A model generated the notes under the pieces. It saw only the letters and a list, made by a program, of their open reading frames with translations. It was not told the origin of the DNA and did no database searches. The position numbers and the translations under genes were made by a program. Source: a virus (taxonomy: Duplodnaviria; Caudoviricetes). From it: a stretch of 64,000 nt of DNA. Location of the stretch: IMG/VR virus record IMGVR_UViG_3300005239_000039, positions 17,625-81,624 of that record. The stretch is one strand, 5' to 3'. Below are positions 1-64,000 of this stretch, in pieces (positions within the stretch are counted from its first letter, which is position 1; every line of letters begins with the position of its first letter).

Positions 1-17
1 CTTCCTATAACTCAACG

Positions 18-25
18 TATAAATA
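18..25 (+). promoter_or_regulatory. T4-type (gp55) late promoter TATAAATA upstream of g8
   Basis: Exact TATAAATA 26 nt before the ATG at 52. Confidence 0.8.
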
Positions 26-51
26 AAAAAAATTCCTTTTAACAGGTAGTA

Positions 52-1614
52 ATGGCGGCTATTGTAACGGATCAGTTTAGAATCTTAAATGTCAATAATT
101 TTATTGATTCCGTTGAGAATTCTAATAATTCATATTATATCTTTACATCTCTACCAAATCCAACTTTACTTGTTGGGTATGGTAGAACATCTGATTGGAA
201 TACCAACACTGCTGGTCCTCCTAGTCCAATTGATAATTTTAATTACAGCAATCATGCTTATGATACGATGCTGTTTGGTAGAAAAATTACTCCTGCCAAT
301 ATTCGTAGAGTTATTAGAAGAGTTGATTGGGAACAAGGTAATGTATATGAACAATATCGTCATGACTATAGTGTAAATAATCTAACACCAACAACGGGAT
401 CAACCAGACTTTATGATGCAAGATATTATGTAATGAATTCTGATTTCAGAGTTTATATTTGTATTGAAAATGGAGCAGTGCCTTCAAATCCCTCTGGAAA
501 TTCATCCCAAGATGAACCAAATTTCACAGATCTAGAACCAACTAGGGCTGGTAATAGTGGTGACGGTTATGTTTGGAAGTATCTGTTTACAGTTGCCCCA
601 GCAGATATTATTAAATTTGACTCAACTGAATATATTACTTTGCCACCAAATTGGTTAACTAGCATTGATCCACAAATTTCAGTTATTCGTGATAATGGTG
701 ATTCTGAAATAAATAACAATCAGTTAAAAACAGTTTCAATTAAGAATGCTGGATTTGGTTATGGTCTAGGTCTTGATGTTGAACTAGATGTTCTTGGTGA
801 TGGAGTTGGAGGAAAAGTTGTTGTTTCCACTGATACTAGTGGAAGAATAACTAATGCTCAAATATCTGCTGGTGGTAAGGGATATAGTTACGGTGTTATT
901 GATCTTGGTCCTATTCAAAGTGGTAGTTTAACTGAATTTGCTGAATTAATTCCAATTATTCCACCATCTAAAGGTCATGGATATGACATATATAAAGAAC
1001 TTGGATCAGAAAAAGTTTTAGTTTACTCACGTTTTGATGATTCAACTAAAAACTTTCCAACAGATACTCAATTTGCACAAGTTGGTATTGTAAAAAATCC
1101 AACATCTCTTGGATCTACATCTAATTTTTCTTCTAATGACTTTAGTGCAACAGGTCAAATTAAAGTTGTAAATCCATCTGGCAGTTTAGTTGTTGGTAAT
1201 ACGATTAAGCAAATTGTAGGAACCACAACAGCTGTTGCATACGTTGCATCTTTTGATGAAGAAACAAATATAGTTAAATATATTCAAGATAGAACACTTT
1301 ACTTTAATAAGACCACTGGGACACAACGCGATTATATTGGTGTTACTTCTGAATCAAAATATGCTAATTTTGAATCATCTGCAGAATCTATCACAACAGA
1401 TGGTGGATTCTCAGCATCTGTTGACACCTCATTTACTGGAATTACAACAATCATTGGTAACAACGTTATCAATCTAGGAGTTAATTTTACAGATGGAATC
1501 GCAGACTCTCAGATAAATAAGAGGTCAGGTGAAATAATATATCTAGATAATAGGCCAACAATTGCGAGAAACTCTCGTCAAAAAGAAGACATTAAAGTAG
1601 TACTGGAATTCTGA
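52..1614 (+). CDS. g8: Baseplate wedge protein gp8
   Basis: 520 aa. N-term MAAIVTDQFRI, motifs WxxGxVYExYRHDY and DGYVWKYLFT, C-term YLDNR..R...QKEDIKVVLEF are typical of cyanomyophage gp8. Synteny fits. Confidence 0.85.
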   Translation: MAAIVTDQFRILNVNNFIDSVENSNNSYYIFTSLPNPTLLVGYGRTSDWNTNTAGPPSPIDNFNYSNHAYDTMLFGRKITPANIRRVIRRVDWEQGNVYEQYRHDYSVNNLTPTTGSTRLYDARYYVMNSDFRVYICIENGAVPSNPSGNSSQDEPNFTDLEPTRAGNSGDGYVWKYLFTVAPADIIKFDSTEYITLPPNWLTSIDPQISVIRDNGDSEINNNQLKTVSIKNAGFGYGLGLDVELDVLGDGVGGKVVVSTDTSGRITNAQISAGGKGYSYGVIDLGPIQSGSLTEFAELIPIIPPSKGHGYDIYKELGSEKVLVYSRFDDSTKNFPTDTQFAQVGIVKNPTSLGSTSNFSSNDFSATGQIKVVNPSGSLVVGNTIKQIVGTTTAVAYVASFDEETNIVKYIQDRTLYFNKTTGTQRDYIGVTSESKYANFESSAESITTDGGFSASVDTSFTGITTIIGNNVINLGVNFTDGIADSQINKRSGEIIYLDNRPTIARNSRQKEDIKVVLEF

Positions 1615-1618
1615 AACA

Positions 1619-4600
1619 ATGGCACAAAAGACAAATCTAAACACAACCCCATATTTTGACGATTTTAACGAAAACGATAATTTCTATAAGGTTCTGTTTA
1701 AGCCAGGGTTTCCAGTTCAGGCCCGAGAGTTAAATAATGCACAGTCTATTCTCCAAAATCAAATTGAACAATTTGGAGATCATTTTTTCAAGGATGGTTC
1801 TGTTGTAATTCCTGGTGGACTTACATACGATAGTGAATATTATGCGATAAAGATTAATCCAGAATATCTTGGTGTTTCAGTTTCAACATATGCTAAAAGT
1901 TTTATTGGCACGGAAATTTTAGGACAAACTTCTAGAGTAACTGCATCTGTTGTAAATGTACTATTTGAAGAAGACTCAATCGATAATCAACTGACATTAT
2001 ATGTCAAATATTTAAACTCTAGTGAAGATGGTGCTTTCTCAACATTTTCTGAAAGTGAACTCCTTCTTGGAGAAGAGGATGTAACTTATGGAAATACAAC
2101 TATTTCCCAGGGAGCTCCCTTTGCTCAGGTTGTTGCACAAGATGCAGCTTCTATTGGATCGGCAATTTCTATCGCTGATGGTGTTTATTTTATTCGTGGA
2201 TTCTTTGTAAACGTATCTGCACAAACTATTTTACTAGATCAATATACCAACACTCCAACATATAGAGTTGGTTTAGAAATTATTGAAACAACTGTAAATT
2301 CAAATGAGAATACAAAACTATTTGACAATGCCGCTGGATTTAATAATTTCTCAGCTCCTGGAGCAGATAGATTCAAGTTTGAATTACAACTTTCTAAAAA
2401 ATTATTAACTGATACAGATGACAAATCATTTGTAGAACTTTTAAGACTTGATGGTGGTGAACCCGATCAAGCAGAACCAAAAACTCAATATAATAAAATT
2501 AGAGATTATCTCGCAAAAAGAACGTATGAGGAATCTGGTGATTACGTTGTAGTCCCTATGGACCTCACTATGGATGAGTGTCTAAACGATGAACAGGGTA
2601 ATGATGGCGTCTATGAGCGTACTCAAACCACTAGAGATGGGAATATACCCTCAGACGATTTAATGTGCCTTACAGTAGGTCCTGGTAAGGCATATGTAAG
2701 TGGATATGACATTGATATAACTGGATCAAGAGTTATTGATATTCCCAAACCAAGAGCGACTAAGAAAGTTGATGATTCTTTAGTTTCATTTGATCTTGGT
2801 TCAATTCTATTAGTAGAAAATGTACATGGTACACCAGTAATCGGTCTTGATAAGGATTCCACTCATGTAATTGATCTTTATGATCAAAGAAGAAATAGTA
2901 CTACTGCTGGTACTGGTGAAAAAGTTGGTGAAGCTAGATTATATTCTTTTGCTCCAAGAAATTCATATTCCAATAATAATAGTAATTGGGAACTAAGATT
3001 ATATGATATTCAGACTTACACTGAATTGACTCTGAATGAGGTATATCAATACTCTAAAGGTACTTATTTCAAAGGAAATAGTAGTGGTGCTAGTGGATAT
3101 GCTGCTGAAGCTTGGTCAAGTGGTGATAAAGTAAAACTTCATCAAACTTCTGGAACTTTTGCTGAAGGTGAAACTATCAGTATTGATGGTACAAATGAAT
3201 TTCCAAGAACTATCAAAGATATAATAGTTTATGATATTAATTCAGTAAAATCTGTATATCAGGACGCATCAACTCTTGGTTTAACTGCTGATTTTGTTGC
3301 AGATACACTTCAGAGAGGTAGAGTCGCTCCTAGATTTACTAGAAGGGATACTATTCAAGTTTCTGCTGCAGGAACTGTAACTTCTCCAGGTAATAAGTTT
3401 ACTGGAATTGCAACTAATTCAATTATTAGATATCAAAATCCAGAATATGATAGAGTTGTATTCAACCGTGTAAGTGCAGTTGCTGCTGATGGAAATTCAA
3501 TGACAGTTGTGGCCGTACCAACGGTCGCTGGTGTTGTTACTGGAACTCTACCATCTAGCACAATTGAAACTGGATTTAGAATTGGCGAGACAAGATTTGA
3601 TCAAGGTGATAATGGGGGATCATTATTTTTACCATTAGATCAGGTAAATATTGCATCCGTTGATATTTCTAAATCAAATCTTACAATTTATGAGCAAATA
3701 CTTGCACAATCAACAAATACCTTAGGTGAAATGTCCATCAACATTAGTAATGTTGGTGTAACAAGTTCATTTTTTGATGCCTTTGATGGTGAAAGATATG
3801 TAATAACATATTCAGATGGATCTACCGAAAACCTGAGATCTGAACAGGTTACAATTAATAATGATGGAACTATTGTCTCTTTTACAGGTCTAAACAAAAG
3901 TGAAAGTAATGTTACTGTTCTGGTAACAGCTAAAAAGAAAGGATTGCAATCAAAATTAAAAGAGTGGACAAGAAGTACAAAACTAACTGTAGACAAGTCT
4001 AAATTAAGGAGTTCTGGAATCACTACAGGAACAGTGAATGGAATGACCCATAACGCTTTCTATGGACTTAGAGTTGAAGACGAAGAAATTTCACTGAATT
4101 ATCCCGATGTTGCTCAAATTCTTGCTGTATATGAATCAAAAACATCAGTAGCTCCAACATTAGATGCATTGACATTTGAAACTGGACTTGGATTGGACAC
4201 CAACTCAATTGTTGGAGAATATCTTCTTGGACCCAATAATACTGCTGTAGCACAAATAATTACAAGAGTATCACCAATTAAAGTTGAAGTTGTATATCTG
4301 AATGATGAGAGATTCTCTGTGGGCGAAACTCTCACATTTCAAGAATCTAGAATTGAAGCAACTATTCAGTCAGTCCTTGATGGTAGGTATGTAGATCTAA
4401 CTGAGCAATATGTTCTTGATGATGGTCAAAGACCAGATTTCTCTGATTATTCAAGATTGGTTAGAGTTGAAAATAAAGTTCCAACAAAACAATTGTTAGT
4501 TATTTTCAATCATTATACTATCCCAGATAGTGATGATGGTGATGCTTTTACTGTATTATCTTACGGTGCAGATAGATTCAAGAATGATATACCAGATATT

Positions 4601-7600
4601 TTTGAACCAAATAATTTCAATCAATTTAGTTTTGCGAGAGCGTCAGATACATTAGACTTTAGACCAAGAGTTGCTCCTTTCGGAACTGAAGCTGGAAAAT
4701 CACCATTTGATTATGATTCTAGAGATTTCTCAGGTACTGGTTCTTCTTCACCATTGATTCCAAAAGACTCTGAAAGTTCTTTCCTTAGTTATGAGTATTA
4801 TTTGGGTAGAATGGATAGAATCATTCTAACTCCAGAGGGTGAAATTGAAGTTGTTACGGGTACTCCATCTGACGATCCACAAGTACCTTCAGTTGTCGAA
4901 GACTCTATGACTTTGGCAACATTGGAGTCTCCACCATATGTTTATGACATTGAAGATACTGAACTAACTCTCGTTGATAATAAGCGTTTCACAATGAGAG
5001 ATATCGGTGCTCTTGAAGATAGAATTGAAAATCTTGAAGATACCGTGTCTCTTTCAATACTTGAAAATGATACCAGATCTTTACAAATTACAGATGCTGA
5101 TGGGTTGAACAGATTCAAAACTGGGTTCTTTGCTGATGATTTCACAAATGATGACTTATTCGATGAAGAATTAACAACAATGGTTGTGGATCCTGGTATC
5201 GAACAACTTTCATGTGAAGCTTTCCAAGTATCTTTAACTCCACAGTTGCAGTATCAAAAACAAAATGATGTTAATACTCTAGATCTATCATCTAATGATC
5301 CATTGTTAGATACAAATTGTCAAAAAACAGGAAATGTTGTAAGTCTAAAATATGAAGAGATTGAATATCTAAAGCAAGCATTTGCAACTAGAGTTGAGAA
5401 TGTAAACCCATTCAGTGTTATTGATTATATTGGTACTATTAAATTAGAACCAGCACAAGATACTTGGACAGAAACTAGGGTTAAGAATAAAAAGGTAGTT
5501 AAGAAAAAGTTCAAGACTGTAAACAAAAAAAGTACAAACGTTGTTAATAAATTCAAGGTTGGAAAACCAAAAAATGGTCCGTCTTCAATGAAGACTACGA
5601 CCAAGAAGAAAACAAAAGTATCAAAGTCAAAAGATACTAAAATTACCAACGTTTCTACAAAAATTAAGTCAAAGACTAGTCAAGCTAAGTATATGAGACG
5701 TAGAAACGTCTCATTCTTTGCTGAAACATTGAAACCTTTTACAAGATATTATGGTTTCTATGATGGATCCAAAAAAGTAAGAGTTCTTCCCAAATTGGTA
5801 GAAATTGACAATGTTCAAGGATCTTTCCAAGTTGGCGAAATTTGCGAAATTTGGAATAGAAGATCTCTAAAATTTGTTGATGGTGTAGGTAATCTAAACG
5901 TTGAAGATAAGTTTGATGACGTTGTAGATGATCCTAAGGGTAAGAAGTTTAGGAAGGCTCGTAGAAGAGCTGTTGTTAGACTTGCTCAACCAAATCACAA
6001 GTCTGGAGAGATTAAAAACCCAGACCAGGTATATACTTTTAATCCATATGATAGAGATCAAGACATTAGTAAGTTAACCACTTACAATAGTTCTTCTACA
6101 TTTTTGAATTTAGATACACTTGGAATGTCTCGTCAACAACAAGGTAAGTTCTTTGGAAACTTCTGGTCAAATTTTGTAATTATCGGTAGAACCAGTGGTG
6201 CAGTTGCACAAGTACAACGAAAGAGGTTGATAAGTGATGGTGTTGGAAGTTTGTATGGAAACATTGCATTTGCTGGCCCAAAAAATAAGAATAGAAGATT
6301 TAAGACAGGAACCAAAATATTCAAAATAACTAATGATAATAAGGATACAGATCCGTTACCTGGAGCACTCACGCATTCTGATGCAGAAACTCCATTCACC
6401 TCTTCAGGGACAATTATCAGAACTACATTAACAACAACAATCAAAAAACTGGTAACAACCACGAAGAATGCGGTTACGACTGTAACTAAAACTAATGTCT
6501 TTAGGATGCAAAAGCTTCCACCTCCACAAATTATTGTGCGGCAGACCATCATTAATAGAACTATTATTAGAAGAGTAAGAAGGAGAGATCCTCTAGCACA
6601 GTCATTCACAACAGATAAGAAAGGTGCATTCATTTCTTCTGTTGACATTTATATGGCAACAAAAGACAACAAAGCACCATTGACTGTTGAATTGAGAACA
6701 ATTCAATTAGGTCTACCAACACTACAACTTGTTTCTCAAGAAGCACAAGTTGTTCTTCAACCATCACAAGTGAATATTTCTGATGATGCTAGTGTTGCTA
6801 CTAGAGTTACTTTCTCAGCACCAATTCCTGTTGAACCAGAAACTGAATATTGTATTGTACTTCTAGCACCAACTTCGGTCAAGTATAATGCCTGGATTGC
6901 AAAACTTGGAGAGAAAACTATAAACACTGCAGAACTATCTGGGCCTGAATCTCAGCAATATACTAGACAGTATGGTGCTGGTTCACTGTATAAGTCACAG
7001 AACGGTTCTATTTGGACACCATGTCAATTTGAAGACATGAAGTTCCGAGTTAATAAGTGTAAGTTTTTAGCTGAGAATGGAACTGTTACATTCCATAATC
7101 CAGATATTGATAGAGACGGTGATCTACTTCCTGACATGCCAGAAGATCCAATTAAATCTCTACCAAGAAATCTTGATGTTGGTATTACAACTGTATTGAC
7201 ACAAGGGATGAAGGATATTCTACAGATTGGTAGAAAGGTCGGAACTGGATCACTTGTTACTGGTGTAATTGGTAATGTTGGTGGAACTATCCAATCTATT
7301 AAAGCTAATTTGCCTGGTATTGGATATTCTAATGGTACTTACAATAATGTAAACTTCTTCTCATTATCTGGTGATGGATCTGGAGCAACAGGTTCAGTAA
7401 CAATTGCTGATGGTATTTTATCTTCAGCGTCAATTGCAAATACTGGAACTGGTTATATTGCTGGTGAATCTCTTGGTATTACCACAGCAGATGTGACTAA
7501 AGGAACTGGGGCTCAGATATCAATTTCTGATATCAATGGTGTTGATACACTATATCTTACAAATGTTCGTGGTGAACATCTTACTGTTGATGACCCACTA

Positions 7601-9013
7601 GTTTACTATGATAATAGTGGAAATGCACAAACTTTGAATACTGGTGTTACAACAGCAGTTAGAACTTCAATTATTTCTGATGAATTATATTCAGGTAATG
7701 TAATTGAAATTCTTCATCCAAGTCATGCACTAAAAGATATTCGCAATCTTGTTGATATCTATAACGTAGATCCAACAAGAATTCCTTCAGAATTAAATCA
7801 AGATATTAACGCCACTGTAACATCTATTGGAGTTGCTGACACTTCACCTTATGGAACATTCCAAGGTGTATCTACTTCTGCTGGATATGTATTGGTTGAT
7901 AATGAAGTCATGTATTACAATAGCATTGGTAATGGTACTCTTGGAATAGCCACAAGAGGTGCAGAAGGAACCACGGCCGTTAGACATGCATCTGGAGACG
8001 AAGTGTATCCATATGAATTCAATGGCGTTTCACTGACTCAAATCAATAAAGTTCATAATATTCCTGCCGCAGTAGTTTTCCAAGCAAATAAAACTATTGA
8101 TACTTACTATGTAGAAATTGACAGGGGGAATAGAAGAGATGGTCCAAACATGTTGAATTTTGAGAGTGAATTTATTGCTGGTGGTGATGAAGTATTTGCT
8201 TCTGGTAATATTCAGTATGACAGACTAAATACCAGACTTGATATTGTTACTCCTAAGAGAACCAGAATTAAAACTCGCGTGAGAACAGTTTCTGGAACTA
8301 GTGCTGGTGGTGTTGAACCATCTTTTGTTGATCAAGGATTCGTGTCAGCTGAACCAAATGCAACTATATTGTTTAGTAGACCTCAAATGGTTTGTTCAAA
8401 AGTAAATGAAGATGCAAATGTAACAGGTCTGCCAAGAAACAAATCACTTACAGTTGAAATTGATCTTCAGAGTAGAGATTCTAATTATTCTCCATTCATC
8501 TATCTTGATAACTGCACTATTGACTTTGATAGATCTAGAATTGACAACCCAATCAGTGATTATACGACTGATTCCAGAGTAAATTCCTTAGAAGATGATC
8601 CTCATGCTGCAATATATGTTTCTGAAAGGATTGACCTGAAAAACCCTGCAACTTCACTTAAGTTGTTGACAGCAGCTTATGTTGATTCCACTGCAGACAT
8701 CAGAGCACTTTTCAGAACATTCCCAGTTGATAGTGGAAACACAGAACCAGCATTTGTTCTATTCCCTGGATTTGATAACTTAACTGATACTGATGGTGAT
8801 AATTTTGGTGATGAAATCATAGATCCAACTAAAAATTCTGGTAAACCAGATCAACAGGTTATTCCTGTTATATCCGATGAAATGAGAGAGTATCAATTTA
8901 GTATTGATGAGTTACCACCATTTACTGCATATCAGATAAAGATTGTGTTTAGTGGAACAAATGAGTGTCTTGCTCCTAGAATGAATGATCTCAGAACCAT
9001 TGCATTAGCATAA
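1619..9013 (+). CDS. Large virion structural protein, DUF4815/VrlC-like (baseplate/tail-associated)
   Basis: 2464 aa. N-term PYFDDF...YKVLFKPGFPVQARELN..QSILQNQ is characteristic of this family. Follows g8 as in cyanomyophages. Confidence 0.75.
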   Translation: MAQKTNLNTTPYFDDFNENDNFYKVLFKPGFPVQARELNNAQSILQNQIEQFGDHFFKDGSVVIPGGLTYDSEYYAIKINPEYLGVSVSTYAKSFIGTEILGQTSRVTASVVNVLFEEDSIDNQLTLYVKYLNSSEDGAFSTFSESELLLGEEDVTYGNTTISQGAPFAQVVAQDAASIGSAISIADGVYFIRGFFVNVSAQTILLDQYTNTPTYRVGLEIIETTVNSNENTKLFDNAAGFNNFSAPGADRFKFELQLSKKLLTDTDDKSFVELLRLDGGEPDQAEPKTQYNKIRDYLAKRTYEESGDYVVVPMDLTMDECLNDEQGNDGVYERTQTTRDGNIPSDDLMCLTVGPGKAYVSGYDIDITGSRVIDIPKPRATKKVDDSLVSFDLGSILLVENVHGTPVIGLDKDSTHVIDLYDQRRNSTTAGTGEKVGEARLYSFAPRNSYSNNNSNWELRLYDIQTYTELTLNEVYQYSKGTYFKGNSSGASGYAAEAWSSGDKVKLHQTSGTFAEGETISIDGTNEFPRTIKDIIVYDINSVKSVYQDASTLGLTADFVADTLQRGRVAPRFTRRDTIQVSAAGTVTSPGNKFTGIATNSIIRYQNPEYDRVVFNRVSAVAADGNSMTVVAVPTVAGVVTGTLPSSTIETGFRIGETRFDQGDNGGSLFLPLDQVNIASVDISKSNLTIYEQILAQSTNTLGEMSINISNVGVTSSFFDAFDGERYVITYSDGSTENLRSEQVTINNDGTIVSFTGLNKSESNVTVLVTAKKKGLQSKLKEWTRSTKLTVDKSKLRSSGITTGTVNGMTHNAFYGLRVEDEEISLNYPDVAQILAVYESKTSVAPTLDALTFETGLGLDTNSIVGEYLLGPNNTAVAQIITRVSPIKVEVVYLNDERFSVGETLTFQESRIEATIQSVLDGRYVDLTEQYVLDDGQRPDFSDYSRLVRVENKVPTKQLLVIFNHYTIPDSDDGDAFTVLSYGADRFKNDIPDIFEPNNFNQFSFARASDTLDFRPRVAPFGTEAGKSPFDYDSRDFSGTGSSSPLIPKDSESSFLSYEYYLGRMDRIILTPEGEIEVVTGTPSDDPQVPSVVEDSMTLATLESPPYVYDIEDTELTLVDNKRFTMRDIGALEDRIENLEDTVSLSILENDTRSLQITDADGLNRFKTGFFADDFTNDDLFDEELTTMVVDPGIEQLSCEAFQVSLTPQLQYQKQNDVNTLDLSSNDPLLDTNCQKTGNVVSLKYEEIEYLKQAFATRVENVNPFSVIDYIGTIKLEPAQDTWTETRVKNKKVVKKKFKTVNKKSTNVVNKFKVGKPKNGPSSMKTTTKKKTKVSKSKDTKITNVSTKIKSKTSQAKYMRRRNVSFFAETLKPFTRYYGFYDGSKKVRVLPKLVEIDNVQGSFQVGEICEIWNRRSLKFVDGVGNLNVEDKFDDVVDDPKGKKFRKARRRAVVRLAQPNHKSGEIKNPDQVYTFNPYDRDQDISKLTTYNSSSTFLNLDTLGMSRQQQGKFFGNFWSNFVIIGRTSGAVAQVQRKRLISDGVGSLYGNIAFAGPKNKNRRFKTGTKIFKITNDNKDTDPLPGALTHSDAETPFTSSGTIIRTTLTTTIKKLVTTTKNAVTTVTKTNVFRMQKLPPPQIIVRQTIINRTIIRRVRRRDPLAQSFTTDKKGAFISSVDIYMATKDNKAPLTVELRTIQLGLPTLQLVSQEAQVVLQPSQVNISDDASVATRVTFSAPIPVEPETEYCIVLLAPTSVKYNAWIAKLGEKTINTAELSGPESQQYTRQYGAGSLYKSQNGSIWTPCQFEDMKFRVNKCKFLAENGTVTFHNPDIDRDGDLLPDMPEDPIKSLPRNLDVGITTVLTQGMKDILQIGRKVGTGSLVTGVIGNVGGTIQSIKANLPGIGYSNGTYNNVNFFSLSGDGSGATGSVTIADGILSSASIANTGTGYIAGESLGITTADVTKGTGAQISISDINGVDTLYLTNVRGEHLTVDDPLVYYDNSGNAQTLNTGVTTAVRTSIISDELYSGNVIEILHPSHALKDIRNLVDIYNVDPTRIPSELNQDINATVTSIGVADTSPYGTFQGVSTSAGYVLVDNEVMYYNSIGNGTLGIATRGAEGTTAVRHASGDEVYPYEFNGVSLTQINKVHNIPAAVVFQANKTIDTYYVEIDRGNRRDGPNMLNFESEFIAGGDEVFASGNIQYDRLNTRLDIVTPKRTRIKTRVRTVSGTSAGGVEPSFVDQGFVSAEPNATILFSRPQMVCSKVNEDANVTGLPRNKSLTVEIDLQSRDSNYSPFIYLDNCTIDFDRSRIDNPISDYTTDSRVNSLEDDPHAAIYVSERIDLKNPATSLKLLTAAYVDSTADIRALFRTFPVDSGNTEPAFVLFPGFDNLTDTDGDNFGDEIIDPTKNSGKPDQQVIPVISDEMREYQFSIDELPPFTAYQIKIVFSGTNECLAPRMNDLRTIALA

Positions 9014-9014
9014 A

Positions 9015-9227
9015 ATGTCGGAATATATTAAAGTAGATCAAGACTCCAGTTTGTATAAAAATATGCACACTGGAGCAGTGATCAATATTGATGATCAAGG
9101 GTATGAAAATTACATGAGAATGAAAAGAAAAAAAGAAAGGAAAGATGAAGAGATTGATCAACTTAAAGATGAACTCTCTGAAATAAAGGGACTATTGAAG
9201 ACTCTCATTGAAAATAATAATAAATAG
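9015..9227 (+). CDS. Hypothetical small coiled-coil protein
   Basis: 70 aa ORF abutting the upstream stop. C-terminal heptads (EIDQLKDELSEIKGLL). Confidence 0.7.
   Translation: MSEYIKVDQDSSLYKNMHTGAVINIDDQGYENYMRMKRKKERKDEEIDQLKDELSEIKGLLKTLIENNNK
9220..9226 (+). promoter_or_regulatory. Late promoter-like ATAAATA
   Basis: ATAAATA 26 nt upstream of the ATG at 9253. Confidence 0.6.
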
Positions 9228-9252
9228 TCAAGAGCCCTGATGAACTTGTAAG

Positions 9253-9609
9253 ATGGCAGTATATTCACACAACTTGATTATCAATCAAGGTGCTGATTTT
9301 ACTAAAAATTTCACCATTGAAGATGCGTCAACAAACTCACCCAAGAGTTTGGTTGGATATGCTGTTAGTGCTCAATTAAGAAAGACTCCAACGTCATCTT
9401 CAAAACACACTTTCATTTCAACAGTGACAAGTGATAGTGGTGGAAATGTTCGTATTTCTTTAGGTGCAACAGAAACATCTGCCATAAAAAGTGGTAGATA
9501 TGTTTATGATGTTGTAATTAATAGTGGAATAGACACTGTGAGTGGTATTTCTACAACACTTAGAGTTGTTCAAGGTTCCGCGATTGTTAATCCTGGAATT
9601 ACCCGATAA
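9253..9609 (+). CDS. Conserved cyanophage structural protein (BppU-like Ig fold suspected)
   Basis: 118 aa with NLIINQGADF and GRYVYDVVI motifs. Upstream of g13. Confidence 0.6.
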   Translation: MAVYSHNLIINQGADFTKNFTIEDASTNSPKSLVGYAVSAQLRKTPTSSSKHTFISTVTSDSGGNVRISLGATETSAIKSGRYVYDVVINSGIDTVSGISTTLRVVQGSAIVNPGITR

Positions 9610-9743
9610 TGGCTGGAATAACTACAGTCACAACTGAGGATAACTCTACTGCAACTACAGTTTTATTAAATAATAGGACTGATAAATCAGTTTCATCTCT
9701 TGATGATACCAGCAAATCCGTAAAAATTTTACTGAATAATTAA
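9609..9743 (+). CDS. Hypothetical 44-aa protein (not in the ORF track)
   Basis: ATG overlaps the upstream TAA (TAATG). Reads MAGITTVTTEDNSTATTVLLNNRTDKSVSSLDDTSKSVKILLNN*. Fills the gap to g13. Confidence 0.5.
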   Translation: MAGITTVTTEDNSTATTVLLNNRTDKSVSSLDDTSKSVKILLNN

Positions 9744-9754
9744 TTTGGAGTAAA

Positions 9755-10594
9755 ATGGCATCACCATCTACAAGACAAGAATTAATAGATTACTCTCTAC
9801 GAAAACTTGGTGCGCCAGTTTTAGAAATCAACGTAGATGATGACCAGATAGACGATTTGGTTGATGATAGTATTCAATATTTTCAAGAGCGTCATTATGA
9901 CGGATCTCAAAAAACGTATCTAAAATATCAAATTACACAAGATGATATTGATAGGGGAAGGGGTCCAGGTAGCTCTGCAAGCAGTGGAATTTCAACTACA
10001 ACAGTAGCAGATTCTGTTGGAGTAACAACACAATTTTCATATGAAGAGAATAATAACTATATCAAAGTACCAGATTTTGTTATAGGAATCAATAAAATTT
10101 TCAAATTTGACACTAGTTCTATTTCTGGTGGCATGTTTAGTATTAAATATCAACTATTTTTAAATGATCTTTACTTTTTTAGTAGTGTTGATCTACTAAA
10201 TTATTCAATGACAAAAAGATATCTAGAAGATATTGATTTCTTATTAACTACCGACAAGCAAATTAGATTTTCAAAGAGATCTGGCAGATTATATCTAGAT
10301 ATTGATTGGACTGCTCAGACAGCTGGGGATTATCTTGTTATTGAATGTATTCGTGCTTTGAATCCATCAGATTTTAATGAAATATTTAATGATACTTGGG
10401 TAAAAAGATACACGACTGCTTTAATTAAAAGACAGTGGGGTGCGAACATGATGAAATTTAGTGGAACCAAACTACCTGGAGGTGTTGAACTTAACGGTAG
10501 ACAATATTATGAAGATGGAAATTCAGAAATAAGAGAAATAGAAGATAAGATGGCTAGTTATTATGAACTACCTCCCATGGACATGATAGGATAA
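9755..10594 (+). CDS. g13: Neck protein gp13
   Basis: SD GGAG. Motifs LRKLGAPVLEINVDDDQ and KRQWGANMMKF.G.KLPGGVELNG. Synteny fits. Confidence 0.9.
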   Translation: MASPSTRQELIDYSLRKLGAPVLEINVDDDQIDDLVDDSIQYFQERHYDGSQKTYLKYQITQDDIDRGRGPGSSASSGISTTTVADSVGVTTQFSYEENNNYIKVPDFVIGINKIFKFDTSSISGGMFSIKYQLFLNDLYFFSSVDLLNYSMTKRYLEDIDFLLTTDKQIRFSKRSGRLYLDIDWTAQTAGDYLVIECIRALNPSDFNEIFNDTWVKRYTTALIKRQWGANMMKFSGTKLPGGVELNGRQYYEDGNSEIREIEDKMASYYELPPMDMIG

Positions 10595-11973
10595 TGGCAA
10601 GAAATCCCTATTTTCTACAAGGATCAAAGCAAGAGCAATATTTGCTTCAAGATCTAATCAATGAGCAATTAAAGATCTATGGGATAGATGTATATTATAT
10701 CCCAAGAAAAATAATTGGCACCGAAACTCTCTCAAGAGAAGTAACGATGTCTAAATTAGATGATAATTTTATCATTGAAGCATATCTCGATAACTATGAG
10801 GGATATGGTGGTAATACTGATATTATGACCAAGTTTGGAATAGAACTTAGAAATGAAATTTCTTTGACTATTTCAAGAGAAAAATTTGATACTTATATTG
10901 TAGAGTTTTTAAAAGACTTAAAAGAACAAGATGCCAGTGAAATCATACTAGATAGCAGACCTAGAGAAGGTGATGTAATATATTTCCCACTTGGTGAAAG
11001 ACTATATGAAATTAAAAATGTTGAGCATGAAAAGCCATTCTTTCAATTAGGTGAAAATTACGTTTATCAATTACAGTGTGAACTTCTTAGACTTGAAGAT
11101 GAGATTATTAATACTGGAGTTGCTGAGATTGATGACGCAGTTATTGATGAAGGATATATTACTACAATAAATCTTACAGGATCTGGTGTAAATGCTACTG
11201 CAACTGCTGGTATTGCGTTGACTGGAGCAGTTAGAAAAATTGAACTTAATAATGATGGATATAACTATACATCAGTTCCAACGGTAGCAATTTCAACTGC
11301 ACCTGTAGGTGGAACAAATGCAACAGCTGTTGCAATAACAACATCCAACTCTATTCTGGAAGTTCTTATTACAAATGCTGGTGCAGGATATACAGTAGTT
11401 CCAACTGTCACATTTAGTGGTGGCGGTGGTATTGGAGCAGCTGCAACAGCAATTCTTGGTGATGGATCTGTTCAAACACTCACCATTACAAACCCTGGAT
11501 CACTTTATGTTACTGCTCCTGTAGTAACTATGGCTGGTTCAGCAAATACATCAATCGGTTCCTCTGCTGAAGTATTCTCCACGATTGGAACTGGTGGAAC
11601 TATTACTGAAATGAAAATTAGAAATGCTGGATTTGGTTATACTGTGGCACCAACCGTAGGTATTTCTACAGCACCATCAATTGGAACTGGAGTCTTTGTT
11701 AGTAATGAAATTGTTACTGGAAGTCTATCTGGCACTACAGCAAGAGTCAAGAAATACGATAAAGATGCCAAGACCCTAGACGTGTACATAAATAGTGGTA
11801 CGTTCACAGCTGGAGAAAATATTGTAGGCGCTACATCTAACGCCACGCATACAGTCTCCGCCTTTAAATCAGATCCTGGAATTCAAATAGAATTCGCTCA
11901 AAATGAAGAGATTGAAGACTTAGCTGATGATATCTTAGACTTCACAGAATCGAATCCCTTCGGTACATACTAA
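10594..11973 (+). CDS. g14: Neck protein gp14 with internal Gly-rich repeat insertion
   Basis: EQYLLQDLINEQLKIYGIDVYYIPR, RPREGDVIYFP, C-term ILDFTESNPFG. Confidence 0.9.
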   Translation: MARNPYFLQGSKQEQYLLQDLINEQLKIYGIDVYYIPRKIIGTETLSREVTMSKLDDNFIIEAYLDNYEGYGGNTDIMTKFGIELRNEISLTISREKFDTYIVEFLKDLKEQDASEIILDSRPREGDVIYFPLGERLYEIKNVEHEKPFFQLGENYVYQLQCELLRLEDEIINTGVAEIDDAVIDEGYITTINLTGSGVNATATAGIALTGAVRKIELNNDGYNYTSVPTVAISTAPVGGTNATAVAITTSNSILEVLITNAGAGYTVVPTVTFSGGGGIGAAATAILGDGSVQTLTITNPGSLYVTAPVVTMAGSANTSIGSSAEVFSTIGTGGTITEMKIRNAGFGYTVAPTVGISTAPSIGTGVFVSNEIVTGSLSGTTARVKKYDKDAKTLDVYINSGTFTAGENIVGATSNATHTVSAFKSDPGIQIEFAQNEEIEDLADDILDFTESNPFGTY

Positions 11974-12770
11974 TGTTAGGAACTTATTACTATCACGAAA
12001 TATTACGAAAGACAATCGTTGCCTTTGGTACTATTTTTAATGATATTCATGTAAGACATACGAGTGATGACTCTGGAACAATTAGTGATATAAAAGTTCC
12101 TTTAGCATATGCACCTCAACAAAAATTTCTTGCAAGGTTAGAACAACAGGCACAACTCGATAGACCAGTTGCGATAACATTGCCAAGAATGTCATTTGAA
12201 ATGTTGGGAATTACATATGATGCATCTAGAAAGTCAAATGTAACTAAAACTTTCAAAGCAGTAGATGGTGAAAATCTAAAGAAAGTATTTCTTCCTGTTC
12301 CTTATAACGTAGAATTTCAGTTATCAATATATTCAAAGTTAAATGAAGACGCTCTACAGATAGTAGAGCAAATTTTACCATACTTCCAACCATCTTTTAA
12401 AGTTAGTGTTGATTTGGTGAATTCAATAGGAGAGAAAAGAGATATTGCAATTACATTAAATAATATCAATATGACTGATGAATACGAAGGGAATTTTCAA
12501 ACCAGAAGAGCTTTAATTTATAATTTAACGTTTACTGCTAACACATATCTATTTGGTCCTATAGCAGAAAGCACTGATGGACTAATTCGTAAGGTTCAAG
12601 TTGATTATCATACTCAAACTGATACAGATTCAGCTAAACGTGAAATGAGATATACCGCTGTTCCTGATCCTATTGATGCCAATCCTGGAGATGACTTTGG
12701 ATTCAGTGAAACCATAGAAATGTTTAGTGATAGTAAGTCATTTAATCCCGCTTCAGGAACTGATTCATAA
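11973..12770 (+). CDS. g15: Tail terminator / sheath stabilizer gp15
   Basis: MLGTYYYHEILRKTIVAFGTIFNDI, VPLAYAPQQKF, LPRMSFE. Confidence 0.9.
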   Translation: MLGTYYYHEILRKTIVAFGTIFNDIHVRHTSDDSGTISDIKVPLAYAPQQKFLARLEQQAQLDRPVAITLPRMSFEMLGITYDASRKSNVTKTFKAVDGENLKKVFLPVPYNVEFQLSIYSKLNEDALQIVEQILPYFQPSFKVSVDLVNSIGEKRDIAITLNNINMTDEYEGNFQTRRALIYNLTFTANTYLFGPIAESTDGLIRKVQVDYHTQTDTDSAKREMRYTAVPDPIDANPGDDFGFSETIEMFSDSKSFNPASGTDS

Positions 12771-12778
12771 TTAATACC

Positions 12779-13192
12779 ATGCCTAAATCATTCGATAAAA
12801 TTAGTGATTCTTTGAATACTGAAACTGATATTATAGATATCACTCCCAAGGAATCTGAAATTATTCCAGTTGTTTCTGATGAAAGAATTGAACAGTCTAA
12901 AAAAGACTATGAATATACAAGAGGGAATCTTTATTCTTTAATTGAAAAAGGTCAAGAAAGTTTAAACGGAATTATGGAATTAGCTCAGGAGTCAGATTCT
13001 CCTAGAGCATATGAAGTTGCTGGACAGATTATAAAAAGTGTTGCAGATACAACTGATAAACTTATAGATCTGCAGAAAAAAATGAAGGAACTAAATAAAG
13101 ATGAGGACTCTGGTCCAAAATCTATTACAAATAATTCATTATTTGTAGGATCTACGGCAGAGTTAGCAAAATTTCTTAAGAGTCAGAAATGA
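12779..13192 (+). CDS. g16: Terminase small subunit gp16
   Basis: DYEYTRGNLYSLIEKG, SPRAYEVAGQIIK, NNSLFVGST. Confidence 0.9.
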   Translation: MPKSFDKISDSLNTETDIIDITPKESEIIPVVSDERIEQSKKDYEYTRGNLYSLIEKGQESLNGIMELAQESDSPRAYEVAGQIIKSVADTTDKLIDLQKKMKELNKDEDSGPKSITNNSLFVGSTAELAKFLKSQK

Positions 13193-14946
13193 ATAGGTTT
13201 TTCAAAGAAGAAATACCGAATATGTCTGTAGGTGATGGTGGTTATTCCTCAGGGGGTGCATCACTTTCTCAAGCTGGTTTTGACTCTAAACTATGGAATT
13301 ATGCTGTCGATCAAGATTTTCAAACACCTGATGAATCTGGATTAAATAAATGGAGATTTTCCAACGTATATCCAGTCTCAAGATTGTCAATGAAAAATGT
13401 TGATAACATGGTCAAATCTTCTAATAGATTTGTAAAAATAATGGATGAAAGGAATCGGGAGCAAGTAATGAACAATTTACAAAGCGGTCTTTCTGAGGAA
13501 ACTGCCAAATGTAAAACTGGTTATTACTATTGCTTTACAGATAAAAAATGTAAGAAGATTCCTATGGGTCTTTACGTTGGTCGCGGTGGTTATCTTTCAA
13601 AAGATAATGACGACAGTGAAAATAAAAAGAAAAATGGTAATGGTAATGGCAACGTTTCTAATGGTAATGGTTCCAATGGTAATGGTGGTGCTGTAAGTGA
13701 AGAAGGGCTACGTGATTGGTTTGGTAAATCTAAATCAAAAGGTGGCAAAGGTGGATGGGTTAATGTTGTAACAGGTGGAACCTGTGCAAGTGACAAACCT
13801 CGGGAAGGAACTCCTAAGTGTGTTTCCTCAGAAAAAAGATCAAGTATGACTAAATCAGAAAGACTTTCTGCCCAAAAAAGAAAGAAAGCAGCAGATCCTG
13901 GCCAACAACAAAAATCTGGTGCAGCAAAACCAACTTACGTTCCTACTGACAAAAAGAAAATGAAGGAAGAAAAACTACTATCAGTTTCAGAAGCAAAAGA
14001 TAAAAAAAGTAAAGGTAGTGGAACAAAAGACGCTTGTTATCATAAGGTCAAGTCTCGTTATTCTGTATGGCCCTCTGCTTATGCTTCTGGTGCTTTGGTA
14101 AAGTGTCGTAAGGCTGGTGCTGCTAACTGGGGTAATAGCACAAAAGAAGAAACAGAGATTGGTGAAGCATGTTGGAAAGGTTATGAGAAGAAAGGCATGA
14201 AGACTATGTTTGGAAAAAGATATCCAAACTGTGTCAAGAAAACTAAGAAAGAAGATGTAAATCTTAGTGATAATCTCAATCTACATGTAGAGGGTATGGG
14301 AAATGTTCGCTATTGCCCTCAGTGTGAAAAGAATGAGACTAGAGAAGAGTGTTCATATGGACCAAAAAACTGGGATATGAATTCAAGTCCTGTTGCTCTT
14401 GGATCAAATACATTTGATATTTCTTCTGTTACTCCATCAAATGAAGAGTATGTTGAAGAAAAATATGAAAGAATTCAAAAAATGGGAAGAACTTATACAA
14501 TGTTTTTTACCTTTAGAGGTCAGTATAAGTCACTTCAATTTTTCTTTCCAACATCAAAGAGACCTTCTAGAGAAGATGTATTAATTCAACTCAGAAAAAT
14601 TTTTCCTGAAGCTGTATTGGTAAATTTCTTTGAAAGAGATCGTATTGAAAGTGAACCGCTTGTAACTGTAGAAGGTGTTAAAAGTTTTGGAAATTTCATG
14701 ACAGAAGGTGCAGCATGGACTAAGAAGTCTGGTAAGAACAAAGAAGGTGGTCTCAATGAAAAAGGACGTAAGTCTTATGAAAAAGAGAACCCTGGTTCTG
14801 ATCTGAAAGCACCTTCTAAGGAAGTAGGTAACAAGAGAAGAGCATCATTCTGTGCAAGGATGAAAGGAATGCGTAAGAGACAAAAACCTTCCAATAACAC
14901 AGGCGATGATCGTCTGTCAAAATCACTAAGAGCCTGGAATTGCTGA
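13189..14946 (+). CDS. Modular basic protein; putative capsid-internal polyprotein
   Basis: 585 aa of short Lys-rich, Cys-paired modules separated by xEE or xxE sites. Inserted between g16 and g17. Confidence 0.75.
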   Translation: MNRFFKEEIPNMSVGDGGYSSGGASLSQAGFDSKLWNYAVDQDFQTPDESGLNKWRFSNVYPVSRLSMKNVDNMVKSSNRFVKIMDERNREQVMNNLQSGLSEETAKCKTGYYYCFTDKKCKKIPMGLYVGRGGYLSKDNDDSENKKKNGNGNGNVSNGNGSNGNGGAVSEEGLRDWFGKSKSKGGKGGWVNVVTGGTCASDKPREGTPKCVSSEKRSSMTKSERLSAQKRKKAADPGQQQKSGAAKPTYVPTDKKKMKEEKLLSVSEAKDKKSKGSGTKDACYHKVKSRYSVWPSAYASGALVKCRKAGAANWGNSTKEETEIGEACWKGYEKKGMKTMFGKRYPNCVKKTKKEDVNLSDNLNLHVEGMGNVRYCPQCEKNETREECSYGPKNWDMNSSPVALGSNTFDISSVTPSNEEYVEEKYERIQKMGRTYTMFFTFRGQYKSLQFFFPTSKRPSREDVLIQLRKIFPEAVLVNFFERDRIESEPLVTVEGVKSFGNFMTEGAAWTKKSGKNKEGGLNEKGRKSYEKENPGSDLKAPSKEVGNKRRASFCARMKGMRKRQKPSNNTGDDRLSKSLRAWNC

Positions 14947-15269
14947 TGAAAAACTTTAAACAATTCATGTCAGAGTCAGTCAATATCTCTGGCGACTTCA
15001 ACGGAAACCTATACATCAACTCTCAAGATCAACAATCTCAAGAGGAAGTTGGTGAGAGTTATGTTGCCGATATCACTTGGCAAAATAGCATATATAGAAT
15101 TGAGATGGTAACAAAGACTGGAATACCATCAAAGCAAGAATTGGCTGAAAAACTTCAGAGTGAATATCCTGGTGCAATGGTACATAACATCTATCCAGTA
15201 GAAGAAAAGAACTTTAATATTAAAAACGCAAAAAGATACCACCCTTCAAAACTGGAATGGATTGACTGA
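14946..15269 (+). CDS. Hypothetical protein with capsid-targeting-like N-terminus (MKNFKQFMSE)
   Basis: ATG overlaps the upstream TGA. 107 aa. Confidence 0.75.
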   Translation: MKNFKQFMSESVNISGDFNGNLYINSQDQQSQEEVGESYVADITWQNSIYRIEMVTKTGIPSKQELAEKLQSEYPGAMVHNIYPVEEKNFNIKNAKRYHPSKLEWID

Positions 15270-15271
15270 TT

Positions 15272-16547
15272 ATGGCACAGTGGAATAAGACTACTCAAGA
15301 CTTCTTGAATCAAGAGAGAAGTCTCTTTGAGGTTTATAATATCGCAGATCACTGGGGAAACCAGACGGACTGGAGACCTCAGTTTTCTAATAATAATAGA
15401 TTAAAGGTTTCTCCATATCAAACAGTCTTCTTCAATACCTTTCAGTACGGCAAAGAAACTGATGTATGGGATGAAAGATTAGTCGGAGTCGGTGCAACTG
15501 CTACCTTTAATGCATCATCCAGTAATGTAGTAATGGAGGTTGGTTCTGCTGCTGGTAGTAGTGTAGTTCGTCAGACCAAGAATGTAATGAGATACATTCC
15601 TGGTAGATCAACTACTCTTACATTTTCAATTCGTCTTGATACTCCGCAAGTTGGTATTCGTAGAAGGTTTGGATTGTTTGACGAGAATAATGGAGCTTAT
15701 TTTGAGGATGATGGTGGAACTTATTCTTATGTAATTCGTAGTAATACGACAGGTATTGTTAGTGAAAGAAGAGTATACAGAGACGATTGAACGGTGAGAG
15801 TTTGATGGTAATGGATATACTGGTGTAACTGCTGATCCAACAAAACAGCAGTTGATTTCCATCAACTATGAGTGGTATGGTTCTGGTCTTGTAGAGTTTG
15901 CATGGTTAATGAAAAATGAGACAATTCCGTCTCATACATTTGAGAACTCAAATACTTTCGATACTGTTTGGTGTTCTACTCCATTCTTACCCATTCGTGT
16001 TCAGATTGAAAATGTAACTGGTGTTGCTGGAACTCATTACATATATCAGGGTTCTAATTCTCTGATTCAAGAAGGTGAACCAGAGAAACTTGGTATTCTT
16101 GAAAGTATTTCTAATCCAATTACTGGTACTACGATGTCAGCAGCAAATACTTTTTATCCAGTTGTAAGTTTAAGATTGAAAGATAGTCAGTTAGCTGCTG
16201 TTGCTCTGATTAGATCTCTACAAGCAGCAACGAATGATAATACTAATATCTATTGGAGATTAATTGAGAACCCAACTCTAACTGGCGCAAGTTGGACAGA
16301 TGATCCAGATCCAAACTCCTTTATGCAGTATGACACAAGTGCTACTGCCATGACTGATGGAAATATTATCTTGAGTGGATTTACAATTTCTGGTGGATCG
16401 GCTCTAACTAATATTGATGAAAAAGCACAACTACAAATTGGTAGAAGTGGTATTGGTACTATAAGTGATATCTACACTCTTGCTTGTGCATCACCTAATA
16501 CTAATAAAAAAGCACTTGGCATATTGAACTGGATTGAACAAAGGTAA
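15272..16547 (+). CDS. Conserved cyanophage protein (about 425 aa) split by two apparent 1-nt deletions near 15789-15800
   Basis: ORFs 15272-15790 and 15852-16547 join as ...RDDWNGEKFDGNGYTGVTADPTKQQLISINYEW if one G (tga>tgg a) and one A (gagag>gagaag) are restored. The frame offset of -2 matches. Confidence 0.7.
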
Positions 16548-16553
16548 TTAATT

Positions 16554-18200
16554 ATGAGTGAAAGCATTTATCTTGGTAATCCTAATCTAAAAAAAGCAAA
16601 TACAAAGATTCAATTTTCTGAAGATGATATTCGGGAATTCTTGAAGTGTAAAAAAGATCCTGTATACTTTGCTAAAAATTATATTAAGATCGTTTCTCTA
16701 GACGAAGGGCTTGTACCATTTAAGATGTACAAGTTCCAAGAGAAACTTGTAAAAAACTTCCATAAGAATAGATTCAACATCTGTAAGATGCCACGTCAGA
16801 CTGGTAAGTCTACAACATGCGTGTCTTATCTACTTCATTATGCCGTCTTTAATGATAATGTTAATATTGCCATCTTAGCAAACAAAGCAGCTACTGCAAA
16901 AGATCTTCTTGGAAGGTTGCAACTTGCATATGAAAATTTACCAAAGTGGATGCAACAGGGTATTGTTTCTTGGAATAAACAATCATTAGAATTGGAGAAT
17001 GGATCTAAAATCATAGCTGCATCTACATCTGCATCTGCTGTTCGTGGTGGTTCTTATAATATTATCTTTCTTGATGAGTTTGCTTTCATTCCAAATCACA
17101 TTGCTGATCAATTCTTTGCCTCTGTTTATCCCACTATCTCGTCTGGTAAAAACACCAAGGTAATTATTGTTTCAACACCACATGGTATGAATCACTTCTA
17201 CCGAATGTGGCATGATGCAGAAAGAAGTAAAAATGAATATATACCAACTGCAGTACACTGGTCTGAAGTTCCTGGAAGGAACGCTAAGTGGAAAGCTCAA
17301 ACTATTTCCAACACATCAGAGCAACAGTTTAAAGTTGAGTTTGAATGCGAGTTCTTAGGATCTGTTGATACTCTTATTGATGTAACTAAACTAAAGAATT
17401 TAGTATATGATGATCCAGTAAAAAGAAATAAAGGATTAGACATTTATCAAGATCCTATAAAGGATCATAATTATATGATGACGGTTGACGTTGCTAGAGG
17501 AGTAGAACGTGACTATTCAGCTTTCATTGTATATGATATAACACAATTTCCATATAGGATAGTTGCAAAATATAGAAATAATGAAATAAAACCGATGGTA
17601 TTTCCAAGTATCATCAAACAAGTTGCAGACGGATATAATCAATCATATGTTTTAGTTGAAGTCAACGATATTGGTGATCAAGTTGCATCTATTCTTTATT
17701 TTGATCTTGAATATGAAAATTTGCTAATGTGTTCTATGAGAGGTAGAGCAGGGCAAGTAGTTGGATCTGGATTTTCTGGCAAAAAATCTCAATTGGGTGT
17801 CAGAATGACATCAGCAGTAAAAAAATTGGGATGTTCTAATTTAAAAACTTTATTGGAAGATGATAAACTCATAACAAATGATTATGATATTATTTCTGAA
17901 CTAACTACGTTTGTTCAAAAGAGACAATCATTTGAAGCTGAAGAAGGATGTAATGATGATCTAGCGATGTGTTTAGTCATATTCTCATGGTTAGTTGCAC
18001 AAGATTATTTCAAAGAAATGACTGATAATGATGTTCGTAAAAGAATTTATGAAGAGCAAAAAAATCAAATCGATCAAGATATGGCTCCGTTTGGTTTTAT
18101 CTCTGATGGTCTAGATGCTGTAAGTGAAGTTGATAATGATGGAGATAGATGGTTTGCCGATGAATATGGTGATAGATCATATATGTGGGATTATAAGTAG
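16554..18200 (+). CDS. g17: Terminase large subunit gp17
   Basis: Walker A region PRQTGKST, Walker B IIFLDEFAF, nuclease motifs TVDVARG and NDDLAM. Confidence 0.95.
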   Translation: MSESIYLGNPNLKKANTKIQFSEDDIREFLKCKKDPVYFAKNYIKIVSLDEGLVPFKMYKFQEKLVKNFHKNRFNICKMPRQTGKSTTCVSYLLHYAVFNDNVNIAILANKAATAKDLLGRLQLAYENLPKWMQQGIVSWNKQSLELENGSKIIAASTSASAVRGGSYNIIFLDEFAFIPNHIADQFFASVYPTISSGKNTKVIIVSTPHGMNHFYRMWHDAERSKNEYIPTAVHWSEVPGRNAKWKAQTISNTSEQQFKVEFECEFLGSVDTLIDVTKLKNLVYDDPVKRNKGLDIYQDPIKDHNYMMTVDVARGVERDYSAFIVYDITQFPYRIVAKYRNNEIKPMVFPSIIKQVADGYNQSYVLVEVNDIGDQVASILYFDLEYENLLMCSMRGRAGQVVGSGFSGKKSQLGVRMTSAVKKLGCSNLKTLLEDDKLITNDYDIISELTTFVQKRQSFEAEEGCNDDLAMCLVIFSWLVAQDYFKEMTDNDVRKRIYEEQKNQIDQDMAPFGFISDGLDAVSEVDNDGDRWFADEYGDRSYMWDYK

Positions 18201-18427
18201 TGGATATTGAAGACTCATTTGAGTTAGAACATCTTCTTTTCAATGAAAGGCAATGTAGATCTTGCTACCAAACAAAAAATTTATTAACTGATTTTTATCT
18301 TACTAGAAAAGATAGAGGATCTTTTCCATCGGCATATTCATACGAATGTAAAGAATGCACTATAAAAAGAATTCAAAAATCTCGAAATAAAAACAAACTT
18401 TCAAAAAACGAATATCCAGACTGGTAG
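18200..18427 (+). CDS. Small Zn-finger protein (CxxC...CxxC), HNH N-terminal-like
   Basis: GTG start overlapping the g17 stop. RQCRSC...YECKEC. Sits between g17 and g18. Confidence 0.65.
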   Translation: MDIEDSFELEHLLFNERQCRSCYQTKNLLTDFYLTRKDRGSFPSAYSYECKECTIKRIQKSRNKNKLSKNEYPDW

Positions 18428-18468
18428 TATGTTCATGCATTGTTTCCCCATGATAGAGGTACTTTTTA

Positions 18469-18475
18469 ATAAATA
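18469..18475 (+). promoter_or_regulatory. Late promoter ATAAATA for g18
   Basis: Upstream of SD AAGGAG and the ATG at 18513. Confidence 0.7.
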
Positions 18476-18512
18476 ACTTTAGATTAATATCGGACACCAA
18501 AAGGAGACATCA

Positions 18513-20930
18513 ATGGCGCTAAATTTAGCATCTCCTGGTATTGTTGTAAGAGAGGTAGATCTTACTTTAGGAAGAGTAGATCCCGTATCTGATAAAGTTG
18601 CTGCTCTTGCAGCACCTTTTGCACAAGGACCAGTAGAAGTTCCAACCCTAATCCAGAATGAATCCGATTTGCTAGCTAACTTTGGCAAATCATATGATGC
18701 TGACAGGCATTATGAAAACTGGATGGTCGCATCTTCATATCTCGCATATGGCGGATCACTAAGGGTCATCAGAGTAGATGACGCAGATATGAAGAACTCT
18801 TTCTTCGGATCTGGTACTGCACCAAAAATTAAAAGTTTAGATCATTATAATGATCTAGGTTACGAAGATAATATTATTCCTGGAATTACTTTCGCATCTA
18901 GAAATCCTGGATCATGGGGTAATGGTTTAAAAGTTGCAATTATTGACTCAGCAGCTGACCAAAGACTTAGTGGAATCGCACTAACTGGCATTACAGTTGG
19001 CATGGGCGTAAGTCAAGTTGTCCCTGCTGGAACTGTTGTTCCTGGAGCTGGATCAACTTCTGTGTTGGATGGTGCATTTAAAGGAATTGTAACTAAAGTA
19101 GGCGCAGACTTTGTTGATGTTAAATTTGTTCAGCATGAGAGTGCTGCTGGAGTAACAACACAAGTCGATTATCAAGAAAACGGAATTTATAGATTCACTG
19201 GTGATGTAAGAATTATTAATTCTTCTGGTGAAGGTGTAACTGGTGGCAATGAAATTTCCTCAACATTAGCATCAGTTGGTCTTTCAACTGGAGTTACTTC
19301 TATTCCCCTTGCAATCAATCCAACAACATCAGATATTGTTGCAAGTGATCTTCTTTCTATTCCTCACCTTGGATATGGTCTAACAGTTACTGGAGTTGGA
19401 ACAACTGCCGTAACAATTAGTTCTTTTGCTGGATTCAGCACATCTGTTGCTGGTCCTGCTAGTGGAACTCTTCCTGTTGGTACTGGAGTAACAGTAGCAC
19501 GTTCTGTTAGATCTAATTCAGCTTCTGATTGGTTTGATCAGCAAAAGATTAGTTATACTGGTGGAGAAATTTTCTGGAATCAAATTTCTGATCGTCCAGG
19601 AACTTCAGAATATGCTGAAAATAGAAATTCTAGATTTGATGAACTTCATCTAGTTGTCATTGACGACGATGGATCACAATCAGGTAATCCTGGAACTATT
19701 CTTGAGAAGCATCTCAGTCTATCTAAAGCAAATGATGCTCAGTTTGAAAGCGGATCCGCATCTTACTATAGATCATATGTTGCTAGTGGTTCTGGTTACT
19801 TCTTCGCTGGTGGACAACCTGATGGAGCTGTAGCAAGTGACTTTAAACTTGCAACTGGGCAAGGATTTACTGCAGTAACAGACATTGCATGGGACCAAAA
19901 CGCTTCTGGAATTTCTTTCGCAGGATTCGGTAACACTACTGCTGCTCTAGCAGGTGGTCTAAACTACAACGGAACAAGTGGTCTATCAACCACAACTTCA
20001 CTTGCAGCAGATATCTCAAGTATTGCTGCTGGATATGACCTTCTAAGCAACCCTGATGAGTACACTGTAGACTTCATCCTTCAAGGATCTGGAAACTACA
20101 CTAAAGAACAATCTCAGGCAATTGGTCTAAAAGTCATCGAAGTTGCAGAGAAGAGAAAGGATGCTGTTGCATTCCTATCACCACACAGAGCTGCCCTATT
20201 CAATGATAGTGCAACTGAAGCGGTTGTAAGACCTGTTGATACAATTACCGATAACGTAATTGGTCACTTTACACCAATCACTTCATCCTCATTTGCAGTG
20301 TTTGATAGTGGTTATAAGTACATGTATGACAGATTCTCTGACAAATTCCGTTATATCCCACTAAATGGAGATACTGCTGGAACTTGTGCAAGAACTGATA
20401 TCAATGATTTCCCTTGGTTCTCACCCGCAGGAACAGAAAGAGGAGCTATCCTAAACGCTGTCAAACTTCCTTATAATCCAGGTAAGGTTCAGAGAGATCG
20501 TCTCTATAGCAATAGAATTAATCCCATAACCTTTATTCCTGGTTCTGGTATTGTTCTATTCGGAGATAAGACTGGATTCGCTAAAGCTTCTGCTTTCGAT
20601 AGAATCAACGTTCGTAGATTGTTTATCTTCCTAGAAAAAGCAATCTCCTCTGTAGCAAGAGATCAACTCTTTGAATTCAACGATGAGATTACCAGAACTA
20701 GTTTTGTTAACTCTGTTGAACCTTTCCTAAGAGAAGTTCAATCCAATCGTGGAATCCAAGATTTCGTTGTTGTATGTGACGAAAGCAACAACACTTCTGC
20801 TGTAATTGATCGTAATGAATTCGTTGCTGATGTGTTCGTCAAACCAGCACGCTCAATCAACTTCGTTGGACTCACCTTCGTGGCAACACGAACTGGTGTG
20901 TCATTTGATGAAGTCATCGGAAACGTTTAA
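18513..20930 (+). CDS. g18: Tail sheath protein gp18
   Basis: MALNLASPGIVVREVDLT, WFSPAG..RG, DRINVRRLF, KPARSINF. Confidence 0.95.
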   Translation: MALNLASPGIVVREVDLTLGRVDPVSDKVAALAAPFAQGPVEVPTLIQNESDLLANFGKSYDADRHYENWMVASSYLAYGGSLRVIRVDDADMKNSFFGSGTAPKIKSLDHYNDLGYEDNIIPGITFASRNPGSWGNGLKVAIIDSAADQRLSGIALTGITVGMGVSQVVPAGTVVPGAGSTSVLDGAFKGIVTKVGADFVDVKFVQHESAAGVTTQVDYQENGIYRFTGDVRIINSSGEGVTGGNEISSTLASVGLSTGVTSIPLAINPTTSDIVASDLLSIPHLGYGLTVTGVGTTAVTISSFAGFSTSVAGPASGTLPVGTGVTVARSVRSNSASDWFDQQKISYTGGEIFWNQISDRPGTSEYAENRNSRFDELHLVVIDDDGSQSGNPGTILEKHLSLSKANDAQFESGSASYYRSYVASGSGYFFAGGQPDGAVASDFKLATGQGFTAVTDIAWDQNASGISFAGFGNTTAALAGGLNYNGTSGLSTTTSLAADISSIAAGYDLLSNPDEYTVDFILQGSGNYTKEQSQAIGLKVIEVAEKRKDAVAFLSPHRAALFNDSATEAVVRPVDTITDNVIGHFTPITSSSFAVFDSGYKYMYDRFSDKFRYIPLNGDTAGTCARTDINDFPWFSPAGTERGAILNAVKLPYNPGKVQRDRLYSNRINPITFIPGSGIVLFGDKTGFAKASAFDRINVRRLFIFLEKAISSVARDQLFEFNDEITRTSFVNSVEPFLREVQSNRGIQDFVVVCDESNNTSAVIDRNEFVADVFVKPARSINFVGLTFVATRTGVSFDEVIGNV

Positions 20931-20948
20931 TTAGGGGTCTAAACCAAA

Positions 20949-21539
20949 ATGGCATCAAAAAATCAACAAAATCCTCCCGCATTAAGGACTATTTCCGATT
21001 TCAAGAATAAATTGCAGGGCGGCGGGGCCCGACCCAATTTATTTGAAGTTGTACTCGCATTCCCTGGAGATTTGAGTATTAGCAACAATGTCGTCAATGA
21101 AGCAAGATTTATGGTAAAGGCAGCTGCGCTGCCTGCATCAAATATTGCTCCTATTGATGTTGCTTTCCGTGGTCGTCTACTCAAAGTTGCTGGAGACAGA
21201 ACCTTTGATACCTGGACAATCACTGTTCTCAATGATACTGATTTTGGAATCAGAGGAGCATTTGAAAGATGGATGAATTCGATCAATCGTGTCACTGATG
21301 CGACTGGTGCAGTCAATCCTTCTGATTACCAAGCTGACGCTTTCGTATATCAACTAGATAGAGATGGAAGTGTACTTAGAAAGTACAAGTTCCATGATGT
21401 TTTCCCAACAAACATTTCTCAGATCGATCTATCATATGATTCCTCTGATACTCTAGAAGAATTTACTGTCGAACTACAAGTTCTATTCTGGACAGCAGCT
21501 GCTGATAATGCAGGTGGTGGCGCTGGAGACATTAACTAA
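20949..21539 (+). CDS. g19: Tail tube protein gp19
   Basis: GGARPNLFEV, FRGRLLKVAGDRTFDTWTITV, EEFTVELQV. Confidence 0.95.
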   Translation: MASKNQQNPPALRTISDFKNKLQGGGARPNLFEVVLAFPGDLSISNNVVNEARFMVKAAALPASNIAPIDVAFRGRLLKVAGDRTFDTWTITVLNDTDFGIRGAFERWMNSINRVTDATGAVNPSDYQADAFVYQLDRDGSVLRKYKFHDVFPTNISQIDLSYDSSDTLEEFTVELQVLFWTAAADNAGGGAGDIN

Positions 21540-21544
21540 GATCG

Positions 21545-21551
21545 CTAAATA
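21545..21551 (+). promoter_or_regulatory. Late promoter-like CTAAATA for g20
   Basis: 28 nt upstream of the portal ATG. Confidence 0.6.
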
Positions 21552-21579
21552 ATCTTAGTAAGACAGCAAATTTTATAAA

Positions 21580-23241
21580 ATGGCGAGACTTTTTGGATTC
21601 TCTATTGAAGATAACGAAAAAAAATCTAAAAGTATAGTGTCCCCTGTCCCCGTGAATAACGAGGATGGGGTTGATCATTATATTGCTAGTAATTTTTATG
21701 GTCAATATTTGGATTTAGAAGGTGTATATAAATCAGAGTTTGAATTAGTAAAAAGATATCGTGAAATGGCGCTTCATCCAGAAGCAGATACTGCGATTGA
21801 AGATGTTGTAAATGAAGCTATTGTCAGTGATCTCAATGACACTCCTGTTACTATCAATCTTGATAACCTTCCAGCTAGCGATGGTATTAAGAAAAGAATT
21901 AGAGAAGAATTTAAAGTAATCAAAGACTTAATGAACTTTGATGCTAAATCACATGAAATTTTTAGAAATTGGTATGTTGATGGAAGACTTTATTATCATA
22001 AAGTAATTGATATTAAAAAACCTGAAGAAGGCATTCAAGAACTAAGATATATTGATCCTCTTAAGATGAGGTATGTTCGTGAAGAAAAAAAATCTAAGCA
22101 AGATAATAATGGTAATGCAGTTTTTAGAAATCCAAACGGAATTGCTCAAAAGGAAGTAGTTCAGTTTCCTGAAATTGAAGAATACTTCATGTTTATGCCA
22201 AGACCAACTTATGCTGGTGGAATGGGTGATAGATATTCTGGAACAAAGGGAATTAAATTTTCTAAAGATTCAATCACATATTGCACGTCTGGTCTTGTAG
22301 ATAGAAACAAGGGTATAGTTCTTTCATATCTACACAAAGCAATCAAGTCACTCAATCAACTCAGAATGATTGAAGATTCTCTGGTCATCTATAGATTATC
22401 TAGAGCTCCAGAGCGTAGAATTTTCTACATTGATGTTGGTAATCTTCCTAAAATAAAAGCGGAACAATATCTAAAAGATGTAATGAACCGCTATCGTAAT
22501 AAGTTGGTTTACGATGCATCGACTGGAGAAGTTCGTGATGATCGTAAGCATATGAGTATGCTTGAAGATTTCTGGTTGCCTCGTAGAGAGGGTGGTCGTG
22601 GTACAGAAATTACCACACTTCCTGGTGGTCAAAATCTTGGAGAACTCAGTGATGTTGCTTATTTCCAAAAGAAACTATACAGATCATTAAGTGTACCTGA
22701 ATCCAGAATTGGTGCTGAGGGTGGATTTAATCTTGGTCGATCCAGTGAAATTTTGAGAGATGAACTCAAATTCTCTAAGTTTGTTGGTCGTTTAAGAAAG
22801 CGTTTCAGTAATATGTTTATTGATATGCTTAAGACTCAGTGTCTTTTAAAGAATATCTGTACACCCAAAGACTGGGTATCACTTGAAGAGCATATTCAAT
22901 TTGATTATATCTACGATAATCATTTTGCCGAACTTAAAGAAAAAGAATTATTGGAAGGTAGAATGAGTTCTGCTCAATTAGCAGAACCATTTCTTGGAAA
23001 ATATTATTCTGTTGAATATCTTCGCAGAAAAATTCTACATCAAACCGATGAAGAAATTATTGAAATTGATGAACAGATTCAAAAAGAAATTCTTAGTGGA
23101 ATTTTACCTGATCCAAATGCACCTGTAGATGAAATGGGAAATCCAATTCCACAGGATTCTACTGGAATGGGCGAGATTCCTATGGATGAAAATCCAGATG
23201 ATAGTGCATCCGAAGCCGATGGTCGAGCTGCTGAGATATAA
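21580..23241 (+). CDS. g20: Portal protein gp20
   Basis: YRLSRAPERRIFYIDVGNLPK, EDFWLPRREGGRGTEITTLPGGQNLG. Confidence 0.97.
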   Translation: MARLFGFSIEDNEKKSKSIVSPVPVNNEDGVDHYIASNFYGQYLDLEGVYKSEFELVKRYREMALHPEADTAIEDVVNEAIVSDLNDTPVTINLDNLPASDGIKKRIREEFKVIKDLMNFDAKSHEIFRNWYVDGRLYYHKVIDIKKPEEGIQELRYIDPLKMRYVREEKKSKQDNNGNAVFRNPNGIAQKEVVQFPEIEEYFMFMPRPTYAGGMGDRYSGTKGIKFSKDSITYCTSGLVDRNKGIVLSYLHKAIKSLNQLRMIEDSLVIYRLSRAPERRIFYIDVGNLPKIKAEQYLKDVMNRYRNKLVYDASTGEVRDDRKHMSMLEDFWLPRREGGRGTEITTLPGGQNLGELSDVAYFQKKLYRSLSVPESRIGAEGGFNLGRSSEILRDELKFSKFVGRLRKRFSNMFIDMLKTQCLLKNICTPKDWVSLEEHIQFDYIYDNHFAELKEKELLEGRMSSAQLAEPFLGKYYSVEYLRRKILHQTDEEIIEIDEQIQKEILSGILPDPNAPVDEMGNPIPQDSTGMGEIPMDENPDDSASEADGRAAEI

Positions 23242-23244
23242 ATA
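23237..23244 (+). promoter_or_regulatory. Late promoter TATAAATA
   Basis: Exact consensus overlapping the g20 stop. Confidence 0.8.
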
Positions 23245-23269
23245 GATTTAAGTTCTTATTTTATAATTC

Positions 23270-23461
23270 ATGGACAATATTGTCGATTTAATTGCTAGTG
23301 GTGCCAGTGCGGCACAAATTAGTGATGAAATTAAAGATGCTCTCTACGGTAAATCCGCAGAAAAAATTGATTCTCTCCGCCCTTTAGCCGCAGCATCATT
23401 GTTTGGCAAAGATCAAGAAGAAGTTGAATTTGATGCAACAACAGAAACTGGAGAAGAATAA
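23270..23461 (+). CDS. Small prohead core protein (gp67-like position)
   Basis: 63 aa, acidic C-terminus, between g20 and g21. Confidence 0.55.
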   Translation: MDNIVDLIASGASAAQISDEIKDALYGKSAEKIDSLRPLAAASLFGKDQEEVEFDATTETGEE

Positions 23462-23727
23462 TGGCAAGATCCCTTGTCTTAGGACCACAAACAAATTGCC
23501 CAACTAGTGTTGGAGCAGCATCTAGTTTCAGTTCAGCAACTGTTGTTCGCCTTTACAACAGTAATGCAGGTGATCAGTTAATTACCATTCTTGATGAAAA
23601 TTTTCAAGGTATTGGTTCTATGACTATGCCAACTGGAACTGTAGAATATGTCGAGAAAAAGCATAAGGATTTGATCCTAGCTGGATCTACTGATGTAAAA
23701 GGAACCAAAGTAGGATTCACCGCATAA
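23461..23727 (+). CDS. Conserved hypothetical protein upstream of g21
   Basis: 88 aa, translationally coupled (TAATG). Confidence 0.7.
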   Translation: MARSLVLGPQTNCPTSVGAASSFSSATVVRLYNSNAGDQLITILDENFQGIGSMTMPTGTVEYVEKKHKDLILAGSTDVKGTKVGFTA

Positions 23728-23731
23728 ACAA

Positions 23732-24382
23732 ATGAAACTTATTAGAGAAGAGATCGAACAGGTTGAAATTATCGTTGAGCAACGCAACGGTAAAAAGAAT
23801 CTGTATATTGAAGGAGTTTTCCTTCAGGGTAATATGCCCAATAGAAACAAGAGAATGTATGACTGCTCTCTTCTAGAAAGAGAAGTGGGACGATACAACG
23901 AAAACTTTGTATCTAAAGGCAGAGCTCTTGGAGAATTGGGACACCCTGATGGCCCTTCTATCAATCTTGATCGAGTTTCCCATAAGATTGTTTCTCTTCA
24001 AAGAGAAGGAAATAATTTTATTGGTAAGGCAAAAATTCTTTCTACCCCAATGGGTAAAATTGCCGAATCTCTTCTAAATGATGGTGTCAAACTCGGAGTT
24101 TCTTCTCGCGGAATTGGAACACTTTCTCCTACTAAAGAAGGATATAGTTTGGTTAATGATGACTTTGCTTTAGCAACTGCTGCTGATATTGTAGCGGATC
24201 CTTCCGCACCTGATGCTTTTGTTGACGGTATTATGGAAGGTAAAGATTGGGTTTGGGATGGAGGAATTCTCCGCGAAAAACTTGCAGAAAGAACCTACAA
24301 GCAAATTAATACTTTGGTTGATCAGAAAAAATTGGAAGAAAATAAAATTAATCTATTCCAAAATTTTCTATCAAGTTTATAA
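23732..24382 (+). CDS. g21: Prohead protease gp21
   Basis: ALGELGHP, LGVSSRGIG, DIVADPSAPDAFV. Confidence 0.95.
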   Translation: MKLIREEIEQVEIIVEQRNGKKNLYIEGVFLQGNMPNRNKRMYDCSLLEREVGRYNENFVSKGRALGELGHPDGPSINLDRVSHKIVSLQREGNNFIGKAKILSTPMGKIAESLLNDGVKLGVSSRGIGTLSPTKEGYSLVNDDFALATAADIVADPSAPDAFVDGIMEGKDWVWDGGILREKLAERTYKQINTLVDQKKLEENKINLFQNFLSSL

Positions 24383-24384
24383 TT

Positions 24385-24392
24385 TATAAATA
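24385..24392 (+). promoter_or_regulatory. Late promoter TATAAATA for g22-g23
   Basis: Exact consensus in the intergenic gap. Confidence 0.8.
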
Positions 24393-24437
24393 AGTATAGT
24401 CAACTTACCAATATAGATCTACTTTCGGAGAGTTTAA

Positions 24438-25397
24438 ATGTCCGCTAATTTACAAGAAATGGATAACGTCGTGAGCAAAGGCGCAGCTGCTCCAGCACCA
24501 ATGGTTGCTGGTGGAGCTCAAATCGAAGATCTCGGTGGTCCTACCCCAGAGAACTATCGTCCCGACGACGATTCCGCCAAACTAAAAGACCCTGCTGCTT
24601 CTATTAATGTAGCTCCTGCACCTCAAGGTAAAGGCGCAACTAAAAAAGAAGAAGTCGAAGCAGTGGAGAATACCATCGAAGAGGTCAACGTCGAAGAAGA
24701 TGTTGCCGCTCTATTCGCTGGTGAAGAACTCTCCGAAGAGTTCCAAGAAAAAGCAAAAACTGTGTTTGAAGCTGCCCTACACATGCGTGTCGAGCAAGTC
24801 AAAGCACAAGTCGAAGAGCAATCACAAGCAGCTCTTGCAGAACAACTAGAGGGCATGAAGTCCGAACTAGTTGAAAGAGTCGATTCCTACCTTGAGTATG
24901 TTTCTCAAGAATGGATCGAAGAAAATTCACTTCAGATCGAACATGGTCTGAAGACTGAGATGACCGAATCATTCCTTGAAGGAATGAAGGGTCTTTTTGA
25001 AGATCATTATGTATCAATCCCTGAAGATAAATATGATGTTGTTGAGAATATGGTAGAAAAACTTGATGACATGGAGACCAAGCTCAACGAGCAAATCGAG
25101 AGAAATATCCAACTGAATCGCAGACTTGGAGATACTACTGCTGAAGGAATCTTCGCATCAGTTTCTGAAGGTCTTGCTCTTACACAGAAGGAGAAACTCG
25201 CTTCTCTAGCAGAAGGTGTTGAGTTTGAGGGTGAAGAATCTTACCGTGATAAGTTAACGACTCTAAGAGAGTCATATTTTCCGTCAGAATCTGTCGTATC
25301 CGATACTACAGAAACTCTTTCTGAGGGTGTAGGCAGTGGTCCAGATTTTTCTGGTTCAATGTCCCGCTACTTAGAAACTCTCTCCAGAATTAAGTGA
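24438..25397 (+). CDS. g22: Prohead core scaffold gp22
   Basis: ELSEEFQEKAKTVFEAA, VDSYLEYV..EW, Glu-rich coiled coil. Confidence 0.92.
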   Translation: MSANLQEMDNVVSKGAAAPAPMVAGGAQIEDLGGPTPENYRPDDDSAKLKDPAASINVAPAPQGKGATKKEEVEAVENTIEEVNVEEDVAALFAGEELSEEFQEKAKTVFEAALHMRVEQVKAQVEEQSQAALAEQLEGMKSELVERVDSYLEYVSQEWIEENSLQIEHGLKTEMTESFLEGMKGLFEDHYVSIPEDKYDVVENMVEKLDDMETKLNEQIERNIQLNRRLGDTTAEGIFASVSEGLALTQKEKLASLAEGVEFEGEESYRDKLTTLRESYFPSESVVSDTTETLSEGVGSGPDFSGSMSRYLETLSRIK

Positions 25398-25447
25398 TCG
25401 TTAACATAGATCATTTATTGTAAAACCTTAAACGTAAAACTCCCAAA

Positions 25448-26869
25448 ATGTATAACAATCCCCAATTAATGGAGAAGTGGGCACCTCTCCTAGACTACGA
25501 AGGAAGTGATCCTATTAAGGACAACCATCGTAGAGCTGTAACAGCCCAACTACTTGAGAACCAAGAGCGTTTTCTAAACGAAGAGCGTGCTTTCTCTGAG
25601 GGTTATGACCTTCAAGAAGCAACCCCCACCAACTCATTCTCCACAGGTGGTGGTTCATTCTATCGTGGTTCTGGTGGTACTGACAGTGGTTCACCCACTG
25701 GTGGTTTCGATCCAGTACTAATCAGCCTCATCCGTCGCTCCATGCCCAACTTGGTCGCTTATGACCTTGCTGGCGTACAACCAATGAACGGTCCTACTGG
25801 ACTTATCTTCGCAATGCGTTCTCGCTACGAGAACATGACTGGAACCGAAGCTTTGTTCAACGAAGCAGATTCCGCATTCTCTGCACAGAACTCTGCAGGC
25901 ACTGCAACTCAGGGCGACTACACTGGTGGTACTGACGGCGCAGGTAACGTTGGTTTCGGTACAACCCTACAACGTGGTTCTAATCCTGGTGTTCTTGATC
26001 CTAATGCTGCTCCTGCAACATACGGAGTCGGTCAAGGCATGTCAGTCACCAACTCTGAAGCCCTAGGCGAGAGTGGAACTGACTTCAACCAGATGGCATT
26101 CTCAATCGAGAAAGTCACCGTAACCGCTAAGTCCAGAGCACTCAAGGCTGAGTACTCCTTGGAACTTGCACAAGACCTTAAGGCAATTCACGGCCTTAAT
26201 GCTGAAGCAGAACTTGCTAACATTCTCTCAACTGAAATCCTTGCGGAAATCAACAGAGAAGTTATCAGAACTATCTACAAGACTGCTGAAGCTGGTGCTC
26301 AACTCAACACCGCTACCGCTGGTCAGTTTGACCTTGACATCGACAGCAATGGTCGTTGGTCCGTTGAGAAGTTCAAAGGACTCCTCTTCCAGATCGAAAG
26401 AGATGCCAACCAGATTGCACAAAGAACTCGTAGAGGAAAGGGTAACATCATCCTAACTTCTGCTGATGTTGCTTCTGCTCTAACCATGGCTGGTGTACTT
26501 GATTACACCCCTGCACTTAACGCCAACCTTAACGTTGACGACGCTGGCAACACCTTTGCTGGTACTATCAACGGTAAGTATAAGGTCTACATCGATCCTT
26601 ATGCTTCAAACAATACTGCTCTTCAGTATTACGTTGTTGGTTATAAGGGTACTTCACCTTATGACGCAGGACTATTCTACTGCCCATACGTTCCTCTTCA
26701 GATGGTTCGTGCAGTTGGACAAGATACCTTCCAACCCAAAATTGGCTTTAAGACCCGCTACGGCATGGTCGCAAACCCATTCGCACAAGGAACTGATCAA
26801 GGCGTCGGTGCTATCAGCGCCGCATCTAACCGCTACTACAGAAGAGTTTCTGTTAAGAACCTTATGTGA
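25448..26869 (+). CDS. g23: Major capsid protein gp23
   Basis: DPVLISLIRRSMPNL.AYD..GVQPMNGPTGLIFAMR, SRALKAEYSLELAQDLKAIHG, FQPKIGFKTRYG. Confidence 0.98.
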   Translation: MYNNPQLMEKWAPLLDYEGSDPIKDNHRRAVTAQLLENQERFLNEERAFSEGYDLQEATPTNSFSTGGGSFYRGSGGTDSGSPTGGFDPVLISLIRRSMPNLVAYDLAGVQPMNGPTGLIFAMRSRYENMTGTEALFNEADSAFSAQNSAGTATQGDYTGGTDGAGNVGFGTTLQRGSNPGVLDPNAAPATYGVGQGMSVTNSEALGESGTDFNQMAFSIEKVTVTAKSRALKAEYSLELAQDLKAIHGLNAEAELANILSTEILAEINREVIRTIYKTAEAGAQLNTATAGQFDLDIDSNGRWSVEKFKGLLFQIERDANQIAQRTRRGKGNIILTSADVASALTMAGVLDYTPALNANLNVDDAGNTFAGTINGKYKVYIDPYASNNTALQYYVVGYKGTSPYDAGLFYCPYVPLQMVRAVGQDTFQPKIGFKTRYGMVANPFAQGTDQGVGAISAASNRYYRRVSVKNLM

Positions 26870-26892
26870 TCCATCAGGATACACAACTCTGG

Positions 26893-26917
26893 GACCTCCT
26901 TCGGGAGGTCTTTTTTT
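26893..26917 (+). terminator. Intrinsic terminator with cUUCGg tetraloop after g23
   Basis: GACCTCC-TTCG-GGAGGTC followed by T7. Confidence 0.9.
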
Positions 26918-26969
26918 ATGTCTAGGTATAAATTAGTAGGCAATAATTTTCATTGCATAAAGTTAGTTA

Positions 26970-26994
26970 AGTTAGCATATGCTGACTATATACT
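26970..26994 (+). promoter_or_regulatory. Imperfect 18-bp palindrome plus -10 (TATACT) upstream of a small ORF
   Basis: AGTTAGCAT|ATGCTGACT (one mismatch) at 26970-26987, TATACT at 26989-26994. Confidence 0.45.
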
Positions 26995-27064
26995 ACAGCA
27001 TTAGGAAGAAAAATATGATCTGAAAGTTCAAATATATTATGCCAGTTAAAACGGAGCTTGAAAA

Positions 27065-27238
27065 ATGCACAGTCTACTATCCAGATCTCAATTTGATGAA
27101 TGGAGACACCTCGAACAAACAGTAACTGACGTAGAAACGGAGGATCAAAAAATTAATGATTATTATGAATGTTTAATTGAATGTGATGTTGATGGTAAAC
27201 GTGAATGTAAAAGAATATGTAAGGAAATTCTTATGTGA
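27065..27238 (+). CDS. 57-aa protein with twin CX3C motif (not in the ORF track)
   Basis: GGAG 11 nt upstream. MHSLLSRSQFDEWRHLEQTVTDVETEDQKINDYYECLIECDVDGKRECKRICKEILM*. Flanked by terminators. Confidence 0.75.
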   Translation: MHSLLSRSQFDEWRHLEQTVTDVETEDQKINDYYECLIECDVDGKRECKRICKEILM

Positions 27239-27263
27239 TATGAGACATTTAGAGTAAAGAACA

Positions 27264-27287
27264 GGGACCTCAAGGGTCCCTTTTTTT
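27264..27287 (+). terminator. Intrinsic terminator
   Basis: GGGACC-TCAAG-GGTCCC followed by T7. Confidence 0.85.
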
Positions 27288-27289
27288 AT

Positions 27290-27296
27290 CTAAATA
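27290..27296 (+). promoter_or_regulatory. Late promoter-like CTAAATA for g3
   Basis: Directly after the terminator, 14 nt before the ATG. Confidence 0.6.
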
Positions 27297-27310
27297 CAAT
27301 TAAAACTCAT

Positions 27311-27859
27311 ATGACAGTCTCGCCATTTAGAACACAAATTCAAAATAGGAATTTTTTGACTCCAGGTGGGTTTGAGTTTTCTATTAAAAAGAATCCGAAG
27401 ATAACATTTTTTTCTCAAACAGTTAATATTCCACAAATTACTCTTAACACAGTAATTCAACCAACATATTTGAAGCAGATAGATGTTCCTGGAGATCAGC
27501 TTCAATATGATGATTTTATATTATCATTCTTAGTGGATGAGAATTTTGAAAATTATATGGTAATTCACAATTGGATGACTGGAATAGGATTTCCAAAGTC
27601 AACAAAACAGTTTGATGATTTTACAAAAAACCCCAATGGAACTGAGGATCTTGGACAACAGTTCTCTGATGGAACTCTTCTTGTTTTAAACAGCAGTTTC
27701 AGACCAAACTTTAAAGTAATGTTCAAAGATCTATTCCCCGTTAGTTTGACGGGATTGGATTTTAATACTAAACTGGAGAGTGAAGAGTTCTTTACGGCTC
27801 AAGTAACTTTCAAGTATACTCTTTACGAAGTAACCAATTTAAGTGGAACTAATTTATGA
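27311..27859 (+). CDS. g3: Tail tube terminator / tail completion gp3
   Basis: NRNFLTP.GF.F, VPGDQLQY, FLVDENFENY..IHNW, FKDLFPVSL. Confidence 0.88.
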   Translation: MTVSPFRTQIQNRNFLTPGGFEFSIKKNPKITFFSQTVNIPQITLNTVIQPTYLKQIDVPGDQLQYDDFILSFLVDENFENYMVIHNWMTGIGFPKSTKQFDDFTKNPNGTEDLGQQFSDGTLLVLNSSFRPNFKVMFKDLFPVSLTGLDFNTKLESEEFFTAQVTFKYTLYEVTNLSGTNL

Positions 27860-28284
27860 ATCTTGATGACATTCAGAATATGTGGACCCGTGATTCTGTA
27901 ATAGATAAAGACGATCTAGCAAACGAATCACTAAAAACTTCACAACTTCATGCCAAATATTATGAAGTATACAATACAATATTACTGTTAAGGGAAAGAG
28001 CTAAAGAAACATATAGTAGAATTTATCTAGAAAGACACGTTTATTATACTGGAAAGGCAGATCCCGATGTATATGAAGAAGAACCTTTCCCATATAAAGT
28101 GAGAGATAAAGAGGCGTTAAATAGATATATGAGTGCAGATAGCAAAGTAAGTCAGATTGAATTGAAAATTAGATACTATGATACGATGCTTAAATATCTT
28201 GAGGAAATTATCAAATCTTTGTCAAATAGAAATTATGCTATCAAAAATGCAATTGATTGGATGAAATTTCAAGCAGGAATGTAA
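27856..28284 (+). CDS. uvsY: Recombination mediator UvsY
   Basis: DSVIDKDDL.NES.....LHAKY, YYTGKA, IKNAIDWMKF. Between g3 and uvsW. Confidence 0.9.
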   Translation: MNLDDIQNMWTRDSVIDKDDLANESLKTSQLHAKYYEVYNTILLLRERAKETYSRIYLERHVYYTGKADPDVYEEEPFPYKVRDKEALNRYMSADSKVSQIELKIRYYDTMLKYLEEIIKSLSNRNYAIKNAIDWMKFQAGM

Positions 28285-28466
28285 TGGACAATGAATACTA
28301 TCAAATCGAATTAAATATTCGAGGAATTAGACTCATTCATGAAGGCCTTCGACAGGCAGTTCAAAAATGGTCTGGTGGAGATCCAGCAGAACAAATAAAC
28401 TTGATTGCAATGAGAGATAATTTTTACAGACTTATTTTAGAAGATCAGTTCAATTTGGAAGACTAA
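28284..28466 (+). CDS. Hypothetical protein (60 aa)
   Basis: ATG overlaps the uvsY stop. Confidence 0.7.
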   Translation: MDNEYYQIELNIRGIRLIHEGLRQAVQKWSGGDPAEQINLIAMRDNFYRLILEDQFNLED

Positions 28467-28492
28467 ATATTTTTAGGTGATAACTTGATTAT

Positions 28493-29956
28493 ATGTCTGA
28501 ATTGATTATTTCAAAGAAGAATGAAGTATATCTCAGAATAAAAACAGAACCACACATTAGACACGAATTATCTGATCAATTTACTTTCGATGTTGAGGGG
28601 GCAAAGTATATGCCCCAATATCGTAATAAATGGTGGGATGGAAAAATACGATTATTCAATATCCAGACAGGAGAACTTTACATTGGTCTCTTAGATAAGT
28701 TATTGAGATTTTGTGATGATCACGGATACAAATATAAATTTGAAGAAAACAAATATTACGGCCATCCGATTGACTTGAATCAGATGATCTCCTATGAGGG
28801 GGTCAGAGACTACATGACCCACATATCTATACACAAACCTAGAGAGTATCAAATACAAGCGGTCTACGACGCTCTGAAGTGCAATAGAAGACTCATAGTA
28901 TCTCCTACTGGATCTGGAAAATCTCTGATGATCTATTCCGTAGTTAGATATTATGTTGAAAAAGGAAAAGATACTTTAATCATCGTTCCAACTACATCAC
29001 TTGTGGAACAAATGTATAAAGATTTTGCTGACTATGGATGGGACGTTGGATCCTATTGCCATAAAATTTATGGTGGTAGAGAAAGAGAAACTAAAAACCA
29101 AGTTATCATCACTACTTGGCAATCTATTTACAAACTTGAAAAGAAATATTTTGACAGATTTGAAGTTGTAGTCGGAGATGAGGCTCACCTATTTAAATCA
29201 AAATCCTTAGTCAGCATTATGACTAAATTATATGATGCCAAATATAGGTTTGGATTTACTGGAACTCTTGATGGTAGTCAAACTCACAAATGGATTTTAG
29301 AAGGTCTTTTCGGTCCATCATATTCAACTATCAAAACAAAAGAACTTATCAAAGAAAAACATTTATCTGATTTAGATGTAAAAATTATTGCTCTCAAACA
29401 TAAACCAAGATTATTTGATAGCTATCAAGAAGAAATTCGTTATCTATGCGAAAGTCCACAAAGAAATAGATTTATTAAAAACTTAACGTTGGTTCAGAAA
29501 GGAAATACTTTGGTGTTGTTTACCCGAGTAGAAACTCATGGTGAACCATTATTTGATATGATAAATAATTCTGTCAAAGGCAATAGAAAAGTTTTCTTTG
29601 TCTATGGCGGCGTAGAAACAGAAGATAGAGAAGAGATTCGCAGAATTACTGAGGATGAAAAGGATGCAATTATTGTTGCATCATATGGAACATTCTCTAC
29701 TGGAATCAATATTAAAAATTTGCATAATGTGATATTTGCATCACCTTCAAAATCAAGAGTAAGAAATCTTCAGTCAATTGGAAGGGTTCTTAGAAAAAGC
29801 GAAAATAAAACCAAAGCTACTCTCTTTGATATTGCAGATGATATAACTTTCAACAAGAGAAGAAACTATACTCTTAATCACCTAGTAGAAAGAATCAAAA
29901 TATATAAAGAAGAAAAATTTAATTATGAAGTTATAAACGTCGCGTTGTCTCAATGA
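28493..29956 (+). CDS. uvsW: SF2 helicase UvsW
   Basis: SPTGSGKS, GDEAH, GFTGT, QSIGRVLR. CTAAATA at 28463-28469 upstream. Confidence 0.95.
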   Translation: MSELIISKKNEVYLRIKTEPHIRHELSDQFTFDVEGAKYMPQYRNKWWDGKIRLFNIQTGELYIGLLDKLLRFCDDHGYKYKFEENKYYGHPIDLNQMISYEGVRDYMTHISIHKPREYQIQAVYDALKCNRRLIVSPTGSGKSLMIYSVVRYYVEKGKDTLIIVPTTSLVEQMYKDFADYGWDVGSYCHKIYGGRERETKNQVIITTWQSIYKLEKKYFDRFEVVVGDEAHLFKSKSLVSIMTKLYDAKYRFGFTGTLDGSQTHKWILEGLFGPSYSTIKTKELIKEKHLSDLDVKIIALKHKPRLFDSYQEEIRYLCESPQRNRFIKNLTLVQKGNTLVLFTRVETHGEPLFDMINNSVKGNRKVFFVYGGVETEDREEIRRITEDEKDAIIVASYGTFSTGINIKNLHNVIFASPSKSRVRNLQSIGRVLRKSENKTKATLFDIADDITFNKRRNYTLNHLVERIKIYKEEKFNYEVINVALSQ

Positions 29957-30417
29957 ATTCAGATCTAGAAAGAGAATTCTATTGCACCTTAAAACTAGTC
30001 TCTGGTGAAGAAATTGTATCTCTAATAATGGTAGATGATACTGATGCCTTAGATCCTTTGATTATTTTACAAGAACCAATAGTAATACAATACAGTACAC
30101 AAGGTGCATTTTCTCAAATAAAATTAGAGCCTTGGTTAAAAACTACTGAAGAAGATATATTTTTTATTAGATTATCTAAAGTTATAACAATGACTGAGAT
30201 TTATGATATAGATCTAATTAATTTGTATACAGATTTTAATGATCAAAAAAATGAGTTAAAAGAAGAAAGAGAAGAACCAGAAGATTTAATTGACAAATCT
30301 CAAGCAGAAAAAAAGATAAGTAAGAAGATGGGATTTTTAGGATCAATCAGTGACACTAAGAAATCTCTAGAGGAATTATTTAAAAAAGATATTAAAGATA
30401 ATACTAAAGAGCTCTAA
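29953..30417 (+). CDS. Conserved hypothetical protein (Sm-like N-terminus)
   Basis: LKLVSGEEIVS motif. Standard position between uvsW and g55. Confidence 0.7.
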   Translation: MNSDLEREFYCTLKLVSGEEIVSLIMVDDTDALDPLIILQEPIVIQYSTQGAFSQIKLEPWLKTTEEDIFFIRLSKVITMTEIYDIDLINLYTDFNDQKNELKEEREEPEDLIDKSQAEKKISKKMGFLGSISDTKKSLEELFKKDIKDNTKEL

Positions 30418-30442
30418 TGACTTTTCATCCTGGACAAGCCAG

Positions 30443-30471
30443 ATTGTACATGATTTTGGGACCTTTGTCAA
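30443..30471 (-). promoter_or_regulatory. Antisense sigma70-type promoter TTGACA-N17-TACAAT
   Basis: The minus strand reads ttgaca aaggtcccaaaatcatg tacaat. Confidence 0.6.
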
Positions 30472-30473
30472 GT

Positions 30474-30502
30474 TTGACAAGTCATGTCATATATGATATA
30501 AT
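30474..30502 (+). promoter_or_regulatory. sigma70-type promoter TTGACA-N17-TATAAT for g55
   Basis: Perfect consensus with TGn extended -10. Confidence 0.9.
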
Positions 30503-30526
30503 CTTATCAAGCATCACTCATAGATA

Positions 30527-31033
30527 ATGGTAAAGAAAAAACCAGAACATTATGTAAATAATAAAGAGTTTTTGTTTGAAATAAACAAATATAAAACTTT
30601 CCTTAAAAATGCTGAAAGTGAAGGTAAAACAAAATCAGATCTTTTAAAAGAGTCTAGAGAATTTAGAAAGACTCATGAATATCTAGGAACCTGTTTTAAA
30701 AAGATTGGTGATCATTTATCACATAAACCAAACTTTGTCAACTACATGTTTAAAGAAGACATGATTTCTGATGGTTTAGAAAACTGTATTGAATACGTTA
30801 CTAATTTTGATCCAGCTAAGTCAAGTAATCCATTTGCATACTTTACTCAAATTATCTACTTTGCATTTTTGAGAAGAATTGGTAAAGAGAAAAAACAATT
30901 AGAAATTAAAAATCGTATTATAGAAAAATCTGGGTTTGCTGAGGTCATGTCAGTAGATGATAGTTTTCTTTCTCGCACAAGTTCTGACTATAATACAATC
31001 AAGGAAAACATTCAAACAAAAATGAGCCGATGA
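30527..31033 (+). CDS. g55: Late sigma factor gp55
   Basis: HYVNNKEFL, PNFVNY.FKEDMISDGLENC..Y..NFDP.KS.NPFAYFTQIIY.AFLRRI.KEK. Confidence 0.95.
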   Translation: MVKKKPEHYVNNKEFLFEINKYKTFLKNAESEGKTKSDLLKESREFRKTHEYLGTCFKKIGDHLSHKPNFVNYMFKEDMISDGLENCIEYVTNFDPAKSSNPFAYFTQIIYFAFLRRIGKEKKQLEIKNRIIEKSGFAEVMSVDDSFLSRTSSDYNTIKENIQTKMSR

Positions 31034-31290
31034 CTCACGAAGAAATGCTGGATGAAGCGCAACGTCGCGAAGAAAACAACTACGAATGGATTGATGATTG
31101 TTTTCGTGTATGGGAAACCAGATACGGTATGTGGTCATCAGAAACAAAAGAAGGCAGAAAGATGCTAACAGGTATGCATAAAGATAATGTTATTATAATG
31201 ACAAGATGGCACCTAAAGTGTGAGCAAGAAGGATGGCCAGAAGGTAGTGTTCGTGTTGTGAATTCTGCCGTCATGGGAGTCAAACTTTGA
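31030..31290 (+). CDS. Hypothetical protein
   Basis: 86 aa, ATGA overlap with g55. Confidence 0.7.
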   Translation: MTHEEMLDEAQRREENNYEWIDDCFRVWETRYGMWSSETKEGRKMLTGMHKDNVIIMTRWHLKCEQEGWPEGSVRVVNSAVMGVKL

Positions 31291-32336
31291 AAGTTGCAGT
31301 TATTACGGATCAGCATTTTGGCGCACGAAAAGGAAACCAAAATCTTCATGAGTATTTTAAAAAATTCTATGACACCGTTTTCTTCCCAACCCTCAAAAAA
31401 GAAGGCATCGATACTATTATCGATATGGGTGATACTTTTGACACTCGTAAAGGGATTGATTTCTGGTCTCTTAATTGGGCTAAAGAGAACTATTACAATA
31501 TCCTTAGGGATATGGGTGTCACTGTACATACAATTGTTGGAAATCATACAGCATATTACAAAGACACTAACGACATTAATTCTGTTGACCTACTATTGCG
31601 AGAGTATGATAACGTTGTTGTTTATGGAAGTCCTACCGAAGTTAAAATTGGTGGTCTAGATATGTTCTTCATTCCATGGATTAACGAAGAAAATCGTGAA
31701 GAAACCATGGGAATGATAAATTCAACAAAATCAAAAATTGCTTTTGGTCATCTTGAGATGAGAGGATTTTTTGCAAATAAAACTTATATTTGTGAACATG
31801 GCGAAGATAAAACAAACTATAAGAAGTTTGAAAAAGTTTTTTCTGGACACTATCATCATAGAAATTTTCAAGATAATATCTACTACCTTGGAAATCCATA
31901 TGAAATTTATTGGCATGATGTAGAAGAAACTAGAGGATGTCACATTTTTGATACCGAAACTTTAGAGCATACTCCAGTAAATAATCCACATAGATTATTT
32001 CATATTATTTCATATGAAGATACTCCACATCAAACCTTTAATGCAGAACCATATAAAGATAAAATTGTTAAAGTTGTAGTTAATAAAAAAACTAACGGAT
32101 CTAAGTTTGAAAGATTTATTGATAAACTTTATCAAGCTGGAGTGAATGACTTGAAGATTATTGAAAATTTTGATTTTAATGGTTTTTATCAAAGTGATGA
32201 ATTTACAACTGATGAGTCAGAAAATACACTCTCTATTTTGAATAGATATGTTGATGAATCTGAATGTAGTTTAAATACTTCAAAGGTAAAATCAATTCTA
32301 GAAAAAGTTTACGCTTCAGCTTGCGAGGTTGATTAA
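31287..32336 (+). CDS. g47: Recombination nuclease gp47 (Mre11/SbcD-like)
   Basis: TDQHFG, MGDTFD, VGNH, GHLE, SGHYH metallophosphoesterase motifs. Confidence 0.95.
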   Translation: MKVAVITDQHFGARKGNQNLHEYFKKFYDTVFFPTLKKEGIDTIIDMGDTFDTRKGIDFWSLNWAKENYYNILRDMGVTVHTIVGNHTAYYKDTNDINSVDLLLREYDNVVVYGSPTEVKIGGLDMFFIPWINEENREETMGMINSTKSKIAFGHLEMRGFFANKTYICEHGEDKTNYKKFEKVFSGHYHHRNFQDNIYYLGNPYEIYWHDVEETRGCHIFDTETLEHTPVNNPHRLFHIISYEDTPHQTFNAEPYKDKIVKVVVNKKTNGSKFERFIDKLYQAGVNDLKIIENFDFNGFYQSDEFTTDESENTLSILNRYVDESECSLNTSKVKSILEKVYASACEVD

Positions 32337-32599
32337 TGTATATGCTTATTCATAAAAAAAGAAAAATGGAAGGTGCTTATGCAGTCTATAATAAAAAGCG
32401 TGAGAAAATTTTATTTTTCTTTGAAGAAGCAGATGATGCCGAAAGATATGCTATGATGTTGGAAACTCAGGATGAGGAAACTGGTTCAGTAGAAGCAGTA
32501 GAAGTTGATTCTGAACTTGCCATTAAAACTTGTGTGTTAAAAGGAGTAAATTATATAATTATTACACCCGATGATTTTGTTGTTCCACCAGTAAAATAG
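32336..32599 (+). CDS. Conserved hypothetical protein between g47 and g46
   Basis: 87 aa, LFFFEEADDAERYAMML, IITPDDFVVPP. Confidence 0.75.
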   Translation: MYMLIHKKRKMEGAYAVYNKKREKILFFFEEADDAERYAMMLETQDEETGSVEAVEVDSELAIKTCVLKGVNYIIITPDDFVVPPVK

Positions 32600-32600
32600 T

Positions 32601-34305
32601 ATGATTTATTGAGAGTATTCGTTGGCGTAATTTTTGTCAACAGGTGATCAATGGACTGAAATAAATTTGTGAAAACAGTAATACTATTATTATTGGTTCC
32701 AACGGATCTGGAAAATCAACCTTGCTAGATGCATTGTCTTTTTCCTTATTCAATAAACCATTCCGCAAAATTAATAAACCACAATTAGTCAACACAGTCA
32801 ATGAAAAGACTTGTCTTGTGGAGGTTAAATTTGAGGTTGGAAATAAAAAATATTTTGTTCGGAGAGGAATGAAACCGAACGTCTTTGATATTGAAGTCAA
32901 TGGAGTAGCTCTTCATAAAGAAGCAGATGATAGATCAAACCAAAGAATATTAGAAGAGAATATTTTAAAACTAAATCATAAATCTTTTACTCAAGTTGTA
33001 ATTCTGGGAAGCTCAACATTTGTTCCCTTTATGCAATTGTCTAGTGGTCATCGTAGAGAAGTTATTGAGGATATTTTAGACATTAGAATTTTCTCTGCAA
33101 TGAATTCACTCATCAAAGAAAACATTAAAACCTATAGAGAAAAAACAAAAATTCTTGATGTAAAAAAAGAATCTTTTCTTGAAAAAATTAGGATGCAACA
33201 AAATTTTATTGATGAGTTAGAAAATCGTAGTAAACAAAATATTAAACAGAAAGAAGATAGCATTCAAAATCTTCTTGTGGAAGAGAATGATACGATTAAT
33301 AACAATTCTGAAACTCAAATTAAAGTCAATGATCTTCAGAAAGATTTAGAATTATATTCCAGTGCTTCTATAAAGTTGCGTAAACTAGGGAATCTTAGAG
33401 GTAAAATATCTCAAAAGGTATCTACCATCACTAAAGAGCATAAGTTTTTCACAGAAAATACGGTCTGCCCTACATGTACACAAGACATAGAAGAAGAGTT
33501 TCGATTAAATAGAATTAGTACTGCTCAAAATAAAGCACAAGAGTTGCAATCTGGTTTCAATGAACTGGAGGGTGCAATTAAAGAGGAAGAACAACGAGAG
33601 CAGCAATTCAAAACTATTAGCAAGGAGATTGTAAACCTCAACCATGAGATTTCTAAAAACAATTCAACAATATCTAGTTTTCAGAGGCAGGTACGTCAAC
33701 TCGAATCTGAAATTCAAACTATTGCCAGTCAGCTCGAGAACAGAAATTCTGAACATGAGAAATTAATTTCATTTCAGACACAATTAGATAAACTCTATAC
33801 AGATCTTTCTGAGCATAAAGAATCTCTAAAATACTACGACTTTGCGTTTTCACTTCTCAAAGATGGTGGGGTCAAGAGACAAATCATTAAAAAATATTTG
33901 CCTCTAATAAATCAACAAGTTAATCGTTACTTGAGGATGATGGATTTTTACATCAACTTCCAGTTAGATGAAGAATTTAATGAGACTATTCAATCCCCTA
34001 TTCATGACAAATTCTCATATGCATCTTTCAGTGAAGGTGAAAAAATGAGAATTGATCTTGCATTGTTGTTTACTTGGAGAGAGATTGCTAGATCTAAAAA
34101 TTCTGTCAATACTAATCTTCTTGTTATGGATGAAGTTTTTGATAGTTCTCTAGATGGATTTGGTACAGAAGAATTTTTAAAGATCATCAAATATGTTATT
34201 AAGGGTGCAAATACCTTTGTAATCTCCCATAAAGATGGCCTTTACGATAAGTTTGATAATGTAATTAAATTTGATAAGGTAAAAGGTTTTAGTAAGATAG
34301 TCTAA
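32601..34305 (+). CDS. g46: Recombination ATPase gp46 (Rad50/SbcC-like); 5' end corrupted by about 5 missing T residues
   Basis: Restored N-term MILFESIRWRNFLSTGDQWTEINFCENSNTIIIGSNGSGKST. Zinc hook CPTC, signature SFSEGEK, Walker B MDEVFD. Restores to about 569 aa. Confidence 0.9.
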
Positions 34306-34329
34306 ATAATCAGGATATGACTTAGGTTT

Positions 34330-34644
34330 ATGCTTTCTACACAGTACAGACTGCGCCTAGAATTCATCTGCAAGTGTATCGCAAATGGAGAAGAAGTAAA
34401 GTTGTCTGATATGATTTGGGCAAATAAACTTGCAAAGGCAAATACCTCTGCCAATGAAATGTTAAAGATGGCCCGCCGTCAAATTACACATAAGATTGAA
34501 GAAGGTAGTACAGATGATTTTCTGAATAGGATGGGATTAGGTGATCCCGACCCATCCAATCACAAAACGGGATTTACTGATGCTGACGATATTAAAAGTT
34601 GGTTTCACCAAGACAAACCAGATGATTGGAGACAACGTGACTGA
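34330..34644 (+). CDS. Conserved cyanophage hypothetical protein
   Basis: 104 aa. CTAAATA at 34302-34308 upstream. Confidence 0.75.
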   Translation: MLSTQYRLRLEFICKCIANGEEVKLSDMIWANKLAKANTSANEMLKMARRQITHKIEEGSTDDFLNRMGLGDPDPSNHKTGFTDADDIKSWFHQDKPDDWRQRD

Positions 34645-34768
34645 TTATGTCTGTATCCAGACATGGGATCCCATTTTTGAGATGATGCGCTATCATTGGG
34701 TACACAAGTCTGAAAAAGATCCTGTGCAATTTGTGAAAAATCTCAACCCAGAGCAAAAAGTGCTATGA
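34637..34768 (+). CDS. Hypothetical protein (43 aa, GTG start)
   Basis: 3' part of track ORF 34541-34768, coupled to its neighbours. Confidence 0.5.
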   Translation: MTDYVCIQTWDPIFEMMRYHWVHKSEKDPVQFVKNLNPEQKVL

Positions 34769-35064
34769 GTAGTAAGATGCTATTCCTAGTTGACATTGGT
34801 AATGGTAGATGTCTCAGTCATGATGGATACATCCAAATTGGTATTTTTTCTCATAGTGTAGAGAAGCATCTAGAGCTAAATCCTGAACAAGAATGGCAGG
34901 TAACATACTGGATGCCTGATCCATTCTGTATCAGATACCCACGACCAAACTATCAGCATACTATGAAGGCGAATGAAGGTTCTCCTAAGACTGATAATGC
35001 ATTAGATAGTCGTCCTAGGGACTTTCCAGACCAAGCAACTGAAAGACTTGAGAGAACATTATGA
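34765..35064 (+). CDS. Hypothetical protein
   Basis: 99 aa, ATGA overlaps. Confidence 0.7.
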   Translation: MSSKMLFLVDIGNGRCLSHDGYIQIGIFSHSVEKHLELNPEQEWQVTYWMPDPFCIRYPRPNYQHTMKANEGSPKTDNALDSRPRDFPDQATERLERTL

Positions 35065-35213
35065 AGATGTGGGAGACAGAATGCTCTGGGTGTGGTAAAA
35101 TGGTTCCAGCGAATCAAACACCTCAAGTTGGATGCTATGTCCCGTCCGAGAAAAGATACAAGAATTCGTTATGTAAACCTTGCTGGGTGAAAAAGAACAA
35201 TGGACAAAATTGA
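35061..35213 (+). CDS. 50-aa Zn-ribbon protein (not in the ORF track)
   Basis: MKMWETECSGCGKMVP...SLCKPCWVKKNNGQN*. ATGA overlap. Confidence 0.65.
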   Translation: MKMWETECSGCGKMVPANQTPQVGCYVPSEKRYKNSLCKPCWVKKNNGQN

Positions 35214-35364
35214 TACTCAAGGCATGAGTCTTCCTGGTAAATCAAAGAAACCAAGTAGTTATGCTCCTATGCCAGTAAAGCCCCGTACAATCTTTACACC
35301 AGAAGAACGTATAGAGTTGAAACAAATTATTCATGAGGCACTTGACGAGAGGGAGAAAGCATGA
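35200..35364 (+). CDS. 54-aa hypothetical protein (not in the ORF track)
   Basis: MDKIDTQGMSLPGK...EALDEREKA*. Stop overlaps the purS ATG. Confidence 0.65.
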   Translation: MDKIDTQGMSLPGKSKKPSSYAPMPVKPRTIFTPEERIELKQIIHEALDEREKA

Positions 35365-35636
35365 AGTTTAAAGCATTAGTATTCATCCGACTACGATCAC
35401 AGGTTGATGACTCACCTGGCAACGCCGTGAGGGATGGTAGTAGGCGATTGTCTGAGTTAGATATCAAGAAACTTAGACTTGGTAAGGTGATTGATATTTG
35501 GTTGGAAGCAGAGAGTAGAGAGTATGCAGAGAAGGAACTTGAAATGCTATCTGATCGTTTCTATGCTAATACAGTCATGGAAGATTGGGATTATGAACTG
35601 ACTGAGATTGACGCTTTCCCTAAAGGTATTGAATAA
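35361..35636 (+). CDS. purS: PurS subunit of FGAM synthase (auxiliary metabolic gene)
   Basis: MKFKA.V.I.LR..V.D..G.AV, RLGK.I.I.LEA, L.DR.YAN.V.ED...E pattern. Confidence 0.8.
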   Translation: MKFKALVFIRLRSQVDDSPGNAVRDGSRRLSELDIKKLRLGKVIDIWLEAESREYAEKELEMLSDRFYANTVMEDWDYELTEIDAFPKGIE

Positions 35637-35830
35637 TGGATGATTTTAACACACCAGGATCTAATAAATCTTGGATGGATGAGGGTTTCAAGAAATTTAT
35701 AGTTGAGCATCAACTAGGTAATGTTGTAAATATATTAGATGCTGAAATCAAACGTTGTCGTGTTTATAACAGCGACAATAGAGATGAAGTGCATCACCAA
35801 ATAACTATCACATATAGACAAAACAAATGA
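35636..35830 (+). CDS. Hypothetical protein
   Basis: 64 aa, coupled to its neighbours. Confidence 0.65.
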   Translation: MDDFNTPGSNKSWMDEGFKKFIVEHQLGNVVNILDAEIKRCRVYNSDNRDEVHHQITITYRQNK

Positions 35831-36090
35831 CAGCAGTAATTTACACTAACGGAAATCAAGAGTGTGAGCGTCTGGCCATGCTTCTCATGTCAATGGATGG
35901 AGAATTTTTGGAGTATAAACTAAATAATCATTTTACACAAAGATCTTTTGAAGCAGAGTTTGGATCGAATGCTGAATATCCACAGGCTTCCATTGATACT
36001 AAACATATCGGTGGTCTGAAAGATGTGCTACACTACCTAAAAGAAAACCATTTTCTCCATGAAAGTCCCGAATTGGCAGCATCACTCTAA
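35827..36090 (+). CDS. Glutaredoxin-like protein with single-Cys active site (NQEC)
   Basis: IYT.G...C, cis-Pro region YPQ, HIGG motif. Confidence 0.7.
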   Translation: MTAVIYTNGNQECERLAMLLMSMDGEFLEYKLNNHFTQRSFEAEFGSNAEYPQASIDTKHIGGLKDVLHYLKENHFLHESPELAASL

Positions 36091-36280
36091 GAAGAGTCAA
36101 AAGAGAAAACTCAAACCTCAGGCAATGCGTTCCCGAAAGGAAGCACTGAGACACTTCAAGAACTGTCACATGACCTCCCCCAAAAAGGGAGGTTCTTTTG
36201 TATACTACGTTCATACGAAACAAATCAATGGCAGTCTCTCACGAAATCAAATCTCAACTTGCCAAACTTCTGGCAACTGA
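36059..36280 (+). CDS. Small basic hypothetical protein overlapping a promoter element
   Basis: MKVPNWQHHSKK..KRKLKPQA. The 3' extent is uncertain. Confidence 0.5.
   Translation: MKVPNWQHHSKKSQKRKLKPQAMRSRKEALRHFKNCHMTSPKKGGSFVYYVHTKQINGSLSRNQISTCQTSGN
36150..36206 (+). promoter_or_regulatory. Promoter: GACACTT-N4-AACTGTC palindrome, hairpin, -10 TATACT
   Basis: Near-palindrome 36150-36167, stem ACCTCCC/GGGAGGT 36173-36193, TATACT 36201-36206. Confidence 0.6.
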
Positions 36281-38390
36281 AGACCTTGTGGTTGAGCATA
36301 AGAAAGTTCGTACTGCTTCCTTTAACGTCCACACACGGGTCCTAACTCTTCCTATGTGGGAAAAGGCGTCTAATATCGTTTATGATCTTCTGGTGGGTCA
36401 TGAAGTGGGCCATGCATTGTATACTCCTGATATAGATTGGAGTAAAGACCGAGTTATCCCACCATCTTTTGTAAATATTGTTGAAGATGCTCGTATCGAA
36501 AAGATGATGAAGCGTCGTTATGGTGGTCTATCTAAAACTTTCTTCGCTGGTTATCAAGAACTTTCAGACGAAGATTTTTTTGAAGTTGAAGATGAAGATA
36601 TCAGTAAAATGAGTCTTGCAGATCGTGCAAATTTATACTTCAAAATTGGAAACTATATTGATATTCCTTTTGCTAATCAGGAGGAGGATCGCCTGATCCA
36701 AGCAGTTGCAAATTGTGAAACATTTGATGATGTTCTTGATGTGTCCGAAGAAATTTATAATTACTGTAAAGAGACTCAAGAAAATAATTCTGTAGATTTA
36801 AAACCAACATCACAAAATCAAGACCCTAATGGTCAACAGGATAGTGATCAACAGCAAGATAAAGAATGGTTTACTGAAGAAAATCCTGATGAAAAGGGTG
36901 AAGAATTAGAAAGAACTGATCCAGATCTTGATACTCCAAGTTATCAGCAGGAAGATCAACCCTCTGATAATGAACCAGAAGTTAAGACTGATGCAGCTTT
37001 CGATAAAAATATTGAAGATCTTATTGATGATTTATCTACCACTGAGAATAATTATGTTGAACTTCCAAAACTTGATCTGGATAAAATCATTATAGATGCT
37101 ACAAAGTTTCATGAATATCTAAACAAATCTTTTGATGATATGCAAGAAGAATCTGATAGTAGACATATCATGTATGAAAGAACTCCAGTTAATATCTATG
37201 AAATAGCTGATACTCAGTACAAAACATTTAAAAAATCTGCTCAGAAAGAAGTCAGTTATCTTGTAAAAGAATTTGAATGTAAAAAATCTGCTGCTTCTTA
37301 TTCCCGAGCAACTACTGCTCGTACTGGAGTTTTAGATTGTTCCAAACTACACACCTATAAGTACAACGAAGATCTCTTTAAGAAAGTTACAACTCTTGCT
37401 GATGGTAAGAACCATGGTTTGGTGTTTGTTCTTGATTGGAGTGGTTCAATGTCAGGAACTCTTTTGGACACTATCAAACAACTATTCAACTTGATTTGGT
37501 TTTGTAAAAAAACTAATATTCCTTTTGAAGTCTATGCGTTCACTAACAACTGGAGAGAACCTGATCCTAATCGCAACGGATATTTTAAAATCCCAGACCC
37601 ATCTTATGAATTGAAAGATGGTATTCTACAAGTCAGTAAAGACTTTAATTTACTTAATATGCTCAGTAATAGAATCAAAACTTCCGAGTTTGAAAATTGT
37701 ATGAAAAATGTCTGGAGACTTTGTGCTGCATATAGTAATACATCTAGCATGTATGATGTTCCATCTCATGCTGGATTATCTGGAACACCTCTCAATGAAG
37801 CAATTGTTTGCCTAAATCAAATTCTTCCAGACTTTAAAAAGAAAAACAAACTTGAAAAAGTTCAATGTGTTATTTTGACTGATGGTGAAGCTCATCCTCT
37901 AAATCGTCACGTTGAAATCTCATATGCATATAATAAAGAAGAAAGTTTTATTGGCACTAGGTCTGTTTATCCAAATGCAACTTTTCTTCGTGATCGTAAA
38001 CTTGGTAAAACCTATTGTTTTGGTTATGGGTATCATAAGTTCACGGAAACTCTTTTAAATAATCTTCGTGATCGTTATCCAGATATTAACTTTATTGGTA
38101 TTCGTGTTCTTGGTCCTCGCGAAGCAACAAAATTCATGCAAATGTATTTAAACTCTGCAGAGTTTCTTAATGCAGAAAAATCTTGGAAAAATAATCGTAG
38201 TTTTTCTATGAAAGATGTAGGATACACTGCATACTTTGGGATCTCCTCAAATGGACTTTCCCAGAATTCTGAATTTGAAGTTAATGATAATGCAACTAAA
38301 GGTCAAATCCGAAGTGCATTCAAGAAGTCTTTAAACTCCAAGAAAATGAACAAGAAAGTTCTTTCAGAATTCATCTCCCTTGTCTGCTGA
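36228..38390 (+). CDS. HEXXH metallopeptidase plus VWA domain protein (often annotated CobT-like)
   Basis: HEVGH, NIVEDARIE, VWA MIDAS DWSGS, GTP, LTDG. ATG at 36228 preferred over the track start. Confidence 0.85.
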   Translation: MAVSHEIKSQLAKLLATEDLVVEHKKVRTASFNVHTRVLTLPMWEKASNIVYDLLVGHEVGHALYTPDIDWSKDRVIPPSFVNIVEDARIEKMMKRRYGGLSKTFFAGYQELSDEDFFEVEDEDISKMSLADRANLYFKIGNYIDIPFANQEEDRLIQAVANCETFDDVLDVSEEIYNYCKETQENNSVDLKPTSQNQDPNGQQDSDQQQDKEWFTEENPDEKGEELERTDPDLDTPSYQQEDQPSDNEPEVKTDAAFDKNIEDLIDDLSTTENNYVELPKLDLDKIIIDATKFHEYLNKSFDDMQEESDSRHIMYERTPVNIYEIADTQYKTFKKSAQKEVSYLVKEFECKKSAASYSRATTARTGVLDCSKLHTYKYNEDLFKKVTTLADGKNHGLVFVLDWSGSMSGTLLDTIKQLFNLIWFCKKTNIPFEVYAFTNNWREPDPNRNGYFKIPDPSYELKDGILQVSKDFNLLNMLSNRIKTSEFENCMKNVWRLCAAYSNTSSMYDVPSHAGLSGTPLNEAIVCLNQILPDFKKKNKLEKVQCVILTDGEAHPLNRHVEISYAYNKEESFIGTRSVYPNATFLRDRKLGKTYCFGYGYHKFTETLLNNLRDRYPDINFIGIRVLGPREATKFMQMYLNSAEFLNAEKSWKNNRSFSMKDVGYTAYFGISSNGLSQNSEFEVNDNATKGQIRSAFKKSLNSKKMNKKVLSEFISLVC

Positions 38391-38391
38391 A

Positions 38392-38445
38392 CCAGTTGGG
38401 GAACTGGCGGCCACCTCTCCATTCCCACTCATCATCCGTTATAAT
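38392..38445 (+). promoter_or_regulatory. Promoter: CCAGTT-N4-AACTGG palindrome plus -10 TATAAT
   Basis: Perfect inverted repeat 38392-38407, TATAAT 38440-38445, no -35. Confidence 0.65.
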
Positions 38446-38467
38446 AAGTACATCAAACAAACCACCC

Positions 38468-39532
38468 ATGGCAATTTCCTCCGAGTACATCGTTTCATCT
38501 CTTCAGCAAATCTATGGAGATAAAATTTCTTCTGGAGATTTACGTGCTTGGTCTGCACTAAATGGAGTTAGTTATCAGACTATCACTAATAAACTTGCTG
38601 ATCGTAAAATTGGTCGTGGTAAGTGGAATCTAGAAGTAACGCAAGAAACTGTGAATGAATTAGAAGTAACTTATAGTGCTCCAGCAGCATTACCCGCAAT
38701 CGAACAAAATCTTGTTCCTGAAAAAGATGTTAACTTCGTCCAGTTTGGTAACTTTAAAGATCTTAAAAAGATTATTAACTCCCGTAATTTTTATCCAACG
38801 TTCATCACGGGTCTTTCGGGTAATGGTAAAACGTTCTCTGTGGAGCAAGCATGTGCTATTCTAAATAGAGAGTTAATTCGCGTGAACATCACGATTGAAA
38901 CCGACGAGGATGATCTTATTGGTGGGTTCCGTCTTGTTAACGGCGAAACTGTTTGGCATAATGGTCCTGTCATCGAAGCTTTGGAACGTGGAGCTGTGTT
39001 GCTTCTAGACGAGGTTGACCTTGCATCAAACAAGATCTTATGCCTACAATCTGTTCTTGAAGGTAGAGGTGTTTTTCTTAAAAAGACTGGTCGTTTTGTA
39101 AAACCTGCTGCTGGTTTCAACATCATTGCTACTGCTAATACTAAAGGTAAGGGATCCGAGGACGGACGATTTATTGGAACTAACGTGCTCAATGAAGCAT
39201 TCCTTGAAAGATTCCCAGTAACATTTGAACAAGAGTATCCTCTACCTGCAACAGAGCAGAAGATCCTCACTTCTATGATTGATGATAATCAATTTTGTAA
39301 GAATCTTGTAGATTGGGCAGACATCATCCGCAAAACATTTTTTGATGGAGGTGTTGAAGAAGTGATTAGTACACGTCGTTTGGTTCATATTGTTCAAGCA
39401 TATATCATCTTTGGTGATAAGGCAAAGGCAATTCAAGTTTGCCTAAATCGTTTTGATGACGAAACAAAACAGTCTTTCTTGGAATTATATGACAAAGTTG
39501 ACTCTGATTTTAATTTGACTATTGAAGAATGA
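38468..39532 (+). CDS. cobS: MoxR/CobS-like AAA+ ATPase
   Basis: Walker A GLSGNGKT, Walker B LLLDE, IATANT, NEAFLERF, STRRL. Confidence 0.9.
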   Translation: MAISSEYIVSSLQQIYGDKISSGDLRAWSALNGVSYQTITNKLADRKIGRGKWNLEVTQETVNELEVTYSAPAALPAIEQNLVPEKDVNFVQFGNFKDLKKIINSRNFYPTFITGLSGNGKTFSVEQACAILNRELIRVNITIETDEDDLIGGFRLVNGETVWHNGPVIEALERGAVLLLDEVDLASNKILCLQSVLEGRGVFLKKTGRFVKPAAGFNIIATANTKGKGSEDGRFIGTNVLNEAFLERFPVTFEQEYPLPATEQKILTSMIDDNQFCKNLVDWADIIRKTFFDGGVEEVISTRRLVHIVQAYIIFGDKAKAIQVCLNRFDDETKQSFLELYDKVDSDFNLTIEE

Positions 39533-40116
39533 TACAAGTCTCTCAAAAATGCCCAGAAGTTTGGTATATAAAAAACCTCTTCTGTGAAGAAATATATGAA
39601 GGAATTCTTGAAGAGTTCCTTCCGTTTTATTCTCAATGGGTTTTTGATAAACATGAGAATGTAAATGATCCAATTTTTGGAATGCTTTACTGTACTCATG
39701 ATCATACAGAATCTTGGCCCTACAGTACAAATTTTCAGTTTATCAGAGCGGCAACTATTGCCAAACTTCAAGTTCAAAAGATTTTGAAAAGAGATTTGGA
39801 ATTGATTAGAATCAATACTAATATTCAATTTCATGGTCAAGACTCTGCCTTTCACACTGACGATGATTATTATATTGATAATGCTGATTCTAGGTGTTGG
39901 ACAGTTGTTGTCTTTTCCGAATACGATTGGGATGCAACATGGGGTGGTCAGGTAGAAATTCAAACTGAAAGAGATTCTGAAGACTACATTGCACTTCCAT
40001 TCATGCCCAATTGTGCTGTTTTATTTGACGGGAGTTTGTATCATAGAGGATTGGCTCCTAACAGATTCGCTCAATGTGAAAGGAAAACACTTGCATTTTT
40101 ATTCAAAGAGGTGTAG
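39529..40116 (+). CDS. 2OG-Fe(II) oxygenase (prolyl-hydroxylase-like)
   Basis: FHTD, WGG, YHRG, RKTLAF. Confidence 0.85.
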   Translation: MIQVSQKCPEVWYIKNLFCEEIYEGILEEFLPFYSQWVFDKHENVNDPIFGMLYCTHDHTESWPYSTNFQFIRAATIAKLQVQKILKRDLELIRINTNIQFHGQDSAFHTDDDYYIDNADSRCWTVVVFSEYDWDATWGGQVEIQTERDSEDYIALPFMPNCAVLFDGSLYHRGLAPNRFAQCERKTLAFLFKEV

Positions 40117-40119
40117 AAT

Positions 40120-40567
40120 ATGACCAACTCCTGGAGTCTGCTTTACGAGGAAATGATGAATACTAATGATGAAGATAGAATCATCTTGAATGATGATCCA
40201 CTTGATAAAATTGCAAATGAAACATATGACCAATTTCTTCTACATTCACTGATACTTTAACTGAAAAACTAAAAAAGATAGTCGTTTTAAGTATAGTGAA
40301 GATACTATACTTAAAGAATTATCCGATTATATTTCTGGCACATATAACCAGCACTACTCGGCTGGAACTAATAAAATCCAAACTCTTGATCTTATTGAAG
40401 CATGTGGGGATGGAGAAGCATTCTGCCGATCCAATATCCTCAAGTATGCCTCTCGATATGACAAGAAAGGCACTGCTCGCCGTGATATCATGAAGATCTT
40501 GCATTATGCTGTGCTTCTGCTACACTTCAATGATCAGAACGCCACCCGTGAAACCTACCCTCAATGA
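40120..40567 (+). CDS. DUF3310-like protein (about 149 aa) hidden by two apparent 1-nt deletions
   Basis: C-terminal frame reads YSEDTILKELSDYISGTYNQHYS...IQTLDLIEACGDGEAFCRSNILKYASRYDKKG...ETYPQ*. Joins the ATG at 40120 after restoring bases near 40229 and 40266. Confidence 0.7.
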
Positions 40568-41244
40568 ATATGAAACTTTCCAAACAGACCATTGCTATCC
40601 TCAGCAACTATTCGGATATCAATCAATCTATTTTAGTTAAGCAGGGTAACAAACTTCGTACTATTTCAGTGATGAAGAACATCCTGGCAGAAGCTGAAGT
40701 TGAAGAAGAGTTTCCTAAAGACTTTGCTATCTACGATCTACCACAGTTCTTAAAAGTTCTTCGTTTGCACCAAGATCCTGAACTTGATTTCAAAGAAGAC
40801 AACTATGTCACCATTAGAGAAGGACGTAATCGTTCACGTTACTTCTTTGCTGATCCTAATGTAATCGTATCTCCTCCAGAGAAGCAACTCAATCTTCCCA
40901 GTGAGGATATTACATTTCAGTTTAACCAAAATCATTTGAGTCAACTTCTACAGGCAGCTAATACTCTTGATCTACCTGATCTTGCAGTTATTGGTAGTTC
41001 TGGTGTGGTTCGTCTTTCAGTTCGTGATAAGAAGAATGATACTTCAAACGATCACTCAATTGTAGTTGGTGAAACTGATAAAGAATTTAGTTTCAATTTT
41101 AAAGTTGAGAATATCAAAATTCTTCCTGGAAACTATACTGTCACCATCTCTAGCAAGTGTTTATCAAAGTTTACAAACACAGTTGAGTCACAAGAACTTG
41201 ACTACTTCATTGCGCTTGAACCCGATTCAGTCTATAATGGATGA
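40564..41244 (+). CDS. g45: Sliding clamp gp45
   Basis: MKLSKQT..IL.N...IN.SI, FAIYDL..FL, YFIALE. Confidence 0.92.
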   Translation: MNMKLSKQTIAILSNYSDINQSILVKQGNKLRTISVMKNILAEAEVEEEFPKDFAIYDLPQFLKVLRLHQDPELDFKEDNYVTIREGRNRSRYFFADPNVIVSPPEKQLNLPSEDITFQFNQNHLSQLLQAANTLDLPDLAVIGSSGVVRLSVRDKKNDTSNDHSIVVGETDKEFSFNFKVENIKILPGNYTVTISSKCLSKFTNTVESQELDYFIALEPDSVYNG

Positions 41245-41480
41245 TGAAGAGAGTGGCACGTATTTGGAAATACTCCTTAGGGAGTTTTTCCGATGACAAA
41301 ACCAAACCCTACGACAATTACGTAGCTGGTATACGGTCTATCATTGTCCTCTCTTATCTTGTCACTAACTGTTTTATTATTAGCGGAGTAATCCGCCATT
41401 GGAACGACAATGAACATCTTCGCAACAGACCCCAGTCCATGGAGATCAGCACAGGTTCTTCCCGACAAACACATCGTTAA
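41241..41480 (+). CDS. Small hypothetical membrane protein
   Basis: IWKYSLGSFSD followed by a hydrophobic segment. Confidence 0.6.
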   Translation: MMKRVARIWKYSLGSFSDDKTKPYDNYVAGIRSIIVLSYLVTNCFIISGVIRHWNDNEHLRNRPQSMEISTGSSRQTHR

Positions 41481-41937
41481 GATGCCCCTAGAGACTTGTC
41501 AGATGCTTGCTATCGTATGCTCTGACAAATGGGGGCACAACTTCGGCACTCTTCCCAAGGCAGACGGTACTCCCTATGCCACTGAGAAGGGTGCTTTTCG
41601 CAATCATCCATGTACTATCTGGGCAAATTCCTTTGTGAATAATTGGCAGTGGCTCCTCGATCATGGACTTGCTATGTGTGATGAGTACACTGCTCGCTAT
41701 GGCAAGGTCCATACCTGCCAGAAGACGCTTCTAGCAGCAAAGGACATACTGCCTACCGCTGATCCTCAAGGACGCTCTGGGAAGCATCCTACGCCCTTTG
41801 CTAGGGCTATGCCTGATGAATTTAAGTATGATGACAATATAGATACCTTTACTGCTTACAAGGTTTATATCGCATCTAAACCATGGGTAAAGGATAATTA
41901 TCTTCGCATACCAGAGAGGAAACCAGAATGGATTTAA
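41410..41937 (+). CDS. Pyrimidine-dimer DNA glycosylase (DenV/endonuclease V)-like protein
   Basis: MNIF..DP.P..SAQ.LPDKHIVKMPLE..QML and HPCT.W motifs. Confidence 0.7.
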   Translation: MNIFATDPSPWRSAQVLPDKHIVKMPLETCQMLAIVCSDKWGHNFGTLPKADGTPYATEKGAFRNHPCTIWANSFVNNWQWLLDHGLAMCDEYTARYGKVHTCQKTLLAAKDILPTADPQGRSGKHPTPFARAMPDEFKYDDNIDTFTAYKVYIASKPWVKDNYLRIPERKPEWI

Positions 41938-42494
41938 GAGATAGAGTTTTCAAATACAAATTTGAAAAACATCATGATCTTAAAGATATTTTGTTGGACA
42001 AAATTTCAAAATCACAATCTGAAACTATAGAAGAAGAGGAGAATGATAATAGTATTATCTCAAGTACAGATTTTTTTATTGGATTAAAACGAAAACACAA
42101 AGCTCCATATTATTGGTTTTTTGAAGAAAATCTTGATAATTTTTTTGAATTTTTATCTGAAAAATATTTCATGAATACTTGGAATATTGGACACGCATGG
42201 TATCAGCAATATGTAAATGGTGACAGTCATGACTGGCATATACACCCAGAGGCAAACCTGTCATATGTCTATTATCTGGAACTTGAAGATCCCAAGTATG
42301 CGACTCAGTTTTTTGATGCAGAAAAACAAGAGTTCTACCAACCAGAAGCGGAAGAAGGTGATATAATAGTGTTTGACTCATACATCCCACACAGATCACC
42401 TAAGATCCAGTCCACAACTAGAAAGACAATTATCAGTTGTAATCTGTCTTTCGATTTTTCACTTGATGTTTCTCGAATCAAATCTTTATTATGA
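41928..42494 (+). CDS. 2OG-Fe(II) oxygenase (TIGR02466-like)
   Basis: WHIH...LSYVYYL, GDIIVFDS...HRS, R..ISCN. Confidence 0.8.
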   Translation: MDLRDRVFKYKFEKHHDLKDILLDKISKSQSETIEEEENDNSIISSTDFFIGLKRKHKAPYYWFFEENLDNFFEFLSEKYFMNTWNIGHAWYQQYVNGDSHDWHIHPEANLSYVYYLELEDPKYATQFFDAEKQEFYQPEAEEGDIIVFDSYIPHRSPKIQSTTRKTIISCNLSFDFSLDVSRIKSLL

Positions 42495-43431
42495 ATGACT
42501 TTCTCTGGGTTGAAAAGTATCGCCCTCAGACTATTGAAGATGTATTCTCCCTGAAGATATCAAGAAGACTTTTCAAGACTTCCTAGATAAAGGTGAGATA
42601 CCTAATATGCTTCTTGCAGGTCCTGCAGGATGTGGTAAAACTACGGTAGCTAAAGCACTATGCAAAGAATTGGGAGTAGATTGTTATGTCATCAATGGAT
42701 CCGATGAAGGACGATTTCTGGACACAGTTAGAAACCAAGCAAAGAACTTTGCTTCGACCGTATCACTTCAAGGCGTGGGCAAACCAAAAGTCATCATCAT
42801 TGATGAGGCAGATAACACAACCCACGATGTACAACTCCTTCTACGGGCGAATATTGAGGCATTTTATAACAACTGCCGATTCATCTTCACCTGTAACTAC
42901 AAAAACAGAATCATCGAACCACTTCACTCAAGATGTGCAGTCGTTGAATTCTCAACTCCAACAAAATCTAAACCAAAACTCGCGAGTAGTTTCTTCGGAA
43001 GAGCTCAACAGATCTTGGATACAGAAGGTGTTGAATACGATCCGAAAGTCCTTGCCCAGTTGATCAATAAGCATTTTCCTGATTGGAGACGTGTGCTGAA
43101 TGAATTGCAAAGATACGCTGTCAGTGGTAAAATTGACTCTGGTATCCTTGCAACATTCTCTGATGTCAACATCGATGGTCTCATGCGATCTCTCGCAGCA
43201 AAGAACTTCAAGGAGGTCCGTAAATGGGTCGTGAACAACCTGGACAATGATCCTGGTGTAATCCTCCGAAACGTCTATGAGGCGCTTTATGAGCGCCTAG
43301 AGGGTCCATCTATTGCTGCAGCAGTCCTCATCATAGCTAAATACCAATACCAGATCGCATTCGTTGCCGATCAGGAAATCAACTTGCTAGCAGCACTAAC
43401 CGAAATCATGGTAGAATGTAATTTCAAATGA
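42491..43431 (+). CDS. g44: Clamp loader large subunit gp44; one apparent T deletion near 42541
   Basis: MNDFLWVEKYRPQTIED(C)ILPEDIKK..., GPAGCGKTT, IIIDEAD, SRC. Restores to 313 aa. Confidence 0.92.
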
Positions 43432-43715
43432 ACGTAAAATTGATCCGTATGTGGTCTGGCGAAGATGTCGTTACAGACCTAGTTGATGAGACAGACGATT
43501 CTGTTGTCATCTGTAATCCTATTGTTGCTGTTCCTGCAGGAAATGGTCAGATGGGATTTGCTCCATGGTCGCCTATCCTCAAAGGAAAGGGTGAAGAGAT
43601 TAATGTAACCAAAAAGTATGTGGTATACATTGCTGATGCTCAAGAACAAATTGTTGAGCAATACGAGGAAATGTTTTCTATCTTGAAGACGCCTAGCAAA
43701 AAATTGATTGTTTGA
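43428..43715 (+). CDS. Conserved Sm-like hypothetical protein
   Basis: KLIRMWSGEDVV, GFAPWSP. Confidence 0.75.
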   Translation: MNVKLIRMWSGEDVVTDLVDETDDSVVICNPIVAVPAGNGQMGFAPWSPILKGKGEEINVTKKYVVYIADAQEQIVEQYEEMFSILKTPSKKLIV

Positions 43716-43719
43716 ACAC

Positions 43720-44832
43720 ATGATTAATACGGTATCCCATGATGATGCACTTTGGGCCGCAGATGAATTCATCTCTTACTTTGAAAACCTGAATGGTATT
43801 GAGGACTATCTTCGCTATGTGAAGAAAGAAGTTCTTGATGGGATGTCTTCCGTATCATCATTTTCTGAGGATATTTTCAACTTTGATATTCATCCAGAAG
43901 ACATGGAATTTTCTATGATTCCTGTTGGTAAGGGTGGACTTGATCAAAAGTACTATAAGAGTTTACTTGCATCCGTCTCTTCTCACAATAACGAATCTAA
44001 TATTCCTGGAAGAGAACACAAGTGGATTGTAAAAGAGACCACGACTAATACTATTGTTGGATTCATCCGTCTTGGATCTCCAACAATTAATTCCAAACCT
44101 AGGAATCTATGGCTTGGTAAGGCACCAGATCTTAGTCTGTTCAATCGTCATGCCTGTATGGGTTTTGTGATTGTTCCGACTCAACCTTTTGGATATAACT
44201 TTCTGGGTGGTAAGTTGCTTTCACTTATGTGTTGCTCTCACTTTGCCAGGGAGTTTATCAGTGAGAAATTTGAGAAAGATATTGCCCTATTTGAAACTAC
44301 ATCTCTTTATGGTTCAACCACATCAGCGTCTCAGTATGACGGTCTGAAACCTTTTGTTAGGTATCGTGGTTTGACTGAGAGTAAATTTACTCCATTACTT
44401 CATGATGCTCAATTTCATAAGTTACATGATCACTTCACCTATCTGAATGGTGGCAATCCTCTTACTGATAATAAAGCTTCATCTAAAAAGATGAAGAGGC
44501 AGACAAAGATGATTTCCATCATTAAAAACTCTCTCGATGATGTAGATAAGTTGACTCGTTTCAATCAAGTCATTGCACAGGCATTTGCACTAACAGAAAA
44601 GAAGAGATTCTATACTTCTGAATTTGGTTATGAGAATGTTCGGGAGGTTCTATCTGGTGAAGAGAAGACTCTTCGTCATGGACAGAACTGGGAGAAACAT
44701 GATCTGGATAACATTATCAAGTGGTGGAAAAAGAAAGCAGGTAAGCGTTATGAAAAACTCAAGTCTGAAGGGAGATTTCGTAATGTGATCGAACTCTGGA
44801 CTGAAACTGATGATATTCAAATTATTCGATGA
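43720..44832 (+). CDS. DUF4338 (DruA/Mom-related)-like protein
   Basis: GFIRLGSP, IVPTQPFGYNFLGGKLL, ETTSLYG..SQYDG, YRGLTES. Confidence 0.6.
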   Translation: MINTVSHDDALWAADEFISYFENLNGIEDYLRYVKKEVLDGMSSVSSFSEDIFNFDIHPEDMEFSMIPVGKGGLDQKYYKSLLASVSSHNNESNIPGREHKWIVKETTTNTIVGFIRLGSPTINSKPRNLWLGKAPDLSLFNRHACMGFVIVPTQPFGYNFLGGKLLSLMCCSHFAREFISEKFEKDIALFETTSLYGSTTSASQYDGLKPFVRYRGLTESKFTPLLHDAQFHKLHDHFTYLNGGNPLTDNKASSKKMKRQTKMISIIKNSLDDVDKLTRFNQVIAQAFALTEKKRFYTSEFGYENVREVLSGEEKTLRHGQNWEKHDLDNIIKWWKKKAGKRYEKLKSEGRFRNVIELWTETDDIQIIR

Positions 44833-44838
44833 AAACCA

Positions 44839-44979
44839 ATGAAATGTGAAGTTACTCTCTACAAAGTGGGCACAGTGTTCAAAGAACAAGTGATAGCTCG
44901 TGATTATGAAGATGCAAAAAGGGTTGCTATTGCAAGAAACCCTGGATCAACAATTGTCTCTGTTACCGCTAAATTTTAA
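44839..44979 (+). CDS. 46-aa hypothetical protein (not in the ORF track)
   Basis: MKCEVTLYKVGTVFKEQVIARDYEDAKRVAIARNPGSTIVSVTAKF*. Fills the gap before g62. Confidence 0.7.
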   Translation: MKCEVTLYKVGTVFKEQVIARDYEDAKRVAIARNPGSTIVSVTAKF

Positions 44980-44981
44980 TT

Positions 44982-45362
44982 ATGGAATTGAAGGATTGGT
45001 TAAACTCTATTAACTTCAACAAAAACAATCTCGTCGAAGAGGATCCAGACTGTATCAGTAAATATCCCCCATTCATTGTAAACAAATGTTTGTCTGGTGA
45101 ACTTGATTCTCTGATGTATGCAAATGAAATGAATAAGGTTCATTTTTTACCAAAAAAGTTACAGTATGACTTTCTTCTAAATAGTCTCAGAAAGCGAAAG
45201 AGATTTTCTCCTTGGCTTCGTAAAGAAGATATCAAAGATCTTGAATGTGTGAAATCTTACTATGATTATAGTAATGAAAAAGCACTCCAGGCTTTGAAGA
45301 TTCTGTCTAAAACACAGATCGATTTTATTAAATCCAAACTTGAGACTGGAGGAAAAAAGTGA
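44982..45362 (+). CDS. g62: Clamp loader small subunit gp62
   Basis: YPPFIVN..LS, QYDFLLNSLRKRKRFSPW, VK.YY.YS.EKA. Confidence 0.9.
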   Translation: MELKDWLNSINFNKNNLVEEDPDCISKYPPFIVNKCLSGELDSLMYANEMNKVHFLPKKLQYDFLLNSLRKRKRFSPWLRKEDIKDLECVKSYYDYSNEKALQALKILSKTQIDFIKSKLETGGKK

Positions 45363-45796
45363 GCGTTATTAATGAGCCTGAAGTGAATTGGGCACCTGAT
45401 CAAATGGTGCAGATTCTTCTTAATGAACCAGATGATTTTCTTAAGGTTCGTGAGACACTGACCCGAATTGGTGTTGCTTCTCGTAAAGAAAAAAAGTTAT
45501 ATCAATCTTGTCATATTTTGCATAAGCAAGGAAAGTATTATATTGTTCACTTTAAAGAACTCTTTGCTCTTGATGGAAAGAGAGCAAATCTGACTGTGAA
45601 TGACGTACAGAGACGTAATCGTATTGTACAACTTCTCGCTGATTGGGGATTGATTTCAATTTGTGATGTTGAAAAGATTACAAATATTGCACCTCTAAAT
45701 CAAATTAAAGTTCTTGCTTATAAAGAGAAAGATGATTGGGAGTTGGAAACCAAATACAATCTGGGAAAACGCAAAAAACCTCAGGAAGCTGAATAA
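45359..45796 (+). CDS. regA: Translational repressor RegA
   Basis: DDFLKVRETLTRIG, LYQSCHILHKQGKYYIVHFKELFALDG. Confidence 0.97.
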   Translation: MSVINEPEVNWAPDQMVQILLNEPDDFLKVRETLTRIGVASRKEKKLYQSCHILHKQGKYYIVHFKELFALDGKRANLTVNDVQRRNRIVQLLADWGLISICDVEKITNIAPLNQIKVLAYKEKDDWELETKYNLGKRKKPQEAE

Positions 45797-45799
45797 ATA
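45793..45799 (+). promoter_or_regulatory. Late promoter ATAAATA after regA
   Basis: Overlaps the regA stop and precedes a structured non-coding tract. Confidence 0.6.
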
Positions 45800-45848
45800 C
45801 TTGTGTGTCTTTTCGTGCGGCACACTCTACAATCGGAACACCCTATAA

Positions 45849-45880
45849 AGAGGTTCGGTTATCACCGTTCCTCTTTTTTT
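45849..45880 (+). terminator. Intrinsic terminator with internal U-U mismatches
   Basis: AGAGG-tt-CGGT-tatc-ACCG-tt-CCTCT plus T run. Confidence 0.7.
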
Positions 45881-45956
45881 GTCTTTGTGGTTAAATAGTA
45901 ATGGATGCCTTCGGGGTCCACAAAACACAAACTCGCTTTTAAAGGAGCTAAGAATC

Positions 45957-46391
45957 ATGGGAAACCTTGCACGGTATACTGCTGCGGACCTGCCTGCACT
46001 GATGGAACGCATAAATAAGAATAGCATTGGAATGGATGAATACTTCGATAGATTGTTTGCTCTTCACGAAACAACAAAGAATTATCCTCCATTCAACCTA
46101 GTATCGGTCAGCAACGTAGAATCGAGATTAGAACTTGCTCTTGCAGGATTTAGAAAAGCAGAAGTAAATGTCTACACACAAGACGGTAAACTCTTTGTCG
46201 AAGGACAAAAAGAGGATACCGAAACAGAAACCACCTATGTCCACAGAGGAATGGCTCAACGATCTTTCACCAGAACTTGGACACTGGCAGAAGATACGGA
46301 AGTTAGATCAGTTAGCTTTGAGGATGGGTTGTTAACAATTGTTCTTGGTAGGATTGTACCTGAACATCATCAAAAGAAAGTCTGGTTTTAA
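45957..46391 (+). CDS. hsp20: Small heat shock protein Hsp20
   Basis: SD AAGGAG, NYPPFNL, ELALAGF, HRGMAQRSF.R.W, FEDGLL.I. 144 aa. Confidence 0.95.
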   Translation: MGNLARYTAADLPALMERINKNSIGMDEYFDRLFALHETTKNYPPFNLVSVSNVESRLELALAGFRKAEVNVYTQDGKLFVEGQKEDTETETTYVHRGMAQRSFTRTWTLAEDTEVRSVSFEDGLLTIVLGRIVPEHHQKKVWF

Positions 46392-46405
46392 TGTGCTAAC
46401 ATAAG

Positions 46406-46453
46406 TGGTATAATTGAGTGGTGATTGATACAAAAGTGTATCATAGTGATACA
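46406..46453 (+). promoter_or_regulatory. Extended -10 (TGgTATAAT) followed by three TGATACA half-sites
   Basis: TATAAT 46409-46414. TGATACA-aaag-TGTATCA-tag-TGATACA 46426-46453. Confidence 0.55.
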
Positions 46454-46493
46454 TTAATTTCTAAATAATTTTGTAATCAATCATGAGGTATCA

Positions 46494-46577
46494 ATGAACT
46501 TCACCACCACTGCATTAGCAGCTGGAACTCTAATGACTATTTTTATTGGAGTTCCCATTACTACATTTGTTTCTTAG
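46494..46577 (+). CDS. 27-aa hydrophobic micropeptide
   Basis: SD GAGG. MNFTTTALAAGTLMTIFIGVPITTFVS*. Confidence 0.55.
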   Translation: MNFTTTALAAGTLMTIFIGVPITTFVS

Positions 46578-46580
46578 CAT

Positions 46581-46655
46581 ATGGAAATCTTAGCAACTTT
46601 TGCCATTTTTGGCGCAGTAATGAGTGGAGCATTTGCACTTACCCCTAAAAAATGA
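46581..46655 (+). CDS. 24-aa hydrophobic micropeptide
   Basis: MEILATFAIFGAVMSGAFALTPKK*, 3 nt after the previous stop. Confidence 0.5.
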   Translation: MEILATFAIFGAVMSGAFALTPKK

Positions 46656-46688
46656 ATACTAAATAAAATTGAATATCGTCGCCGCGAT

Positions 46689-46731
46689 GGGGAGGTAACT
46701 GGCAAAATCCAGTTGACACCTCCCCTTTTTT
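46689..46731 (+). terminator. Two-stem intrinsic terminator
   Basis: GGGGAGG/CCTCCCC outer stem, TAACTGG/CCAGTTG inner stem, T6 tail. Confidence 0.8.
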
Positions 46732-46741
46732 CTGGTAAAAT
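46713..46741 (+). promoter_or_regulatory. sigma70-type promoter TTGACA-N17-TAAAAT for the g43 operon
   Basis: -35 lies in the terminator's 3' arm. TGn extension is present. Confidence 0.8.
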
Positions 46742-46762
46742 AAACAGAGGTAAAATCAACTC

Positions 46763-47176
46763 ATGAGTCTAAAACTTTTGCTATTAAAAAATGGAGATGA
46801 ACTTGTCTCCGATGTAAAGAGCGTAAAGGATGAGGATGGTAAGAAAGTTTATTCTTACATTCTTACCAATCCAATGAAACTTGAAACTGAAGGAGATGAT
46901 GATGATGATTTTCTTCTAGAAGGCGATGAAGATTATCAAGTCGCTCGTGTCAATGAATATGAAGAAGAACTTACGCTATCAATGACTAGATGGCCTAGAT
47001 TTACCGAACAAGATAAAATTTATCTTTCACCAGAATGGGTTGTTACTCTAGTCGATCCAATTTCACAATTGGCTGAAATGTACAAAAATTACGAAAAAAA
47101 TCATGGCAATGAAGAAGAATCAGGTCCTGTGCATCTTACTGAAGAATCTGGATCTGGTACTGATCTCCAAGGTTAA
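46763..47176 (+). CDS. Conserved hypothetical protein (Sm-like) upstream of g43
   Basis: LKLLLLKNGDELVSDV, WVVTLVDP. Confidence 0.75.
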   Translation: MSLKLLLLKNGDELVSDVKSVKDEDGKKVYSYILTNPMKLETEGDDDDDFLLEGDEDYQVARVNEYEEELTLSMTRWPRFTEQDKIYLSPEWVVTLVDPISQLAEMYKNYEKNHGNEEESGPVHLTEESGSGTDLQG

Positions 47177-47399
47177 TCAGTTTGATACTGATGCTCTATC
47201 TGGAGAAGCAGATACTGAATTAACTGATCCAGTTAGAATCTTATGTGAAGATGAAGAATCAGACGTTGAAAAAAGACTCGTTCGTTGGCCTGGAGTCAGC
47301 GATCAAAAAGTGCTTTCAATGCATTCTGATGATATACTAACTCTAGTTGAGCCAACCAAGCAACTGCTCACGGCATACGAAAACTTTATTAAAGAATGA
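47103..47399 (+). CDS. Conserved hypothetical protein upstream of g43
   Basis: 98 aa, LTDP, ILTLVEP. ATGA overlap with g43. Confidence 0.7.
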   Translation: MAMKKNQVLCILLKNLDLVLISKVNQFDTDALSGEADTELTDPVRILCEDEESDVEKRLVRWPGVSDQKVLSMHSDDILTLVEPTKQLLTAYENFIKE

Positions 47400-49891
47400 G
47401 ATTCTACACGAACGTTCAAATGGTCGGAGACCAATTTCTTGTTAGAGGATATGAAAATGGAGAACGTTTTCAAACCCGCGAGAAGTTTCAACCGACCCTT
47501 TTTGTGTCTTCTAATAGGAAGACGAATTATAAAACACTTGAGGGAAAGTATGTTGAATCAATTCAACCAGGAACTGTTCGTGACTGTCGTGACTTCATCA
47601 AAAAGTATGATGGTATAGAAGATTTTAATGTATATGGATGTGAAAGATTCATATATCAGTATATTTCTGACAAGTATACGAAGGATCAAATTGAGTTTGA
47701 TATTTCCAAAATCAATCTCGTTACAATTGATATTGAGGTTGCATCTGAGAATGGATTCCCAGATGTAGAATCGGCTGCAGAAGAAATTCTGTTGATTACA
47801 ATTCAGGATTATACAACCAAAGAAATTATTACCTGGGGTCAAGGTCCTTTTAAGCTAAAACAGGGTAATCATTATTACAAAAGGTTCAATAATGAGTTTG
47901 ATCTGCTGAATGATTTCATCAATTGGTGGATGCAAAACACTCCTGATATTGTTACTGGATGGAATAGTGAACTGTATGATATGCCATATATGGTCCGTCG
48001 TATTGAGCGTATTCTTGGTGAAAAATTGATGAAACGATTGTCTCCTTGGGGACTTGTAACTGAACGTGAGATTTACATTAAGGGTCGTAAGCAAACTTCT
48101 TATGATGTTGGTGGAGTATCTCAGTTAGATTATCTAAATCTATATAAGAAATTTACTTACAAGGCACAAGAATCTTACCGTCTAGATTATATTGCAAGTG
48201 TGGAACTTGGCCAAAAGAAACTTGATCACTCTGAGTTTGAAACCTTTAAAGATTTCTATACTCATGGATGGCAAAAGTTTGTAGAATACAACATCATTGA
48301 CGTTGAACTTGTTGACCGTATGGAGGACAAGATGAAACTCATTGAACTAGCACTTACTATGGCATATGATGCCAAGGTAAATTATAATGATGTGTTCTAT
48401 CAGGTTCGTATGTGGGATGCGATTATCTACAACTATCTTAAAAAGAAAGATATCGTAATTCCTCCTAAGGAAAAGTCTGACAAGAACGAAAAGTATGCAG
48501 GAGCATATGTTAAGGAACCGAATCCTGGAGTATATGATTGGGTAGTCTCTTTTGACCTTAATAGTCTCTACCCTCATCTTATTATGCAGTATAATATTTC
48601 TCCAGAGACATTGTGCGAGACTAGACACCCATCAGTTACAGTCGATAAGATTCTTAAAAAAGAAATATCATTTGACTCATACAAAGACAGAGCGGTATGT
48701 GCTAATGGTGCAATGTATCGCAAGGATAAGAAGGGATTCTTGCCTGAGTTGATGGAGAAAATGTATGGAGAGCGTGTCATCTTCAAGAAGAGGATGATCA
48801 AAGCAAAGCAGCAGTATGAGAAAACACCAACAAAAGATCTTGAGAAAGAGATTTCTAGATGTAATAACATTCAGATGGCTAAGAAGATCTCTCTTAACTC
48901 TGCCTATGGTGCGATTGGTAATCAATACTTCCGTTATTACAAGTTAGCAAACGCTGAAGCAATTACTTTATCAGGTCAAGTTTCAATTCGTTGGATTGAG
49001 AATGAGATGAACGTATATCTAAATAATCTTTTAAAAACAGAAGGTGTAGATTATGTCATCGCATCCGACACTGATTCGATATACCTTAATCTTGGACCTC
49101 TTGTTGATAAATTTTTTGCTTCTAAGTCTGGCGACAAAACTGCGATTGTTACCATACTTGATAAGATCTGTGAAGATAAGTTGGAACCATTCATCGAATC
49201 CTCTTATCAGGACCTTGCGAACTACCTTTCGGCGTATGAACAAAAGATGAGTATGAAGCGTGAGAATATCGCTGAACGTGGTATTTGGACCGCCAAGAAG
49301 CGTTATATTCTTAACGTGTGGGACAGTGAAGGTGTTCGTTATGAAGAACCCAAACTAAAGATTATGGGACTTGAGGCTGTTAAATCATCTACTCCTGCTC
49401 CTTGTCGTCAGATGATTAAGGATGGTCTTAAACTGATGATGAATGGCACTGAAGATGAAGTGATTGATTTCATTGCTAAGTGTCGTAAAGATTTTAGAAA
49501 CTTAACTCCTGAAGAAATTTCATTTCCAAGATCTGTTTCTGATGTAGAAAAATTCAAAGATAATAATGTGATCTATAGAAAGGGATCGCCCATTCATGTT
49601 CGGGGTGCTTTACTTTTTAACCATTATATAAAAGAAAAAAAACTTATCAATAAATATTCTTTGATTCAAAATGGTGAGAAGATTAAGTTTTGCTATTTGA
49701 AAGTTCCAAATACGATACATGAAAATGTATTTTCTTTTATTCAGGAATTCCCCAAAGAGTTGGACTTAAATAGATATGTTGATTATGAACTGCAATTCAG
49801 TAAATCATTTGTAGATCCTTTAAAAGTGATCTTGGATGCTATTGGATGGAATATCGAAAAAACGGTAAGTCTGGAGGACTTTTTCTCATGA
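47396..49891 (+). CDS. g43: Family B DNA polymerase gp43
   Basis: Exonuclease DIEV, motif A SFDLNSLYP, motif B KISLNSAYG, motif C SDTDS. Confidence 0.98.
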   Translation: MRFYTNVQMVGDQFLVRGYENGERFQTREKFQPTLFVSSNRKTNYKTLEGKYVESIQPGTVRDCRDFIKKYDGIEDFNVYGCERFIYQYISDKYTKDQIEFDISKINLVTIDIEVASENGFPDVESAAEEILLITIQDYTTKEIITWGQGPFKLKQGNHYYKRFNNEFDLLNDFINWWMQNTPDIVTGWNSELYDMPYMVRRIERILGEKLMKRLSPWGLVTEREIYIKGRKQTSYDVGGVSQLDYLNLYKKFTYKAQESYRLDYIASVELGQKKLDHSEFETFKDFYTHGWQKFVEYNIIDVELVDRMEDKMKLIELALTMAYDAKVNYNDVFYQVRMWDAIIYNYLKKKDIVIPPKEKSDKNEKYAGAYVKEPNPGVYDWVVSFDLNSLYPHLIMQYNISPETLCETRHPSVTVDKILKKEISFDSYKDRAVCANGAMYRKDKKGFLPELMEKMYGERVIFKKRMIKAKQQYEKTPTKDLEKEISRCNNIQMAKKISLNSAYGAIGNQYFRYYKLANAEAITLSGQVSIRWIENEMNVYLNNLLKTEGVDYVIASDTDSIYLNLGPLVDKFFASKSGDKTAIVTILDKICEDKLEPFIESSYQDLANYLSAYEQKMSMKRENIAERGIWTAKKRYILNVWDSEGVRYEEPKLKIMGLEAVKSSTPAPCRQMIKDGLKLMMNGTEDEVIDFIAKCRKDFRNLTPEEISFPRSVSDVEKFKDNNVIYRKGSPIHVRGALLFNHYIKEKKLINKYSLIQNGEKIKFCYLKVPNTIHENVFSFIQEFPKELDLNRYVDYELQFSKSFVDPLKVILDAIGWNIEKTVSLEDFFS

Positions 49892-50085
49892 AAGATCAGT
49901 ATACTATTGATGATGGTGAAGGAAAACATGACAAGTGGAATAGAGGCCTAGATCTTTTTATTGAGTCTGTTTTAAAACCAGATCCTTCATTAAGGCAATG
50001 TGCTCATAACCAAAGATGTTTCCATGAGCTTATGGATGTTCGTGGAGATGTGCTAGAATACTTGAAAACAAAACGTTGGAACTAA
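49888..50085 (+). CDS. Hypothetical protein (65 aa)
   Basis: ATGA overlap with the g43 stop, SD GGAGG. Confidence 0.7.
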   Translation: MKDQYTIDDGEGKHDKWNRGLDLFIESVLKPDPSLRQCAHNQRCFHELMDVRGDVLEYLKTKRWN

Positions 50086-50088
50086 TTT

Positions 50089-51093
50089 ATGGATTTTTTG
50101 AAGGAAATTGTAAAAGAGATTGGAGATGACTTCACCAAACTGGCAGCAGACATTGACGAAACTGAAACATACGTTGACACTGGTTCGTTCATCTTTAATG
50201 CTCTTGTATCTGGGTCTATCCGTGGTGGTGTATCTGGTAACAAAATCACTGCAATTGCTGGTGAAAGTTCTACAGGAAAAACTTTCTTCTCTCTCGCAGT
50301 GGTTAAGAATTTTCTGGATTCTAATCCTGATGGATACTGCTTGTATTTTGATACTGAGGCAGCTGTCAATAAGTCACTCTTAGCGAGTCGTGGTATTGAC
50401 TTAGAGCGATTGGTTGTTATTAATGTTGTCACCATAGAACAGTTTAGACAGAAGGCACTACAGGCAGTTGACATATACCAAAAGAAACCTGAAGAAGACC
50501 GCAAACCCTGCATGTTTGTGCTAGACTCTTTGGGGATGCTTTCCACAGAGAAGGAGATTCGTGATGCTTTAGACGATAAGCAAGTCAGGGATATGACCAA
50601 ATCCCAACTTGTCAAGGGAGCATTCCGTATGCTTACACTCAAACTTGGTCAGGCTAACATTCCACTAATCGTCACCAACCATACCTACGATGTCATCGGA
50701 TCATACGTTCCCACCAAAGAAATGGGCGGAGGCAGCGGTCTCAAATATGCAGCGTCTACGATCATTTATCTCAGCAAAAAGAAAGAAAAGGATGGAACAG
50801 AAGTCATTGGAAACCTTATTAAAGCTAAGACAGCAAAGTCGCGTCTAAGTAAGGAGAACAAGGATGTTACGGTGCGTTTGTATTACGATGAGCGTGGTCT
50901 TGATCGATATTTTGGTCTTCTTGAACTCGGTGAGATTGGCGGACTTTGGAAAAATGTAGCAGGTCGCTATGAAATTGATGGTAAGAAAGTCTATGCCAAG
51001 GCAATCTATAAAGATCCTGAAGCATACTTTACTCCTGAAGTGATGGAAAAGTTGGATGCAATTGCAAAAGAGGAATTTAGTTACGGATCTTGA
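50089..51093 (+). CDS. uvsX: RecA-like recombinase UvsX
   Basis: AGESSTGKT, FVLDSLG, TNHTY, GGGSG.KYAAS. Confidence 0.95.
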   Translation: MDFLKEIVKEIGDDFTKLAADIDETETYVDTGSFIFNALVSGSIRGGVSGNKITAIAGESSTGKTFFSLAVVKNFLDSNPDGYCLYFDTEAAVNKSLLASRGIDLERLVVINVVTIEQFRQKALQAVDIYQKKPEEDRKPCMFVLDSLGMLSTEKEIRDALDDKQVRDMTKSQLVKGAFRMLTLKLGQANIPLIVTNHTYDVIGSYVPTKEMGGGSGLKYAASTIIYLSKKKEKDGTEVIGNLIKAKTAKSRLSKENKDVTVRLYYDERGLDRYFGLLELGEIGGLWKNVAGRYEIDGKKVYAKAIYKDPEAYFTPEVMEKLDAIAKEEFSYGS

Positions 51094-52457
51094 TGGAACA
51101 AATTGAAGTTACAATCCTAAGAAACCTTATTCATAATGAAGACTATGCGCGAAAAGTAATACCATTTTTACAACCTGAATACTTTGAGGATAACATCAAG
51201 AAAACTATCTTTCTTGAAACCTCAGAGTTTATTGTAAAATACGATTCGCTTATTACTCTTGAAGCCCTTGAGATTGAGATTTCAAACCGATCGGATTTAA
51301 ATGGTCAAGATCTTCAAGAAGTAAAAAACCAAATTGTTGAGTTAGAAGATAAGTCAGTAGATGAAAAATGGTTGGTTGACTCTACTGAAAAATGGTGTCG
51401 TGATCGTGCTATCTATCTTGCACTTATGGAATCAATTCATATTGCAGATGGTAATGATGAAAAGAAAAATCGTGATGCAATTCCTAGCATTCTAAGTAAT
51501 GCACTCGCAGTTTCATTTGATAATCACATTGGTCATGACTACTTACAAGACTTTGAAGAACGGTTCGACTCTTATCATCGTAAGGAAGATCGCATTCCGT
51601 TTGATCTTGAATATTTTAACAGGATTACGAAAGGTGGTTTGGTTAACAAGAGTCTTAATATCGCTCTTGCTGGCACAGGTGTCGGAAAGTCTCTTTTTAT
51701 GTGCCATATGGCTTCATCGTCACTCCTCGCAGGATATAACGTCTTGTATATCACTATGGAGATGGCAGAAGAAAAAATTGCTGAGAGAATTGATGCGAAT
51801 CTTTTAAACATAAACATTCAAGAGATTGGTGATCTTCCCAAACAAATGTTTGATACGAAGATCAACACTCTAACACAAAAAACTCAAGGTAGTCTTATAA
51901 TTAAGGAATACCCAACCGCCGCCGCACATAGTGGACATTTTAAGGCACTACTCAATGAACTTGCACTTAAGAAATCATTTAGACCTGATATTATTTTCAT
52001 TGATTACCTTAATATATGTGCTTCCTCCCGTTATCGCGGAAACGGCAATGTCAATTCATATTCGTATATTAAGTCTATTGCAGAAGAACTTAGAGGATTG
52101 GCTGTTGAAGCAAACGTCCCTATCGTTTCTGCCACGCAGACCACTCGTTCTGGTTATGGTAGCTCTGACGTTGACATTACTGACACTTCTGAGTCCTTTG
52201 GTCTCCCTGCTACTGCTGATCTTATGTTTGCCCTTATTAGCACAGATGAGTTGGCAGAACTCGGACAAATTATGGTGAAGCAATTGAAGAATCGCTATAA
52301 TGATGTTTCAATATCTAAACGTTTTATTCTCGGAATTGATCGTGCAAAGATGCGTTTGTATGACTGTGAGCAGAGTGAGCAAAATATTATTGGTGGCGAT
52401 CTAGATGGTGAGAAGGATGAACAATCCACTAATAAATTTGCAAAAATAAATTTCTAA
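51093..52457 (+). CDS. g41: Replicative helicase gp41
   Basis: AGTGVGKS, YITMEMAEE, IDYLNI, SATQTTRSG, KQLKNRY. Confidence 0.97.
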   Translation: MEQIEVTILRNLIHNEDYARKVIPFLQPEYFEDNIKKTIFLETSEFIVKYDSLITLEALEIEISNRSDLNGQDLQEVKNQIVELEDKSVDEKWLVDSTEKWCRDRAIYLALMESIHIADGNDEKKNRDAIPSILSNALAVSFDNHIGHDYLQDFEERFDSYHRKEDRIPFDLEYFNRITKGGLVNKSLNIALAGTGVGKSLFMCHMASSSLLAGYNVLYITMEMAEEKIAERIDANLLNINIQEIGDLPKQMFDTKINTLTQKTQGSLIIKEYPTAAAHSGHFKALLNELALKKSFRPDIIFIDYLNICASSRYRGNGNVNSYSYIKSIAEELRGLAVEANVPIVSATQTTRSGYGSSDVDITDTSESFGLPATADLMFALISTDELAELGQIMVKQLKNRYNDVSISKRFILGIDRAKMRLYDCEQSEQNIIGGDLDGEKDEQSTNKFAKINF

Positions 52458-52987
52458 TGTTTGATGATGGTGATTATCCAATAACAATGAACGAAGTTCT
52501 TACTGATACTTTGTTTAATTCTTTACAGGATGAATTAGTCTATTGGAAATTAACTAATCAATCACATCTTGATACAGATCCTATATTTTGGACACAAGAT
52601 AAAGAATATAAAAATCAGAATATCCTATTCAAAGAAGCTCAGACAATCATCAAGTATAAATTGATGAAGATAATTGGAAAGAATTTAAAATCTCTTAGAG
52701 TTCACACAAATTGTGCTACAAGTGGGCAGAGAGGAAGTGTTTTTCACACTGATGATTTTAATTCTGGAAAATTAACTTTTGTCTTGTTTGCAACTCCAGA
52801 ATGGAATATTCAATGGGGTGGAGAAAGTGTAGTTTTTAATCCTTATATTGATAAGTATTGCTACACGCCATTTATTCCAAACTGTGGAGTCTGTTTTCCA
52901 TCAGAGTGGGAACACTATGGAGCATCTCCTCTTCATCATACGGAAGAAGCAAGAATAACTATTGCTTTTTTGTATGAAATCATGTAA
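52457..52987 (+). CDS. 2OG-Fe(II) oxygenase
   Basis: FHTD, WGGE, EHYG, RITIAF. Paralogous to 39529-40116. Confidence 0.85.
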   Translation: MFDDGDYPITMNEVLTDTLFNSLQDELVYWKLTNQSHLDTDPIFWTQDKEYKNQNILFKEAQTIIKYKLMKIIGKNLKSLRVHTNCATSGQRGSVFHTDDFNSGKLTFVLFATPEWNIQWGGESVVFNPYIDKYCYTPFIPNCGVCFPSEWEHYGASPLHHTEEARITIAFLYEIM

Positions 52988-53012
52988 AATAACGAGGTAA
53001 TCAATTAAATTT

Positions 53013-53417
53013 ATGACTGTAAACACTGATGCATATCTTGAGTTTGTGAACGCCGTCACATCTCAACCGAGCAAAGATGCCGATGCCTTTGAGTATCGCA
53101 TTCAAGAACTTCGTGGAGAGGGCTTTGAAACTCATAGACTTCTCACTGCATCTGTTGGTATGTGTGCCGAAGCAGGTGAGTTCACTGAGATTGTCAAGAA
53201 GATTGTCTTTCAAGGTAAACCAGTCACTGAAGAAAATATGTGGCATATGAAGCGTGAACTTGGAGACATCATGTGGTATGTTGCACAGGCATGTATGGGG
53301 CTTAATATTTCTCTTGATGAAATCATTGAGATGAATGTTGAAAAACTTGCAACCCGTTATCCTGGTGGTGAGTTTGATGTTCACTACTCTGAAAATCGTC
53401 AGGAAGGAGACCTGTGA
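53013..53417 (+). CDS. mazG: MazG-family NTP pyrophosphohydrolase
   Basis: GMCAEAGEF.EIVKK, RELGDIMWY, N..KL..RYP. Confidence 0.9.
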   Translation: MTVNTDAYLEFVNAVTSQPSKDADAFEYRIQELRGEGFETHRLLTASVGMCAEAGEFTEIVKKIVFQGKPVTEENMWHMKRELGDIMWYVAQACMGLNISLDEIIEMNVEKLATRYPGGEFDVHYSENRQEGDL

Positions 53418-53536
53418 TGGACGGAGCAGTACATGCATGGAACTCTATGTCCTACGGGGAGGGGTTCCTCTTCTCTGTATGGATCTTAGGAATGTATTAT
53501 GTCAAACTAAAAATGGATAAGAGGTTTGGACAATGA
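53417..53536 (+). CDS. 39-aa membrane micropeptide (not in the ORF track)
   Basis: MDGAVHAWNSMSYGEGFLFSVWILGMYYVKLKMDKRFGQ*. Coupled at both ends. Confidence 0.6.
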   Translation: MDGAVHAWNSMSYGEGFLFSVWILGMYYVKLKMDKRFGQ

Positions 53537-53691
53537 GTAAAAAATCATTTAAGAACAAGCATCAACAGCAATGGGAGTGGGAAGAAACTCCTGAGACTAA
53601 AGCAGCAATTGCTGCTCTTCATGAAGGCATCCGTCAGCGTAAGTTGAAAGAGCAAGACGACAAACTAAACTATGAAACAGGAGGCAAATGA
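53533..53691 (+). CDS. 52-aa hypothetical protein (not in the ORF track)
   Basis: MSKKSFKNKHQQQWEWEETPETKAAIAALHEG...GGK*. ATGA overlaps. Confidence 0.65.
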   Translation: MSKKSFKNKHQQQWEWEETPETKAAIAALHEGIRQRKLKEQDDKLNYETGGK

Positions 53692-53897
53692 AACTACTCA
53701 CACTAGAAGACTATCAAAAAGCAGGAGAAACATTCTGGCCCAAGTATTGGTATGTTGCCAAAGAACTTGGTGGAGATGCTAAGACCGAAGACATTATCAA
53801 AGTAATGGAAGCAGTTGGTAACGTTGCATTAAAACTAAGAACAGAAGAAGATAAGGAAGGTCCTTTTGGTTTTAATAAAAAAAATATAACTGAATAA
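53688..53897 (+). CDS. Conserved hypothetical protein
   Basis: SD GGAGG. LTLEDYQKAGETFWPKYWYVAKEL. Confidence 0.75.
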   Translation: MKLLTLEDYQKAGETFWPKYWYVAKELGGDAKTEDIIKVMEAVGNVALKLRTEEDKEGPFGFNKKNITE

Positions 53898-53898
53898 A

Positions 53899-53905
53899 AT
53901 AAATA
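53899..53905 (+). promoter_or_regulatory. Late promoter ATAAATA
   Basis: 21 nt before the ATG at 53927. Confidence 0.6.
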
Positions 53906-53926
53906 GAGGTATATGCCTCTTTTTTA

Positions 53927-55054
53927 ATGCCTTCATTATCTGGCAATTCAACGAATGGAACTCCTAATTGGGACAAATATGTAGTAAATAATAACTATCA
54001 ATCAATCAAATATACTATTGAAACCGCAGCATTATTTTTTAAAAACGTAACAAATACAAAGGAAGATCATATTTTAGGAGAATTGACACCTGGAACAGAA
54101 CTGTCTATATCAAGTCCAACAAAAACTAATATAAGTGCAACAAAAGCATCTGGAGCTCCTCGCACATTTAGTTCACAACCATCTGCTAAAGTTAAGATTG
54201 GTAATAAAACTGGTTATGTTCTAATTAATAAAATTAAGAAACCGACGAAGGCACCAGATAAAGTTGAAAAAAGAACCATTAATATGGCACAAAATACACT
54301 TACTCAATTGAAATCAATAGCTCAAGTTGGCAATAAACCTAAGAGTGGAATTGATATTGAAGTTGAAGGATTTGGTCTTATATCTGATGTGACTTCAGTA
54401 GAAAAAGTTCCAGAAAGAGTAAATAATAGAGAAGCAAAGGCTGATATTGTTCTTAAAGATTCAAAAGGTAACAGATTAATTTACATATCACATAAAGCTG
54501 CAGGTGGTGCGAAAGCCTTCCAGCAATATGGTGGAGTTTCTGAAACCGCTGGTACTAAGGAAATGCCTGGATTAATTTATAACAATCCAGAAGTACAACA
54601 GTATTTGAATAATCTTTATTCTCTTTACCAATCTTCTTTAGATGGCACTGGAAACAATTTAAATCCATTTTCAAATGGACAGTTAACTGTAGGAAGATTG
54701 TATCGACCTGTAAGAGATACAACTCTCATAAATCAAGCAGTTTTTGGACCAGGATTTGGTGGATCATCAGGAATTGATAATGTTGATGTTATTGCACAGG
54801 GCCCATTCATATTCAAACCATACATAAATTCTGAGGGTGACATTACATTTACTCTGAGATGGGATCATTTTGATTATCGTGGTGGTGACATTGATGATTT
54901 TAATAGTGGTCAATATCAAGCACTTCTAGTTTCAAGAAGTGCAAGTGATAGAAGAACAAAAACATCTCAGGGAGATATACCAGGAGTAAGAACTGGTATT
55001 TTTAATAAATCTTATCTGTCTGGTCAGTCTGTAAACATTGATGCAATCATATAA
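53927..55054 (+). CDS. Putative PD-(D/E)XK nuclease-fold protein
   Basis: VEKRTI ... KADIVL.....YISHK arrangement. Confidence 0.5.
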   Translation: MPSLSGNSTNGTPNWDKYVVNNNYQSIKYTIETAALFFKNVTNTKEDHILGELTPGTELSISSPTKTNISATKASGAPRTFSSQPSAKVKIGNKTGYVLINKIKKPTKAPDKVEKRTINMAQNTLTQLKSIAQVGNKPKSGIDIEVEGFGLISDVTSVEKVPERVNNREAKADIVLKDSKGNRLIYISHKAAGGAKAFQQYGGVSETAGTKEMPGLIYNNPEVQQYLNNLYSLYQSSLDGTGNNLNPFSNGQLTVGRLYRPVRDTTLINQAVFGPGFGGSSGIDNVDVIAQGPFIFKPYINSEGDITFTLRWDHFDYRGGDIDDFNSGQYQALLVSRSASDRRTKTSQGDIPGVRTGIFNKSYLSGQSVNIDAII

Positions 55055-55060
55055 TAAATA
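55054..55060 (+). promoter_or_regulatory. Late promoter ATAAATA
   Basis: Overlaps the upstream stop, 5 nt before the ATG at 55066. Confidence 0.55.
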
Positions 55061-55065
55061 ATATT

Positions 55066-56178
55066 ATGAAAAACTTTCTAGCGTTTATCACAGAAGCATC
55101 GAGAGCCGCCACCCAAGCAAAGGCGATGGGCTTGACAGGAGATGGTCATGGGGACTATTATGATAAGGATGGAAACCTTATCGCTAAAACTGTGCGCGGT
55201 CAACTGAAGATCTTCCAAAAGAAAACCAAAACTCCAGATCAAGAAACTCAGAAACAACAAACTCAACAGGAACCAGATAATGCTCCACCCGTTGAGAAGA
55301 CAAAAGGAGCACTCACCATAGGATTTGGACGTTTTAATCCACCTACAACTGGTCACGAAAAATTAATCAATAATATCAGGGCTACTGCTGGTCAAGGCGA
55401 ATATAAAATTTACCCTTCACATAGTGAAGATCCTAAGAAAAATCCTCTGGATTCAATCACTAAAGTTGAATTCATGAAGACGATGTTCCCTGATCATGCC
55501 AATAATATTGTGCATGATACTAAGATGAGAACCATCTTTGATGTTCTCAAGGGAGCGCACAATGATGGTCATACTGAAGTAAATATCGTTGTTGGTGCTG
55601 ATCGTCAAGCAGAATTTGAGAACTTGGCTAATAAGTATAATGGTAAGTTGTATTCATTTGAGAAGATCAATGTAATTTCTGCTGGTGATCGTGATCCAGA
55701 TTCTGAAGGTGTGGAGGGAATGTCTGCATCTAAAATGAGAAAGGCCGCTGCAGAAGGTGACTTTGATACTTTTGCATCTGGGCTTCCTGGAACAGTGAAA
55801 CCTAAAGATGCAGAGACAATGTTTTTGACTGTTCGTCAAAGAATGGGCATCGAAGAGGGATATGAACTTTGGGAGATTGCACCTAAGTATGATTGGAGAG
55901 GTCTAAGAGAAAATTTTGTTCTTGGAAATGTATTTAAGGTCGGTTCTTTAGTCGAGAATCTAGTAACTGGTTTTATTGGAAAAATTATTAGAAAAGGAAC
56001 AAATCATATTATATCTGTGACAAAAGAGGGATACTTATTCAAGTCCTGGATTAAAGATGTAAATGAAGTGCATGAGATTGGAACTGATTCCTACCGTGAA
56101 TATGTTCAAGGAATGTCTCCAAGAGAGAAAGTTCAGTCATTTATAAATAAAAGTAAGAAAAAGCGTAACCGTAATTAA
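55066..56178 (+). CDS. HIGH-family nucleotidyltransferase ('cytidyltransferase') with capsid-targeting-like N-terminus
   Basis: FGRFNPPTTGH, VVGADR, SAGDRD, SASKMR. N-term MKNFLAFITE. Confidence 0.85.
   Translation: MKNFLAFITEASRAATQAKAMGLTGDGHGDYYDKDGNLIAKTVRGQLKIFQKKTKTPDQETQKQQTQQEPDNAPPVEKTKGALTIGFGRFNPPTTGHEKLINNIRATAGQGEYKIYPSHSEDPKKNPLDSITKVEFMKTMFPDHANNIVHDTKMRTIFDVLKGAHNDGHTEVNIVVGADRQAEFENLANKYNGKLYSFEKINVISAGDRDPDSEGVEGMSASKMRKAAAEGDFDTFASGLPGTVKPKDAETMFLTVRQRMGIEEGYELWEIAPKYDWRGLRENFVLGNVFKVGSLVENLVTGFIGKIIRKGTNHIISVTKEGYLFKSWIKDVNEVHEIGTDSYREYVQGMSPREKVQSFINKSKKKRNRN
56142..56149 (+). promoter_or_regulatory. Late promoter TATAAATA
   Basis: Exact consensus 34 nt upstream of the ATG at 56184. 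Confidence 0.75.
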
Positions 56179-56183
56179 AGACG

Positions 56184-57467
56184 ATGAATAGAACTTTTTT
56201 TGAAGATCTACCCGCAAGAAAGGTGGGAGGCCCTGTAGTATCTGCTGGTGGTCCCGAAAAACCCGCTGCTAAAAGTGATGCCGCTTCAGATGAAGGTGGT
56301 AATACTGAAGAAAAATCTGCTAAAAAGATTCGTCAGGCTGTATACGATATTAGATATCGTGCTCGTAGAGAGGGTGTTGATATAAAAGCGGCATATGGCC
56401 AATACATGGGTAACACAACTATGACTGGTCCTGAAAAGGATGCTGTCAAGCAGAAATTATTTGGTGAGGCATACAGTCCTATTCAAAAACAAATTATTGC
56501 AAACAAAGAAGAAACTATTAAAAAGATCAAGGGTACTTTTGAAGGACCTAATCACGATAAAAATAAGTACGGTGAACCTGTAGAAGAAGAAGTCAAAGGC
56601 GAAGGTAGTAATAAGAAATTTAAGGTACGTGTAACGGATAAAACAAGTGGTAGAACTTATGTTCGTTTTGCCGATAGAGAAAAAATCGGATCACTTCGTG
56701 CCAATCCAAATATCAAATCTGTTGAAATGACAGAATATGGATCACCTTATGAAGGTGAGGCTAAGAAAGGTGAACAAACTGCTGATACGAAATCTGGTAA
56801 AGGTCTAGATCCAGTTGGTAAGGAAGATGGTGATGTTGATAATGATGGTGATAAGGATAAGTCAGATAAGTATCTTCTAAATCGTCGTAGTAAAGTTAGT
56901 GCGGCAATCGCTAAGAATGAAGAAGTTGAGCAAGTTGATGAAGTTATTGGTGGTAAACCTGGAGACGGATATATTGGTCATCCCAATCTAGATATTAAAA
57001 ATCCACTTGCTAAGAAACAAGTTAAGAGTCCCACTGGTAATACTGGACTTGCTGGCAAACTTGGTGATAGAAAGATGAGGATTGATAAGATGACTAATCA
57101 AATGCTCAAGCAATCTGTCGAGCATGAAGGTGAACAGATTCATGAATTGCTAGGACCTGAAGCTGCAGGAAAGGCAGATAGGTTCATGAAGAAAGTTCAA
57201 GGTGGTATGGAGCGAATGGGTATCAAGATCAATCGTGTAGAGAAGGGCACTGCTCGTCCATCTGCTAAAACTAAAGATACTATTCGTCAGAATAAGCAGA
57301 GTAACGAAGAGTTTACTTATAGAGAAGTCTCTAAGTTCAACAACTGGAGAGAAGAATTTATATATGAAATGGGTGATGAAATGGACTCTGACACTGAATA
57401 TAAAGTAAAGGAAAAGAAAGTCAAAAATAAAGTAATTATCAATCCTAAGCAAGGTGGGCAATCCTAA
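56184..57467 (+). CDS. Modular charged protein; putative capsid-internal protein
   Basis: 427 aa with many EE or xxE boundaries and a DxDxDG loop. Confidence 0.7.
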   Translation: MNRTFFEDLPARKVGGPVVSAGGPEKPAAKSDAASDEGGNTEEKSAKKIRQAVYDIRYRARREGVDIKAAYGQYMGNTTMTGPEKDAVKQKLFGEAYSPIQKQIIANKEETIKKIKGTFEGPNHDKNKYGEPVEEEVKGEGSNKKFKVRVTDKTSGRTYVRFADREKIGSLRANPNIKSVEMTEYGSPYEGEAKKGEQTADTKSGKGLDPVGKEDGDVDNDGDKDKSDKYLLNRRSKVSAAIAKNEEVEQVDEVIGGKPGDGYIGHPNLDIKNPLAKKQVKSPTGNTGLAGKLGDRKMRIDKMTNQMLKQSVEHEGEQIHELLGPEAAGKADRFMKKVQGGMERMGIKINRVEKGTARPSAKTKDTIRQNKQSNEEFTYREVSKFNNWREEFIYEMGDEMDSDTEYKVKEKKVKNKVIINPKQGGQS

Positions 57468-57514
57468 TAAAATATAAATTGGACTATATATTGATAGTCC
57501 TATGACATGAAACA

Positions 57515-57712
57515 ATGTTGTCTTTTCTACTCCCACTAGCATCCAAAATTATTACGGATGCTGTTAATAAAATTCCAGACAATGAAGAACTTGGTGAGAA
57601 GATGGTTGAGATCTGTCTTGTTATTCTTGCTAAAGCAGTTAAGTTGACCAAGACTGATATGGATGATCAACTTTTGGAAGTTGTAACCAAGTCAATTAAG
57701 ACTCGCGAATGA
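57515..57712 (+). CDS. Conserved small hypothetical protein
   Basis: 65 aa, amphipathic, KTDMDDQLL. Confidence 0.75.
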   Translation: MLSFLLPLASKIITDAVNKIPDNEELGEKMVEICLVILAKAVKLTKTDMDDQLLEVVTKSIKTRE

Positions 57713-57719
57713 ATAGAAA

Positions 57720-57750
57720 GGGAGACTCTAATCAAGGGTCTCCCTTTTTT
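57720..57750 (+). terminator. Intrinsic terminator
   Basis: GGGAGAC / GTCTCCC stem plus T6. Confidence 0.8.
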
Positions 57751-57757
57751 ATAAATA
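57750..57757 (+). promoter_or_regulatory. Late promoter TATAAATA
   Basis: Exact consensus starting in the terminator T run. Confidence 0.8.
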
Positions 57758-57791
57758 TCTTTATACTAAAGTTTAATGTAGGTGTAAACAC

Positions 57792-58814
57792 ATGGCTCTT
57801 TGGGGAAATAACGATAACATCACCCATAAGGCGGCAGGCACGGTCACTCTGACGTACAACACTGGAGCCGTGGTTGGTTCGGGTACAAGTTTTGGCGTGA
57901 CTGGATTCGCTCAGGAAGGAGATATCATCCGATTTGGGTATAGAGGCGAAGATGGCGTCTATTTTGGTGATGCTGTAATTAAGACAATTACTAATGCAAC
58001 TAATCTAACTATTGGTTCAACTGCTGGTTTGAGTGGTGTAGCTATTGCAGGAACCACTTTTTATATTTCACAGTTGCCTAAGTCTACTGTTCTTGACCAT
58101 ACTTATAGTAATAAGCACGACACTGCTGCTTCCTATCAGCAGTTTAGAGTCAGAGAAGCACTAGAAGATGCTGCTATCAATACTAAGGATCTAGGTATTG
58201 ATGCCACTGACCTTGGAGTCAATGATGCTGTTGAAAACGGTGGAACTGATCTAATCATCACTGGAATTGGCACTGCATTTAGAACAGTTGCTGCCAACAA
58301 TGCTGCTGGAATCGGTACTGATATTGTATTCATTACTGGCGGTGCTCCTTCTGGTATCTTTGCTAACAGTGGAGACACTATTCTAGCAACAACTGGTGGT
58401 TCTGCTGCTGAAGTTGCAATTCTATCAATTGGAGCAACTTCTGTATCCTTAGCATCAACAATTTCTTCTGCTATTAGTGCAGGAACTGCAGTGAAATTCA
58501 CCAGCAATTCTAACCGTATGGTCAGTTTTGCTTCTACCATTCTCTCTGCAGTTTCAGTTGGCGATAGAATCATCGTCAAGAGACTTAAAGGTGGTTATGA
58601 CAGGCAGGTTTATGGTATCGATGAGGCCCTAACTATTGGTGGTCAGGAATCTGCAGATGTCAATAAGAAGTATACTGCTCCTGGATCTGGATGGGTTGGT
58701 GTTACAACTTACATCGACTGTCATGGTGAACTAAGAGTTAAGAAAGAGATTCTCGTTGCTATGTCTGGTATTACCACTGGAGCAAATGGTATTCTCTATC
58801 CTACGCCTCAGTAA
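57792..58814 (+). CDS. Virion structural protein (MALWG... family)
   Basis: MALWGNND N-term, GWVGVTTYIDCHGELRVK.EILVAMSGI C-term, G/T/A-rich beta composition. Confidence 0.7.
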   Translation: MALWGNNDNITHKAAGTVTLTYNTGAVVGSGTSFGVTGFAQEGDIIRFGYRGEDGVYFGDAVIKTITNATNLTIGSTAGLSGVAIAGTTFYISQLPKSTVLDHTYSNKHDTAASYQQFRVREALEDAAINTKDLGIDATDLGVNDAVENGGTDLIITGIGTAFRTVAANNAAGIGTDIVFITGGAPSGIFANSGDTILATTGGSAAEVAILSIGATSVSLASTISSAISAGTAVKFTSNSNRMVSFASTILSAVSVGDRIIVKRLKGGYDRQVYGIDEALTIGGQESADVNKKYTAPGSGWVGVTTYIDCHGELRVKKEILVAMSGITTGANGILYPTPQ

Positions 58815-58829
58815 TTAATCTGGTGATAA

Positions 58830-59201
58830 ATGAAGTTTTCCGAATTGAATGATAAAAATTATCTCTTGTTTGCAATTAAGTATTATGATAGTCCTCAGGC
58901 AGTAACTGAGGACGACTTCTATGATGATTTAAAGCGATTCAAATATGTAAAGAGATTACTAAAAAGGTATGAGTCAACTGGTATTTTAAAGACCAATTTG
59001 ATACTCAATCACCTTTTAATTCTTTTTAATGTTTTTGGAGAGGCAACAGTTCCTCTGTTATTTTATAAATTAGAAACAGAATTGTGGCCTTGTGCTAAAA
59101 CTTTTTTAGTATTTTTAAATCGTTTTCATGAATATCCAAAGTCAACTTTGACAGATATTTTAATCGACGATGAATGCCTTGAAATTTTGAATAAAGTATA
59201 A
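58830..59201 (+). CDS. Conserved T4-like hypothetical protein
   Basis: LFAIKYYD.P, FYDDLKRFKYVKRL, LILNHL..L.NVFG. Confidence 0.8.
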   Translation: MKFSELNDKNYLLFAIKYYDSPQAVTEDDFYDDLKRFKYVKRLLKRYESTGILKTNLILNHLLILFNVFGEATVPLLFYKLETELWPCAKTFLVFLNRFHEYPKSTLTDILIDDECLEILNKV

Positions 59202-59827
59202 TGAAAAGTATTACAACAATAAAATTATGTTACATTGGAGTTCCTCATGTATATGAGGATTTAATTCCTGGTAATTTTTATGAAATGTATAGAGAATTAG
59301 ATGATCATTATGTATTAGAGGATAGTGATAATCGATATGATAAAAAACATTTCTTCAAAGATTCTGAAGATTGTTTATCGGATTATGATCTTTCGCATTG
59401 GGAAGAATTTTATGGTAACTGGATTATTCCAGAACTTTCACCAAAATATCTTGGTATTAGATTAAGGAGAATTACTCCTTTATTGACTGATGATAGAATT
59501 CAAGAGATAGATATAAATACTATTCAGTGGATGGGATTTGATCTTCCCAGTAGATTAAGGGGTGAAAATTGTATTTGTTGTGACGGAAAAAGAACCCGAG
59601 AAGCTGATTTAAGTAAATTGGGTCTTTTACTTGACGGAACTACAACTTATAGTGGTAGAAGATATCGTAGTATGGATGGCAAACACAGAATAGAAAAAGC
59701 AATTTTGAAAGGTCATACATCATTTAAATTTTATGTTTTTCATATAGATGAAATAAGAGATTATTTTTCTGATTACCCTAATATGATGAACTATTTGCCC
59801 GAAGATCAACCCATGGAGAATGATTAA
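59201..59827 (+). CDS. ParB/Srx N-terminal-like domain protein
   Basis: YRSMDGKHRIEKA matches the ParB-like DGxHR motif. Confidence 0.55.
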   Translation: MKSITTIKLCYIGVPHVYEDLIPGNFYEMYRELDDHYVLEDSDNRYDKKHFFKDSEDCLSDYDLSHWEEFYGNWIIPELSPKYLGIRLRRITPLLTDDRIQEIDINTIQWMGFDLPSRLRGENCICCDGKRTREADLSKLGLLLDGTTTYSGRRYRSMDGKHRIEKAILKGHTSFKFYVFHIDEIRDYFSDYPNMMNYLPEDQPMEND

Positions 59828-60076
59828 ATGTCTAAATACTTAGAAAGAATAATTGATACTTTTCGCGAAGATATGTCACTTGGCGGTGGCGGTGGGGCAA
59901 TGTATAGAGGATCTGAGAAATCAAACTCTGGATCTCCTACAGCTGGTTATGACCCCGTTCTTGAATTTGATGGGAGAAAGAAAAAGTACAAGACTCTTAG
60001 TAAATTTTATCAGGACTCAATAAGACAACTCAAACATGGAAGAAAACATGGAGAGCTATCAAAATCAAAATCTTAA
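59828..60076 (+). CDS. Hypothetical protein
   Basis: 82 aa, Gly-rich, AGYDPVL. Confidence 0.65.
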   Translation: MSKYLERIIDTFREDMSLGGGGGAMYRGSEKSNSGSPTAGYDPVLEFDGRKKKYKTLSKFYQDSIRQLKHGRKHGELSKSKS

Positions 60077-60503
60077 TACTGCTATAATTGAAAGGTTAGA
60101 AAAAGTAGTTGATTCCCTCCAGGATAATTCTATCCAGATGGGCAAACTTCTTGCTGTTCATAATGAGAAACTAGATAATCAGGATCAAGTAGATAATATT
60201 CTCTTTGAAAAATTAGATAGATTATCTGCAGATCTCAATAGAGAGACTGCTGCGATTAAGCAGGGATGTGAAAGAGACATTCGTCTTGTCGATGATAGGT
60301 TGAGGACTCTAGAGAAGAAAATGTGGAGCATTGCAGGAGCACTAGCAGTGATTAGTGTCACCATCTCCCCTCTAGGTCAAAGAATAATGGCAAGTTTCTT
60401 GACATCAGACGCACAAAAGAGTATGATACCTGGAGAATCCTTATTATCTTATGGACCTGATAGACAGCAAATTCATCGGGCTCATTTCTTCAAGATTATC
60501 TAA
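60036..60503 (+). CDS. Coiled-coil protein with C-terminal hydrophobic segment
   Basis: Heptads followed by MWSIAGALAVISVTIS. Confidence 0.7.
   Translation: MEENMESYQNQNLNTAIIERLEKVVDSLQDNSIQMGKLLAVHNEKLDNQDQVDNILFEKLDRLSADLNRETAAIKQGCERDIRLVDDRLRTLEKKMWSIAGALAVISVTISPLGQRIMASFLTSDAQKSMIPGESLLSYGPDRQQIHRAHFFKII
60399..60427 (+). promoter_or_regulatory. sigma70-type promoter TTGACA-N17-TATGAT for g61-nrdAB
   Basis: Embedded in the upstream CDS, 23 nt before the primase ATG. Confidence 0.75.
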
Positions 60504-61416
60504 GTTTAAAAAGGTAAAGACAGACTTATATAATTTTCGATGTCCGATCTGTGGAGATTCTAAGAAGAATAAGAATAAAGCTAGAGCATACATTTATGCC
60601 ATAAAGAATAATGCAAACTTTAAGTGCCACAACTGTGGTTCTAGTTTGTCATTCAATAATTTTCTTAAGGATCAAGATCCACAACTCCATAGACAATATA
60701 AACTAGAAAAGTTTAAGAGTGGTTTTACTGGAAAAAACTTTGTAGTCGAAAAACCTGACTTCGTTTTTGAAAAACCTAAGTTTGTACAGAGGATCGTTCT
60801 TCCTCTATGTAATGAGAATGAGATTGCTAGAAGGTATCTTCAGAACCGCAATCTTGATCCCATGAAATTTTACTATGCAGAAAACTTTGACGAGTTTGTG
60901 CATACGTTTAAAGGATTAGATCACGGTTATGTGGGTAAAGAGTCTAGAATAATCATCCCTTTATACTACGAAAAAAATCTTATTGGATTCCAGGGCAGGG
61001 CTCTAGATTCTAAATCTATTAAATATATAACCATCATGCTTCAGGAAGGAGTACCAAAAATATATGGACTTGACCAGATTGACACCACAAAAGAAGTTTA
61101 TGTCACAGAAGGACCATTCGACAGTCATTTCATTACCAACTCTATTGCTATGTGTGGTAGCGATGTTGACCTTAGCACTTTCGATTATCAGTTCACATAC
61201 GTCTTCGACAACGAACCAAGAAACAGAGAGATTGTTAATAGAGTCTCCAAACTTATCAATAGAAAGGAGACGGTAGTTATTTGGCCTAACAATATTGAGG
61301 AAAAGGATATAAATGATATGGTTCTTGCTGGACATGATGTTCAGAGTCTGGTAGAATCAAATACATATTCTGGTCTAGAAGCACAACTTAAATTCAACAC
61401 TTGGAAAAAAATATGA
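60451..61416 (+). CDS. g61: DNA primase gp61
   Basis: Zn finger CPICGDS...CHNC, QGRAL, TOPRIM VTEGPFD, FDNE, KDINDM. Confidence 0.95.
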   Translation: MDLIDSKFIGLISSRLSKFKKVKTDLYNFRCPICGDSKKNKNKARAYIYAIKNNANFKCHNCGSSLSFNNFLKDQDPQLHRQYKLEKFKSGFTGKNFVVEKPDFVFEKPKFVQRIVLPLCNENEIARRYLQNRNLDPMKFYYAENFDEFVHTFKGLDHGYVGKESRIIIPLYYEKNLIGFQGRALDSKSIKYITIMLQEGVPKIYGLDQIDTTKEVYVTEGPFDSHFITNSIAMCGSDVDLSTFDYQFTYVFDNEPRNREIVNRVSKLINRKETVVIWPNNIEEKDINDMVLAGHDVQSLVESNTYSGLEAQLKFNTWKKI

Positions 61417-63710
61417 GCAACGGGATTAAAGTCAAAAAAAGAAATGGTTCGATTGAACTAATCAATTTAGAAAAAATGCACATCATGGTTGATGAGGCAT
61501 GTAAAGGATTGTCTGGTGTTTCTGCATCTCAAGTAGAAATTCAATCAGGTATTCAATTCTATGATGGTATTACCACCCCAGAAATTCAGGAAATTTTAAT
61601 TAGATCGGCTTCAGACCTTATTGACTTGGATTGTCCAAATTATCAATTTGTTGCTGCTCGTCTTCTTTTGTTTTCCATTCGTAAGCAGATCTTTGGAAAG
61701 ATGAGAGATCTGCCGAATCTTTATACTCACATAGAAAAGTGCGTAGGGCAGGGAGTGTACGATGCAGAAATCCTAGATAATTATACTCATGAAGAAATTG
61801 AAAAAGTTCAAACTTGGATTGATCATGAAAGAGATTTCTTGTTTACATATGCTGGCCTTCGCCAAGTAGTTGACAAATATCTAGTGCAGGATAGAAGCAC
61901 TGGAGGTGTATATGAATCTCCTCAGTTCATGTATATTATGATTGCACTTACTATTTTTTCAGAGTACCCCAAAGAGACTAGATTAAATTATGTCAAAAGA
62001 TACTACGACGCAATCTCAAAGCACAAAATCAACATTCCCACACCTATCATGGCGGGGGTTAGAACTCCACTTCGACAGTTTGCTAGCTGTGTTCTTGTTG
62101 ATGTCGATGACACCCTCGATAGTATCTTTTCTAGTGACATGGCGATTGGTCGATATGTTGCTCAACGTGCGGGAATCGGCATCAACGCAGGTAGAATCCG
62201 TGGGATCAACAGTAAAATCAGAGATGGAGAAGTACAACACACAGGTGTTGTACCATTTCTTAAAAAGTTTGAATCAACTGTCAGGTGCTGTACACAAAAT
62301 GGAATACGAGGTGGCTCAGCGACTGTCCACTTCCCAATCTGGCACCAAGAAATAGAAGACATTATTGTTCTCAAGAACAATAAAGGAACCGAAGACAATC
62401 GAGTGAGGAAACTTGACTACTCAATCCAAATTTCAAAACTTTTCTACGAACGTTTCATACAGAATGGAGAAATTAGCTTGTTCTCACCGCATGACGTACC
62501 AGGTCTCTATGATGCTTTTGGTACTGATGACTTTGACACTCTATATCGGATGCATGAACTCAATGATGCTGTTCCAAGAAAGGTTGTCGGGGCACAGGAA
62601 CTATTCCTAAACATTCTTAAGGAGAGAGCAGAGACTGGTCGTTTGTATATCATGAACATTGACCACTGCAATACACATTCATCATTCCTGGACAAGGTGA
62701 ATATGTCTAATCTCTGTCAAGAGATTACTCTTCCCACAGATCCTCTTCAGCATATTGATGGCAAAGGAGAAATTGCTTTGTGTATTCTCTCTGCCGTTAA
62801 TGTTGGTAAAGTTCGCACTGATGATGAGTTGGAAGATCTATGTGATCTTTCGGTTCGTAGTCTTGAAGAACTGATTGATTATCAGAAGTATCCTATCATT
62901 GCTGCTGAAGTAGCCACAAAGGCACGTAGATCCCTTGGAGTTGGTTATATCGGTCTTGCACATTACCTTGCCAAACTTGGATTCAAGTATGACTCACAGG
63001 AGGCGTGGGACGCTGTTCATGGACTGTCAGAATCATTCCAATATTACCTTCTAAAAGCATCAAATCAACTTGCCAAAGAGAAGGGTGCATGTGAATATTT
63101 CCATAGGACTAAATATGCAAATGGTATCTTGCCAATTGACACTTACAAACAAGATGTAAACGAGATTACTAGTATTGATTATGAGCATGATTGGGAATCT
63201 CTTAGGACATCTATCACTACCTACGGACTACGGCACTCAACATTGTCAGCACAAATGCCTTCGGAGAGCAGTTCCGTTGTGTCAAATGCGACTAACGGAA
63301 TCGAGCCTCCTAGAGGATATTTGTCCATTAAAAAATCAAAGAAAGGGCCTCTTAAGCAAATTGTTCCTGGGTTCAACACATTAAAAAATAATTATACTTT
63401 GTTATGGGACATGAAATCTAACGATGGATATGTTAAAATAGTCGCAGTGATGCAAAAATTCTTTGATCAAGCCATCAGTGGGAACTGGAGTTATAATCCA
63501 CAAAATTATCCCGATAATGAAGTACCTGTATCAGTCATGGCAAATGACCTATTGACTACATATAAGTACGGGTGGAAAACATCTTACTATCAAAATACTT
63601 ATGATAATAAGACTGATGAAGTTGATGATAGAGATGATAAAATTGACAAATTAAATTCACTAATTCAAGAAATAGAAGAGGAGGAAGACTGTGAGTCTTG
63701 TACAATTTAA
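61413..63710 (+). CDS. nrdA: Ribonucleotide reductase class Ia alpha subunit
   Basis: ATP cone VKKRNG, SCV, SNLCQEI, SAQMPSESSS, C-term CESC. Confidence 0.97.
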   Translation: MSNGIKVKKRNGSIELINLEKMHIMVDEACKGLSGVSASQVEIQSGIQFYDGITTPEIQEILIRSASDLIDLDCPNYQFVAARLLLFSIRKQIFGKMRDLPNLYTHIEKCVGQGVYDAEILDNYTHEEIEKVQTWIDHERDFLFTYAGLRQVVDKYLVQDRSTGGVYESPQFMYIMIALTIFSEYPKETRLNYVKRYYDAISKHKINIPTPIMAGVRTPLRQFASCVLVDVDDTLDSIFSSDMAIGRYVAQRAGIGINAGRIRGINSKIRDGEVQHTGVVPFLKKFESTVRCCTQNGIRGGSATVHFPIWHQEIEDIIVLKNNKGTEDNRVRKLDYSIQISKLFYERFIQNGEISLFSPHDVPGLYDAFGTDDFDTLYRMHELNDAVPRKVVGAQELFLNILKERAETGRLYIMNIDHCNTHSSFLDKVNMSNLCQEITLPTDPLQHIDGKGEIALCILSAVNVGKVRTDDELEDLCDLSVRSLEELIDYQKYPIIAAEVATKARRSLGVGYIGLAHYLAKLGFKYDSQEAWDAVHGLSESFQYYLLKASNQLAKEKGACEYFHRTKYANGILPIDTYKQDVNEITSIDYEHDWESLRTSITTYGLRHSTLSAQMPSESSSVVSNATNGIEPPRGYLSIKKSKKGPLKQIVPGFNTLKNNYTLLWDMKSNDGYVKIVAVMQKFFDQAISGNWSYNPQNYPDNEVPVSVMANDLLTTYKYGWKTSYYQNTYDNKTDEVDDRDDKIDKLNSLIQEIEEEEDCESCTI

Positions 63711-64000
63711 GACCAATGATTCATCAAAATATAATAAGAAGGTAGATTCAATTACAGTTTTCAATTCTCAACCCGTAAACACCTTAAAACAACCAATGTT
63801 TTTTGGTGCTCCACTAGGAGTTCAAAGATATGATTCTTATAAGTATCCTGTCTTTGATAAATTAACCACCCAACAACTGGGGTATTTCTGGCGTCCTGAG
63901 GAGGTTTCCCTCCAAAAGGATCGTGCAGATTATCAAACCCTACGTCCAGAGCAAAAGCACATCTTTACTTCCAATTTGAAGTATCAAGTCATGCTAGACT
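63691..64000 (+). CDS. nrdB: Ribonucleotide reductase class Ia beta subunit (partial, runs off the window)
   Basis: GTG start after GAGGAGG. QPMFFGAPLGVQRYDSYKYPVFDKLT..QLGYFWRPEEV. Confidence 0.92.
   Translation, partial: MSLVQFKTNDSSKYNKKVDSITVFNSQPVNTLKQPMFFGAPLGVQRYDSYKYPVFDKLTTQQLGYFWRPEEVSLQKDRADYQTLRPEQKHIFTSNLKYQVMLD

Follow-up and report, generated by a model that had tools for sequence, protein, structure and literature searches.

Organization of the locus

The window, by which we mean the whole 64,000-nucleotide stretch of DNA analysed here, comes from a T4-like marine cyanophage and carries a 585-amino-acid ORF whose first four bases are shared with the end of g16 (12779-13192). 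Its own stop is overlapped by one base by the start of the next gene (14946-15269). A sequence-only reading of this DNA had described the ORF as a series of short modules bounded by Glu-containing motifs, most of them carrying spaced cysteines. The ORF is real, and the motifs LSE103-E, VSE171-E, MKE260-E, TKE320-E, IGE326, SNEE/YVEE (residues 417-424) and FMTE506 are all present, as are the Cys patterns. Parsed at its hydrophobic-x-Glu joints, the ORF has the following features.

13189-14946, plus strand: modular basic protein ORF, 585 aa, ATG start
13189-13209, plus strand: leader MNRFFKE, 7 residues, ending in hydrophobic-x-Glu, loosely like a T4 capsid-targeting sequence
13210-13497, plus strand: module N (residues 8-103), pI 5.0, no Cys, ending LSE103
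13498-13701, plus strand: module A and an Asn/Gly-rich linker (residues 104-171), 3 Cys, ending VSE171
13702-13968, plus strand: module B (residues 172-260), pI 10.1, ending MKE260
13969-13992, plus strand: 8-residue spacer EKLLSVSE268, parsed at hydrophobic-x-Glu
13993-14166, plus strand: module C (residues 269-326), pI 9.6, ending IGE326
14167-14460, plus strand: modules D (Cys328/Cys348) and E (Cys376/379/388), residues 327-424, ending VEE424
14461-14706, plus strand: module G (residues 425-506), no Cys, ending FMTE506
14680-14706, plus strand: KSFGNFMTE506 (residues 498-506), the last 9 residues of module G, with T4 capsid-targeting spacing
14707-14943, plus strand: module F, equivalent to DUF6321 (residues 507-585), pI 10.4

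This parse gives seven pieces of 58-98 amino acids, together with two short peptides (7 and 8 residues), in agreement with the earlier estimate of about seven peptides. The intact protein has a pI of 9.57 and contains 75 Lys and 14 Cys (positions 108, 115, 121, 199, 211, 283, 306, 328, 348, 376, 379, 388, 555 and 585), and five of the seven predicted pieces are basic (pI 9.0-10.4). The Cys-bearing modules hold conserved Cys pairs or triplets. Among the aligned relatives, Cys199/Cys211 of module B, Cys283/Cys306 of module C, and Cys555 and the C-terminal Cys585 of module F are invariant. Glu171, which ends module A, is invariant in the 76 aligned relatives, and Glu260 at the end of module B is kept in at least 90%.

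Scans for expression signals were null. The late promoter TATAAATA has six occurrences in the window where 5.47 are expected, with none just upstream of the ORF, and a sigma-70 and terminator scan returned chance level. Thus, the description of the ORF as a late gene is drawn only from gene packing and the overlap with g16. The location between g16 and g17 had also been taken as a sign of head loading. We abandoned this argument because this interval is an established hot-spot in which zwf, gnd, petE and PTOX are found as well (PMC3037559), and the family gene of P-SSM4 lies elsewhere, adjoining a cytidyltransferase cluster.

Family membership and module shuffling

The ORF carries the family labels T4-GC119 (Sullivan 2010), PHROG 727/3477 and, at its C-terminus, DUF6321. 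The last of these (PF19846) matches residues 515-583 with 76.5 bits against a gathering cut-off of 28.5 (E 2.5e-21), and it was the only match in a Pfam search of the ORF. DUF6321 has no known function, and a full-text literature search found the family named nowhere. All 11 PHROG matches are families of unknown function, and a profile of 76 aligned relatives compared with PDB sequences returned a single match at E = 1 and none better. Orthologues were found by tblastn or HMMER in S-SM2 (gene 109), P-SSM4 (gene 160) and S-SM1 (gene 115), whose records all carry the T4-GC 119 label. Syn9 gp114 is another relative. A search of S-PM2 found none, so that the published proteome of that phage does not bear on the ORF.

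The suggestion that the modules might be shuffled or stand alone in other phages is borne out, with 36 architectures among 240 relatives. Module N is present in only eight of these, seven with the order N-A-B-C-D-E-G-F and one with N-A, and in S-SM2 it is a separate gene with the leader MKTLKQFLKE. P-SSM4 has modules C and D separate from A-B-F. At 50% identity, modules C and D alone account for 3657 clusters, and the DUF6321 proteins found free-standing number 3090.

Conserved Glu joints between modules

The window also encodes a protease of the type that, in T4, cleaves head proteins after Glu, and a gp23 with a matching site.

23732-24382, plus strand: gp21-type prohead protease gene (PHROG 207, head maturation protease, E 6.2e-80)
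25610-25618, plus strand: LQE57 of gp23 (gene 25448-26869), which aligns with LTE/A of T4 gp23 (a slash marks the bond after Glu)

The LQE57/A58 site of gp23 is thus present as claimed, and its T4 counterpart, after residue 65, is what we take to be the cleaved bond.

Candidate protease sites had been proposed at the module bounds of the ORF. Their placement holds up, whereas their number does not exceed chance. The ORF has 13 strict hydrophobic-x-Glu sites compared with 10.46 +/- 2.71 in 5000 shuffles, 22% of which reach 13, and the raw number was therefore dropped as evidence. Moreover, FPE474, FFE482 and LNE524 lie inside conserved modules, so cut sites cannot be assigned from the motif alone. 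A site lies 1-5 residues upstream of each of the six module anchors, an outcome matched by none of 20000 random placements of 13 sites, in a test that was not fully blind since the anchors were picked after the family alignments had been seen.

Similar placement is evident in relatives. A set of 36 non-redundant relatives contains 91 starts of modules A, B, D and F, and at 73 of these a hydrophobic-x-Glu motif has its Glu 1-4 residues upstream (random-position control: mean 7.5, maximum 17 in 2000 trials); module C has such a motif within 18 residues in all 32 cases. A second, independent set of 147 cluster representatives was examined by distinct contexts. Here Glu is found at -2 from module D in 114 of 153 contexts, at -2 from module F in 24 of 32, at -3 or -2 from module B in 44 of 65, and at -15 from module C in 58 of 115, with a background density of 0.0225 sites per residue. 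The linkers that flank these conserved joints are otherwise unrelated between relatives.

The joints are Glu-specific and almost never carry Asp, as is the case for T4 gp21. There are 502 hydrophobic-x-Glu versus 18 hydrophobic-x-Asp motifs at joints, and 1989 versus 1270 outside joints in the same proteins (odds ratio 17.8); identical contexts were counted once, but the sequences are related and such statistics overstate their independence. In T4, Asp at the cut position prevents processing (PMC9026906).

An unlikely alternative is that the protein remains an uncleaved, multi-domain component of the virion, arranged as beads on a string and acting intact, for example as a DNA-binding thread. 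The joints would then mark linkers or domain boundaries, or would be relics left by the fusion of genes that once carried leaders. Such a chain would suit the chance-level motif count, and cleavage of family members is predicted only from sequence. It would also suit the poor ESM Atlas model of the whole 585-residue protein (pLDDT 0.53, pTM 0.19), since low confidence is expected for flexible multi-domain proteins. The Atlas neighbors, which serve as a lead only, are exclusively viral proteins of unknown function with scores of at most 0.79. However, the joint persists in most distinct contexts, whereas relics would be expected to decay. Helix caps are not known to demand Glu over Asp, and neither they nor generic acidic linkers would call for the Glu specificity of the joints. 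Two podoviruses (P-SCSP1o and HTVC103P; n=2) also speak against an uncleaved chain, because they carry the same modules without the joint: their DUF6321 proteins have neither a leader nor any hydrophobic-x-Glu motif.

T4-like leaders on module relatives

Internal head proteins that carry a targeting leader are the classic T4 system. In the T4 genome (NC_000866), the leaders read MKTYQEFIAE/A for IPII and IPIII and begin MKTFKEF for IPI. Critical to the leader are Phe7 and Glu10, along with an aromatic residue in position 4 and a hydrophobic one in position 8 (PMC9026906). The start of our ORF, MNRFFKE, has Phe4 and a hydrophobic-x-Glu motif at residues 5-7, and the full T4 spacing is absent. 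The complete pattern is present in KSFGNFMTE (residues 498-506) and in MKNFKQFMSE, with which the next gene begins. Two proteins of the window, the product of this next gene and a cytidyltransferase, start with such leaders.

14946-15269, plus strand: next gene, 107 aa, PHROG 1742, starting MKNFKQFMSE/S, with a T4-like leader; free-standing module G relative
55066-56178, plus strand: cytidyltransferase (T4-GC190 family), starting MKNFLAFITE/A, likewise with a T4-like leader

The leader of the next gene's family is kept in 80 of 80 viral loci. A profile-profile comparison by hhalign relates this family to module G (probability 96.3%, E 1.7e-9); the relation was shown only in this way, and a pairwise BLASTP comparison between module G and the next gene gave no match.

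Free-standing copies of the C-terminal module commonly have a leader as well. A T4-like leader, such as MKTYNDFITE or MKTFKEFQE, begins 39 of 120 free-standing DUF6321 proteins (45-146 aa), and on contigs longer than 45 kb the fraction is 12 of 15. The background rate is 1 in 135 ORFs in the window and 2 in 362 in S-SCSM1, and all three of these background ORFs are candidate cargo proteins. Among the multi-module relatives, a strict leader is found at the N-terminus in only 3 of 240, and most begin directly with module A. The lack of an N-terminal leader in most relatives adds to the case for an uncleaved chain. The loose leader of the ORF itself and the few relatives with a strict one make the route of the chain into the head a point that weighs against our preferred reading, in which the chain is cut into head-internal cargo.

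Virion detection of relatives

Two relatives of the ORF, whose own phage is uncultured, have been recorded in virions. S-SCSM1 ORF29 is flagged in its record as a virion protein, a label given to proteins detected by mass spectrometry (PMC9602691). S-CREM2 ORF137, which shares modules G and F with our ORF (E 3e-12 and 1e-10), is in the virion proteome with four unique peptides (PMC10665884 Table 3). S-SCSM1 ORF30 has a perfect leader, yet its record bears no virion-protein flag. Orthologues of the cytidyltransferase are present in three virion proteomes (PMC3037559, PMC9602691 and PMC10665884 Table 3). Some T4-GC119 GenBank records carry the note 'similar to Synechococcus phage S-SM1 protein'; this was rejected as virion evidence for S-SM1, whose own record lacks such a flag.

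The authors of a cyanophage proteome caution that carry-over may account for some of the proteins detected (PMC12801897), and the ORF might in principle encode a cytoplasmic, non-virion basic DNA-binding protein that contaminates such preparations. We regard this as highly unlikely, given that relatives were found in two independent CsCl-purified virion preparations, that the gene lies within a structural gene array and overlaps the g16 stop, and that copies of its modules bear T4-like targeting leaders.

The peptide coverage of S-CREM2 ORF137 is pertinent to another alternative, in which the ORF encodes a core or scaffold-like assembly component that is processed by gp21, as are T4 gp22, gp67 and gp68, and most of its fragments leave the head. 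T4 core proteins are cut to many fragments that mostly exit (PMC9026906). Coverage of ORF137 is only 4.1%, compared with mostly 10-46% for the other virion proteins in the same table (PMC10665884), and the protein offers 16 theoretical tryptic peptides of 7-30 residues (175 of 490 residues). A Lys-rich sequence could also lower peptide coverage. Furthermore, the high conservation and invariant Cys pairs of modules B, C and F suit folded products that persist, and the free-standing copies resemble the internal proteins of T4, which are retained in the head. On balance, a discarded scaffold seems improbable.

Comparison with known systems

Like the T4 internal proteins, the products predicted here are small, basic and Lys-rich. 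The leader of approximately 10 residues on the T4 proteins has the same pattern as those on free-standing copies, on the next gene and at residues 498-506, and a gp21 orthologue is encoded by the same phage, as in the T4 system. Both systems place diverse cargo behind a conserved leader (PMC3012670). There are also clear differences. The ORF has no sequence homology to IPI, IPII or IPIII (Pfam, PHROG and PDB profile searches), many modules are chained per ORF with a cut signal at every joint, most chains lack an N-terminal leader, and the modules have conserved Cys pairs. By analogy, the ORF appears to work like T4-type internal head proteins, and we classify it as a non-member of that group.

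T4 gp22, gp67, gp68 and Alt likewise have several L/I-x-Glu sites per polypeptide and are cut inside the prohead (PMC9026906). Most of the resulting fragments are terminal propeptides or parts of the scaffold that are discarded, whereas the inter-site pieces of our ORF are conserved, shuffled modules that also exist as separate genes. Inner-body and ejection proteins of phiKZ, 201phi2-1 and SPN3US are cut after Glu in a short motif by the gp21-related proteases gp175/gp245, and some of the cleaved head-internal products stay with the DNA (PMC9026906). These giant phages differ in using an S/A-x-Glu motif on large, unrelated proteins and in belonging to another phage lineage, and chained mini-modules are absent from the descriptions of their inner-body proteins in the available text of the same source.

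A candidate head-cargo polyprotein

We favor a model, to which we assign a probability of roughly 60%, wherein the ORF encodes a head-internal cargo polyprotein that is putatively cut by the prohead protease. The core of this proposal was already part of the sequence-only reading, and it has strong comparative support from the conserved joints, their preference for Glu over Asp, the leaders on free-standing copies, the podovirus copies that lack both, and the relatives detected in virions. Cleavage remains a candidate event, and the argument from the g16-g17 position no longer contributes.

In such a model, the 585-residue chain would be produced together with the structural proteins and would enter the core of the assembling prohead. 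A gp21-type protease would then cleave it after the Glu of each hydrophobic-x-Glu joint, and the predicted products are the seven pieces N, A, B, C, D+E, G and F plus two short peptides. Like the Lys-rich internal proteins of T4, the basic pieces would remain with the packaged DNA, disulfides may form between the paired cysteines, and the products might be delivered into the host. DNA-binding or host-effector peptides that are injected had been suggested as the outcome. Direct DNA contact by the modules would be a guess to which the Lys-rich, basic composition is the sole pointer, and a host-effector role and injection of the module peptides would also be guesses.

A broader and rather doubtful extension, taken as a whole, is that T4-like cyanomyoviruses and some pelagiphages share a combinatorial cargo system in which redox-armed effectors are released in the head and delivered with the DNA. 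Thousands of shuffled mini-modules, a good number of them bearing Cys pairs, might then obey one grammar, consisting of a T4-type leader and a Glu joint. The Cys pairs might be oxidized to disulfides in seawater and return to the reduced state in the host cytoplasm, and the peptides might be early effectors or have an anti-defence function, instead of serving only as counter-ions for DNA.

A literature search found no paper that extends the T4 internal-protein and leader system to T4-like cyanophages of the ocean, and in the accessible text of a T4 review the word 'cyanophage' occurs once, inside a reference title. If the polyprotein model is true, it would explain the presence of a cytidyltransferase/NMNAT enzyme in three cyanophage virion proteomes and would give a function to the 'hypothetical' proteins of marine viruses that make up a very large family. 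The leader and the Glu joint would then constitute a sequence rule by which the packaged proteins of uncultured T4-like phages could be predicted. This rule would give exact cut positions, which could be checked against existing virion spectra.

The 585-aa ORF and its genome neighbourhood

The 81.6-kb IMG/VR record that is the source of the window is a T4-like cyanomyovirus. The gene order at the locus is g13-g15, g16, the 585-aa ORF, a 107-aa gene (the next gene), a split virion-structural gene, g17, an endonuclease VII gene and g18, and farther along the window are g20, g21 (prohead protease), g22 and g23.

12779-13192: g16, PHROG 445
13189-14946, + strand: 585-aa ORF, ATG start, in a 4-base overlap with the end of g16
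14946-15269, + strand: next gene, PHROG 1742, 107 aa, beginning MKNFKQFMSE|S ("|" marks a putative cut after Glu); its start overlaps the 585-aa ORF stop by one base
16554-18200: g17

The 585-aa protein is basic (pI 9.57, with 75 Lys vs 33 Arg) and carries 14 Cys. Its only Pfam match is DUF6321 (residues 515-583, E 2.5e-21), and the 11 PHROG families that match different stretches of the protein are all of unknown function. The gp21 orthologue lies 8.8 kb downstream (E 6.2e-80). The sequence-only reading had assigned an LQE|A cleavage site to gp23, and this site holds up: ...YDLQE|ATPTN of the window aligns with ...SFLTE|AEIGG of T4 gp23.

The split gene consists of two ORFs in different frames (15272-15790 and 15852-16547) that cover either half (positions 1-185 and 208-439) of the PHROG 1645 profile, a virion structural protein family. 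Relatives have a single gene of 1275-1278 bases, vs 1276 in the window. The split is a frameshift, either genuine or an assembly error. Separately, TATAAATA boxes at 23237, 24385, 56142 and 57750 stand a short way before the starts of, in turn, the small ORF that follows g20, then g22, and then the ORFs at 56184 and 57792; the window as a whole holds about as many TATAAATA as chance predicts.

Module architecture across relatives

Among scored candidates, 8000 of 8000 of similar length and 7751 of 8000 shorter ones were accepted as relatives. Matches to the 585-aa protein occur in 465 phage records; nearly all of these phages are of Synechococcus or Prochlorococcus, and 6 records belong to Pelagibacter phages. 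The S-SM2, P-SSM4 and S-SM1 records label the gene T4-GC119, which Sullivan 2010 places in a possible mobile cassette and calls "a hypothetical protein".

For a module search in 240 relatives, the query was split into N (residues 1-100), A (104-135), B (172-236), C (276-316), D (325-352), E (366-400), G (418-497) and F (503-585; DUF6321). These relatives have 36 architectures, most frequently A-B-C-D-G-F (71), B-D-C-F (38), B-C-D-F (23) and B-C-F (15), which indicates that modules undergo shuffling, duplication and loss. Module N is found in just 8 of the 240, and foreign domains (DUF192, for example) occur as insertions between modules. Modules C and D by themselves have matches in 3657 clusters at 50% identity. 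Conservation across 76 aligned relatives is complete for Cys199/211, Cys283/306, Cys555/585 and Glu171, nearly complete for Cys108/115/121 and Cys328/348, and at least 90% for Glu260.

Conserved Glu joints before modules

All of the module-bounding motifs and Cys patterns claimed from the sequence are present in the translated ORF. The number of hydrophobic-x-Glu sites is unremarkable (13 vs 10.46 +/- 2.71 in shuffles). A site lies 1-5 residues upstream of each of six module anchors (N, A, B, C, D and F), an outcome reached in 0 of 20000 trials of random placement of 13 sites, although the anchors were picked after the family alignments were seen and the test is thus not fully blind.

Relatives retain a hydrophobic-x-Glu joint before each module, and the neighbouring linkers are unrelated. 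In 36 non-redundant sequences, modules A, B, D and F start 91 times, and at 73 of these starts the Glu is 1-4 residues upstream (random positions: mean 7.5, maximum 17 in 2000 trials); a site occurs within 18 residues upstream of C in 32 of 32. An independent set comprised 147 representatives of the C+D clusters, with each distinct 20-residue upstream context counted once. The joint Glu is at -2 before D (114/153 contexts) and F (24/32), at -3 (33/65) or -2 (11/65) before B, and at -15 (58/115), -14 (12) or -13 (8) before C, on a background of 0.0225 sites per residue.

T4 gp21 cuts after L/I-x-Glu, and Asp in that place blocks cutting (PMC9026906). The joint residue matches this specificity, with 502 Glu vs 18 Asp at joints and 1989 vs 1270 elsewhere in the same proteins (odds ratio 17.8). 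The contrast is conservative because "elsewhere" still includes other joints, and its p-value is not a true probability because the sequences are related. Sites also fall within modules (FPE474, FFE482 and LNE524, the last in DUF6321), so the motif by itself is insufficient. The LNE (window 14752-14760, residues 522-524) is near-invariant inside myovirus-type DUF6321, and the corresponding residues of two podovirus copies are LTA and LNA; it may be an extra putative cut site or a chance occurrence.

T4-like capsid-targeting leaders on free-standing copies

T4 internal protein IPI is cut after an ITE that lies beyond its initial MKTFKEF. The T4 record NC_000866 gives MKTFKEF... as the start of IPI and MKTYQEFIAE|A as that of IPII and IPIII. 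Positions 4 and 7 of the leader are reported to count for targeting, and 8 and 10 for processing (PMC9026906).

The next gene has such a leader, and M-K-[SNTR]-[FY]-x-[QEK]-F-x-x-E is found in all 80 viral loci retained from 133 relatives; in 21 of the 80 the gene comes after one that ends in a DUF6321 tail. Profile comparison of 104 G modules with the next-gene family gives a match (probability 96.3%, E 1.7e-9). Module G is thus present at this locus in two forms, as a link of the chain and on its own behind a leader. Pairwise BLASTP gave no match between module G and the next gene.

Immediately before DUF6321 in the 585-aa ORF, KSFGNFMTE (residues 498-506) keeps the leader spacing, and relatives repeatedly show variants of these nine residues. 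Among free-standing DUF6321 proteins (45-146 aa; best 120 of 3090), 39 of 120 have a strict T4-like start, Glu is within 3 residues of the module start in 113 of 116, and a full hydrophobic-x-Glu is present in 88 of 116. On contigs >45 kb the strict leader is found in 12 of 15, for example MKTYNDFITE| (S-CREM1 gene 179) and MKTFKEFQE|. The background rate at ORF starts is 1/135 in the window and 2/362 in 150 kb of S-SCSM1, and all three of these ORFs are candidate cargo proteins. Module N is a gene of its own in S-SM2, beginning MKTLKQFLKE|, and P-SSM4 neighbour genes begin MLSFKSF... and MLSFKAYLAE|. Multi-module chains have a strict N-terminal leader in just 3 of 240 relatives.

The 69-aa "virion protein" S-SCSM1 ORF93 (record 91626-91835; 41626-41835 of the S-SCSM1 DNA examined, L013) has a leader-like RTFKEFLEYIE at its C-terminus, not its N-terminus.

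DUF6321 is also present in podoviruses, two of which encode a DUF6321 protein of 84-94 aa directly after the major capsid gene and serve as a control.

L097, 1417-1671: P-SCSP1o (Autographiviridae) gene 14, DUF6321 protein
L098, 1333-1617: HTVC103P gp74, DUF6321 protein

Both (n=2) start straight at the module, with no leader and zero hydrophobic-x-Glu. The adjoining small basic protein of P-SCSP1o carries a module that bears a leader in myovirus-type contigs, and it likewise has none. T7-like phages are not known to have a prohead protease. DUF6321 may be a virion-associated basic protein in these two podoviruses too.

A second leader-bearing gene

55066-56178: cytidyltransferase (T4-GC190/NMNAT family), beginning MKNFLAFITE|A

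Orthologues begin MKKFSAFLKE|A (P-SSM4), MKSFLQFLKE|A (S-SCSM1, annotated NMNAT) and MKNFSSFLTE|A (S-CREM2). The enzyme has been reported in virions of S-SM1 (PMC3037559), S-SCSM1 (PMC9602691, in agreement with the record flag) and S-CREM2 (Table 3, PMC10665884). A T4-like leader would explain this presence, and the cytidyltransferase is probably head cargo.

The adjoining ORF (56184-57467) codes for a Lys-rich protein of 427 aa (59 Lys, pI 9.2) with 10 hydrophobic-x-Glu sites. It begins MNRTFFE|D, closely like MNRFFKE|E of the 585-aa ORF, and its positional counterpart, S-SCSM1 ORF92, is flagged "virion protein".

Detection of relatives in virions

S-SCSM1 ORF29, whose translation has the module order A-B-C-D-E-G-F, is annotated "virion protein", a mark that denotes MS detection in CsCl-purified particles (PMC9602691). 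S-CREM2 ORF137, located between terS and terL, has modules G and F in common with the 585-aa protein (E 3e-12 and 1e-10) and appears in the published virion proteome, where 4 unique peptides give 4.1% coverage (PMC10665884). Tryptic peptides of 7-30 aa hold 175 of its 490 residues. The low coverage could reflect retention of only a single fragment or poor detectability of the protein, and we give it no weight.

L105, 3802-4515: S-CREM2 ORF136, a basic protein of 237 aa encoded between terS and the 585-aa-family gene, beginning MQTFSMFFSE|D

This protein is also reported in the virion proteome (8 peptides, 24.1% coverage; PMC10665884). S-SCSM1 ORF30 has a perfect leader yet lacks the "virion protein" flag in its record, which counts against the head-cargo reading.

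Predicted products and interpretation

Cuts at the conserved joints would release a leader, N, A, B, a spacer, C, D+E, G and F.

Predicted pieces of the 585-aa protein, with predicted pI
Leader: 7 residues
N: 96 aa, pI 5.0
A with linker: 68 aa, pI 9.0
B: 89 aa, pI 10.1
Spacer: 8 residues
C: 58 aa, pI 9.6
D+E: 98 aa, pI 5.9
G: 82 aa, pI 9.7
F: 79 aa, pI 10.4

The predicted basic pieces resemble T4 internal proteins in their Lys-rich basic character; lysines of the T4 proteins touch DNA phosphates (PMC3012670). In a literature search of main texts outside subscription, we found no paper that mentions DUF6321 by name and none that connects a capsid-targeting sequence with cyanophages.

The proposal that this gene encodes a processed polyprotein stands in part. 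Conserved Glu joints, leaders on free-standing copies and relatives in virions argue for it, and the scarcity of chains with a strict leader (3/240) and the insufficiency of the motif alone argue against it. We put the probability that the 585-aa protein is both loaded into the head and cleaved at roughly 0.6. The most economical explanation is a T4-type internal-protein system with its cargo units chained.
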